Below are positions 1 to 59,156 of a stretch of DNA of 59,156 nt, one piece after another. Numbering within the stretch: position 1 is the first letter of the stretch; every line of letters begins with the position of its first letter. The notes below the pieces were generated by a model, which did not search any database, had not been told where the DNA came from, and saw only the letters and a program-made list of their open reading frames with translations. The DNA comes from Minisyncoccota bacterium (lineage in GTDB: Bacteria; Patescibacteriota; Minisyncoccia; Phycocordibacterales; UBA9973), in NCBI GenBank assembly GCA_041648595.1, contig JBAZOQ010000004.1:1-59156 (forward strand). Reading direction: 5' to 3'. The position numbers and the translations under genes are program-made.

Positions 1-9074: not shown

Positions 9075-9497
9075 ATGCCTACAATTAATCAATTAATTAA
9101 AAAAAATAGAGTTAAAACTCATGCTAAATCAAAAACAGTTGCCTTGGCACGAGGATTTAATGTTTTAAAAAATAGACCAGTATTTTTTCCTGCACCATTT
9201 AAACGTGGCGTTTGCACGAAAGTTTCAACAACAACTCCAAAGAAACCAAACTCAGCTCTTCGAAAGATTGCTAGAGTACGTTTGACTAATGGTATGGAAG
9301 TCACAGCCTATATTCCAGGAGAAGGACATAATTTACAAGAACACTCAGTTGTAATGCTTCGCGGAGGACGTGTTAAAGATTTGATCGGAGTAAGATATCA
9401 TATCGTACGAGGAGTATTAGACACACAAGGAGTCGAGAAACGTAGACAAAGTAGGTCTCTTTATGGAAATAAGAAACCCAAGATTAGTAAAAAGTAG
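9075..9497 (+). CDS. rpsL: 30S ribosomal protein S12
   Basis: [10 protein letters not shown]...[10 protein letters not shown]. Confidence 0.97.
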
Positions 9498-9582
9498 AAA
9501 GTAATCAAGTTCATCAAGTAAATATATAAATTAATTTAACTTTATACTTTAAAAACTTTATGAACTTTATAACTAAACAAAT

Positions 9583-10053
9583 ATGAGAGGTAAAGTAAAA
9601 AATAGAAATATAGTTGGTCCGGACTTTGTATATAATTCTCAAAAATTAGAGAAGTTTATTAACTATGTCATGTGGTCTGGGAAAAAAGAAACTTCTAGAA
9701 AAATAATGTATAAGGCTTTTGATGTTATTAAAGAAAAAACTGGTAATCCAAATCCACTTGAAATTTTTGATTTAGCAATGAAAAATGCTGGTCCTTTGAC
9801 TGAAGTAAGGTCTAAACGTATTGGTGGTGCAAACTATCAAGTACCAAGAGAGGTCAGACCTGAACGTCGTTTAGCTCTTGCTATGCGATGGATTCGTGAT
9901 GCTGCTAGAAAAACAAAAGGAAAGCCTATGTATATTAAATTAGCGGATGAATTGATTGCCGCTTCTAAAAATGAAGGTGCTGCTATTAAAAAGAAAGAAG
10001 ATACTCACAAAATGGCAGAAGCCAATAAAGCTTTTGCTCACTTTGCTTGGTAG
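9583..10053 (+). CDS. rpsG: 30S ribosomal protein S7
   Basis: [18 protein letters not shown]; ends in W. Confidence 0.97.
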
Positions 10054-10090
10054 TTCGACTATGCTCACTATAAATAATAAATAAAAATAT

Positions 10091-12253
10091 ATGGAACGAG
10101 ATTATCCACTAGAAAAAGTTAGAAATATTGGAATTATTGCACATATTGATGCAGGAAAAACAACCACCACAGAACGTGTTCTTTTTTATACTGGGGTATC
10201 TCATAAAATAGGTGAAGTTCATGATGGTGAAACTGTTACTGACTGGATGGAACAAGAAAGAGAGCGTGGTATTACTATTACTTCTGCTGCTGTTACTTGT
10301 TTTTGGACACCTACATATTCTGACATAAAAGATAAAAGTAAAAAACACCGTTTTAATATTATTGATACACCAGGGCATATAGATTTTACTGTTGAAGTAA
10401 AAAGGTCACTTCGAGTGCTCGATGGTGCTGTTGTTGTTTTTGATGGAGTTGCGGGAGTTGAGCCACAGTCAGAAACAAATTGGCGTTATGCTGATGAAGC
10501 GAAAGTTCCTCGTATTTGTTTTGTTAATAAATTAGATAGAATAGGCGCTGATTTTGAACATTCATATGCTACAATTTTAGACCGTTTGACAAAAAAAGCT
10601 GTCCGAATGCAAATTCCGATTGGTTTGGAAGAAAAACATGAAGGGGTTATAGATTTGCTCACCATGAAGGCATTTTATTTTGAAGGAGAAATGGGGAATA
10701 AAGTTATTGAAAAAGACTTAGATACTTTGCCAGAAGAAATGAAAGCTCCTGCAGAAAAATATCATCATGAACTTATTGAAAAAATTGTAGAACAGGACGA
10801 TGATGTTATGAATGATTATTTAGAAGGAAAAATTCCTGATATGGTTGTTTTGAAAAAACTTTTGAGAAAAGGTGTTATAGCTAATGAAATTTTTCCAGTA
10901 TATGCTGGTTCAGCTTTGAAGAATAAAGGTGTCCAGTTGGTACTCGATGGTGTTGTCGATTATCTTCCTTCACCACTTGATATCCCTTCAATAACAGGTA
11001 CAGATCCAGATCATAATGATGAACCTATTGTTAGGAATGCTAGAGACGAAGAACCTTTTTCAGCTTTAGCATTCAAAGTTGCGACAGATCCATTTGTTGG
11101 GCAACTTATTTTTTTTAGAGTTTATTCTGGAACCTTAACTGCTGGTTCTTATATTTATAATCCAAGAACAAGAAACAAAGAACGTATTGGTAGAATATTA
11201 CGTATGCATGCGAACGATAGAGAAGAAATGAAAAAAGTTTTTGCTGGAGAAATTGCAGCTGCTGTAGGACTTAAAGATACTATTACTTCTGATACTATTT
11301 GTGACGAAGAACACCCAATAGAATTAGACAGAATAATTTTCCCTGAACCAGTCATACAACTTCGTATTGAACCAAAGACAAAAGCCGATCAAGAAAAAAT
11401 GGGTATGGCTCTTAATCGTCTCGCACAAGAAGATCCAACATTTAAAGTTTCTACTGATCAAGAAACAGGGGAGACAATTATTGCTGGAATGGGAGAACTT
11501 CATCTTGAAATTATTGTTGATCGTATGAAGAGAGAATTTACCGTTGAGGCTAATGTTGGTAAACCACAAGTAGCTTATCGCGAGACAATTATTGGTACAG
11601 CAGATGCAGAAGGTAAATATATTAAACAATCTGGTGGACGTGGAAACTATGGTCACGTTAAAATTAAAGTTAAACCTATGGCAGTGTTGACTAAAGAACA
11701 AGAAGAAAAATTACCTAAAAATACAAAGAGAGCAAACGGATTTGAATTTATAAATACAATTAAAGGAGGTGTAATTCCTCAAGAATATATTGCTCCTTGC
11801 GAGAAAGGTTTTAGAGAAGGTCTTGATAGGGGAGTTCTTGCTGGATTTAAAATGGTAAATGTTTCAGTAGAGCTTTGGGATGGATCTTATCACGAAGTGG
11901 ACTCAAATGAAATGGCATTTAAAATTGCAGCTTCTATGGCGATACAAGATGCGTGTAGGAGTGCAAAACCAGTAATTTTGGAACCAATGATGAAGGTTGA
12001 AGTTGTCACACCAGAGAAATTTATGGGAGATATCACAGGCAATCTTTCTTCAAAACGTGGACTTATTGAAGGTATGGAAGATAGAGGAATGAATAAAGCT
12101 CTTCGTGCAGTTGTGCCTCTTTCTGAAATGTTTGGATATATGACAGGACTTCGTTCTATGACAGAAGGCCGTGCATCATTTACTATGGAATTCTTACGTT
12201 ATGACATTGTCCCTAACAATGTCGCTGAAACTATCATTGCGGCTAGGAAATAA
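10091..12253 (+). CDS. fusA: elongation factor G
   Basis: [20 protein letters not shown] and NKLDR motifs. Confidence 0.98.
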
Positions 12254-12262
12254 AATTTAAAT

Positions 12263-12290
12263 TTGACATTATTTTTTAATTTGCTACTAT
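12263..12290 (+). promoter_or_regulatory. sigma70-like promoter TTGACA-16-TACTAT for tuf
   Basis: TTGACA 12263-12268 and TACTAT 12285-12290, followed by hairpin aactgc-actttc-gcagtt plus a T-run. Confidence 0.45.
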
Positions 12291-12537
12291 GCTAACAACT
12301 GCACTTTCGCAGTTTTTATATTGCCGAGTGAGTGAAATCGCGGAAAACTTTATGTTTTACATGATTCACGAACGATGGCAATACAAGGTTTCCTTATATT
12401 GTATTTTTATAAATTTATTAGTTAATTAAGTTAGTAATAAGGCCTTAGTGACTTCCTCCAGAGGCGGACAGGGGGTTCTCGTACACTGAGTTCTCATTAT
12501 TAGTCAACCCCTCGACTAAGCTCGGGGCAAGAAAATT

Positions 12538-13731
12538 ATGGCAGAAGAATTTAAGAGAGATAAACCACATATCAATGTGGGTACAATTGGTCACGTTGAC
12601 CATGGAAAGACAACTTTAACAGCAGCAATACTTCATGTGCTTAATATGGCTGGTAAAACAGTTAGACTTCGTGGTGTTGATCAAATTGATAATGCTCCAG
12701 AAGAAAAAGCTCGTGGAATCACGATTAACATTTCTCACAATGAGTATGCTACTGACGCTCGTCACTATGCACACATTGATGCCCCAGGACATGCTGACTA
12801 TATTAAAAACATGATTACAGGTGCCGCTCAAATGGATGGTGCTATTTTGGTGGTTGCAGCTACTGATGGTGCTATGCCACAGACTCGTGAACATGTTCTT
12901 CTTGCAAAACAAGTTGGTGTTCCAAAAATGATTGTGTTTTTGAATAAGTGCGATATGGTTGACGATAAAGATATGCTTGATTTAGTAGAAGAAGAAATTC
13001 GTGAACTTCTAACCAAACAAGGTTATGATGGTGCAAATGCTCCTATTATTAGAGGCTCTGCTCTTAAAGCCCTTGAAGCTAAAGATTTAAATGATGAATG
13101 GGCAAAGAAAATTCTTGAACTTACAGATGCACTTGATACTTATATTCCAATTCCAGTACGAGATATTACAAAGCCATTTCTTATGCCAGTTGAAGATATA
13201 TTCTCTATTGAAGGCCGTGGTACTGTCGTAACAGGAAAGATAGAAAGAGGTATTGTAAAAGTTGGTGAAGAAATAGAAATTGTTGGAATTAAACCTACTC
13301 AGAAATCAACTGTTACAGGTATTGAAATGTTTAATAAGAATCTTCAAGAAGGTATGGCAGGAGACAATGCTGGTGTACTTTTACGAGGTCTTAAAAAAGA
13401 AGACGTTACCAGAGGTCAAGTTCTTGCAAAACCAGGTACTGTTACTCCTCATGATAATTTTACTTGTGAAATATATGTTTTGAAAAAAGAAGAGGGTGGA
13501 CGTCACACTCCATTTTTCAAAGGTTACAAACCTCAATTTTATATTCGTACGACAGACGTTACAGGTGATGTCACCTTAGCAGAAGGAGTAGAAATGGTTA
13601 TGCCTGGAGATACAGTAAAAATTACAGTTAAATTAGTTACACCAGTTGCTCTTGAAGAAGCGCAAAGATTTGCTATTCGTGAAGGAGGTAAGACTGTTGG
13701 TGCTGGAGTGGTCACAAAAATATTAGGGTAG
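12538..13731 (+). CDS. tuf: elongation factor Tu
   Basis: [18 protein letters not shown] and NKCD motifs. Confidence 0.98.
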
Positions 13732-13734
13732 CTA

Positions 13735-13800
13735 TTAGGCACTAGGCACTAGGCGCTAGCAAAAAATGCTAAAGCCTAAAGCCTAAAGCCTAAAGCCTAA
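13735..13800 (+). repeat. heptad-periodic imperfect hairpin ((C)CTAAAG x4 arm) between tuf and rpsJ
   Basis: Left arm ttaggcactaggcactaggcgctagc, loop aaaaaat, right arm gctaaagcctaaagcctaaagcctaaagcctaa. This gives 5-bp helices separated by 2x2 mismatches every 7 nt. Confidence 0.8.
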
Positions 13801-13804
13801 AAAA

Positions 13805-14206
13805 ATGGCAACTAAAGAATTAAAAACAAAAAAAGTAAAAACTTTAACTGAAAAAAAGATTAAAAAAGTTTCTCCTAAGAAAGAAAAAAAAGAAGATAGT
13901 AAGGTGATACTTCGTATTCGGGTTCGTGCTTATGAGAGCAAGATTTTAGATGCGTCAGTCAAACAAATTATAGATACAGCTATGCGTTATGATGCAGAGA
14001 TTGTTGGACCAGTACCATTACCTACAGAAATAAAAAAATATACAGTTAATCGTGCGTCTTTTATTTATAAAAATACACGAGAACAATTTGAAATAAGAGT
14101 TCATAAAAGATTAATTGATATTATAAATCCAAATGCGAAAACAGTTGAAGCTCTTACTAATTTATCTCTTCCTTCTGGAGTTGATATTGATGTAAAGATG
14201 TTGTAG
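13805..14206 (+). CDS. rpsJ: 30S ribosomal protein S10 with lysine-rich N-terminal extension
   Basis: IRVRAYESKILDASVKQI...; about 30 extra N-terminal residues. Confidence 0.9.
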   Translation: MATKELKTKKVKTLTEKKIKKVSPKKEKKEDSKVILRIRVRAYESKILDASVKQIIDTAMRYDAEIVGPVPLPTEIKKYTVNRASFIYKNTREQFEIRVHKRLIDIINPNAKTVEALTNLSLPSGVDIDVKML

Positions 14207-14269
14207 AAAATAAGGAGTGAAGCGACTATATTTTCAAAATCCGCCTATGGCGGACTGTAGAACAAAATT

Positions 14270-14884
14270 ATGAAATTTATATTGGGAAAAAAAGAGAATA
14301 TGACTGAGTATTTTTCAGAAGATGGAAAGGTTTTTCCAGTAACCATTGTTAGAGCAGGGCCTGTAACTGTTACTAAAGTATTTGAAAAAGCTAAAGATGG
14401 ATATAATTCTGTGCAAGTAGGTTTTGGTGTTCAGAAAGAACACAGAATAACAAAAGGAAGCAGGGGTGCCATGAAGGGAGGTTTTTATAAAGAACTTAAA
14501 GAGTTTAGGTTAAAACCACAAGATACAATTGATTCTAAAGAAGGAGATGTTGTTGATGTTTCAATTTTTGAAGTAGGAGACAAACTTCAAATTTCAAGTA
14601 TTTCTAAGGGTAAAGGTTTTCAAGGTGTTGTAAAGCGTCATGGTTTCCATGGAGGCCCACGTTCACACGGTCAAAAGCATTCTGAAAGAGAACCAGGTTC
14701 TATCGGTGGAGGACTTCGAACACATGTTCCAAAAGGAATGAGAATGGCTGGAAGAATGGGCAGTGATCGTATTACACAAAAGAATTTGAAAGTTATTTTT
14801 ATAGATAAAGAAAACAATATGATGCTTATAAAAGGAGCAATAGCAGGTAAGCGCGGAACTTTAGTTGAAATTGTAAGTCGTTAG
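14270..14884 (+). CDS. rplC: 50S ribosomal protein L3
   Basis: FQGVVKRHGFHGGPRSHG. Confidence 0.95.
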   Translation: MKFILGKKENMTEYFSEDGKVFPVTIVRAGPVTVTKVFEKAKDGYNSVQVGFGVQKEHRITKGSRGAMKGGFYKELKEFRLKPQDTIDSKEGDVVDVSIFEVGDKLQISSISKGKGFQGVVKRHGFHGGPRSHGQKHSEREPGSIGGGLRTHVPKGMRMAGRMGSDRITQKNLKVIFIDKENNMMLIKGAIAGKRGTLVEIVSR

Positions 14885-14915
14885 TAATATAAATTATAGA
14901 AAAGATATAAAAATA

Positions 14916-15575
14916 ATGGAAGCAATAATATACAACCAAAAAGGAGATAAAGCAGGAGTAATTAAATTGCCATCTAAGGTTTTTGAAGCTAAGTGGCGTG
15001 CAGACTTAGTGCATCAGGTTGTAGAAGGTATGCGTTCCAACAAACGTTCAGGAACAGCAGATACGAAAGATCGTGGTGAAGTTAGCGGTGGAGGAAAAAA
15101 GCCATGGAAACAAAAAGGAACAGGACGTGCTCGTCATGGATCAATACGTTCACCTATTTGGGTAGGAGGAGGAGTTACTCATGGACCACTTTCCGAGAAA
15201 AATTATAAGAGAAAGATTTCAAAGAAAATGCGCGCTCAAGCTTTATTTTCTGTTCTTTCAAAAAAGATGAAAGATGAGGAGATACTTTTTGTTGATTCTC
15301 TTCTTTTATCTGAAGTAAAAACAAAAAAAGCATTAGAAGTTATGAAAAATCTTTCTAAGGCTTCTGGTTTTAAACCAATTGCAGCTTCGAAAAAACCTAG
15401 AATTCTTGTTGCATTATATGAAAGAAGTGAAAAAATAGAAAAAAGTTTTAGAAATTTACCACAGCTTGAAATAGTTTTTATTAAGAATTTAAACCCGCTT
15501 GATGTTTTAAAATATCAATATCTTTTAATAGAAAAACCCGAAGAGAGTATAAAATTTTTAGAATCCCGTGGTTAA
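14916..15575 (+). CDS. rplD: 50S ribosomal protein L4
   Basis: KPWKQKGTGRARHGSIRSPIWVGGG. Confidence 0.95.
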   Translation: MEAIIYNQKGDKAGVIKLPSKVFEAKWRADLVHQVVEGMRSNKRSGTADTKDRGEVSGGGKKPWKQKGTGRARHGSIRSPIWVGGGVTHGPLSEKNYKRKISKKMRAQALFSVLSKKMKDEEILFVDSLLLSEVKTKKALEVMKNLSKASGFKPIAASKKPRILVALYERSEKIEKSFRNLPQLEIVFIKNLNPLDVLKYQYLLIEKPEESIKFLESRG

Positions 15576-15651
15576 TCCGCCAAAATTTTTTATGAAACTA
15601 AGGTAAAACATTAAAATTAAGAAATATTAAAAAATTTAGGCGGATAAATTT
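15574..15651 (+). repeat. stop-to-start bridging inverted-repeat element, copy 1 (rplD/rplW junction)
   Basis: aatccgccaaaatttttt ... aaaaaatttaggcggat; about 96% identical in the arms to 25855-25932. Confidence 0.85.
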
Positions 15652-15933
15652 ATGAGAGATATAATATTAAAAACAATAAAAAATGGAAGAGTAACTGAAA
15701 AGGCAAGTAGTGCTTTTGAAAAAAATGTTTATATTTTTAATGTGGCAACATCTGCGAACAAGAAAGAGATAAAGAAGGCTATTTTTTCACTTTATAAAGT
15801 GAAACCTATAAAAGTGAATGTTCTTCCTATTCCATATAAGAATATTATTTCTAAGGGTAAAAAAGGTGTAAGGGGTGGAGGAAAGAAAGCTATCGTTTAT
15901 TTAAAGAAAGAAGATAAGATAGAATTTATTTAA
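15652..15933 (+). CDS. rplW: 50S ribosomal protein L23
   Basis: Position in the operon, size, and the KVNVL...KKAIV pattern. Confidence 0.9.
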   Translation: MRDIILKTIKNGRVTEKASSAFEKNVYIFNVATSANKKEIKKAIFSLYKVKPIKVNVLPIPYKNIISKGKKGVRGGGKKAIVYLKKEDKIEFI

Positions 15934-15959
15934 CTACGAGCTTAACGCCACATAAATTT

Positions 15960-16808
15960 ATGAAAACATATAAACCTACAAGTAAATCAAGGAGACAGAT
16001 GACGAACATTAATTATCGTGAGTTTTTAACCGAGACTAAACCTACAAAGTCTCTTACTTATGGTTTTAGACGTTCTGTCGGTAGAAATAGTGCTGGGCGT
16101 ATCACAATGAGACATAAAGGTGGGGGACATAAACGTCTTTTTCGTGATGTCGATTTTTTATATAATAAAAAAGATATTCTCGCAAAAATAAAATCTATTG
16201 AATATGATCCAAACAGAAGCGCATTTATTGGTTTAGCTCAATATAAAGATGGAGAAAAAAGATATGTAGTTCTTCCAAAATCTGTAAAACCGGGAATGTC
16301 ATTTATTGTTTCAGAAAAAGCAGAACTTACAGCTGGTAATAGATTGCCGTTAAAAAATATTCCAGTTGGAACATTTGTTTATAATATTGAATTAAAACCA
16401 AGAGGAGGTGCTAAGATTGGCCGTTCAGCAGGGATTTTTGCACAAGTTGTGGCAAATGCCGATGGTTATACAAACTTAAAAATGCCTTCATCTGAAGTTA
16501 GAAAAATTGATGAAAAATGTTGGGCATCCATTGGCACTGTTTCAAATGAAGAACATCATTTGGAAAATTACGGCAAGGCAGGAAGAAGTCGCTGGAAGGG
16601 AATTAGGCCAACAGTACGAGGTACAGCTATGAATCCAGTAGACCATCCATATGGAGGTGGAGAAGGAAGACAAGGCCGTGGTACGAAGCGTCCAAAGACT
16701 ATGTGGGGCAAGGTAACAGGAGGACGCAAAACCCGCACCCCAAAAAAATATTCAAATGTATTTATGGTAACTCGTAGAAAGACAGGTAAGTCTCGAAAGT
16801 CACAATAA
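15960..16808 (+). CDS. rplB: 50S ribosomal protein L2
   Basis: RHKGGGHKR and GTAMNPVDHPYGGGEG. Confidence 0.97.
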   Translation: MKTYKPTSKSRRQMTNINYREFLTETKPTKSLTYGFRRSVGRNSAGRITMRHKGGGHKRLFRDVDFLYNKKDILAKIKSIEYDPNRSAFIGLAQYKDGEKRYVVLPKSVKPGMSFIVSEKAELTAGNRLPLKNIPVGTFVYNIELKPRGGAKIGRSAGIFAQVVANADGYTNLKMPSSEVRKIDEKCWASIGTVSNEEHHLENYGKAGRSRWKGIRPTVRGTAMNPVDHPYGGGEGRQGRGTKRPKTMWGKVTGGRKTRTPKKYSNVFMVTRRKTGKSRKSQ

Positions 16809-16820
16809 AAAATATATATT

Positions 16821-16851
16821 AAAAAAATGGAAGTAAAGCTTCCATTTTTTT
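16821..16851. terminator. strong bidirectional intrinsic terminator directly after rplB
   Basis: aaaaaaatggaag-taaag-cttccattttttt. Confidence 0.7.
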
Positions 16852-16871
16852 GTTTTTTAGTGTGTAAGTGC

Positions 16872-16900
16872 TTGCATTTAATTTGTACATTTTGTACAAT
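16872..16900 (+). promoter_or_regulatory. promoter TTGCAT-17-TACAAT with palindromic operator
   Basis: The palindrome ttgtaca-ttt-tgtacaa (16883-16899) overlaps the spacer and the -10 box. It lies 7 nt before the antitoxin ATG. Confidence 0.5.
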
Positions 16901-16906
16901 ATAGGT

Positions 16907-17164
16907 ATGAATATAAAAACACTTTCAACCACAGAAGCACGTGAACAGATAAGCGAGCTTATAAATATTGTGTCTACAAGTCGTAAATCTATTGTTATTG
17001 GACGTAGAAACGTGCCAGAGGTTGTTCTTATTCCTTTTCCAACATTTTGGAATGGAAAACTTTCAGAGATAACAAATATTAATGCATATTCTAAAAGTTT
17101 TGATTTTTTAAATGATGAACCAGAAATTTATTCAGTACGAGATATAAAACAAAAATATGCATAA
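16907..17164 (+). CDS. Phd/YefM-like antitoxin
   Basis: 85 aa, EAREQISELIN...IGRRNVPEVVLIP. It overlaps the toxin start by 8 nt. Confidence 0.6.
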   Translation: MNIKTLSTTEAREQISELINIVSTSRKSIVIGRRNVPEVVLIPFPTFWNGKLSEITNINAYSKSFDFLNDEPEIYSVRDIKQKYA

Positions 17165-17498
17165 AATTGGACACATAGTTTTAACTCCTTTTCCATTTAC
17201 CGACCTTTCTGGTGAGAAAGTTCGTCCAGCTCTTATTCTTGGAGTACAAAACAAAGGAGATGATATTACTGTATGTTTTATTTCTTCTCTTGTTTCAGAT
17301 AAAATTCATAATTTTGACATTTTAATAGATTCAGAAGATAAGTCTTTTAAAAAGACAGGTTTAAAATCAAAATCAATCATAAAAGTTACAAAAATAGCTA
17401 CCCTTGATAAAGCAGTAATTCTGGGACAGATTGGTGAGTTAGATGCTAAAAATATGAAGAAAGTAAGGAATATTTTAAAAGTCTATTTTGAGTTATAG
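17157..17498 (+). CDS. PemK/MazF-family toxin
   Basis: GHIVLTPFPFTDLSGEKVRPALILG, the SH3-like MazF N-terminus. Confidence 0.75.
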   Translation: MHKIGHIVLTPFPFTDLSGEKVRPALILGVQNKGDDITVCFISSLVSDKIHNFDILIDSEDKSFKKTGLKSKSIIKVTKIATLDKAVILGQIGELDAKNMKKVRNILKVYFEL

Positions 17499-17611
17499 GA
17501 GTATTTAATAATTTATATTTTATTTTAAATTATATGAATATTACACAACATATTTGAAATTCTGCAACTAGATTTTAAATGACTTAGTAAATTTAATGTT
17601 CGTTTTAGAAT

Positions 17612-17639
17612 TTGACTTTATTTTATATTTTGATATGAT
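17612..17639 (+). promoter_or_regulatory. re-start promoter TTGACT-16-TATGAT upstream of rpsS
   Basis: Followed by hairpin aagctc-gttag-gagctt plus a T-run (about 17646-17668), then rpsS ATG 17677. Confidence 0.45.
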
Positions 17640-17676
17640 GACATGAAGCTCGTTAGGAGCTTTTTGTTTAGTATAT

Positions 17677-18024
17677 ATGACACGATCAATCAAAAAAGGT
17701 TTAAATATAGATGAAAAATTATTGGAAAAAATAGCTGGTAAAAACCCGCTTCAAACTCCAATGATTAAGACCTGGAAGCGCGCTTGTCAGATTTCACCTG
17801 AAATGGTTGGTTTTGTTTTCGGTGTTCATAATGGTAAAACTCATATAGAAGTTCTTGTGACTGAAGACATGGTTGGACACAGACTAGGAGAATTTTCACC
17901 TACAAAGAAATTTATGAAGCATGGAGGAAAGATGCAAAAAGAACTTGAGCAAAAGAAAAAAGAGGCTGAAATAACTCAAGCAAAATCTGCTACAGCAGCA
18001 GCTGCAGATGCAAAAAAGAAATAA
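17677..18024 (+). CDS. rpsS: 30S ribosomal protein S19 with K/A-rich C-terminal extension
   Basis: GVHNGKTHIEVLVTEDMVGHRLGEFSPT. Confidence 0.95.
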   Translation: MTRSIKKGLNIDEKLLEKIAGKNPLQTPMIKTWKRACQISPEMVGFVFGVHNGKTHIEVLVTEDMVGHRLGEFSPTKKFMKHGGKMQKELEQKKKEAEITQAKSATAAAADAKKK

Positions 18025-18031
18025 AAATAAC

Positions 18032-18454
18032 ATGAAAGCATTTTTAAAAAATTACAGACAAGCACCAAGAAAAGTTCGTTTAGTTGCAGGATTAATTAAA
18101 GGAAAAAGCGTAGAGGAAGCTATTCCTATGTTAGATTTTTTAGTTAAACGTGCAGGGTTTCCGATTAAGAAACTTTTACTTTCAGCTGTTGCAAACGCAC
18201 TTCAAACTGGAGTAGCAAAAGAAAATTTATATATAAAAGAATTACGAGTAGATAAAGGAATTGTAATGAAAAGAATGATGCCAGCAGCTATGGGTACGGG
18301 GCATAGAATAAATAAGCGTACAAGCCACGTGACTCTTTTATTAGCTGAGAAAGCTGAAAAGAGTAAAAAAGAGAAACCAATTAGTAAAGTTATTTCAAAA
18401 GTTATAGGTAAAACAAAAAAAGTTTCAACAAATAAGGTTGGAATTAAAAAATAA
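18032..18454 (+). CDS. rplV: 50S ribosomal protein L22
   Basis: APRKVRLVAGLIKGKSVEEA. ATG 18032 is preferred because it does not overlap rpsS. Confidence 0.9.
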   Translation: MKAFLKNYRQAPRKVRLVAGLIKGKSVEEAIPMLDFLVKRAGFPIKKLLLSAVANALQTGVAKENLYIKELRVDKGIVMKRMMPAAMGTGHRINKRTSHVTLLLAEKAEKSKKEKPISKVISKVIGKTKKVSTNKVGIKK

Positions 18455-18456
18455 TT

Positions 18457-19125
18457 ATGTCAAAAATAGTTCACCCATATGCCCATAGATTGATTATATT
18501 AAGAGATTGGAAATCTCATTGGTTTGCCGACCCTAAAAAATATTGTGATTATTTAAAAGGAGATGTTTTAGTACGTGAATATTTAGAAAAAAAGTTACGT
18601 GGTATGTATGTTTCTTCTATCGAAATAGAAAGAAACCAAAAAACAACTCGTTTTGTTATTAGAACTTCTCGTCCTGGTCTTATTATTGGAAGAAATGGAG
18701 AAGGGGTAACAAAATTAAAAAATGATATTTTAAAGAAGATTGAAAAACTAAAACTTACAAAATCAGAAGATTTTAAATTGGAAATTGTAGAAGTAGGAAA
18801 TCCAGAAGCTGATGCAGCAATCGTTGCATATATGATAGCGGAGGGATTAGAAAAAAGGATGCCATATCGTAGAGTTATAAAACAAGTTCTTGAAAAGGTT
18901 ATGGTGGCCCACGGAGTAGAAGGGGCTAGAGTAGTGTTGTCTGGACGTTTAGGTGGAGCTGAAATTGCTCGTACAGAAGAACTAAAACGAGGAAGTATAC
19001 CTCTTCAGACTTTTCGTGCTGATATTGATTTTAAAAGAGAACGTGCACATTTGCCGTATGGTGATGTCGGTATAAAGGTTTGGATTTATCGTGGTAAAAT
19101 CTTTTCCAAAAAACAAGAAAAATAA
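18457..19125 (+). CDS. rpsC: 30S ribosomal protein S3
   Basis: KH domain and the LSGRLGGAEIAR motif. Confidence 0.95.
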   Translation: MSKIVHPYAHRLIILRDWKSHWFADPKKYCDYLKGDVLVREYLEKKLRGMYVSSIEIERNQKTTRFVIRTSRPGLIIGRNGEGVTKLKNDILKKIEKLKLTKSEDFKLEIVEVGNPEADAAIVAYMIAEGLEKRMPYRRVIKQVLEKVMVAHGVEGARVVLSGRLGGAEIARTEELKRGSIPLQTFRADIDFKRERAHLPYGDVGIKVWIYRGKIFSKKQEK

Positions 19126-19157
19126 TTAACTATGAGTTTAACACCACATAAAATTAT

Positions 19158-19586
19158 ATGTTATTCCCCAAAAAAGTAAAATTTAGAAAATGGCAAGTCG
19201 GACGAATGAACCCTAAAGCTAGGACGCCAGAAACTCGTGGTACAAAATTAGCTTTTGGATCTTTTGGATTGAAAGCTACAACTCAAGCACGCGTTAAATC
19301 AAATCAAATTGAGTCTTCAAGAAAAGTTATATCTCGTACCTTGACCAAAGCTGGTAAATATTGGGTTCGTATTTTTCCAGACAGACCTTTTACAGCTAAA
19401 GCTGCAGAAATGGGAATGGGAAAAGGAAAAGGAGATCCACAAGGATATTGTTTTGATGTTTTACCTGGGCGTATAATATTTGAAGTAGATGGAGTAGATG
19501 AAAAGGTTGCCCATGAAGCATTAAGGAAAGCTGGTACAAAACTTCCAGTTAAAACTCGAATTGTTTCAAGAGTTCATAATCAATGA
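19158..19586 (+). CDS. rplP: 50S ribosomal protein L16
   Basis: MLFPKKVKFRKWQ... Confidence 0.95.
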   Translation: MLFPKKVKFRKWQVGRMNPKARTPETRGTKLAFGSFGLKATTQARVKSNQIESSRKVISRTLTKAGKYWVRIFPDRPFTAKAAEMGMGKGKGDPQGYCFDVLPGRIIFEVDGVDEKVAHEALRKAGTKLPVKTRIVSRVHNQ

Positions 19587-19594
19587 TAAAATAA

Positions 19595-19670
19595 TTATAC
19601 CTGTCCCGTACTAAATTTTTGATTACGGGGCATAAAGATAAAGATTATTAGTTAAAATTTTAGTACTGGG
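19595..19670 (+). repeat. 76-nt structured leader repeat, copy 1 (upstream of rpmC)
   Basis: About 97% identical to 24181-24256. Both copies run into ATGGCAAAAACA. Confidence 0.9.
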
Positions 19671-19874
19671 ATGGCAAAAACAGAAAAAGAAAATTTAAAA
19701 GGTATGAAGAAAGATGAGCTTAAAAAAGAGCTTATTGGTTTGGAAGAAAAAATAAGGGTTTTAAAATTTAAAGCACAAGGTTCAAAATCTAAAAATGTTA
19801 AAGAATCTGCAACTTTGAGAAAACAAGTAGCTAGGGTTTTAACAGAGATAAATAAAAATAAAAAAGAAAAATAA
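19671..19874 (+). CDS. rpmC: 50S ribosomal protein L29
   Basis: Size, position and coiled-coil pattern. Confidence 0.85.
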   Translation: MAKTEKENLKGMKKDELKKELIGLEEKIRVLKFKAQGSKSKNVKESATLRKQVARVLTEINKNKKEK

Positions 19875-19877
19875 TTT

Positions 19878-20150
19878 ATGGAAACAAAAGCAAAAAAAGA
19901 AAATAGTAATTCTGTCGTTAAGGTAAATACTACATTAAGTGGTGTTGTACTTTCAGATAAAATGGATAAAACAGTAGTAGTTTCTGTTTCACGATTTGTT
20001 AAGCACCCTAAGTATGGAAAATTTTATAAAATAAATAAGAAATATAAAGCACACGATGAAGAGAATAAATATAAGACAGGTGATAAAGTAGAGATAGTTG
20101 AAACTAGGCCAATTTCAAAAGATAAAAAATTTAAAGTAGTTTATAAATAA
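19878..20150 (+). CDS. rpsQ: 30S ribosomal protein S17
   Basis: [14 protein letters not shown]...HPKYGK...HDE. Confidence 0.93.
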
Positions 20151-20173
20151 TTTACCGTAATTAAACGGACAAT

Positions 20174-20545
20174 ATGATTCAAACCGAAACATTAGTAAAA
20201 ATAACAGACAATGCAGGAGGCACCGTAGGGAAGGTGTTTAAGGTTTTAGGTAGTTCTAGAAAAAGATATGCTACATTGGGAGATAAGGTTATTATTTCTG
20301 TAAAGATTGCTTCCCCTAGAAAAGGTGTCAAAAAGAAAGATGTATGTCAGGCTGTCGTAGTTCGTACAAGAAATGCTTTTAGAAGAAAAGATGGATCTTA
20401 TATTAGATTTGATGACAATGCAGTAGTTCTGTTAGAAAAAGATAAACTTGATCCAAAAGCTGGACGTGTATTCGGACCGATTCCAAGAGAATTAGCTGAA
20501 AGAGGGTATCAGAAAATAATTTCTCTTGCACCAGAAGTAATTTAA
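20174..20545 (+). CDS. rplN: 50S ribosomal protein L14
   Basis: MIQTETLVKITDNAG. Confidence 0.96.
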   Translation: MIQTETLVKITDNAGGTVGKVFKVLGSSRKRYATLGDKVIISVKIASPRKGVKKKDVCQAVVVRTRNAFRRKDGSYIRFDDNAVVLLEKDKLDPKAGRVFGPIPRELAERGYQKIISLAPEVI

Positions 20546-20556
20546 TAAAGGATATG

Positions 20557-20665
20557 AATCCACCAAAATTTTTTAACGAAGAAATATTATAAATTAATTT
20601 ATTTTTATATCAATCATATAATACTACAATAGAGAAGTAAGTTTGGTATAAAATTTAGGCGGATG
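20557..20665 (+). repeat. stop-to-start bridging inverted-repeat element, diverged copy 2 (rplN/rplX junction)
   Basis: aatccaccaaaatttttt ... aaaatttaggcggATG. The right arm contains the rplX start codon. Confidence 0.7.
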
Positions 20666-20881
20666 AAATTAAAAAAAGGAGACAATGTAATAGTTATAAC
20701 AGGGAAAGACAAAAGCAAAAAAGGTAAGATTGTTACTGTTTTAGTTGAGAAAAATAAAGTTGTAGTGGAAGGTATAAATATGATGAAAAAACATCAACGT
20801 CCGAGAAAGTCTGGAGAAAAAGGTATGAAGATAGATATTGCTATGCCTATACATGCTTCAAATGTTAAAAAAGTAGATTAA
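20663..20881 (+). CDS. rplX: 50S ribosomal protein L24 (short form)
   Basis: KOW motif [20 protein letters not shown]. Confidence 0.9.
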
Positions 20882-20895
20882 TTTATAAAAATTTT

Positions 20896-21462
20896 ATGAT
20901 AAAACATTTAACCGTAAAAGAAAAAGAAAAAGAAAGTTTTGAAAAGATGAAGAGTGCCTTTCATTATAAAAATGTTATGGCTGCACCTAAAATGATGAAG
21001 GTTATTTTAAATGTTGGTACAGGAACAGCTATTAAAAAAGATAAAAATAAAAATGAAGCTATATTAGGACGTTTGGCAAAAATTACTGGACAAAAAGGAG
21101 CATTGAGAGGTGCCAAACAATCTATTGCATCTTTTAAAATACGACAGGGTGATCCTATTGGGATAGTTGTTACATTGCGTGGAAAGAGAATGTATGCATT
21201 TTTAGAGAAGTTAATAAATGTTGCTCTTCCTCGCACTAAAGATTTTCGTGGTATTAACCTTAGTGCAGTAGACAATGTTGGTAATCTTACAATTGGCATA
21301 AAAGAACACACTATTTTTCCAGAAACAGCAGATGAAGATATAAAAGATGTTTTTGGGCTTGCAATTACTCTTGTTTCTTCAGCTAAAGAAAAAAAAGAAG
21401 GTAAAGCATTTTTTGAACATTTAGGTGTACCTTTTAAGAAAGAGGAACAAAAGAAAAAATAG
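20896..21462 (+). CDS. rplE: 50S ribosomal protein L5
   Basis: RGKRMYAFLEKLINVALPR..DFRG. Confidence 0.95.
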   Translation: MIKHLTVKEKEKESFEKMKSAFHYKNVMAAPKMMKVILNVGTGTAIKKDKNKNEAILGRLAKITGQKGALRGAKQSIASFKIRQGDPIGIVVTLRGKRMYAFLEKLINVALPRTKDFRGINLSAVDNVGNLTIGIKEHTIFPETADEDIKDVFGLAITLVSSAKEKKEGKAFFEHLGVPFKKEEQKKK

Positions 21463-21482
21463 ATTTTTAAAATATATAAATT

Positions 21483-21511
21483 AAAAAAATTCCCCAAATG
21501 GGAATTTTTTG
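21483..21511 (+). terminator. intrinsic terminator after rplE
   Basis: aaaaaaattccc-caaat-gggaatttttt. Confidence 0.6.
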
Positions 21512-21546
21512 TTATATAGAAATCCATTAGTTGTATAATTATTCTT

Positions 21547-21876
21547 ATGGATGAGAATTTGGATTTAAGTAAAAATATAGAGTTAAATAATGCGCTAAAA
21601 GAGCTTGAAATTAAAGCTAATATTGAAGAGCAGATACAAAATGTAAAGCAAGAAACTTTTAAAAACCCTGAAACTCCAAAGATGGTTCAATGGGTTATAA
21701 AATATTCTGGTGGAATAATTAAAGAACAAAGACAAGCGGAGTATATTCTGCTTGGTTTTGTAGTTGTGGCTATTGTTGTTTCATTGTTTTTGTTTTTTGG
21801 AGGAAGTAAAAATAATTTACAAAAACTTCCTGATTTAATGTTACGAGAAATAGAACAAATGCCTGTGAATAAATAA
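21547..21876 (+). CDS. small single-pass membrane protein (paralogue of 23095-23415)
   Basis: Shares ETPKMVQWVIKYSGGIIKEQ.QAEY.LLG plus a transmembrane helix with its paralogue. Confidence 0.55.
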   Translation: MDENLDLSKNIELNNALKELEIKANIEEQIQNVKQETFKNPETPKMVQWVIKYSGGIIKEQRQAEYILLGFVVVAIVVSLFLFFGGSKNNLQKLPDLMLREIEQMPVNK

Positions 21877-21890
21877 GATTATATTTAACA

Positions 21891-22385
21891 ATGAAAATGT
21901 ATAAAAATAATAAAAAAGGATTTACTCTTATTGAATTGCTTGTGGTAGTTGCTATCATAGGGCTTTTGTCCTCAGTTGTTCTTTCTAGTTTAAATACTGC
22001 TCGTAAAAAAGCAAAAGATTCTGCAATAAAAGAAGCAGTTTTTTAACTTTCAACCGTGATGGCTCTTAATTATAATGATTATGGAAGTTATTGCCAGTTG
22101 CAGTATGGATGGATTACTGCATCTGGAGGCACATGTAGTTCCATATTTTCTGGTAGTTATGCAACCAAAGCTCGAGAAATTTGTACCAATATATACAATA
22201 ATGCTGGAGATATATGGACTGCTGGGAAATATCGTATATATTCTAATACCTCACTTGGTTGTGCTAGTACATATTCTTTTATGATAGCTTTAAATAATGG
22301 TAAATGGTTTTGTTCTGGTAGTAGCGGAAGAAAAGGTGAGTATCCGGGTTATGGTGGTCAACCTGGATGTTATAATAATCCTTAA
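21891..22385 (+). pseudogene. type IV pilin-like protein interrupted by an in-frame TAA
   Basis: ATG 21891 encodes the prepilin signal KKGFTLIELLVVVAIIGLL. TAA at 22044-22046 is in the same frame as ORF 22056-22385 (LNYNDYGSY...). Confidence 0.65.
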
Positions 22386-22526
22386 TGAAAGAGAAAGAAA
22401 GGTGAAGAAAAAGAAAGGTGTCAGGAAGAAAGGTATCAGGAATCTTTTAGTCTATCAAAGTGTCACCTCATATGGTTAACTGTACATTCCCTTTACTTAT
22501 TTTTTAGCTTACATTATAATATAAAG

Positions 22527-22763
22527 ATGAATCATTTAGTGTTAAAATCAAATACTAATATGGCTATTGGGAACAAACCAATGGTCCTTTTGCCTTTGGA
22601 TATGTATGAAAAACTTATTAAAAGTTTACATGAATTAAGTTTTAAAAATATAAAAATAGATATTAAAAAATCACACAGAAACATTTTGGCTATTACTAGT
22701 GAATCTAGTTTGTCTAAAGACTGGCTTAAACCAGAAGAAGAAAAAGTATGGCAGAATTTATAA
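22527..22763 (+). CDS. putative antitoxin
   Basis: 78 aa. It overlaps the MazF-like ORF by 16 nt and has a TATAAT box upstream. Confidence 0.45.
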   Translation: MNHLVLKSNTNMAIGNKPMVLLPLDMYEKLIKSLHELSFKNIKIDIKKSHRNILAITSESSLSKDWLKPEEEKVWQNL

Positions 22764-23080
22764 AAGGAGATATTGTCGTTATTCCGTTTCCTTTTTCTGA
22801 TTTATCTGAAGTAAAAAAGAGACCAGCTTTTGTCATCAGTAAACTTGAAGGAGACGATGTTATTCTTTGCCAAATAACTAGTCAGACAATTAAAGATAAA
22901 TATTCAATTTTACTTAGAAAAACTGATTTTGTAGTAGGTAATCTTTTAGTTAATAGTAATATAAGACCGAACAGAATTTTTACAGCTGATAAGAATATTA
23001 TTTTATATAAAGTTGGTAATCTAAAAGAAAATAAAATTAAAGAAACTATTCAAAAAATTATTAAAATAATTAATAGTTGA
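22748..23080 (+). CDS. PemK/MazF-family toxin (second copy)
   Basis: GDIVVIPFPFSDLSEVKKRPAFVIS. Confidence 0.75.
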   Translation: MAEFIKGDIVVIPFPFSDLSEVKKRPAFVISKLEGDDVILCQITSQTIKDKYSILLRKTDFVVGNLLVNSNIRPNRIFTADKNIILYKVGNLKENKIKETIQKIIKIINS

Positions 23081-23094
23081 TGTATAATATTTCT

Positions 23095-23415
23095 ATGGAT
23101 GAAAATATAGATCTCAATAAAAACACAGAAATAAGTGAAGCTCTGAAAGAATTTGAGATAAAATCTAGCATTGAACAAATACAAAAAAATCCTGAAATCT
23201 CAAAAAACATTGAAACTCCAAAGATGGTTCAATGGGTCATAAAATATTCTGGTGGGATAATTAAAGAACAAAAACAAGCAGAATATGTACTGTTGGGAAT
23301 TGCGGTGTTGGCCATTGTTTTAACAATTATTTTAATATTAAATATTTTGAAAGGCTCTTCAGTACCACCAGCTGAATTTAGAAAAAATACACCTGATAAT
23401 TTTAAAATTTATTGA
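23095..23415 (+). CDS. small single-pass membrane protein (paralogue of 21547-21876)
   Basis: MDENIDLNKN...ETPKMVQWVIKYSGGIIKEQKQAEYVLLG. Confidence 0.55.
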   Translation: MDENIDLNKNTEISEALKEFEIKSSIEQIQKNPEISKNIETPKMVQWVIKYSGGIIKEQKQAEYVLLGIAVLAIVLTIILILNILKGSSVPPAEFRKNTPDNFKIY

Positions 23416-23431
23416 GTTTTGAAAATTTGAG

Positions 23432-24019
23432 ATGAAAATTTTTTATAAAAAAAGAGAGAAAGGTTTTACATTAATAGAACTTCTTGTGGTTGTAGCTATA
23501 ATAGGACTTTTGTCTGCTATTGTATTATCAAGTTTAAATAGTGCTAGAACAAAAGCAAAATATGCAGCTGTTAAGGTTCAGTTAAACCAATTTATGAAAA
23601 TGGTAATAATTGCTCAAGGAGAAAGTGATAAAACTTTAATGCAGATAACAGGTTCTGGTTGTAGTAATTGTGTTGGGGGATGTAGGGTTGGATACCCCAA
23701 TGGTCCTGATTTTAGAAATATTCCAATTGATAATTCTTGTTATGTTCAGTGGGTGCATGATGTGACGTCAATACAAAATGCTACAAATGGTATAGTTTCA
23801 GGTGTTGATAATATGTTAAGAGATCCTTGGGGTAGTCCTTATACAGTAGACGAAAATGAAGGAGAAGGTGGACCAAAGGATTGTACACCTGATAATGTTA
23901 CAACCAATGGACCAGATGGTATTTGGGGGAATGGTGATGATCAGTGGTTTTGGATTCCTTTAAGTAAAATATATGATGATACTTGTTGTGATAGATCTAA
24001 AGGGCCATGTGCTTATTAG
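23432..24019 (+). CDS. type IV pilin-like protein (prepilin N-terminal methylation motif)
   Basis: KGFTLIELLVVVAIIGLLSAIVL; cysteine-rich C-terminal domain. Confidence 0.8.
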   Translation: MKIFYKKREKGFTLIELLVVVAIIGLLSAIVLSSLNSARTKAKYAAVKVQLNQFMKMVIIAQGESDKTLMQITGSGCSNCVGGCRVGYPNGPDFRNIPIDNSCYVQWVHDVTSIQNATNGIVSGVDNMLRDPWGSPYTVDENEGEGGPKDCTPDNVTTNGPDGIWGNGDDQWFWIPLSKIYDDTCCDRSKGPCAY

Positions 24020-24040
24020 TTTATAGTTTTTGTTTAATAT

Positions 24041-24069
24041 TTGACTCTTTTTGTATTATTTGTTAGTAT
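24041..24069 (+). promoter_or_regulatory. re-start promoter TTGACT-17-TAGTAT upstream of rpsN
   Basis: Spacing and hexamers read directly from the sequence. Confidence 0.4.
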
Positions 24070-24180
24070 AGCAATAAGGGAATATAGCTTTGATTAATCC
24101 ATTTTTCTCCTTGTCTTTTCAAGTAAATTTGAAGAAATAAGAAAAAAAATGTGATATTGTAAAGCCCTCCTGATAACATT

Positions 24181-24256
24181 TTATACCTGTCCCGTACTAA
24201 ATTTTTGATTATGGGGCATAAAAATAAAGATTATTAGTTAAAATTTTAGTACTGGG
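24181..24256 (+). repeat. 76-nt structured leader repeat, copy 2 (upstream of rpsN)
   Basis: See 19595-19670. Confidence 0.9.
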
Positions 24257-24442
24257 ATGGCAAAAACATCAGTTGTAGCGAGAAGTAAAAAAAAACCAAA
24301 ATTTTCTAGTCGACAGAAAAATCGATGTTTTCGTTGTGGGCGAGGGAATGGTTTTATGAGAGATTTTGGCGTCTGTCGCATTTGCTTTAGAGAATTAGCT
24401 AATGAAGGAATGCTTCCGGGTGTTCGTAAATCAAGTTGGTAG
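24257..24442 (+). CDS. rpsN: 30S ribosomal protein S14 type Z (zinc form)
   Basis: 61 aa, CFRCGR...CRICFRE. Confidence 0.95.
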   Translation: MAKTSVVARSKKKPKFSSRQKNRCFRCGRGNGFMRDFGVCRICFRELANEGMLPGVRKSSW

Positions 24443-24536
24443 ATTCCCCTCTTGAGGGGTGGCTCGCTTTAGCGAGACGGGGTGGATGCATAAATTCTTC
24501 CACCTCCCCCTAAAGGGTACTCCTCAAGAGGAGAAT
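24443..24536 (+). repeat. GC-rich multi-hairpin element with inverted terminal hairpins (rpsN/rpsH junction)
   Basis: attcccctcttgagggg ... tcctcaagaggagaat at the ends; internal hairpins ctcgct-tta-gcgag and ggtgga...tccacc. Confidence 0.7.
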
Positions 24537-24546
24537 ATAAACAAAA

Positions 24547-24933
24547 ATGGATTCAATTTCAAACATGATAATAATTTTAAAGAATGGAAGTTTAGCAGGC
24601 AAGGAGTCTGTATCTTTTCCATACTCTAAGATGAAGAATGCTATTGCGGAATGTCTAAAAAAAGAAGGATATGTTGGCCAAACTTCAAAAAAAATAAAAA
24701 AAGGTTTTCCAGTTTTGGAGATTGAATTAGTTTATATAGACAAAAAACCAAAAATTACAGAAGTAGAAAGAATTTCAAAACAATCTAGACGTGTTTATTT
24801 TAATATGAAGGATATTCATTCGGTTAGGAATGGTTCTGGACTTCTTGTTCTATCCACACCAAAAGGAATTTTATCTGGGAAGGAAGCAAGAAAAGAACAG
24901 GTTGGAGGAGAAGCGTTATTTAAAATTTGGTAG
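24547..24933 (+). CDS. rpsH: 30S ribosomal protein S8
   Basis: DSISNMIIILKNG...; ends in W. Confidence 0.95.
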   Translation: MDSISNMIIILKNGSLAGKESVSFPYSKMKNAIAECLKKEGYVGQTSKKIKKGFPVLEIELVYIDKKPKITEVERISKQSRRVYFNMKDIHSVRNGSGLLVLSTPKGILSGKEARKEQVGGEALFKIW

Positions 24934-24976
24934 TTCGGCAAGCTCACTATAAATAGTAGAAAAATAATAAAAACAT

Positions 24977-25510
24977 ATGAGTAGAATAGGAAAACAAGAA
25001 ATACAAATACCAAAAGGAGTTGAAGTCACAAAAAGCGGTGACCTTTTAAAAGTTGTAGGCCCAAAGGGAACACTTACAAAGATTTTTCGTGATGATATTA
25101 CTATAAACATAGGAGACAAAATAATAACTTTGAACATAAAGAGAAATGATAAATTTTCTAAGTCTCTTTGGGGTACTTATGCTTCACATATAAAGAACAT
25201 GATAAAAGGAGTAGAAATTCCATATCAGAAGAAATTAATCTTAGAAGGGGTTGGATTTAAGTCTGAAGTCAAAGGAAAGGAATTTAATTTTGCTTTAGGA
25301 TTTTCTCATCCAGTTATTGTGAAAATACCAGAGGGCATAACAGCAACAGCGGAAAAGAATAATATTACAATTACAGGAATTGACAAAGAACTGGTTGGAA
25401 GTTTTACAGCAATGATACGAGCATTAAAGAAGCCAGAACCATATAAAGGTAAAGGTATGCGTTATGAAGGTGAAATTATTAGACGAAAACAAGGTAAGAA
25501 AACAGCATAA
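24977..25510 (+). CDS. rplF: 50S ribosomal protein L6
   Basis: MSRIGKQEIQIPKGVEV. Confidence 0.96.
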   Translation: MSRIGKQEIQIPKGVEVTKSGDLLKVVGPKGTLTKIFRDDITINIGDKIITLNIKRNDKFSKSLWGTYASHIKNMIKGVEIPYQKKLILEGVGFKSEVKGKEFNFALGFSHPVIVKIPEGITATAEKNNITITGIDKELVGSFTAMIRALKKPEPYKGKGMRYEGEIIRRKQGKKTA

Positions 25511-25514
25511 AAAA

Positions 25515-25856
25515 ATGGTTAAAAAAGATGAAAAAAGAAAAAGATTAAAGGCAAAGATTAGAGCAAAGATCTCTGGTACTTCAGCTCGTCCGAGGTTATC
25601 TATTTTTCGTTCAAATAAATTTATATATGCACAAATTATTGATGATCAAAAAGGTAAAACCTTGGCACAAGCAAGTGACATCAAAACAACGAAAGGTACA
25701 AAAACAGAAAGAGCTAAACAAATAGGTAAATTAATTGCTGATGCTTGTTTAAAAGTAAAGATTAATCAAGTTGTGTTTGATAGAAATGGTTTTAGATATA
25801 CTGGACGTATAAAATTAGTAGCAGAAGAAGCACGATCGGCTGGATTAAAATTTTAA
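25515..25856 (+). CDS. rplR: 50S ribosomal protein L18
   Basis: RPRLSIFRSNKFIYAQIIDD. ATG 25515 follows the rplF stop. Confidence 0.93.
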   Translation: MVKKDEKRKRLKAKIRAKISGTSARPRLSIFRSNKFIYAQIIDDQKGKTLAQASDIKTTKGTKTERAKQIGKLIADACLKVKINQVVFDRNGFRYTGRIKLVAEEARSAGLKF

Positions 25857-25932
25857 TCCGCCAAAATTTTTTACAAAAATAAAGTAAAGCATTAAAATTA
25901 AAAAATATTAAAAATTTAGGCGGATAAATTAT
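25855..25932 (+). repeat. stop-to-start bridging inverted-repeat element, copy 3 (rplR/rpsE junction)
   Basis: aatccgccaaaatttttt ... aaaaatttaggcggat. Confidence 0.85.
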
Positions 25933-26508
25933 ATGGCAGAAGAAGAAAATAAAAAAAAGAATAATAATCGTCGATCATCATCTTTTGGTCGACCAAAGCC
26001 TGAATTTGATCAGAAGATTTTAAATATTCGTCGTGTCACTCGTGTTGTTGCAGGAGGACGTAGATTTTCTTTTAGTGTTGCATTGGTTGCTGGAGATAAA
26101 AAAGGTTCTATTGGTTTAGGATTAGGAAAAGCAGGAGATACTTCTCTTGCCATAAATAAAGCATTAAGAAATGCAAAAAAGAATATGGTTAGATTAAAAC
26201 TTACAAAGACAATGTCTATACCACATGAAGTTTCAGCAAAATTTTCAAGTTCATATATTAAACTTATGCCAAATAAGGGCCGTGGACTCGTTGCTGGCAC
26301 AGTTCTTCGTGATATTGCAAAATTGGCTGGCATAAAAGACATAACAGGGAAAATTTTATCTGGTAGTAAGAATAAATTGAATAATTCAAAAGCTGTAATG
26401 CAAGCACTTTCTCAGATTTCATCAAAATATACAAAAGTAATACCATTAGGTGAAGATTCAGTAAAAGTTGATAATCAAGTAGAAAGTATTAAAAAAGAGT
26501 CAAAGTAA
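25933..26508 (+). CDS. rpsE: 30S ribosomal protein S5
   Basis: RRVTRVVAGGRRFSF...GLGKAGD. Confidence 0.96.
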   Translation: MAEEENKKKNNNRRSSSFGRPKPEFDQKILNIRRVTRVVAGGRRFSFSVALVAGDKKGSIGLGLGKAGDTSLAINKALRNAKKNMVRLKLTKTMSIPHEVSAKFSSSYIKLMPNKGRGLVAGTVLRDIAKLAGIKDITGKILSGSKNKLNNSKAVMQALSQISSKYTKVIPLGEDSVKVDNQVESIKKESK

Positions 26509-26518
26509 TTAAAATTCT

Positions 26519-26995
26519 ATGCAAATACACAATTTAAAAAGAGAACATAAGAATAAAAAAGATCGAATTGTTGGTCGTGGTGGTAAGCATGCAAAAACTT
26601 CTGGCAGAGGAGGTAAGGGTCAAACAGCAAGAGCTGGTAATAAACGCCGTCCAGAACTTCGTGATATTATAAAAAAATTACCAAAGAATCGCGGATATCA
26701 ATTTAATTCTTTCGAAATAAAACCTATTGGTGTTTCTTTAGATAAAATAATAAAAGCATATGAAAAAGGTGGAGAAGTTAATCCTGCTTTATTATTAGAA
26801 TCTAAAATAATTAAAAAAGTAAAAGGTTGGATTCCAAAAGTAAAGATATTAAATGGTAAAATGGATATAGTTGTGAAAATACAAGTTTCTAAATGTTTTG
26901 TTTCAGATTCTGCTAAAGAAAAAATTATAAAAGCTGGTGGTAGTGTTGATTCTAATAAAAAAGAAGAAGTAAAAGAAGTAAAAGAAATAAAATAA
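26519..26995 (+). CDS. rplO: 50S ribosomal protein L15
   Basis: GRGGKHAKTSGRGGKGQTARAG. It lies 10 nt after rpsE, leaving no room for L30. Confidence 0.95.
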   Translation: MQIHNLKREHKNKKDRIVGRGGKHAKTSGRGGKGQTARAGNKRRPELRDIIKKLPKNRGYQFNSFEIKPIGVSLDKIIKAYEKGGEVNPALLLESKIIKKVKGWIPKVKILNGKMDIVVKIQVSKCFVSDSAKEKIIKAGGSVDSNKKEEVKEVKEIK

Positions 26996-26998
26996 ATT

Positions 26999-28270
26999 AT
27001 GGAAAATTTTTTTAGTAAATTAAAATTAATTTGGACTGATACTACTTTAAGAAAAAGAGTTTTGTTTGTACTTGCTTCATTAGTAATCTTTAGATTGCTT
27101 TCTGCTATTCCAATACCTGGGATTGATACGATAGCACTTAGTCGTTTCCTTTCCAATAACCAGTTTTTTGGTATTTTGAATATATTTTCTGGAGGTGGAC
27201 TTTCTAACTTATCTATAATAATGCTTGGTGTTGGGCCATACATAACAAGTTCTATTATTATGCAACTTTTGACGATAATGGTTCCTGCGCTTAAGAGAAT
27301 ATATCATGAGGAAGGAGAAGCAGGTAAAAAGAAATTTACACAATACTCAAGATTGCTTACTATTCCACTTGCTGCAATTCAAGGATATAGTCTTTTAGCT
27401 ATTCTTGAAAGTCAAAAGATTTTAGTAAATTTGACGGTTTTTGATCGCGTAAGCAATATAATTATTGTTATAGCTGGAGCAATGTTGTTGATGTGGATAG
27501 GGGAGCTTATGACTGAGTTTGGTATTGGAAATGGAGTATCGTTGATAATTTTTGCTGGTATAGTTTCAAGAATTCCGACAGAAGTAAGTCAACTTCTATT
27601 TACTTTTGATGTTTCTCAAATTCCTCTTTTTGTTATGTTTTTAATTGCTGGTGCATTAGTTATTGCTGGAGTTGTTGTTGTTACTGAAGCAGAACGTCCT
27701 ATTCCTGTGACTTATGCAAAACAAGTTAGAGGGGCGAAAATGTATGGTGGAGGTTCTACATATTTACCTTTACGTGTTAATCAAGCTGGAGTTATTCCTA
27801 TAATTTTTGCACTTTCTCTTTTACTTTTTCCACAAATGATTGGTAATTTTTTAGCAAGTTCTTCTAATTCAATTTTGTTAAGTATTTCTAAAGTACTTAT
27901 GGCATTTTCACAAACAAGCGTACTTTATGCAGTACTTTATTTCGTTTTAGTATTCTTATTTACTTACTTTTATACAGCAGTTACGTTTGACCCTGAAGCT
28001 CTTGCCACCAACTTACAAAAAAATGGTGCATTCATTCCAGGTATTCGTCCTGGAATATCTACTTCTACCTATATTTCGAAAGTTTTAAGTCGCATCACAT
28101 TACTTGGTGCAACCTTTTTAGGTTTTATAGCAGTTTTGCCTCTTATCGTACGATCTATTACAGGGATTACAGCTATTGCTTTAGGTGGTACAGCACTTCT
28201 TATCGTTGTTTCTGTGGTTCTTGATCTCATCAAAAAAATTGATGCTCAGATCTCAATGAGGGAGTATTAA
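26999..28270 (+). CDS. secY: preprotein translocase subunit SecY
   Basis: 10-TM pattern and GELMTEFGIGNG. Confidence 0.97.
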   Translation: MENFFSKLKLIWTDTTLRKRVLFVLASLVIFRLLSAIPIPGIDTIALSRFLSNNQFFGILNIFSGGGLSNLSIIMLGVGPYITSSIIMQLLTIMVPALKRIYHEEGEAGKKKFTQYSRLLTIPLAAIQGYSLLAILESQKILVNLTVFDRVSNIIIVIAGAMLLMWIGELMTEFGIGNGVSLIIFAGIVSRIPTEVSQLLFTFDVSQIPLFVMFLIAGALVIAGVVVVTEAERPIPVTYAKQVRGAKMYGGGSTYLPLRVNQAGVIPIIFALSLLLFPQMIGNFLASSSNSILLSISKVLMAFSQTSVLYAVLYFVLVFLFTYFYTAVTFDPEALATNLQKNGAFIPGIRPGISTSTYISKVLSRITLLGATFLGFIAVLPLIVRSITGITAIALGGTALLIVVSVVLDLIKKIDAQISMREY

Positions 28271-28307
28271 ATTTGATTATTCTCTAAAAATTGTGTATTC
28301 TGTTGAT

Positions 28308-28916
28308 ATGAATTCAAAAGCTATTGTTTTTTTTGGTAGGTCTGGATGTGGTAAGGGTACACAAGCTAAATTATTGGCTGATTTTTTAAAAGGAAAAGGG
28401 AGGGAAGTTTTATATGTGGAAACAGGTAGTTCTTTCCGAGAGCTTTCAAAAGAGGAAAATTTAACTGGTAAAAACATTCAAGATATTATTAAAAATGGGT
28501 ACCTGATTCCAGTCTTTCTTCCCATTTGGATATGGACTGGTTTTATGATTAAAAATTTTACAGGCAAAGAAGATATGATTTTAGATGGTGTTTGTCGAAG
28601 ATACGAAGAAGCAGTAGCTCTTGATTCTGCTTTTGATTTTTATAAAATTGAGAAACCAAATATTATTTTAGTAAATGTTTCAAAAGAGTGGTCTTATCAA
28701 AGAATGTTGGAAAGAAAACGTGCTGATGATACTCCAGAGAAAATAGAAAATCGTCTGAATTGGTATGAGAAAGATGTATTACCATCTGTTGAATACTTCA
28801 AAAATAAATTAGGATATAATTTTATTGATGTTAATGGCGAGCAGAGTATAGAAAATGTTCATAAAGATATAATTTCCGCCATAGGCGGATCCGCCTTCGG
28901 CGGAAAAGCTGACTAA
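28308..28916 (+). CDS. adk: adenylate kinase-family protein with a GC-hairpin-encoded C-terminal tail
   Basis: GRSGCGKGTQAKLLA and LDGVCRR. The last 13 aa are encoded by two tandem tccgcc/ggcgga hairpins. Confidence 0.8.
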   Translation: MNSKAIVFFGRSGCGKGTQAKLLADFLKGKGREVLYVETGSSFRELSKEENLTGKNIQDIIKNGYLIPVFLPIWIWTGFMIKNFTGKEDMILDGVCRRYEEAVALDSAFDFYKIEKPNIILVNVSKEWSYQRMLERKRADDTPEKIENRLNWYEKDVLPSVEYFKNKLGYNFIDVNGEQSIENVHKDIISAIGGSAFGGKAD

Positions 28917-28926
28917 TAATAAATAT

Positions 28927-29610
28927 ATGGAAAAAGAAACTATTATTATTTCATTAGGTGGTTCATTAATTATTCCTGATGATATTGATATTTCTTTTTT
29001 AAAAGAATTCAAAGAATTAATTGTTTCTCAAATAGAGATAGGTAAAAAGTTTGTAATTGTAACAGGAGGAGGAAAAATTTCTAGAAAATATCAGGAAGTT
29101 GCAAAAGCTATATCTGATCCTTCTAGTGATGATTTAGACTGGATAGGAATTGCTTCTTTGAGATTAAATGCTCAACTTCTTCGAGTAATTTTTAGAGATT
29201 ATACACATCCCAAAATAGTAAAAAATCCAACAGAACATATTGATTTTGATATGCCTATAGTGGTGGGTTCAGCAAACGAGCCAGGACATAGTACTGACTG
29301 GGATGCAGTGATGTTAGCAAAAAATGTTGGTGCTAAAAAAGTGATAAATCTTTCAAATACTGATTACGTTTATGATTTTGATCCAAGTATAAATAAAGAT
29401 GCAAAAAAGATTGAAAAAATTTCTTGGTTGGAATATAGAAAATTAATTCCAAAAGAATGGAATCCAGGGCTCAATTCTCCATTTGATCCGATAGCATCAG
29501 AAATTGCTGAAAAAGAGGGAATGGAAGTAGTGATAATAAATGGTAAACCGATTGATAATTTAGCGAATTATTTAAATGGGGAAGAATTTAAAGGAACGAT
29601 AATTTTTTAG
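28927..29610 (+). CDS. pyrH: archaeal-type UMP kinase (amino-acid kinase fold)
   Basis: ISLGGSLI, VTGGGKISRKY, PGHSTDWDAVMLA and EEFKGTII. Confidence 0.7.
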   Translation: MEKETIIISLGGSLIIPDDIDISFLKEFKELIVSQIEIGKKFVIVTGGGKISRKYQEVAKAISDPSSDDLDWIGIASLRLNAQLLRVIFRDYTHPKIVKNPTEHIDFDMPIVVGSANEPGHSTDWDAVMLAKNVGAKKVINLSNTDYVYDFDPSINKDAKKIEKISWLEYRKLIPKEWNPGLNSPFDPIASEIAEKEGMEVVIINGKPIDNLANYLNGEEFKGTIIF

Positions 29611-29713
29611 ATTCTAGATTTTGAAAATCAAAAATTTCTGAGCCTTCGCCCTCGGAGTCCGTGAGGACAGGGAACCCACGACTCTTAAAATTTTTATTTT
29701 CAAAATCTAGAAT
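29611..29713. repeat. 103-nt element with perfect 18-bp terminal inverted repeats and a GC-rich core
   Basis: attctagattttgaaaat (29611-29628) pairs with attttcaaaatctagaat (29696-29713). Confidence 0.8.
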
Positions 29714-29725
29714 CCTGTAACTTTT

Positions 29726-30493
29726 ATGATAATAATCAAAACGCCGAAAGAAATAGAAATATTAAGAGAAGGAGGCAAAAGGCTTGCTACTGTTTTGTAC
29801 AAAGTTAAAGAAATAGTAAAACCCGGAATTTCAACATGGGAATTGGATAAATATGCAGAAAAATTAATAAAAGATATGGGTGATGAACCAGCTTTCTTAA
29901 ATTATAAACCTGAAGGTGCAGATTTTGCTTATCCAGCATCACTTTGTATATCAGTGAATAATGAAGTTGTCCATGGAATACCAAGTACAAAAAAAATATT
30001 AAAAGTTGGTGATATTGTTTCTCTTGATTTAGGGTTAAAACATAAAAATCTTTTTACAGATATGGCTATTACTGTGGGAGTAGGTGAAGTAAGTAATTCA
30101 TCTATAAAACTCATGAAAGCGACGGAGGACGCTTTAAAAGTGGGTATTGCAGTGTCTCAAGGAGGTAATAGAATAGGTGATATAGGCTATGCAATAGAAA
30201 ATTTTGTTCGTAAATATAGATATGGAATTGTTGAAGTTTTATCTGGTCATGGTGTCGGACGAGCTATACATGAAGATCCTTATATACCAAATTTTGGAAA
30301 ATCTGGAACAGGTGCGAAACTTGTTCTTGGTATGGTTATAGCAATAGAACCAATGTTAAATAATGGGACAAAAAATGTGACTTTAGATAAAGATGGATAT
30401 ACATTTCGTACAGCTGATGGCAAAAGGAGTGCACATTTTGAACACACCATTTTAATTACAGAAGGAGAACCTGAAATACTTACTAAAATATAA
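29726..30493 (+). CDS. map: type I methionine aminopeptidase
   Basis: Metal ligands in the DLG...D...HGVGR...E...E pattern. Confidence 0.95.
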   Translation: MIIIKTPKEIEILREGGKRLATVLYKVKEIVKPGISTWELDKYAEKLIKDMGDEPAFLNYKPEGADFAYPASLCISVNNEVVHGIPSTKKILKVGDIVSLDLGLKHKNLFTDMAITVGVGEVSNSSIKLMKATEDALKVGIAVSQGGNRIGDIGYAIENFVRKYRYGIVEVLSGHGVGRAIHEDPYIPNFGKSGTGAKLVLGMVIAIEPMLNNGTKNVTLDKDGYTFRTADGKRSAHFEHTILITEGEPEILTKI

Positions 30494-30592
30494 CCTCACC
30501 CCTGCCTGTTGTTAAACAGGATTTCCTCTCTCCAAAATTAAAATTTTGGAGAGGGGGTAGGGGGTGAGGTAGTGTCCCCCTGATAAGGGGGA
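30494..30592. repeat. nested GC-rich palindromes after map
   Basis: cctcacccc (30494-30502) pairs with ggggtgagg (30561-30569). Inner palindromes are cctgtt-gtta-aacagg and ctctccaaaatt..aattttggagag, followed by tcccc-ctgataa-gggga. Confidence 0.7.
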
Positions 30593-30653
30593 TTTAGGGG
30601 GTTGTATCTTAATAAATTCAAAAAATTTTTCTTAAGTGCTATAATGTAAATAT

Positions 30654-33413
30654 ATGGAAGGATCGTTTTTAAATGAGATGCCAAAATTTAAAACTCCAGA
30701 GGAGGAGCTTCTATATTTGCGTGCGCATGTAGCAAAGAGAGAAGCAGAGCTTATTGATAAAGGGCATACAGAAAATGTAAATGAAAAAGCAGTTAAAGAA
30801 ATAATTGGAGAATATAAAGAAAAACCCGTAGAACACTTAATACATGAAGATAATATTTTAAATAAAAAAGAAACTGAAGCTATTGTATTACAGTTGAAAC
30901 CAGAATTGCACGATATAATAATGGAAGAGCTTTTGGGTATAGTTATAACTAAAGGAGTAAAAAATGCTTTATCTGTAGTAGAAGGAATGGCGAATCCGCA
31001 TATAGATGATGATTTTCATAGAATATTAGTTCAATATTTTAAGACAGGCAAGGTTCTTAACGTAAAAGAAGGTACAGCTTTTTATAAATCTCTTAATATG
31101 ACTCTTTTTGAGATAACACTTCCGCCACCTAGAGATGAAGCCGATAAACAGAAAGGCTTTAAAGATTTTATTGGTGCTATGGAGCAGTTTTATGCTGGTA
31201 TGCAATCTATTTCAGAAGGTAAAAATAATGAAAGAGAAAATTATTTTACTTTAGAGGTTGCATTAAGTGTTAGGTCTGATCAAGTTATTGTTTATGCCGC
31301 AATACCTAATAAACATATTTCTCTTTTTGAAAAACAAGTGCTTTCTTTTTATCATGATGCAAAAATTAATGAAGTAGTTGATGATTATAATATTTTTAAT
31401 GAAAAAGGTGAGTCAGCTGGAGCATATGCTAGTTTTTCTGAACGCCCAGTTCTTCCTATAAAAACTTATGATAATATAGAACACGATCCGATGAATATAA
31501 TACTTAATGTTTTTTCTAAATTAAAAAAAGAGACAGAAGGTGCTGCTATTCAGTTTGTAATAGCTCCTGCTGGTGAAAAATTTATAAATAAATTTAATTC
31601 TATATTACACGATGTTAAAAAAGGTATGTCGGTTAAATATGCAGATGATGATTTTTATAAATTTAAAAAAGAAATTTTTAAAATATCAAAAGATCTATTT
31701 ACTAATGAAAAGAAAAAAGAAGATCCGGAACATAAGCATATGCCAGGAAGAAAGGCTGTAGATGAAGGCGCAGAAGAAAAAATAGGAAATAAAATGAAAA
31801 GCTCAATCATGAAAGCGAATATACGTGTCGTTTCTTCTGCAGAAACGAAAGAAAGAGCAAAAGCAATTCTTCAAGAAATAGAATCTTCTTTTAATCAATT
31901 TACTGAACCAGCTAGTAATTCTTTTGTTTTTGAAAAATTTCAAGGGGATGATTTAAAGGAATTTTTTCATGATTTTTCTTTTCGTACTTTATCAGAAGAT
32001 AAAATTTTACCAATGAATTTGAAAGAGCTTTCTTCAGTTTTTCATTTTCCTGTTGGGATTAATGGTCAGGCACAACTTAAAGAAGCTAAAGCAGGCATAG
32101 CTCCAGCTCCTATGGAAATGGCAGATGAGGGAATAATTTTAGGAGTGAATAGTTATAGAGGAAAAGATACGATGATACATATGTCACGCGAAGATCGTAT
32201 GAGGCATTTTTATGTTATTGGTCAGACTGGAACAGGTAAAACAAATATTATGCTTAATATGATAACTCAGGATATAAAAAATGGTGATGGTTGTTGTTAT
32301 ATTGATCCACACGGTACAGACATACAAACTATCCTGTCACGTATTCCTAAAGAACGTATTGACGATGTTATTTATTTTGATCCAGCTTACACTATGCGAC
32401 CAATGGGATTAAATATGCTTGAATATGACCCGAGGTATCCTGAGCAAAAAACTTTTGTAGTTAATGAAATGATGGGTATTTTTAATAAACTTTTTGATAT
32501 GAAAGTGGGAGGTGGAGCTATGTTTGAACAATATTTTAGGAATAGTGCATTTTTAGTAATGGAGGATCCAGAATCAGGCTCAACATTGCTTGAAATTACT
32601 AGGGTTTTGGCTGATAAAGAATTTCGTGATATGAAACTTTCTAAATGTAAGAATCCTATTATTAAACAATTTTGGATTTCTGCTGAACAAACTACAGGAG
32701 ATCAATCACTCGCGAACTTTGTACCGTATATTTCTTCCAAATTTGATAATTTTATTAGTAATGACATTATGCGTCCTGTAGTGCTTCAACAGAATTCTGT
32801 ATTCAATTTCAGAAAAATTATGGATGAGAAAAAAATTCTTTTGGTAAATCTTTCAAAAGGTAGATTGGGTGACATCAATGCTAATTTGATTGGTCTCGTG
32901 CTTGTGGGGAAGATACAAATGGCAGCACTCTCTCGTGTAGATATGTTTGGTAAACCTATGAATGATTTTTATCTTTACATAGACGAATTTCAGAATGTCA
33001 CGACTGATTCCATTGCTTCTATTTTGTCTGAAGCTAGAAAATATAGATTGTCTCTCAATATTGCTCATCAATATATTACGCAACTTGAAGAAAATATTAA
33101 AAATGCAGTTTTTGGTAACGTTGGCTCAATGGCAGTATTTCGTGTGGGTACAGAAGATGCTACATTCTTAGAGCCTAAGTTTAAGCCTACATTTGATGCT
33201 AATGATATAACCAAACTTGATAACTATAATGCTTATATGAGTATGTTGGTAAAAGGACAACCAACAAAACCTTTTAATATAACAACACTAGCACCAGAAA
33301 AAGGTAACCCTGATATTGTTGATAACTTAAAACAACTTTCGTATATGAAATTTGGACGTGACAGGGAAGAAGTAGAGGCAGAGATAATGTCCAGGTATTC
33401 TTCAATGCAGTAA
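30654..33413 (+). CDS. TraD/VirD4-like (type IV coupling protein family) P-loop NTPase with a large unknown N-terminal region
   Basis: Walker A GQTGTGKT, Walker B LYIDEF, and ARKYRLSLNIAHQYITQL. The first 500 aa or so have no recognisable family. Confidence 0.6.
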   Translation: MEGSFLNEMPKFKTPEEELLYLRAHVAKREAELIDKGHTENVNEKAVKEIIGEYKEKPVEHLIHEDNILNKKETEAIVLQLKPELHDIIMEELLGIVITKGVKNALSVVEGMANPHIDDDFHRILVQYFKTGKVLNVKEGTAFYKSLNMTLFEITLPPPRDEADKQKGFKDFIGAMEQFYAGMQSISEGKNNERENYFTLEVALSVRSDQVIVYAAIPNKHISLFEKQVLSFYHDAKINEVVDDYNIFNEKGESAGAYASFSERPVLPIKTYDNIEHDPMNIILNVFSKLKKETEGAAIQFVIAPAGEKFINKFNSILHDVKKGMSVKYADDDFYKFKKEIFKISKDLFTNEKKKEDPEHKHMPGRKAVDEGAEEKIGNKMKSSIMKANIRVVSSAETKERAKAILQEIESSFNQFTEPASNSFVFEKFQGDDLKEFFHDFSFRTLSEDKILPMNLKELSSVFHFPVGINGQAQLKEAKAGIAPAPMEMADEGIILGVNSYRGKDTMIHMSREDRMRHFYVIGQTGTGKTNIMLNMITQDIKNGDGCCYIDPHGTDIQTILSRIPKERIDDVIYFDPAYTMRPMGLNMLEYDPRYPEQKTFVVNEMMGIFNKLFDMKVGGGAMFEQYFRNSAFLVMEDPESGSTLLEITRVLADKEFRDMKLSKCKNPIIKQFWISAEQTTGDQSLANFVPYISSKFDNFISNDIMRPVVLQQNSVFNFRKIMDEKKILLVNLSKGRLGDINANLIGLVLVGKIQMAALSRVDMFGKPMNDFYLYIDEFQNVTTDSIASILSEARKYRLSLNIAHQYITQLEENIKNAVFGNVGSMAVFRVGTEDATFLEPKFKPTFDANDITKLDNYNAYMSMLVKGQPTKPFNITTLAPEKGNPDIVDNLKQLSYMKFGRDREEVEAEIMSRYSSMQ

Positions 33414-33416
33414 CTT

Positions 33417-33439
33417 TTCCCTAGGTCTTTCCTAGGGAA
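33417..33439. repeat. REP-like hairpin, left flank of RayT
   Basis: ttccctagg-tcttt-cctagggaa; exact reverse complement of 34113-34135. Confidence 0.85.
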
Positions 33440-33457
33440 TTTGGTATAATATAAAGT

Positions 33458-34181
33458 ATGGGTTTTAGAAAAAAAGTATTTGCTCCAGGAGAATATTATC
33501 ATATTTACAATCGGGGTAATTCAAAACAGAAGATTTTTTTAGACGAGGAAGATTATAATCAATTTTATTGAACTTCTCTTCCTTTGTAATACTAATGAGA
33601 ATATAAATTTTCGTGATATATTTATTACATTTAATAGTATCTATGACTTTGAAAGAGGTGATACCTTGGTTGATGTTGGAGCATATTGCTTAATGCCTAA
33701 TCATTTTCACATTCTTATTTATGAAAAATCTGATAGTAATATAAGTTTATATATGAAAAAATTACTGACTGCATACGTAATGTATTTTAATAAAAAATAC
33801 AAAAGAACGGGGTCTTTGTTTGAGGGAAAGTTTAAAGCTCAGCACGTAGATTCAGATAGATATTTAAAATATTTATTTTCTTATATTGATTTAAATCCAG
33901 TGAAACTCATACAAAAAGACTGGAAAGAAGTTGGAATAAAAAACAAAATACAAGCCTATAATTTTGCTTTAGAGTATAGATATTCCAGTTTTACCGAAGA
34001 TAGAAAAGATGAAAACAAAAGTGAAATACAAAAAATAGTTAATATTACTCATTTTCCAAAGTATTTTTTGAATTTTAAAGATTTAAAGGAAGAAATTTTT
34101 GAATGGTTAATGTTCCCTAGGAAAGACCTAGGGAAAGAAAGGGAATTAGTTTGGAGTTTTGGAAAAAATCTGCTAGGATAG
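33458..34181 (+). pseudogene. REP-associated tyrosine transposase (RayT / IS200-like Y1 HUH), frameshifted
   Basis: ATG 33458 gives MGFRKKVFAPGEYYHIYNRGN...DYNQFY and then TGA at 33569. The continuation IELLF...AYCLMPNHFHILI (HUH motif) is in the frame of ORF 33666-34181. Confidence 0.7.
34113..34135. repeat. REP-like hairpin, right flank (inside the RayT 3' end)
   Basis: ttccctagg-aaaga-cctagggaa. Confidence 0.85.
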
Positions 34182-34226
34182 GTTTATTATCATTATATTA
34201 GCTGAAAGCTAATTTTTTATTTATAT

Positions 34227-35309
34227 ATGAAAGGACCATTAACTGAGTTTCCAATTATAAAGACTAAAGTGCAAGGCCTTAATACAAGGTTTGACCTTAA
34301 CGACCCAAAAGAGAGAAAAGAATATTTTGAAGTAAAAGCCGGTGTAGAAATCGAAAAAATTAAAAAATATTTAGAAGAAAATACTTTTATTGCATATTTA
34401 CTTGGTAAAAAAAATTCAGGTAAGGGTACGTATACAAAATTAATGGCAGAGATTTTTGGAAAAGATAAGATTGGACATATTTCTGTAGGAGATTTAGTTC
34501 GTACTGTTTATAAGGACATCAGTGACCCACAGAAAAAAGAAGAGATAGTTGAATATTTAGAGGATCATTATCGTGGATATATTTCTGTTGATGATGCTAT
34601 CAATGCACTAATAGGTAAAAACCAAAAAGTACTTTTGCCTACAGAATTTATTCTTGCTCTTTTGAAGAGAGAGATTGATAAATTTGATAGAAAAGTTATT
34701 TTTATTGATGGTTTTCCTCGTGAATTGGATCAAGTACAATACTCACTTTATTTCAGAGATTTAGCGAATTATCGTATGGATCCTGATTTATTTATTGCCA
34801 TTAATATTCCAGAATCAGTAATTGATGAACGTATGCGTAATCGCGTAGTTTGTCCAAAATGTCAGGCACCAAGAAATCTAACGACTTTTCCTACAAAAGA
34901 AATAGGATACGATAAAGATTCTAAAGAATTTTTCTTGATTTGTGATAACCCTGAATGTAGTGGTGCAAGAATGATTGGAAAAGAAGGAGATAATGCTGGT
35001 ATTGAAAGTATTCGTGAACGTTTGACGATAGATGATAACTTGATTAAAAAAGTTATGTCTTTACATGGAATACCTAAAATTCTACTTAGAAATGCTGTAC
35101 CAGTTGATAGTGTTAAAAATGGTATTATTGATGATTACGAAGTAACACCTAAGTATGTATTTAAGTATAATGAAGATACAGACAAAACACACACAGACGA
35201 AGAACCATGGATAATTAAAGACGATGAAGGGGTTGAATCTTATAGTTTACTTGCCCCACCTGTCGTAATAGGACTTTTAAAACAATTAGTTAAAGCTCTA
35301 GAATTATAA
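34227..35309 (+). CDS. long adenylate-kinase-family protein with a zinc LID
   Basis: GKKNSGKGT, IDGFPRELDQ, and a CPKC...CDNPEC LID. The N- and C-terminal extensions are of unknown function. Confidence 0.6.
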   Translation: MKGPLTEFPIIKTKVQGLNTRFDLNDPKERKEYFEVKAGVEIEKIKKYLEENTFIAYLLGKKNSGKGTYTKLMAEIFGKDKIGHISVGDLVRTVYKDISDPQKKEEIVEYLEDHYRGYISVDDAINALIGKNQKVLLPTEFILALLKREIDKFDRKVIFIDGFPRELDQVQYSLYFRDLANYRMDPDLFIAINIPESVIDERMRNRVVCPKCQAPRNLTTFPTKEIGYDKDSKEFFLICDNPECSGARMIGKEGDNAGIESIRERLTIDDNLIKKVMSLHGIPKILLRNAVPVDSVKNGIIDDYEVTPKYVFKYNEDTDKTHTDEEPWIIKDDEGVESYSLLAPPVVIGLLKQLVKALEL

Positions 35310-35356
35310 TAACTATAAAAATCCCCGAAAGGGGATTTTGTGTTATTATAGACATT

Positions 35357-35920
35357 ATGAGTGGAATAAAAGATAAAAAATTGCTTATTATTTTTGGTCC
35401 TCCTGCAGTAGGGAAAACAACAGTAGGAAAAATTATAGAATCAAAATTAGATTTTAAACTTTTTCATAATCATATGGTTATGGATAGTATAATGCATTTA
35501 TTTGGAGTAGGGACTCCCTCTGAAGATAAATTAAGTCGTATTATTCGAGAAAATGTAATAAAAGAAGCTGCTGAAGTTGGTATGAATCTTATATTTACCT
35601 ATGTGTGGAATTTTGCAAAAGAAAAAGGAAAGACTAATATAGATTTTTATAAAAATATTTATGAATCAACTGGTGGTAAAGTATTTTTTGTGGAATTATT
35701 TGCTCCTCTTTCCGTTCGAGCTGAACATGCAAATAGTCCTACTCGCAATGTAGAGAAAAAATATGCACCCAATCGGGAGAGAGTTTTAGCTTTAGAAAAC
35801 ACTCTTAACTTTACAAGCCCAGATCCATTTTTTTATCCTGAATTTTACCTTAAAATAGACACTACAAATATTTCTCCTGAAAAAGTTGCCTTTATTATTC
35901 AAAAACACTTTAAGTTATAG
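35357..35920 (+). CDS. P-loop kinase/ATPase-like protein
   Basis: Walker A GPPAVGKTT; small size. Confidence 0.45.
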   Translation: MSGIKDKKLLIIFGPPAVGKTTVGKIIESKLDFKLFHNHMVMDSIMHLFGVGTPSEDKLSRIIRENVIKEAAEVGMNLIFTYVWNFAKEKGKTNIDFYKNIYESTGGKVFFVELFAPLSVRAEHANSPTRNVEKKYAPNRERVLALENTLNFTSPDPFFYPEFYLKIDTTNISPEKVAFIIQKHFKL

Positions 35921-36003
35921 TGATTTTTATTTACTGATTATTCAGATACAAAAAATTAGTCTCGTCCAGTTGCTAACTTTTTAAAAAGGCATAAACTTGA
36001 TTA

Positions 36004-36129
36004 TAGGGTTATTTCCGATTATTACCTAGAACACTATCTTATGGGAGCCTCGATCATGTATGACCTTGGTCACATATGTCTGGAACCCACTTAGCTTTAA
36101 GCTATGGTAATACATCGGAAATAACCCTA
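36004..36129. repeat. 126-nt rod-like inverted-repeat element (candidate ncRNA or MITE)
   Basis: tagggttatttccgat-t-attacc pairs with ggtaat-ac-atcggaaataacccta (22 bp). The interior folds further (catgtatgac-cttg-gtcacatatg). Confidence 0.6.
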
Positions 36130-36184
36130 AGAAAAATTCTCCATTTACTTGGGGATTTTTTCTTAAAAAGTGTATAATTTTAAC

Positions 36185-36601
36185 ATGGATTTCAAGAAAT
36201 TTTTAATACGTTTAGTTTATCTCATTTTTTTTCTTTTTTTGCTAAATTATTTAGCAATGAAATTTTATTGGTATTCTTCGGTGTGGTATCTCGATATGCC
36301 TATGCATTTTTTGGGAGGAGTTTGGCTTGGTTTGGCTATTATTTTGTTTTTTAAGATTAATAAAATTTCTCTTATATTAATTTTGAAAATTATTTTAGGC
36401 GTTTTGTTTATTGGAATTTTATGGGAATTTTTTGAAGTTATAATTAATGATTATATTACTCAAAATTATTTTAATTTACTAGATACATTGTCCGATTTGT
36501 CATTTGATATCTCTGGTGGAATATTTGCAATAGTATATTTTTTAAAAAGGCTTCTTCTAATTGAAGAGAATACAATATTATCTGAGGTAAAAACTTTGTA
36601 A
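36185..36601 (+). CDS. hypothetical membrane protein
   Basis: Four hydrophobic segments. The GTG at 36170 lies inside a TATAAT-like box, so ATG 36185 is preferred. Confidence 0.4.
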   Translation: MDFKKFLIRLVYLIFFLFLLNYLAMKFYWYSSVWYLDMPMHFLGGVWLGLAIILFFKINKISLILILKIILGVLFIGILWEFFEVIINDYITQNYFNLLDTLSDLSFDISGGIFAIVYFLKRLLLIEENTILSEVKTL

Positions 36602-36630
36602 AAAGTTTTCTTACAAGGTATAATTAAACT

Positions 36631-37995
36631 ATGTCAGGTATTGCTAAAATAACATTTTGTGGGGGAGCAGGTTCGGTCACAGGAGCGAACTTTCTTTTTG
36701 AAATTGATGGTAAAAAAATTTTAGTTGATTGTGGTCTTACTCAAGGATTTGAAATAGCAGATGATGTCAACTGGGTACCATTTCCTTATAATTCAAAAGA
36801 AATAGATATTCTTTTTATTACTCATGCTCACATTGATCATATTGGTAGGATACCCAAGTTGATTTATGAAGGTTTCAATGGAAAGATTTATTCTACGAAA
36901 CCTACTCGCTCTCTTACTCTTCCAATGCTTGAGGATACTGCTGGTATTTTATCTAAAAATAGGGATTTTGACTTAGATAAAATATATAATGAAGAAAATA
37001 TAAAGAAGGCATTTTTACAATGGCTTTCTTTTGATTATCATGAAACGATAAAGATTACTGACAATCTGGAAGTATCTTTTAAAGATGCTGGACACATTTT
37101 GGGTTCAGCCATGATTGAGTTTGTTTATATGGGGAAGAAGATTCTTTTTACTGGTGATTTAGGTAATTCACCTTCACCACTCTTACCTCCCACTGAAAAA
37201 ATTACTGATGCTGATTATCTAATAATGGAAAGTGTTTATGGTGATAGGAATCATGAATCAAGAAATGATAGAAAAGTTCTTTTAGAAAGAGCGATTGAAG
37301 ATAATTACAAAAGAAAGGGAACTCTTATAATACCTACTTTTTCCCTTGAACGTTCACAAGAACTTTTATTTGAGCTTAATGATTTAGTTGAAAATAATCG
37401 TATACCAATAATGCCTATTTTTTTTGATTCTCCACTTGCTATTCGTTTAACTGAAATTTTTAAACAATTTAATAATTATTTTAACGAAGAAGCTCAGAAA
37501 GAATTATCGAAAGATAAATATTTATTTGATTTTCCAGGACTTCATTCTACATTACGCTCTGAAGAATCAAAAATGATTAATAGTGCACCTAATCCAAAGA
37601 TAATTATTGCTGGTTCAGGAATGTCCTCAGGTGGACGCATTGTACATCATGAAAAACATTATTTACCTGATCCCAAAAATACTATTTTACTTACTGGGTA
37701 TCAAGCAACTCATACTTTAGGTCGTATGATAGAAGAGGGTGTAAAAAAAGTACGAATTTCTGGAGAAGAAGTAATTGTTAGAGCTCATGTAGAAGTTATT
37801 TCAGGATATTCAGGTCATAAAGATAGTGATGGTTTATTTAGTTTTGTAGAAGATATGCAAGATAGAGTTAAAAAAGTTTTTGTAGTTATGGGTGAACCAA
37901 AGTCTTCTATGTTTTTAACTCAAAAGATAAGAGATAATTTAGGAATAGATGCATCGGCACCAATACAAGGAGATAGTGTTTTACTTTATTTTTAA
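36631..37995 (+). CDS. metallo-beta-lactamase / beta-CASP family ribonuclease
   Basis: THAHIDHIG, and beta-CASP architecture with a C-terminal H motif (SGHKD). Confidence 0.8.
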   Translation: MSGIAKITFCGGAGSVTGANFLFEIDGKKILVDCGLTQGFEIADDVNWVPFPYNSKEIDILFITHAHIDHIGRIPKLIYEGFNGKIYSTKPTRSLTLPMLEDTAGILSKNRDFDLDKIYNEENIKKAFLQWLSFDYHETIKITDNLEVSFKDAGHILGSAMIEFVYMGKKILFTGDLGNSPSPLLPPTEKITDADYLIMESVYGDRNHESRNDRKVLLERAIEDNYKRKGTLIIPTFSLERSQELLFELNDLVENNRIPIMPIFFDSPLAIRLTEIFKQFNNYFNEEAQKELSKDKYLFDFPGLHSTLRSEESKMINSAPNPKIIIAGSGMSSGGRIVHHEKHYLPDPKNTILLTGYQATHTLGRMIEEGVKKVRISGEEVIVRAHVEVISGYSGHKDSDGLFSFVEDMQDRVKKVFVVMGEPKSSMFLTQKIRDNLGIDASAPIQGDSVLLYF

Positions 37996-38013
37996 TAAAT
38001 ATATAATCAAATT

Positions 38014-38625
38014 ATGGAAATTAATTCGTTAAGTCCTTATAATAAGCATGGTCATAATCAAATAAAAATATGTATTTCTGGAGCAGCTGATACTAGTTTT
38101 TCTGGTCCAGATACATTGGATATAGCAAAAGAACTTGGACGAGAAGTTGCCCGACAGGGAGCAGTGCTAGTCACAGGAGCAACAACTGGTTTTCCATATT
38201 GGGCTGCTATGGGAGCTAAGGAAGAGGGTGGTATATCTATTGGTCTTTCTCCAGCAGCTTCTGAAAAAGAACACGTAGAGGTTTATAAACTTCCATTAGA
38301 TTATATGGATTTGATAATATATACTGGTTTTGGTTATCCAGGACGTGATATTCTTTTGACTCGTTCTTCGGATGCGGTTGTATTTGGTTGTGGACGTATT
38401 GGTACTATTCATGAATTTACTGTTGCTTTTGAAGATAATAAACCAATAGGTATTTTAAGAGGGCCATGGGAAATGAGTACAGAGTTAGAAGAGATAATTG
38501 AGAAAGGGCATCGCCCAAATGATAGGATAATTTTTGGTGATAACCCCAAAAAACTTATAGAAGATATTATTTTACTTACTAAAAAATTAAAGATAGATGA
38601 GCATAATAAAAAATCCCCTTTATAG
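38014..38625 (+). CDS. TIGR00725/LOG-like (SLOG) Rossmann-fold protein
   Basis: ISGAADT...VTGATTGFPYWAAMGAKEEGG..IGLSP. Confidence 0.6.
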   Translation: MEINSLSPYNKHGHNQIKICISGAADTSFSGPDTLDIAKELGREVARQGAVLVTGATTGFPYWAAMGAKEEGGISIGLSPAASEKEHVEVYKLPLDYMDLIIYTGFGYPGRDILLTRSSDAVVFGCGRIGTIHEFTVAFEDNKPIGILRGPWEMSTELEEIIEKGHRPNDRIIFGDNPKKLIEDIILLTKKLKIDEHNKKSPL

Positions 38626-38636
38626 GGGATTTTTTA
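38607..38636. terminator. bidirectional terminator between convergent genes
   Basis: aaaaatcccct-ttat-aggggatttttt. Confidence 0.6.
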
Positions 38637-38981
38637 TTATGAAAGACTTTTTAAAATTTTAGCAAAAATTAATGGATTATTTTCTGCTAGGTCAGATAAA
38701 ATTTTTCTATCTAATAACATATTTTTCTTTTTGAGTGCTCCGATAAGTTTAGAATAAGACATACCGAGTTCACGTGCACCAGCATTTATTTTTATATTCC
38801 AAAGTTTTCTATTATGTGATTTTTTATCTTTTCTGTGAGCAAAAGAATAATTTCCAGAGTGCAATAATGCTTCTTTGGCTTGACGTTCTTTTGTACTCCT
38901 ACCGTGTCTAAAACCTTTCGTTTGTTTTAATACACTTCTTCTTCTTTTTAACGCATGTACTCCTTTTTTTACTCTGGTCAT
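38637..38981 (-). CDS. rplT: 50S ribosomal protein L20
   Basis: MTRVKKGVHALKRRR... Confidence 0.95.
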   Translation of the reverse strand: MTRVKKGVHALKRRRSVLKQTKGFRHGRSTKERQAKEALLHSGNYSFAHRKDKKSHNRKLWNIKINAGARELGMSYSKLIGALKKKNMLLDRKILSDLAENNPLIFAKILKSLS

Positions 38982-39053
38982 TGCTTAGCTTTTAGCTTTT
39001 AGTTTTTAGCTTTTAGGAATTTCTAACACCTATCAGCTAACAGCTATAAGCTG
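38982..39053 (-). repeat. heptad-periodic imperfect hairpin (CTAAAAG x4 arm on the transcribed strand) between rpmI and rplT
   Basis: Plus strand: gcttagc ttttagc ttttagt ttttagc ttttagg ... taacacc tatcagc taacagc tataagc. Same architecture as 13735-13800. Confidence 0.75.
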
Positions 39054-39248
39054 TTATGTAAATGGTAATAAATGACTTTTAGGTTTATTTTTAATTAAAA
39101 AACTTTGACCCTTTTTTCCAGCTAATTGTTTATTTCGTGATTGTTTAGCATTAAAATGATTAAAACCTGGTTTATTAGAAATGACCTTTCCATTTTTTGT
39201 AAGTTTTAATCTTTTTGAATATGATTTATTTGTTTTCATTCCTTTCAT
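39054..39248 (-). CDS. rpmI: 50S ribosomal protein L35
   Basis: KTNKSYSKRLKLTKNGKV. Confidence 0.9.
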   Translation of the reverse strand: MKGMKTNKSYSKRLKLTKNGKVISNKPGFNHFNAKQSRNKQLAGKKGQSFLIKNKPKSHLLPFT

Positions 39249-39262
39249 AAATTTATGTGGCG

Positions 39263-39772
39263 TTAAGCTCGTAGTTTTTCTATTGTTATAAATAATCCTT
39301 TAGGGTTTCTTTTGTATGAATCAGATACTTTATAATCTTCTGTAATTAAGTGAAGTACTCTATCTAGTCGTTCTCTTAAAAATTTTTCATCCATGTATTT
39401 TGTGCGTCCAGCAAGAAAGAGTTCAACTTTAATTCTATGTCCTTCTTTTAGCCATTTTGAAGCAGTTTTTGCTTTAAGTGCTAGGTCATGGTCTCCAGTT
39501 CCTATTTTTATTTGAATTGATTTTGTTTCTGTTGGCTTAGAATTTGCTCTAGCTCTTTTTAATTTTTTGCTTAACTCATATTGGTATTTACCAAAATTCA
39601 TTATCTTACCAATTGGGGGAAGCGTATTTGGAGATACTTCAATTAGATCTAGTCCCTTACTTTGAGCTAGTTCTAGTGCATCTTTTATACTTAAAACACC
39701 TAGATTTTTCCCTTCATTGTCTAAAATACGAAGTTCTTTTGCCCGTATTTGGTTGTTTATTCTTTCACGCAA
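39263..39772 (-). CDS. infC: translation initiation factor IF-3 (TTG start)
   Basis: INNQIRAKELRILDNEG...; the codon at 39770-39772 is TTG. Confidence 0.93.
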   Translation of the reverse strand: MRERINNQIRAKELRILDNEGKNLGVLSIKDALELAQSKGLDLIEVSPNTLPPIGKIMNFGKYQYELSKKLKRARANSKPTETKSIQIKIGTGDHDLALKAKTASKWLKEGHRIKVELFLAGRTKYMDEKFLRERLDRVLHLITEDYKVSDSYKRNPKGLFITIEKLRA

Positions 39773-39811
39773 TTGGATATATATAATACTTTAAGATAAC
39801 AAGAGTTTAGC

Positions 39812-41132
39812 TTATTTATCGTTTAAAGTCAACTTTGTTTCGTTAAATAAGGCCTCTATAGATTCTTTACTTTTTGCTTCACCAAATAGGCGTATTATTG
39901 GTTCTGTATTAGAGGGTCTTAGATGAAGCCAAGAACCATCAGGTAAATCAAGACGCAAACCATCTTGTTCATCTAGTTTTGCATTATTAAAGTGAGTTTT
40001 TAATTTTTTATATATATCATTTAAATCTTTTCCTATTATTGACCACTTATCTTTTTTCATAAAGTATTTTGGTAATGTTGCGATACATTCGCTTACTGTC
40101 TGTTTTCTTTCTGCTAAAAGTTCTAATATTAAAGAAAGGCTAGTGAAGCTATCACGAACTGTATTTATAGTAGGGTATATTACACCTCCATTTCCTTCAC
40201 CTCCGATTATTGCGTTACAATAAAGCATTTTTTCAACTACATAGCCTTCTCCAATTTTTGAACGAAAACATTCACTATTATATTTTTTGGCTATATCAGC
40301 ACTCATTTGAGATGTTGATAAATTTATTACTATTGGTTTGCCAGGATTTTTTGATAAAATATTTTCTATCCCTAAAGCTACTGGGTATTCTTCTGAAATT
40401 ACCTCTCCATTTTCGTTTACGATTACTAATCTGTCAGCATCAGGATCATGGACAAAACCGAGATCAGCTTTTACTTCTTTTACCATTTTTTCAATATCAC
40501 CTAGATTTTCTTTAAGAGGTTCTGGTTTATGGGTAAATTTACCATTTGGAACATTATTTATTGGTATGAATTCTACTCCTAATTTTTCTAAAAGATAAGG
40601 ATCCATTACACAAGCAGAAGCATTTATCATATCTACAACTATTTTAAATTTTCTAGCACGAATTGCTTCTACATTAACATTAGCTAAAATTTTATCTGCA
40701 TGTTCTTTTGTGAAATTAGGAATGGTCATAATATTTATTTATTTTTTCTACTTCTTTTTCGATAGTAAAAAGTGCTTTGTTGTTAACAAATTTTAGACCG
40801 TTGTATTCTATTGGATTATGAGAAGCAGTTATTATTATTGCACCATCATATTTGTGCTTGCGAACAGAAAATAAAACTGTTGGTGTCGGCATTATATCTC
40901 CATCAATAATATTAACTCCAATATTTGTTAATTCTCTAATAATTATTTTTCTAATTTCGGGGCCACTTTCTCGTCCATCTCTTCCGATTAAAATAGTTGG
41001 GTTTTCTTTTTTTGTTTCTTTTTTCGTGAAAAGAGCAAAAGCACGAGTATATTTTGTTATGATCTCATCATTTAAAGTTTCTCTCCATATTCCTCTATAT
41101 CCAGAAACATTTAATTCAGGTTTTAATGGCAT
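39812..41132 (-). pseudogene. phosphohexomutase (phosphoglucosamine/phosphomannomutase) split by a frameshift
   Basis: The N-terminal ORF 40716-41132 carries the active-site motif TASHNP. The C-terminal ORF 39812-40729 carries domains II-IV. They overlap by 14 nt in different frames. Confidence 0.7.
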
Positions 41133-41207
41133 GTTTATATTTTAGCACAAAAATTTTTCTTTTTGAAAAGACTTTTTATTGATTGTTTCAAATGTTAGTA
41201 TATAAAT

Positions 41208-41654
41208 ATGGCTCATTATGCTGAAAACCGAAAAGTTTATTTTAATTATGAAATTTTAGAAAAATATGAAGCAGGTATTGAGCTTTTAGGCGTGGAGGTT
41301 AAATCTGTTAGAAATGGGAGAATGTTATTAGAAGGAGCCTTTGTCGTTGTTAGAGGAGGGGAAGTATTTTTAATTAATTCAAATGTTTCTGCCTTTCAAG
41401 TAAATAATACAGCAAAAGATTATGACCCACTTCGTAATAAAAAACTTTTACTTACTAAAAAAGAAATAGACAAACTTGCTGATAGTGAGAAAAATAAGAG
41501 TTTGACAATAGTGCCAATTTCAGTGTATAATAAAGGTAGAAAAATTAAAGTAGAAATTGCTTTAGTAAAAGGAAAGAAAAAAATAGATAAACGTGAAACT
41601 ATAAAAAAACGTGAAACTGATCGCGAGATTAGAAGAGAATACAAAGATCATTGA
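41208..41654 (+). CDS. smpB: SsrA-binding protein SmpB
   Basis: NRKVYFNYEILEKYEAGIELLGVEVKS. Confidence 0.95.
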   Translation: MAHYAENRKVYFNYEILEKYEAGIELLGVEVKSVRNGRMLLEGAFVVVRGGEVFLINSNVSAFQVNNTAKDYDPLRNKKLLLTKKEIDKLADSEKNKSLTIVPISVYNKGRKIKVEIALVKGKKKIDKRETIKKRETDREIRREYKDH

Positions 41655-41722
41655 CAATAGGAAACAAGATTTGCCCATTCGACTCACTACGTTCACTCAG
41701 GGCAATTTTGCTTCGCAAAATT

Positions 41723-42122
41723 GGGGATGCAAGGCATAGACAGTAAGTTTCTTTGTAAAAATGCATGTCGAGAACGGACGTAATCTCGTTAAAATTCGTT
41801 TAAATGTTAATTGCAAAATTGACTTCTAAAGTAAAAGCAGCAGTCTCTCCATACTTCGGTATGAATGACTTTGCTTTTGCTCCAGCTTTCGCGTAAGCGC
41901 AGGTTGGTGTCTCTCTTATAGACTTCCGATATATAAGAGTAAGGCATAATATTATCGGGATAGGGGAAAGTGGGTCCTGACTTTCTTAGAAAATTTAAGG
42001 GAATCGATTGAAAAATATTTTACTCATTTAAGAATTTTTTAATTTAAAACAAAAAATGAGTTACACATGTAGACTTTTTTGCAAAAACTTTCTGCACCGG
42101 GGTTCAATTCCCCGCATCTCCA
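41723..42122 (+). ncRNA. ssrA: tmRNA (SsrA)
   Basis: 5' GGGGATG pairs with 3' CATCTCC, including the G3:U pair. T-arm is ccggggttcaattccccg. The tag frame ends ...NDFAFAPAFA-TAA (stop 41894-41896). It lies directly after smpB. Confidence 0.85.
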
Positions 42123-42205
42123 CAAAATTTAGTATTTGTTTTTATTTTTTATTATGGTATTCTTGTATAAATTTGGTTTTTTAAATAAATATAGGAGAAA
42201 ATCTA

Positions 42206-42580
42206 ATGAAAGAGGTAAGAGTATTATTAGTAGACAAGGATGAGTGTTCTGTTTTTTTTGTAACTCATCTTCTTAAGAAGAATGGTTTTGATGATTTGGT
42301 TGTTGTTAACAATGGGTTCGATGCACTTAATCAGATTAAAAATCAACAATTTGATCTGATTTTAACTGAATTGATGGTGCCTGGTATTGGTGGTTTTGAA
42401 CTAATTAAGCAAGTTCGATTAATACCTGAATATAAAAATACCACTATTATTACAATTACGACCCTTAGTCATCATAGAGAAGAATGTTTTAAGGTTGGTG
42501 CAACAGATTTTATTATTAAACCAATTTTTAATTCTCTCGAATTTATTAGAAGAATAAAAACACATATTGGTGTTTTTTAA
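42206..42580 (+). CDS. stand-alone receiver-domain protein with Glu at the phospho-acceptor position
   Basis: CheY-like fold. DLILTELMVPG aligns with the usual DxxxxDxxMPxxxG motif. Conserved T and K are present. SD AGGAG lies upstream. Confidence 0.7.
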   Translation: MKEVRVLLVDKDECSVFFVTHLLKKNGFDDLVVVNNGFDALNQIKNQQFDLILTELMVPGIGGFELIKQVRLIPEYKNTTIITITTLSHHREECFKVGATDFIIKPIFNSLEFIRRIKTHIGVF

Positions 42581-42615
42581 TCCGTACGGCATACTTGTCG
42601 TGCGGATTTTTATTT
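42580..42615 (+). terminator. intrinsic terminator
   Basis: atccgtacg...cgtgcggat, a 9-bp stem plus a T-run. Confidence 0.6.
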
Positions 42616-42643
42616 TTGTATTTTTTGTGCTATTATCTAACAT

Positions 42644-44569
42644 ATGGATTTTAATTTTTTAAATCAAAAAGAACCAAAAAGTAAAGGTAAAAAGAAAAAA
42701 GAGACTCCTAAGTTTTCAGGGAGTATTCTCGGGGCTATTTTGATTTTTATGACTATTACAGCTCTTTATTTAGTAATTTCTGGTACCCCAAAAAATGTAG
42801 TGGAAATATCAATTTCTGAATTGGCAAAAAGTGTCACAGCAGGAGAAGTTAAGAATATTTTAGTTGAAGGAGAAAAATTAACTATTACATACAAAGATGA
42901 TACAATAAAAAGTTCTAAAAAAGAGATAGAGTCTTCTCTTTCGCAAACTCTTTTTAACTATGGTGTAAAACCAGAATCTTTAGCTCTTACAAACATAGAA
43001 GTAAAAAATGAGAGTGGTTTTGGATATTGGTTTATGAACTTAGCTCCTATTTTGATACCAATTATTTTTATAATATTTTTCTTTTGGTATATTTCACGTC
43101 AAGTGAAAGGAGCAGGTATGCAAGCATTTTCTTTTGGTCAATCTAAAGCTCGTATCACCGATCCTAATGACAAAAATAATAAAGTAACTTTTAAAGATGT
43201 TGCTGGATGTAAAGAAGCGAAAGAAGAATTAAAAGAAATTGTTGATTTTTTGAAAAATCCTAAAAAGTTTTTAGATATAGGAGCAAGAATTCCTAAGGGG
43301 GTTATTTTAACTGGTGCTCCAGGTACAGGTAAGACATTGTTGGCACGAGCCGTAGCAGGGGAAGCAAGCGTACCATTTTTTCATTTATCAGGATCAGAAT
43401 TTGTAGAAATGTTCGTTGGTGTAGGCGCATCTCGTGTTCGAGACCTTTTTAAGATGGCTAAAAAAGCAGCACCAGCCATTATATTTATGGATGAGATAGA
43501 TGCCATAGGACGTACTAGAGGAGGTGGATTTGGAGGAGGTAATGATGAAAGAGAACAAACATTAAACCAAATTTTAGTTGAAATGGATGGTTTTGAGCCT
43601 AATGAGAAGGTAATTGTTATGGCAGCTACAAATAGACCAGACGTTCTTGATCCAGCATTAATTCGTCCAGGACGATTTGATAGAAAAGTTATACTTGATT
43701 TACCAGATCGTATTGACCGCGAAGAGATTTTAAATATTCATGCATTAATGAAACCATTAGCAGAAGATATTAATTTAAAATTAATTGCGGAAAGAACTCC
43801 TGGTTTTTCTGGAGCAGATTTATATTCACTAATGAATGAGGGAGCAATACTTGCAGCACGTGAGAATCGTAAAAAAGTTTTTCAATTTGATTTGATTCGT
43901 GCTATTGAAAAAGTGATGCTTGGGCCTGAAAGAAAAAGTCACTTACTTTCTAAAAAAGAAAAAGAAATTACTGCGTATCATGAAGCAGGGCATGCACTTG
44001 TAGCATCTGTGCTTCCTTATGCTGATCCAGTTCACAAAGTATCTATAATAGCTCGTGGAAATGCTGGTGGATATACATTAAAACTTCCTCTTGAAGAAAG
44101 AAGATTACAATCTAAAAAAGAATTTATAGATGATATTGCTATGTCTTTGGGTGGATATGTTGCTGAGAAAATGATATTTGGAGACATTACTACTGGTCCA
44201 TCAAGTGATTTACAGGTAGCTACAAATCTTGCTCGTGCTATGGTAACGAGATGGGGAATGTCTGATGTTATTGGTCCTGTCACGTTTGGGAACGATGGTG
44301 GTAAATTAAATTGGGGTGAAACGAGAGAGGATGCATATTCTGAAACAATTTCTACAAAAATTGATTCTGAAGTTTCAAGAATTATAAATGATGGAATAAA
44401 GTCTGCGGAAAAAGTTTTGACAGAACATAAGAAAGCTCTAGATGCGATAGCAAACAAACTCATAGAAGTTGAAACGTTGGAACAAGAAGAATACAACAAA
44501 ATAATAATTGCCAATGGAATAATGCCGAAAAAGATAGACGGGGAAGCGAAGTTGGAAATAAAAAGTTAA
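42644..44569 (+). CDS. ftsH: ATP-dependent zinc metalloprotease FtsH
   Basis: [16 protein letters not shown] region, HEAGH. Confidence 0.97.
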
Positions 44570-44618
44570 TATATAAGTATATTGTTTTTATTTAAGAAGT
44601 AATATAGTGTATTTATAT

Positions 44619-44691
44619 CCGCCCTTAGCTCAGTTGGTAGAGCAGACGACTTATACTCGTCGTGTCCTAGGTTCGAGTCCTAGAGGGCGGA
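44619..44691 (+). tRNA. tRNA-Ile, anticodon UAU
   Basis: Hand-folded cloverleaf: acceptor CCGCCCT/AGGGCGG, D arm GCTC-AGTTGGTA-GAGC, anticodon arm GACGA-CTTATAC-TCGTC, T arm CTAGG-TTCGAGT-CCTAG. No encoded CCA. Confidence 0.85.
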
Positions 44692-44737
44692 CAAGACGAA
44701 ACTTCAGCGAAAAAATCAATTGCGTTAAAATTAAAAT

Positions 44738-44780
44738 AATTACTGGAATATTTGTCTTAAGAATAGGGTATCTTGCAATG
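44738..44780 (+). repeat. 43-nt tRNA-proximal repeat, copy A
   Basis: About 36 of 44 positions match the reverse complement of 59047-59089; shared core ttgtcttaagaat. Confidence 0.6.
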
Positions 44781-44794
44781 GGTGGCGGGCGAGG
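44778..44794. repeat. GC box ATGGGTGGCGGGCGAGG (left boundary of the R-M island)
   Basis: Exact reverse complement at 53680-53696; near-copy at 53742-53757. Confidence 0.8.
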
Positions 44795-44870
44795 GAGACC
44801 TTTTTAGCATAACATAGTACTTAACACATGTTAAGTTGTTTTTTTATAAGGAGTATGCTATACTTATAGT

Positions 44871-46664
44871 ATGTCAATAGATAAATCAAAATTTGTAACT
44901 CCTACACAACTTGCCAAAATGTTAGGGATTACCCGTGTAGCAATACATCAAAAGATCAAAAAGGGCGAAATTGAGGTTCAAAATATTGGGGATTCTTCAA
45001 AACCAACATATTTAATACCTAAAGCTTCTTTATCTCAGGAAATACAGGATCGCATTCAAAATGAGCAGAAAAAGAATACTGAAAAGGTTCTTACAAAGAA
45101 CAATCATCACGATCTTGGTTTTGAGAAAGAGCTTTGGGCGGCGGCGGATAGACTGCGCGGAAATATAGATGTTTCGGAATATAAAAATATAGTTTTGGGA
45201 TTACTCTTTTTGAAATACATTTCTGACTCATTTTATAAACGCCGAGAAGTTCTTACAGAAATGACTCGTGACAAAAAGAATGAAGATTTTTATGTTCCGA
45301 CCGATGAAGCACGAAAAGCAATTCTTGAAACAAAAGATTTTTATACTTCCGAAGGTGTATTCTATGTTCCTGAAAAATCTCGTTGGCAATATTTGCAGAC
45401 AAAGACAATGAGTTCTGATTTGGGAAAAGTTTTAGATAACGCGATGGAATTGATTGAAAAAGATAATCCGGTGCAACTTGAAAATGTCCTTCCTCGTGTA
45501 TATACAAAAACAAATCTTGATCACACTGTTCTCGGCGAGTTGGTAAATATATTTTCACAAATTTCTTTTGACCACGATTTTGATCGCGAAAAAGATATTC
45601 TTGGTCGTATATATGAATACTTTTTGGGGCAATTTGCCTCAGCAGAAGGAAAACGTGGAGGCGAGTTTTTCACGCCACGCTCTATTGTTAAATTACTGGT
45701 AGAAATTCTTGAACCGTACGAAAACGCGCGCATTTTAGATCCTGCGGCAGGCAGTGGAGGAATGTTTGTGTCTATGGGCGAATATTTACGCGACCATAAA
45801 ATGGATCCGTCTAAACTTTCTATTAACGGGCAAGAAAGTAATCAAACAACCCTTCGCCTTTGTAAAATGAACCTTGCTATTCGAGGGCTTTCTGGAAAAA
45901 TAGAACTTGGTAATACATATTATCAAGATAAATTTCCAAATCTTCAAGCAGACTTTGTTATTGCAAATCCACCTTTTAATGCAGAATGGGAACCTCAAAA
46001 ACTTTCTGACAATGACCCACGCATTATTTTAGGTGTTCCGCCTTCCGGAAATGCAAACTTCTTATGGGTGCAACACTTTGTTCATCATCTATCATCAAAT
46101 GGGCAAGCAGGATTCGTTATGCCAAATGGAGCTCTTGCTGTATCTGGGAAGGAAGGAGAGCTTCGGCAGAAGCTCATCGACGCAGACCTTGTGGATGTGA
46201 TTATTTCATGTCCGTCAAAACTTTTCTATAATGTTTCACTCCCTGTTTCTCTATGGTTTTTGGCAAAAAATAAAGGTGGAGACCGTTTCCGCAACCGCAA
46301 AGGCGAAACTCTTTTTATTGATGCACGAGATACTTTTGAGCAAATATCTCGTAAGCAAGTTGTTTTTAATAAAGAAAATCTTGAAAAAATCGCGGGTGCT
46401 GTTCGTTCGTGGCGTGGAGAAAAAGGAGCGCCAAAATATGAAGATGTTTCTGGTTTTTGTAAATCAGCAAATTTAGAAGAAATAAAAAAGAACGGATACA
46501 CACTTACTCCCGGAAGATATGTCGGGCTTGCCGATGTTGAAGACGATGGAATTTCATTTGAGGACAAAATGCAAAAACTTTCCGGAGAACTCCGCGAAGC
46601 ATTTACAAAGGGTCGTGAATTAGAAAAAGAGATTGAGAAGAATCTCAAGGAACTGGGGTTTTAA
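44871..46664 (+). CDS. hsdM: type I restriction-modification methyltransferase subunit HsdM with an N-terminal excisionase-type HTH
   Basis: N6-adenine MTase motifs (DPAAGSGGMF, NPPF) and the HsdM N-terminal domain (LWAAADRLRG). The first 75 aa or so carry HTH LAKMLGITRVAIHQKIKKGEI. Confidence 0.92.
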   Translation: MSIDKSKFVTPTQLAKMLGITRVAIHQKIKKGEIEVQNIGDSSKPTYLIPKASLSQEIQDRIQNEQKKNTEKVLTKNNHHDLGFEKELWAAADRLRGNIDVSEYKNIVLGLLFLKYISDSFYKRREVLTEMTRDKKNEDFYVPTDEARKAILETKDFYTSEGVFYVPEKSRWQYLQTKTMSSDLGKVLDNAMELIEKDNPVQLENVLPRVYTKTNLDHTVLGELVNIFSQISFDHDFDREKDILGRIYEYFLGQFASAEGKRGGEFFTPRSIVKLLVEILEPYENARILDPAAGSGGMFVSMGEYLRDHKMDPSKLSINGQESNQTTLRLCKMNLAIRGLSGKIELGNTYYQDKFPNLQADFVIANPPFNAEWEPQKLSDNDPRIILGVPPSGNANFLWVQHFVHHLSSNGQAGFVMPNGALAVSGKEGELRQKLIDADLVDVIISCPSKLFYNVSLPVSLWFLAKNKGGDRFRNRKGETLFIDARDTFEQISRKQVVFNKENLEKIAGAVRSWRGEKGAPKYEDVSGFCKSANLEEIKKNGYTLTPGRYVGLADVEDDGISFEDKMQKLSGELREAFTKGRELEKEIEKNLKELGF

Positions 46665-46671
46665 TAGATAT

Positions 46672-47835
46672 ATGAAAAAAACAACAAAAAAAATTATTAA
46701 AAATAACAGCTTTACTGAGTTTTTACTTTACACGACCCCAAATGGAAAAGTTAAAGTGGAGATCTTTTTACACAATGAGACTGTATGGCTTACACAAAAG
46801 AAAATGGCCGAACTTTTTGATGTAGAATCCAACACAATCACTTATCACTTAAAAGAGATATATGAATCAAGAGAATTAAATAAAAATTCAACTACTCGAA
46901 AAATTAGAGCAGTTCAAAATGAAGGTGGCAGGAGTATAAATAGAGAGCTGGAGTTTTATAACCTTGATGTGATTATTTCTGTTGGGTATAGAATAAATTC
47001 AACCAAAGCAACACTTTTTCGTATGTGGGCAACCGAGAGATTGCAGGAATATATCATCAAAGGGTTTACTATGGATGATGAGAGGTTGAAAGACCCAAAT
47101 GGGTTTTTCGGACATGATTATTTCGAAGAACAGTTAGCGAGAATTAGAAATATTCGGTCAAGTGAAAGACGAATGTATCAAAAAGTGACTGATATTTATG
47201 CACAATGTAGCGCTGACTATAATCCGAACGAAGAAATTACTAAATTATTTTTTGCCACCGTGCAGAACAAATTACACTTTACCATTACGGGGCAAACTGC
47301 GGCAGAAATAATTTATGATAGGGTAGATAGTAAAAAACAAAATATCGGCTTAACTAGTTGGAAGAATTCACCAAAAGGAGCTATTAGAGAGACTGATGTC
47401 GTTATTGCTAAAAATTATCTTGATGAGCAAGAATTGGATTATCTAAATAGAATAGTCACTATGTATCTTGATTATGCTGAAATGCAAGCAAAGAAAGGAA
47501 TAATTATGTATATGAAAGATTGGGTCGTGAAACTGGATTCGTTTTTAAAATTTAATGAGGAAGAAATATTGCAAGATAATGGAAAAATCAGTCACGAAGT
47601 TGCTGAGGCGCTTGCACTTGGTGAATACGAAAAATATCGTGTTGAGCAGGATAAAAAATATATTTCTGATTTTGATGGTTATCTTGAAATCGAACAGAAA
47701 ACCAAAGATTTTCACCTCGCAATTGACGAGCACAAATCTAAAGAAAAACGCAGGAAACTTTTGAGTAAAAAGAAGTCAGTTGTCCGAAAAAATCGGACAA
47801 CTGGAACTAACATTGTTAAACGGAAAGAAAAATAA
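46672..47835 (+). CDS. RhuM-family protein
   Basis: VWLTQKKMAELFDV...NLDVIISVGYRINS..ATLFRMWATERL, the signature of the RhuM family. Confidence 0.8.
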   Translation: MKKTTKKIIKNNSFTEFLLYTTPNGKVKVEIFLHNETVWLTQKKMAELFDVESNTITYHLKEIYESRELNKNSTTRKIRAVQNEGGRSINRELEFYNLDVIISVGYRINSTKATLFRMWATERLQEYIIKGFTMDDERLKDPNGFFGHDYFEEQLARIRNIRSSERRMYQKVTDIYAQCSADYNPNEEITKLFFATVQNKLHFTITGQTAAEIIYDRVDSKKQNIGLTSWKNSPKGAIRETDVVIAKNYLDEQELDYLNRIVTMYLDYAEMQAKKGIIMYMKDWVVKLDSFLKFNEEEILQDNGKISHEVAEALALGEYEKYRVEQDKKYISDFDGYLEIEQKTKDFHLAIDEHKSKEKRRKLLSKKKSVVRKNRTTGTNIVKRKEK

Positions 47836-47844
47836 GTTATCCAC

Positions 47845-47874
47845 AACCATTTCGTTGATATCAACGAAATGGTT
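47845..47874. repeat. perfect 30-bp palindrome between rhuM and hsdS
   Basis: aaccatttcgttgat|atcaacgaaatggtt. Confidence 0.9.
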
Positions 47875-47884
47875 ACACAGAAAT

Positions 47885-49060
47885 ATGAGCAAATTACTGG
47901 AACAAATTAATAATACAAAAACAACCAAGAGATTGGGCGATTTGGTATTGATTAACCAATCTTCAATAACAAACGGTTTTTCTTATAGAGAAATTGAGTA
48001 TATTGATACCGCTTCAGTAACGCGAAATCATTTTGATAGGCCTCAAATTTTAAATATCAACGAAGCTCCAAGTAGAGCAAAAAGATTACTCAAGGATGGA
48101 GATACAATTCTCTCGACCGTGAGACCTAGTTTATGTCATTATGGGTTTATAAAAAATCCAAAACCTAATACCGTAGCATCTACTGGCTTTGCAGTTTTAA
48201 CTCCCAAAAATATTGATCCATTTTATCTGTATTCATATCTAACTCAAGATTCGATAACTACTACATTGAGTTCTATTGCAGAAGCAACCACAACAACTTT
48301 CCCAGCGTTTAGACCAGAAGTTCTTTCTGAAATGGAAATTGATGTTCCCGACCTCCCAACCCAAAAGAAAATCGCAGATATTTTAAGTGCTTATGATTCA
48401 AAAATTGAAAACAATAACAAGATAATCAAAAATCTTGAAGCAACAGCGCAAACTATTTTTAATGAATGGTTTGTAAATTTCCGCTTCCCTGGATATGAAA
48501 AAGTAAAAATGGTTGAGAGTGAAATGGGAGAAATTCCGGAAGGGTGGGAGATTTTTAATCTGAAAGATATTTTTACTTTCGTGAAAGGTAAAAAACCCGC
48601 AGAAGTTTCAGAAATTCAGAAAGAGGGTTTTCTTCAGCAAATTCTTATAGATAGTTTCGAAAACGGTAAAAAACTTTATGCAGATAAGAAAGGTATGGTA
48701 ATTGCCAGTGAGCAAGATTTACTTATGGTTATGGACGGAGCAAGTTCTGGACGAATTGAATTTGGCATAACTGGTATTGTTGGTTCTACTATATCGAAAC
48801 TTGAACTTAAAAAACCAATCAGATCAATATTATATTTTTTTCTAAAGACAAAAGAAAAAGATATCAAAGATAACACGACGGGTTCAGCAATTCCGCATAC
48901 CGATAAAGAAAAAGTATACTCTTATAAGATAGTTTTACCTAAAAAAACAGATTTTTTTGAAGAAATACTTTTGGGTTTTATTCAAGGCATAGAAAAACTT
49001 AATCAAGAAAATATAAAACTTAAAGAGTCGAGAAATCAATTATTAGATAAATTAATATGA
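47885..49060 (+). CDS. hsdS: type I restriction-modification specificity subunit HsdS
   Basis: Two target-recognition domains separated by the conserved helix (LPTQKKIADILSAYDSKIENN), with a C-terminal repeat of it. Confidence 0.88.
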   Translation: MSKLLEQINNTKTTKRLGDLVLINQSSITNGFSYREIEYIDTASVTRNHFDRPQILNINEAPSRAKRLLKDGDTILSTVRPSLCHYGFIKNPKPNTVASTGFAVLTPKNIDPFYLYSYLTQDSITTTLSSIAEATTTTFPAFRPEVLSEMEIDVPDLPTQKKIADILSAYDSKIENNNKIIKNLEATAQTIFNEWFVNFRFPGYEKVKMVESEMGEIPEGWEIFNLKDIFTFVKGKKPAEVSEIQKEGFLQQILIDSFENGKKLYADKKGMVIASEQDLLMVMDGASSGRIEFGITGIVGSTISKLELKKPIRSILYFFLKTKEKDIKDNTTGSAIPHTDKEKVYSYKIVLPKKTDFFEEILLGFIQGIEKLNQENIKLKESRNQLLDKLI

Positions 49061-49794
49061 ACCAGAATACTGAACAAAAATTAAATGAAAAAACACTTTA
49101 TCTTTTTATAGATGAATCTGGAAATTTCGATTTTTCACCTAAGGGGACAAAAGCTTTTGTTCTTAGTGGTCTTGTGACATTTGATCCTCTGCCGTTTAGA
49201 GAGGAGCTCATACGATTACGATACGATATTTTGAGTCAGGGTATTGATCTTGAGTACTTTCATGCTACAGAAGATAGGCAGGTAGACCGCGACATGGTTT
49301 TTGCAGTGATTGAAAGACTAAAAGATACTTGTGAAGTTCATAGTGTCGCGGCAAGAAAGAATAGGGTGAATCCTGTTTTATATTGTGATAGTGTTGACCA
49401 TAATGGAAAAGTGGTACGCGGAATGAAAGGTTTCGGTCTATATGAATTTTTATGTAAGAATCTCCTCACATACGTATTCAATGGAAAAAAAGGAAGAGTA
49501 AATAAGATTATAGTCGTACTGAGTGCACTTTATACCGGGGAAAAGAAAAAGATAATTATGCATTCAATCAAAAAACATATTAAAGAGAATTTTCCTGATG
49601 TACGCTTCGAAATATTTATGCACGCTTCGGCAGCTGATTTAAATTGTCAGATAGCTGATTATTGCTGTTGGGCGGTATTTGTAAAAATTGAGAGAGATGA
49701 AAAGCGTCCTCTTGCGATTATTAGGAATATGGTTAAAAGTTATTTTGATATCTTTAAAAACGGAGATGTTGAATATTACCAATATGGAAAATAG
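49057..49794 (+). CDS. DUF3800-family protein embedded in the R-M operon
   Basis: LYLFIDESGNFDF N-terminus. Its start overlaps the hsdS stop (ATGA). Confidence 0.7.
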   Translation: MNQNTEQKLNEKTLYLFIDESGNFDFSPKGTKAFVLSGLVTFDPLPFREELIRLRYDILSQGIDLEYFHATEDRQVDRDMVFAVIERLKDTCEVHSVAARKNRVNPVLYCDSVDHNGKVVRGMKGFGLYEFLCKNLLTYVFNGKKGRVNKIIVVLSALYTGEKKKIIMHSIKKHIKENFPDVRFEIFMHASAADLNCQIADYCCWAVFVKIERDEKRPLAIIRNMVKSYFDIFKNGDVEYYQYGK

Positions 49795-49810
49795 ACATAT
49801 ACAAAAACGA

Positions 49811-49862
49811 CCAAACCCCCTATCCTTTCGGAAGAGCCCAGGGGCTCTTGTCGGGGGTCTGG
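49811..49862 (+). other. 52-nt GC-rich multi-stem structure between DUF3800 and hsdR
   Basis: Outer stem ccaaaccccc/gggggtctgg encloses tcc-tttc-gga and aagagcc-cagg-ggctctt. Confidence 0.55.
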
Positions 49863-49942
49863 AACCTTTACATAAGTATAACCCAAGCTGTTAGGTAAAA
49901 GCAAATAAATGTGGATAAGTCAAAAAATATAGCAAAAACAAT

Positions 49943-52900
49943 ATGAACCCCATCAACGAAAACAATTTAACAGAACAATCACTCATCGACTGGCTTAAGG
50001 GCGAGGGATATGAGCATATTTATGGACCGGACATAAATCCCGGACAGACTCGCGCAGAGCGCGAGGATTTTCGGGGGGTTGTTTTGAAAGACAGACTTCT
50101 TGGAGCTGTTCGAAGAATAAACCCGTCGCTTCCAGCCGAGCAAGCAGAGATTATTGTTAAAGAAATTGCGGATTATTCTCACAATGATCTTATTCTTGGA
50201 AACAAAGAAGTGTATTCTTGGGTTACGACTGGCAAAAAGATTTCGTGGAGAGAAAATGGCGATGAAAAAACAGAGCTGGTAAAACTTATAGATTTTACTG
50301 AATCACTATTAAATGAATTTCTTGTAGTGAATCAATTTACAGTACAAGGTATTGATGCTGTGTGCCGTCTAGACGCTGTTATTTTTGTGAACGGTTTACC
50401 GCTTGGGGTTTTTGAATTAAAGAGTGGCGTTCGCACAGAAGCGACAATCGGTGAAGCATACCGAGATGTTGAGTATTACAAAAAGGAAATTCCGAAGCTA
50501 TTTTTATACAACCAAGTTGTTGGATTGTCTGATTTGTTTAATGCGCGACACGGCACTATTTCCTCATCGTGGGAACGCTATGGAACATGGAAAGGTATCA
50601 CAGTCGAAAATGATTTTTCAAAAGAGGCAGAAGAATTGGAAGTATTGGCTAAAGGGCTTTTTAATAAAGAACGCTTCTTGGATGTGCTACAACACTTTAC
50701 AATTTTTGAAGCCGATAGTGATGGTGAGGCGGTTACCTATACAAAAAAGATGTGTATGTATCATCAGTATTATGGAGTGAATAAAACAATTACCAGCACT
50801 ATCCGCGCAATTCTAGGAGAGCAAGATAGAAAAATCGGAGTATTTTGGCACACACAAGGTTCGGGTAAATCTCTGTCGATGGTTTTCTATGTGAATAAAA
50901 CAAAAAATATTCCAGAATTGAAAAGTCCTGCGTATGTATTCCTGACAGACCGTGAAGATTTGGATGACCAGTTATTTAAAACCTTCAGTCGTACCGGATA
51001 TGGGACGCTTGCCAAAAAAGCATCTAGTATAAAAAATTTGCGCGCTAGATTGTCGCATTTGGGTAGTGAGCTTATTTTCACTACTATTCAGAAATTCCAA
51101 GAAGACCCTGACGCTCAAAATGCTTTAACCGAGCGAGATAATATTATTGTTCTTGCGGATGAAGCGCATCGTACGCAATACAGTAATTTAGCTGGTAATG
51201 TTCGCCTTGCATTACCTAATGCTAGTTTTTTGGGAGTAACCGGAACACCTATATCAAAAAATGACAAAGATACAGTCAGGGTTTTTGGTAATGTCGTTAG
51301 CTCCTACAAAATTAGCCAATCAGTAAAAGATAAATCAACTGTACCAATTTATTACGAAGGACGACTTGTACCACTTCATCTAGCTGATAAGTTCATTGAT
51401 ACTAAATTTGATGCTGTGTTAGGCGAAGTTATTTCTGATGATAACGCTCGAATGCGAAAAGAATGGGCTGTGCTTGAAGAAGTAGTCGGAGCACCGAGTC
51501 GTATAGAAAAAATTGCAGAAGATATTGTACACCACTTTAATAATAGACCAATTGAAGGCAAAGCAATGATTGTGACTATGAGTCGTCGGATTGCGGTTTT
51601 GATGTATGAAGCAATTCAAAAAATTAATGGCGCGCCAGAATGTGCGGTGGTCATTTCTAATAGTGATGAATACGCATCTCTCATACAGCAAGAGCGAGAT
51701 GTAAAGAAACTGGAAAAAAGATTTAAAAAAGTAAATGATTCTTTAAAAATCGCCATTGTGTGTGATATGTGGCTGACTGGTTTTGATGTGCCGTGCCTAC
51801 ATACGATGTATCTTGATAAACCACTTAAAAATCACGGGCTCATGCAAGCAATTGCTCGTGTCAACAGAGTATATAAAGATAAACCAGGAGGTTTGATTGT
51901 TGATTATATCGGTATTGCTGAAAACTTAAAAAAAGCACTCGCTTGGTATGATTCTGATATTCAGAATGATGCACTTATTCCTATTGATGAAGTTGTTGTA
52001 CTAATGCACACTATGCACAAACAGGTTGGCGAGTTTTTCGGCAAAGTCGATTATGCTTCTTGGAAACAAAAGAAAGGAGTTGAGTTAGTTAGAATCATGC
52101 AGGCAGGAATAAATGAAGTGATAACTAATAACGGATATTTATCTGATGAGCGAAAAATGAAATATATGGGAATGGTTTCAAAACTTTCGAAACTACATGC
52201 CCTTGTTATGCCGGGCGAGGAAGCTATGAAAATTGTGAATGATTTACAATTCTTTCAATCAATTCGCGAAGCGATCCGGAAGCAGACAGTATTACCGCAT
52301 GCGATTTTTCCGGAAGAAACAGAAAGTGCTATTCGCAGTTTAATGCAAGATTCAATTCAAGCTGAAGGAATTGTTGATTTGTTTAATGTTCCCGGTCAAG
52401 AAAGGAAAAGTATTTCAATTTTCGATGAAAAGTTCGTAGCTGAAATAAAAAAATCACAGTATCACAATTTTGCTGTTGATTCAGTTCGAAAACTTCTTGA
52501 TCAAGAAATTCGCGCTCGTATGCGTGTTAATACTGCTCGCTACGAAACAATGCTCACGCTATTGGAAGGACTTATTGAAAAATATGAAAACAACGTAATC
52601 AGCTCTACTGAAATTATAAAACAACTTCTTGAAATTGCAGATGAAATTAAAAAACTAGATCAAGAAAGTAAAGACACGGGACTTTCTGAAGAAGAAATTG
52701 TATTTTATGATACTCTTGAAAAAAATCCTGATCTAAAAAATGCAGGAATTGATATAAAAGAATTTGTGAAAGAGCTAACGAAGCGTATTAGGCGCGATTT
52801 AGCGATTGACTGGACTAATAACGAAACAATAAAAGCGCGTATTCGCCAGAATGTTAGACTTCTTTTGCTTCAGAAAGGAATTGTTGAGGAAATGCAAACC

Positions 52901-52966
52901 AAAAGATTGATTGAATCTATCTATCTTGAAACTGTGCGAGTTTACAGAGAATATTTGCCAGCATAA
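49943..52966 (+). CDS. hsdR: type I restriction endonuclease subunit HsdR
   Basis: SF2 motifs (TQGSGKS, LADEAHRTQ, TGTP, QAIARVNR); about 1000 aa. Confidence 0.93.
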   Translation: MNPINENNLTEQSLIDWLKGEGYEHIYGPDINPGQTRAEREDFRGVVLKDRLLGAVRRINPSLPAEQAEIIVKEIADYSHNDLILGNKEVYSWVTTGKKISWRENGDEKTELVKLIDFTESLLNEFLVVNQFTVQGIDAVCRLDAVIFVNGLPLGVFELKSGVRTEATIGEAYRDVEYYKKEIPKLFLYNQVVGLSDLFNARHGTISSSWERYGTWKGITVENDFSKEAEELEVLAKGLFNKERFLDVLQHFTIFEADSDGEAVTYTKKMCMYHQYYGVNKTITSTIRAILGEQDRKIGVFWHTQGSGKSLSMVFYVNKTKNIPELKSPAYVFLTDREDLDDQLFKTFSRTGYGTLAKKASSIKNLRARLSHLGSELIFTTIQKFQEDPDAQNALTERDNIIVLADEAHRTQYSNLAGNVRLALPNASFLGVTGTPISKNDKDTVRVFGNVVSSYKISQSVKDKSTVPIYYEGRLVPLHLADKFIDTKFDAVLGEVISDDNARMRKEWAVLEEVVGAPSRIEKIAEDIVHHFNNRPIEGKAMIVTMSRRIAVLMYEAIQKINGAPECAVVISNSDEYASLIQQERDVKKLEKRFKKVNDSLKIAIVCDMWLTGFDVPCLHTMYLDKPLKNHGLMQAIARVNRVYKDKPGGLIVDYIGIAENLKKALAWYDSDIQNDALIPIDEVVVLMHTMHKQVGEFFGKVDYASWKQKKGVELVRIMQAGINEVITNNGYLSDERKMKYMGMVSKLSKLHALVMPGEEAMKIVNDLQFFQSIREAIRKQTVLPHAIFPEETESAIRSLMQDSIQAEGIVDLFNVPGQERKSISIFDEKFVAEIKKSQYHNFAVDSVRKLLDQEIRARMRVNTARYETMLTLLEGLIEKYENNVISSTEIIKQLLEIADEIKKLDQESKDTGLSEEEIVFYDTLEKNPDLKNAGIDIKEFVKELTKRIRRDLAIDWTNNETIKARIRQNVRLLLLQKGIVEEMQTKRLIESIYLETVRVYREYLPA

Positions 52967-52970
52967 ATTT

Positions 52971-53639
52971 ATGGACGACGAAAATACAACCAAAAACCAA
53001 GATTCTGAGCAAAACTCTATTCCACCAAGCCCCCAAGAGCCCATAGCTGATGCATCTATTCCACCCATGGATTCCGCACCTGCCGAAGTGCCTTCTGAGG
53101 CCCCGGAAGCTTCTAGGGAGGGTTTAAGTGATGAAAGTACTAATATACCACCCTCTAATTCTACCCCTATACCAGAAGAAGCAATCCCATTAGAGCCAAC
53201 GGATATGCAAGCAAATCCTGCCTCTAACGGGACAAGTGAACCCTCAATTGAGCCAGTTTCTGAACCCGTAGAATCTCCTGAACTCGAAACGGCTCAAATA
53301 CCAGTAAATGAGCCGTTGAAAGAACCGGAAACTTCTCAAAACGAACAGGCGAAGCCTGTGAGTGAACAACCTAAATCTAATCTAGCTCGCGAACTTTTAA
53401 TCACAGCTCGAAACGCAATACAATTTCGAAAGCGAAAGAAACTAGATAAAGTTATGTCTTTGTTTGATAAAAAGAAAAATGGTTCGACAAGCTCACCACA
53501 AGTCACAAACGACGAAGTGGAAAAGTTTCTTCACGTCTCGGATGCAACAGCAACCCGATATCTTTCACAACTAGAGAAAGAAGGAAAAATAAAACAAAGT
53601 GGTAAAACTGGGAAAGCGGTTTTCTATTCTAGGATTTAA
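52971..53639 (+). CDS. highly acidic Pro/Glu/Ser-rich protein with a C-terminal winged-HTH
   Basis: About 150 aa of low-complexity acidic sequence, then VTNDEVEKFLHVSDATATRYLSQLEKEGKIKQSGKTGKAVFY. ATG 52971 is 4 nt after the hsdR stop. Confidence 0.6.
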   Translation: MDDENTTKNQDSEQNSIPPSPQEPIADASIPPMDSAPAEVPSEAPEASREGLSDESTNIPPSNSTPIPEEAIPLEPTDMQANPASNGTSEPSIEPVSEPVESPELETAQIPVNEPLKEPETSQNEQAKPVSEQPKSNLARELLITARNAIQFRKRKKLDKVMSLFDKKKNGSTSSPQVTNDEVEKFLHVSDATATRYLSQLEKEGKIKQSGKTGKAVFYSRI

Positions 53640-53679
53640 TTTTGCAGGGAGCCGCCGTTTCTTCTTTGAAGAAACCTGA

Positions 53680-53696
53680 CCTCGCCCGCCACCCAT
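53680..53696. repeat. GC box (inverted copy, right boundary of the R-M island)
   Basis: cctcgcccgccacccat is the reverse complement of 44778-44794. Confidence 0.8.
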
Positions 53697-53947
53697 ACCA
53701 AATCAAAAAAAACCCCCGCGAAATAATATATGCATGGAAACGGTGGCGAGGCGAGGGCAGACTCCGACCTTGGTCGGAGTGGCGGAGTTCATTGAGTTAC
53801 CACATTAATAGAGCGTAGTAATTGCTTTCGAGAAATGATGCACGCGGAGCGTGCGCATTAGTGGTTCTCGAAAAAGGTTCGTGCAAAGGTTAAGATAAGA
53901 GGACAAGAAAATTTAAGTAAATCTAAAAATTATATTATAATAACTAA

Positions 53948-59156: not shown

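Follow-up and report, generated by a model that had tools for sequence, protein, structure and literature searches.

Annotation of the window, i.e. the whole analysed stretch of 59,156 nt, revealed an intact tRNA-Ile gene with the anticodon UAU (44619-44691, + strand; ARAGORN, and Rfam with 67.5 bits), followed on the same strand by a six-gene array. The array had been described in the earlier note as encoding HsdM, RhuM, HsdS, a DUF3800 protein, HsdR and an acidic protein, and all six genes were recovered with Pfam and PADLOC. The promoter and 5′ region of hsdM (44798-44870, +) are conserved in the related loci L098 and L119. The gene itself (44871-46664, +) encodes a type I methyltransferase (Pfam N6_Mtase, 5.8e-102, and HsdM_N, 3.3e-25; PADLOC MTase_I, 4e-154) with a weak N-terminal HTH_17 domain. 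It precedes a rhuM-family gene (46678-47835, +; Pfam), assigned by PADLOC to the candidate defence family PDC-S05, and hsdS (47885-49060, +), whose product contains two target-recognition domains (two Methylase_S stretches in Pfam; Specificity_I over the full length in PADLOC). Further downstream are the DUF3800 gene (49057-49794, +; Pfam, 3.5e-12; PADLOC DUF3800_VII) and the intact open reading frame of hsdR (49943-52966, +; Pfam HSDR_N, SWI2_SNF2 and T1RH-like_C), which matches PADLOC REase_I (3e-243) over residues 4-989 of 1007. Judged by the domains of HsdM, HsdS and HsdR, the type I restriction-modification (R-M) gene set is predicted to be complete. The last gene (52971-53639, +; alignment A3) encodes a conserved winged-helix (wHTH) protein of 222 aa, which is the acidic protein mentioned above. 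Its N-terminal part is acidic and Pro/Glu-rich, and its C-terminal winged-helix domain spans approximately 85 aa. Homologues of this protein, which carry HTH_24, form 1780 clusters, and its gene is always the final one ahead of the non-coding elements A and B.

The block 44692-53908 (9.2 kb) is a horizontally acquired insertion beside tRNA-Ile, since tRNA-Ile(UAU) lies only about 40 nt from PIF1 in four close relatives (L002, L004, L007 and L008). These share the order FtsH – tRNA-Ile(UAU) – ~40 nt – PIF1, with PIF1 82-85% identical, and carry no island in the tRNA-Ile to PIF1 interval. The elevated G+C content previously noticed for the array was confirmed: it is 36.7% in 44693-53908 and 31.8% in the rest of the window, and the island value exceeds that of every equal-sized segment elsewhere (maximum 34.0%, mean 31.6, sd 1.1). 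Codon usage differs in the same direction, GC3 being 22-30% in the island genes vs 15-21% in the flanking genes. Both island junctions are reproduced by unitigs of two public metagenomes.

The ends of the island are the 3′ end of tRNA-Ile (44691/44692) and the 3′ end of element B (approximately 53904-53908). An 8-mer, GGACAAGA, occurs twice in the window, only at these two ends. The left copy (44689-44696, +) constitutes the attL crossover region, GGAC/AA (slashes mark junctions), as determined by a four-way comparison of attB, attP, attL and attR, while the right copy (53901-53908, +; attR) is followed by native, tRNA-trailer-like sequence. The right junction reads B...GAGGAC/AAGAAAATTTAAG and passes into the native trailer; the sequence downstream of the core, AAATTTAAG..., corresponds to the trailer sequence found at the empty sites. 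The compared sites are GGCGGAC/AAGACGAAAC (attL), GAGGAC/AAGAAAATTT (attR), GAGGAC/AAGACGAAAC (attP, found in L133 and in contig X27) and GGCGGAC/AAATTTTAG (attB, in L002). On sequence comparison attL and attR share the core and would jointly recombine back to attB and attP. The identity common to attB and attP amounts to only 4-8 nt, which is normal for large serine recombinases (LSRs), yet weak evidence taken alone. A target-site duplication was rejected, because the 8-nt core represents identity of the att type and not duplicated target sequence.

The earlier note placed the borders elsewhere, at inverted GC-rich boxes. The 17-mer ATGGGTGGCGGGCGAGG is indeed present at 44778-44794 (+; box 1), with its exact reverse complement at 53680-53696 (box 2), and with flanks this inverted match extends to 22 nt at 91% identity (44773-44794/53680-53701). 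A third copy, GGTGGCGAGGCGAGGG, with one inserted A, was likewise found at 53742-53757 (box 3), separated from box 2 by 45 nt. One helix, P1, is built from boxes 2 and 3 and forms a hairpin within the surviving copy of a conserved, structured element of about 230 nt, designated B; box 1 is the leftover P1 strand of a lost, inverted left copy. The idea of a tRNA-adjacent mobile island was upheld (the block derives from an element that integrated site-specifically, the closest relatives lack it at this site, and its composition is distinct), but the boxes neither bracket it nor serve as its recombination sites.

The right, outward-facing copy of B occupies 53678-53904 (+; fold z-scores -5.6 and -6.1), with the P1 5′ arm at 53680-53696, the P1 3′ arm at 53742-53757 and a further helix, P2, at 53762-53779. 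In an alignment of 31 copies (A2), 97.8% of the cells in the helices are paired, vs 87.9% in shuffled alignments (0/500) and 31-54% in slid controls, and the covariation score is 0.32 vs 0.17 when shuffled (0/500). Compensatory changes occur in 9/9 pairs of P2, and P1 is kept across four different inner-stem sequences, i.e. four compensated variants.

In related loci, two inverted, outward-facing copies of B surround 4-9 kb of defence genes, and B travels with the winged-helix gene, element A (~450 nt), module C (~135 nt) and an LSR gene. The LSR is composed of Resolvase, Recombinase and Zn_ribbon_recom domains (L127:6451-7995, Pfam), has the N-terminal YxRxS(S/T) motif (MIKPKYFLYARKSSEDD...), matches a PHROG integrase family at 2.7e-79 and adjoins B-C in at least 15 loci. 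The cargo of these islands is varied and includes type I, II, IIG and ISP R-M systems, Shedu, OLD/AAA_15, and HEPN and KAP NTPases; none of the elements was found in IMG/VR viral contigs. Locus L087 preserves the intact state at the very same tRNA-Ile(UAU) gene: tRNA/CAAGACGAAACTTCAGCGAAAAAATC-GGTCGCGCGC...(C)-LSR-C-B. A 48-nt stretch of this locus, running from the end of the tRNA gene into C, matches window positions 44670-44717 without a difference. A like junction logic was observed at tmRNA (L127 and L129), tRNA-Ile(GAU) (L091) and another tRNA-Ile gene (L137). The cassettes of L137 and L138, which do not differ over 6.1 kb and diverge in their flanks beyond the B 3′ end, also speak for mobility. 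In L102, L118 and L136 B directly adjoins C at either side of the LSR gene, an arrangement that may reflect nested insertions instead of free forms. Neither an excised circle nor an attP × attB product was directly observed in the data, which are unitigs and not reads.

The window itself retains pieces homologous to these parts. Of module C only the initial 26 nt, CAAGACGAAACTTCAGCGAAAAAATC (44692-44717, +), are present, and nothing else is left of the C-LSR-C block. They are identical to the sequence following tRNA-Ile(UAU) in L087 and to that following the B 3′ end in L133, both of which run on into an intact C and the LSR gene. The B/C junction of L133, ...AAGATAAGAGGAC/AAGACGAAACTTCAGCGAAAAAATC, recurs identically in contig X27. 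Further inwards, 44773-44797 (-) is a vestige of the left inverted B, namely its inner end with the P1 5′ arm, and holds box 1. Alignment A4 places a full inverted B at this position in L098, L119 and L084, just upstream of hsdM (the gene being 94% and 89% identical for L098 and L119), and 19 nt of the vestige match exactly the inner end of inverted B in L132-L135. At the opposite end, positions 53640-53677 (+) contain the junction left by the loss of element A (GGGAG/CCGCCGT) and a leader hairpin ahead of B; three compared loci (L070, L071 and L077) carry approximately 450-640 nt of A there. Between the C remnant and the B vestige lies an AT-rich filler of 55 nt (44718-44772), which matches none of the compared loci. 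It does match run X3 unitigs, which continue into the promoter-like sequence CATGGTATAAT...GCCCGAGACAATG. The presence of this filler at the scar is a point against the model of integration and decay set out below, as is the junction in L084 (tRNA-Ile/10 nt of C/full inverted B), which does not obviously derive from a simple deletion.

We consider the block, with a probability of roughly 80%, to be decayed and immobilised, and to belong to a widespread family of islands that integrate into genomes of Paceibacteria-type CPR bacteria and carry defence genes. This LSR island family is apparently undescribed, no description of it having been found in the searchable literature. In an intact member the order is tRNA/tmRNA 3′ end – C – LSR gene (on the opposite strand) – inverted C – inverted B – 4-9 kb of variable defence cargo – winged-helix gene – A – B – native flank. 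Integration would be catalysed by the LSR and would consist of recombination between attP, the junction of the B 3′ end with C, and attB, the tRNA 3′ end; in the lineage of the window the crossover would have fallen within GGAC/AA. In the window about 2 kb is gone, comprising the LSR gene, the second C, the part of the first C past its 26 remaining nt, and the left B, of which only the innermost ~20 nt were spared; element A is likewise deleted. As the earlier note stated, the window contains neither an integrase nor a transposase (Pfam, and tblastn with the recombinase of the relatives' islands). The missing integrase is explained by the loss of these ~2 kb or so between the tRNA gene and the left B, where intact relatives carry the LSR.

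The placement of boxes 1 and 2, exact inverted copies close to both ends of the array, would suit terminal inverted repeats recognised by a recombinase or transposase and delimiting the island, and the cargo of intact relatives does carry inverted repeats around it. This reading is already largely refuted and very improbable: the true junctions lie ~85 nt and ~210 nt outward of the boxes, a local helix joins box 2 to box 3, and the flanks switch exactly at the B 3′ end, not at P1. Moreover, the box sequence varies among relatives while its pairing is kept (GCCAC/GTGGC, ATCGC/GCGAT, GCCGT/ACGGC and CTCTC/GAGAG), which is the signature of a helix and not of a protein-recognised terminus. A transposon with terminal inverted repeats was rejected on account of the internal position of the boxes and the lack of a transposase in the window. 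There is a negligible chance that the boxes, short and GC-rich in an AT-rich genome, are a coincidental or common dispersed (REP/MITE-like) repeat unrelated to the island, given that two matches arose in 0/100 shuffles, that no further match to the 17-mer with up to 3 mismatches exists in the 59-kb window, and that B, in at least 60 copies from relatives, always adjoins wHTH-A, C-LSR or a cargo edge. We infer that B may function as an RNA, as the leader of the LSR mRNA, and as an arm of attP. A rather unlikely alternative is that B, and likewise A and C, are structured DNA sites, serving either as arms to which the recombinase binds or as a single strand folded in the manner of integron attC. 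A DNA cruciform or single-stranded fold would give rise to compensated hairpins just as well, the crossover point coincides with the B 3′ end, and the alifold energy of B is alike on both strands and favours neither. Against this, two long-range helices (100% and 97% of cells paired) vary only by G-U wobble on the B-sense strand, with 114 G-U vs 9 A-C; such an excess favours that strand, as these pairs would be mismatches on the other strand or in duplex DNA. B-like contigs were also found in four metatranscriptomes, at low depth and without strand direction, and B-C takes up the very position expected for the LSR mRNA's 5′ leader. Finally, att sites of LSRs are normally about 50 bp, and the 230 bp of B exceed this.

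A different role for the inverted B copies would be that of working recombination substrates, by which the cargo inverts or is swapped between islands through the LSR or homologous recombination; the boxes would then form the inner border of a defence cassette that can be inverted or exchanged, and the window would be a frozen relic of such a switch. We regard this as unlikely, although several observations are compatible with it. Both orders occur, with the LSR gene next to a lone B (L105, L127 and L137) or next to wHTH-A-B (L091), and one cassette can appear in different contexts: L128 and L131 share 98.5% identity, and L137 and L138 show 100% identity along 6.1 kb that ends at the B 3′ end, after which the flanks differ. 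B copies are more alike within a locus (0.99, 0.85 and 0.86) than between loci (mean 0.77), contig ends hold many B matches, and immediately inward of the A-side B there is a promoter-like sequence. However, both orientations were not shown in any single sample, any repeat is expected to break contigs, and L131 and L139 carry module D in place of the A-side B, so that those pairs are not simple B × B inversions. Cassette exchange would in any case supplement the integration model and not replace it. Quite doubtful, taken jointly with an invertible or exchangeable cargo, is the broadest proposal, in which B, C and A would act as RNAs in a serine-integrase mobile element of a new kind. The B-C leader, ending in a mimic of the target-tRNA 3′ end, would then control the integrase or help to target it, and the whole would form an RNA-assisted 'defence cassette platform' widespread in CPR bacteria.

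For the window, integration followed by decay turns a puzzling island lacking an integrase into an explained relic with corrected end positions. The boxes led to a set of conserved parts, i.e. the LSR, the A, B, C (and D) modules absent from Rfam, and the small winged-helix protein, which provide the framework for very diverse defence systems of Paceibacteria-type CPR bacteria and are inserted at tRNA/tmRNA 3′ ends. The structured elements are, in addition, new candidate functional RNAs tied to recombination or defence. Provided that the inferred attP/attB pairs prove functional, they would be potential genetic tools for a part of life's tree where hardly any exist; were the RNA reading true, these natural pairs might become the first integration tools for such uncultivated lineages.

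The islands resemble LSR islands and prophages (phiC31/Bxb1-type, SCCmec Ccr, TnpX/TndX and streptococcal IMEs) in the Resolvase, Recombinase and Zn ribbon composition, the position of the recombinase gene at one element end, and attB and attP that share few bases, with no long direct repeats. They differ in targeting the extreme 3′ end of tRNA/tmRNA genes, which is a classical habit of tyrosine integrases, in the enclosure of the recombinase gene by inverted B-C modules of ~365 nt and of the cargo by inverted 230-nt structured elements, and in the constant presence of the wHTH gene and the 450-nt element A. With tyrosine-integrase islands at tRNA/tmRNA genes (P4-like elements and pathogenicity islands) they share insertion at the 3′ end with restoration of the gene, an element end that mimics the tRNA 3′ end, atypical composition, and the common occurrence of decayed copies without an integrase; here the recombinase is of the serine type, and the core measures 4-8 nt vs a direct repeat of 15-50 nt. 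A conserved frame around highly variable cargo is also typical of defence-cassette platforms such as P2/P4 satellite hotspots, pipolins, Tn7-like cargo and integron cassettes, but the frame here consists of non-coding structured modules (A, B, C and D) and a small wHTH protein, and integron integrase, PolB and Tns genes are absent. An integron cassette array was rejected, as no tyrosine recombinase was found and each island has only two B copies whatever its gene number. Serine invertase switches (Hin, Gin and Cin) and shufflons likewise have inverted repeats flanking a segment beside a serine recombinase gene, as in the relatives, although the repeats here are structured and 230 nt long vs 26 bp for hix-type sites, a large recombinase of the integrase type is involved, and inversion is only a candidate process.

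In being GC-rich, multi-helix, covarying, intergenic and tied to mobile or defence contexts, the elements are similar to large or ornate bacterial non-coding RNA candidates such as ROOL, GOLLD and the DUF3800-associated RNAs (Weinberg et al. 2017, PMC5737381), but a comparison with all 4227 Rfam 15 families gave no hit to A, B or C even at E ≤ 10. RNAs of the DUF3800-IX kind are associated with DUF3800 genes (PMC5737381), and a sub-threshold match to this motif (29.3 bits vs a gathering score of 36.8, E = 0.007; Rfam) was detected at 49806-49863 (-), beside the DUF3800 gene of the window.

The block at tRNA-Ile(UAU), from 44692 to 53908, contains six genes encoding HsdM (with a weak N-terminal HTH_17 domain), RhuM, HsdS, a DUF3800 protein, HsdR and an acidic protein of 222 aa. 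This is the array listed in the earlier note, and homologues of the acidic protein score for a winged helix (wHTH). The higher G+C content reported for the array was borne out: it amounts to 36.7% in the block versus 31.8% in the rest of the window (maximum of 34.0% for equal-sized windows elsewhere), and GC3 values are 22-30% in island genes and 15-21% in flanking genes.

For comparison, 68 relative loci (designated L plus a number) around PIF1 homologues were fetched. In all four of the closest loci with an intact site, i.e. L002, L004, L007 and L008 (PIF1 82-85% identical), the gene order is FtsH, tRNA-Ile(UAU), approximately 40 nt, and PIF1. Directly upstream of PIF1, the window sequence (AAGAAAATTTAAG...) agrees with the native trailer of the tRNA at these empty sites (CAAATTTTAGAAA...), and the sequence directly following the window tRNA (CAAGACGAAACTTCAGCG...) has no match to that trailer. 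The comparison identifies the block as an insertion. Both junctions were reproduced by Logan unitigs from two public metagenomes, although unitigs cannot span the 230-nt repeat (element B, below). The idea of a mobile island beside a tRNA gene thus holds as regards its mobile origin and location (empty sites in relatives), but not as regards the identity of the GC-rich boxes or the position of the island ends.

The repeats themselves are all present. The 17-mer ATGGGTGGCGGGCGAGG (44778-44794; box 1) recurs as an exact reverse complement at 53680-53696 (box 2), and a third copy, GGTGGCGAGGCGAGGG (53742-53757; box 3), differs from it by one inserted A. No further matches with up to 3 mismatches were found in the window, and two matches to the 17-mer were obtained in none of 100 dinucleotide-preserving shuffles. 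Including flanking bases lengthens the inverted match to 22 nt (91%). The boxes are nevertheless not the island borders they were taken for: boxes 2 and 3 form a helix, and box 1 is a vestige.

The 300-nt spacer located 3′ of the last island gene is predicted to fold strongly (z = -5.6 and -6.1 versus shuffles), with box 2 pairing with box 3. This helix (P1) belongs to a GC-rich, conserved, non-coding element of approximately 230 nt, named B (window 53678-53904). Scanning of metagenome contigs with a 19-mer of B yielded 52 loci. P1 is kept in 31/31 aligned full copies of B, where its inner stem takes four or more distinct, compensated sequences, and in the same alignment the second helix, P2 (53762-53779), shows double compensatory changes in 9/9 pairs. 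Altogether 97.8% of cells are paired, compared with 87.9 ± 0.7% after shuffling (0/500) and 31-54% when partners were slid. In two long-range helices of B, variation is solely of the G-U wobble type on the B-sense strand, which hints at an RNA of B sense. Strand assignment by alifold energy was dropped as not discriminating (-21.1 sense versus -26.5 antisense). B-like contigs occur at low depth in four metatranscriptomes. Rfam 15 scans of the window, L070 and L077 (gathering threshold and E ≤ 10) gave no match to B or to the two further non-coding elements described below, A and C. An nhmmer search with B of 10 kb around PIF1 in the 68 relatives gave almost no matches, because these relatives have no island at this site.

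Mapping of A, B and the window proteins revealed a plan repeated across loci: a lone reverse B, 4-9 kb of cargo, the wHTH gene, A, and a forward B, with both B copies pointing outwards. The cargo is always defence-like, comprising type I, II, IIG and ISP R-M systems, Shedu, OLD/AAA_15 ATPases, HEPN, KAP NTPase and LexA-S24-methylase fusions. L098 and L119 have hsdM genes 94% and 89% identical, respectively, to that of the window, and in both a complete B in reverse orientation is placed approximately 75 nt upstream of this gene. Alignment of the window to both loci starts at 44773 and, going rightwards, covers the inner end of B and the hsdM promoter, so box 1 is the final ~20 nt of a left B copy that has been lost. 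This origin accounts both for its exact inverted match to box 2 and for its direct-orientation likeness to box 3. The cassettes of L137 and L138 show 100% identity for 6.1 kb, ending with the last base of B. They then diverge, one continuing into C, a recombinase gene, C and a tRNA gene, the other into an unrelated host flank; the 3′ end of B is therefore precisely where the flanks change.

Homologues of the acidic wHTH protein form 1780 clusters, every one from CPR metagenomes. In every context examined the gene is the last of a variable, defence-like operon and is followed by GC-rich conserved non-coding DNA. The only PDB sequence match is a marginal one of MarR type (AdcR, E = 0.5), the PHROG match is to a 'transcriptional regulator' (E = 0.0017), and the N-terminal half is of low complexity. 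Element A (L070:10840-11270, L071:10618-11067, L077:10637-11103), GC-rich and approximately 450 nt long, always follows this gene; it consists mostly of one long imperfect hairpin and matches its own reverse complement. The window is devoid of A, with the loss located at a short CGCCGT repeat (junction 53640-53660). Promoter-like sequences, TTGGACAC...TATGAT or TGGTATAAT, occur between A and B. An IS110-family transposase (DEDD_Tnp_IS110 and Transposase_20; L004:14951-16024) lies beyond RecG, beside the A element of another island; the other loci lack it, and an IS110 bridge RNA was rejected, this neighbour being incidental. Another structured module, D, takes the place of B on the A side in L139:6290-6570, L136:11100-11350, L071:11070-11300 and L131:1-450 (reverse complement), and finishes with a B-like 3′ end (…AAAATAGGTTCTGATTTGGTAGTATAAACGCA/; here and below, slashes mark junctions).

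Outward of many B copies lies element C (approximately 135 nt), followed by an ORF starting MIKPKYFLYARKSSEDD... that encodes a large serine recombinase (LSR) with Resolvase, Recombinase and Zn ribbon domains (PHROG integrase match, 2.7e-79). The LSR gene adjoins B-C in at least 15 loci; it is absent from the window. At its 3′ end there is a second, inverted C, which directly adjoins the 3′ terminus of a gene for a stable RNA: tmRNA in L127 and L129, tRNA-Ile(GAU) in L091, a tRNA-Ile in L137 and tRNA-Ile(UAU) in L087. The 3′ end of B differs by target, being ...CTCCA/CA at tmRNA and ...TCAC/C at tRNA-Ile. We consider L087 decisive for the window: it reads ...GGTTCGAGTCCTAGAGGGCGGA/CAAGACGAAACTTCAGCGAAAAAATC/GGTCGCGCGC..., then C, LSR, C and B, and 48 nt across the junction are identical to window 44670-44717, after which the window continues into unrelated AT-rich filler. 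The B/C junction is seen in L133 (...AAGATAAGAGGAC/AAGACGAAACTTCAGCGAAAAAATC) and in a 300-nt contig of sequencing run X27. The four putative attachment sites, attB of L002 (GGCGGAC/AAATTTTAG), attP of L133 (GAGGAC/AAGACGAAAC), attL of the window (GGCGGAC/AAGACGAAAC) and attR of the window (GAGGAC/AAGAAAATTT), fit a single crossover. Within the window, GGACAAGA occurs in two places only, the two ends of the island. From this anatomy we infer that integration is catalysed by the LSR.

Other origins and activities were considered. A long direct repeat of the tRNA 3′ end, in the style of tyrosine integrases, was rejected, since only GGACAAGA is common to both ends and the tRNA-like GGTTCG at the right end belongs to B in all contexts. 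A phage origin was likewise rejected, as the B 21-mer, the wHTH profile and the LSR are all without relatives in IMG/VR viral contigs. The inverted pair of B copies may permit the cargo to be inverted or exchanged: the loci show both orders with respect to the recombinase, and B copies are homogenised within a locus. On the other hand, no population with two clean states was seen, and D replaces one B in some elements; the pair L128 and L131 was rejected as proof of a clean inversion, because in L131 A is followed by module D/B*. In L102, L118 and L136, B/C is contiguous at both sides of the LSR, and these loci could represent either free forms or nested insertions. Neither a circular form nor a restored attB turned up within a single population. 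L136:1-11542 has a single recombinase module (B-C, LSR, C-B) from either side of which a defence cassette diverges; it could be a two-armed or nested island.

The window block is thus best explained as a decayed member of the LSR island family, composed of three parts. The left end comprises the tRNA-Ile 3′ end, 26 nt of C (44692-44717), 55 nt of filler and the B vestige (44773-44797). The middle carries a complete type I R-M system with embedded RhuM and DUF3800 genes, then the wHTH gene, and the right end is an intact B finishing at 53904-53908. Approximately 2 kb has been deleted (most of C, LSR, the second C and most of the left B), as has element A, and the island has lost the ability to move on its own. 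The filler (44718-44772) has no match in any fetched locus; it matches unitigs of the freshwater metagenome X3, which run into the promoter-like sequence preceding B in L070, so the left end seems to have been assembled from pieces of the element. The window copy is an ordinary object, a degraded integrative island with R-M. No description of the family was found in the searched literature, and a serine-integrase family with such unusual conserved structured non-coding modules is apparently undescribed.

Related scars are present elsewhere. In L003 a 150-nt spacer starting with the same 26 nt of C looks like a further-reduced scar. In L084 the recombinase is also lost, and a full reverse B lies 10 nt from tRNA-Ile; the junction (L084:8160-8170) reads tRNA-Ile/CAATCGTGAA/outer end of B, with 10 nt of C joined to a B of opposite orientation, and is not obviously explained by a simple deletion. 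In L051:5644-6615 a duplicated tRNA 3′ end (GTCCCTCCGCGC-ACAA) follows tRNA-Ile(UAU) by approximately 150 nt, and before PIF1 comes a 900-nt stretch of non-coding DNA rich in repeats. An insertion of another type at this tRNA appears to have left these remains, which would make the site a hotspot.

Between the DUF3800 gene and hsdR, the spacer contains a match to the DUF3800-IX RNA motif that falls below threshold (49806-49863, minus strand; 29.3 bits versus a gathering score of 36.8, E = 0.007). RNAs of this kind associate with DUF3800 genes in either orientation, for reasons that are unexplained (PMC5737381), and the match fits this association. A second such pair is located at 7474-8006, where a DUF3800-II RNA above the Rfam gathering score (7945-8006, minus strand) directly follows a short ORF (7474-7911) weakly matching the C-terminal part of DUF3800 only.

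A LAGLIDADG-type ORF (57793-58905) lies between divergent tRNA-Ser genes at 57732-57819 (minus strand) and 58917-59006 (plus strand); L002, L007 and L008 have just approximately 70-100 nt at its position. One of the two tRNA-Ser genes is called with the unusual anticodon ACU, a call conserved in relatives. A similar LAGLIDADG-like ORF is found immediately upstream of tRNA-Ile in L084 and L087.
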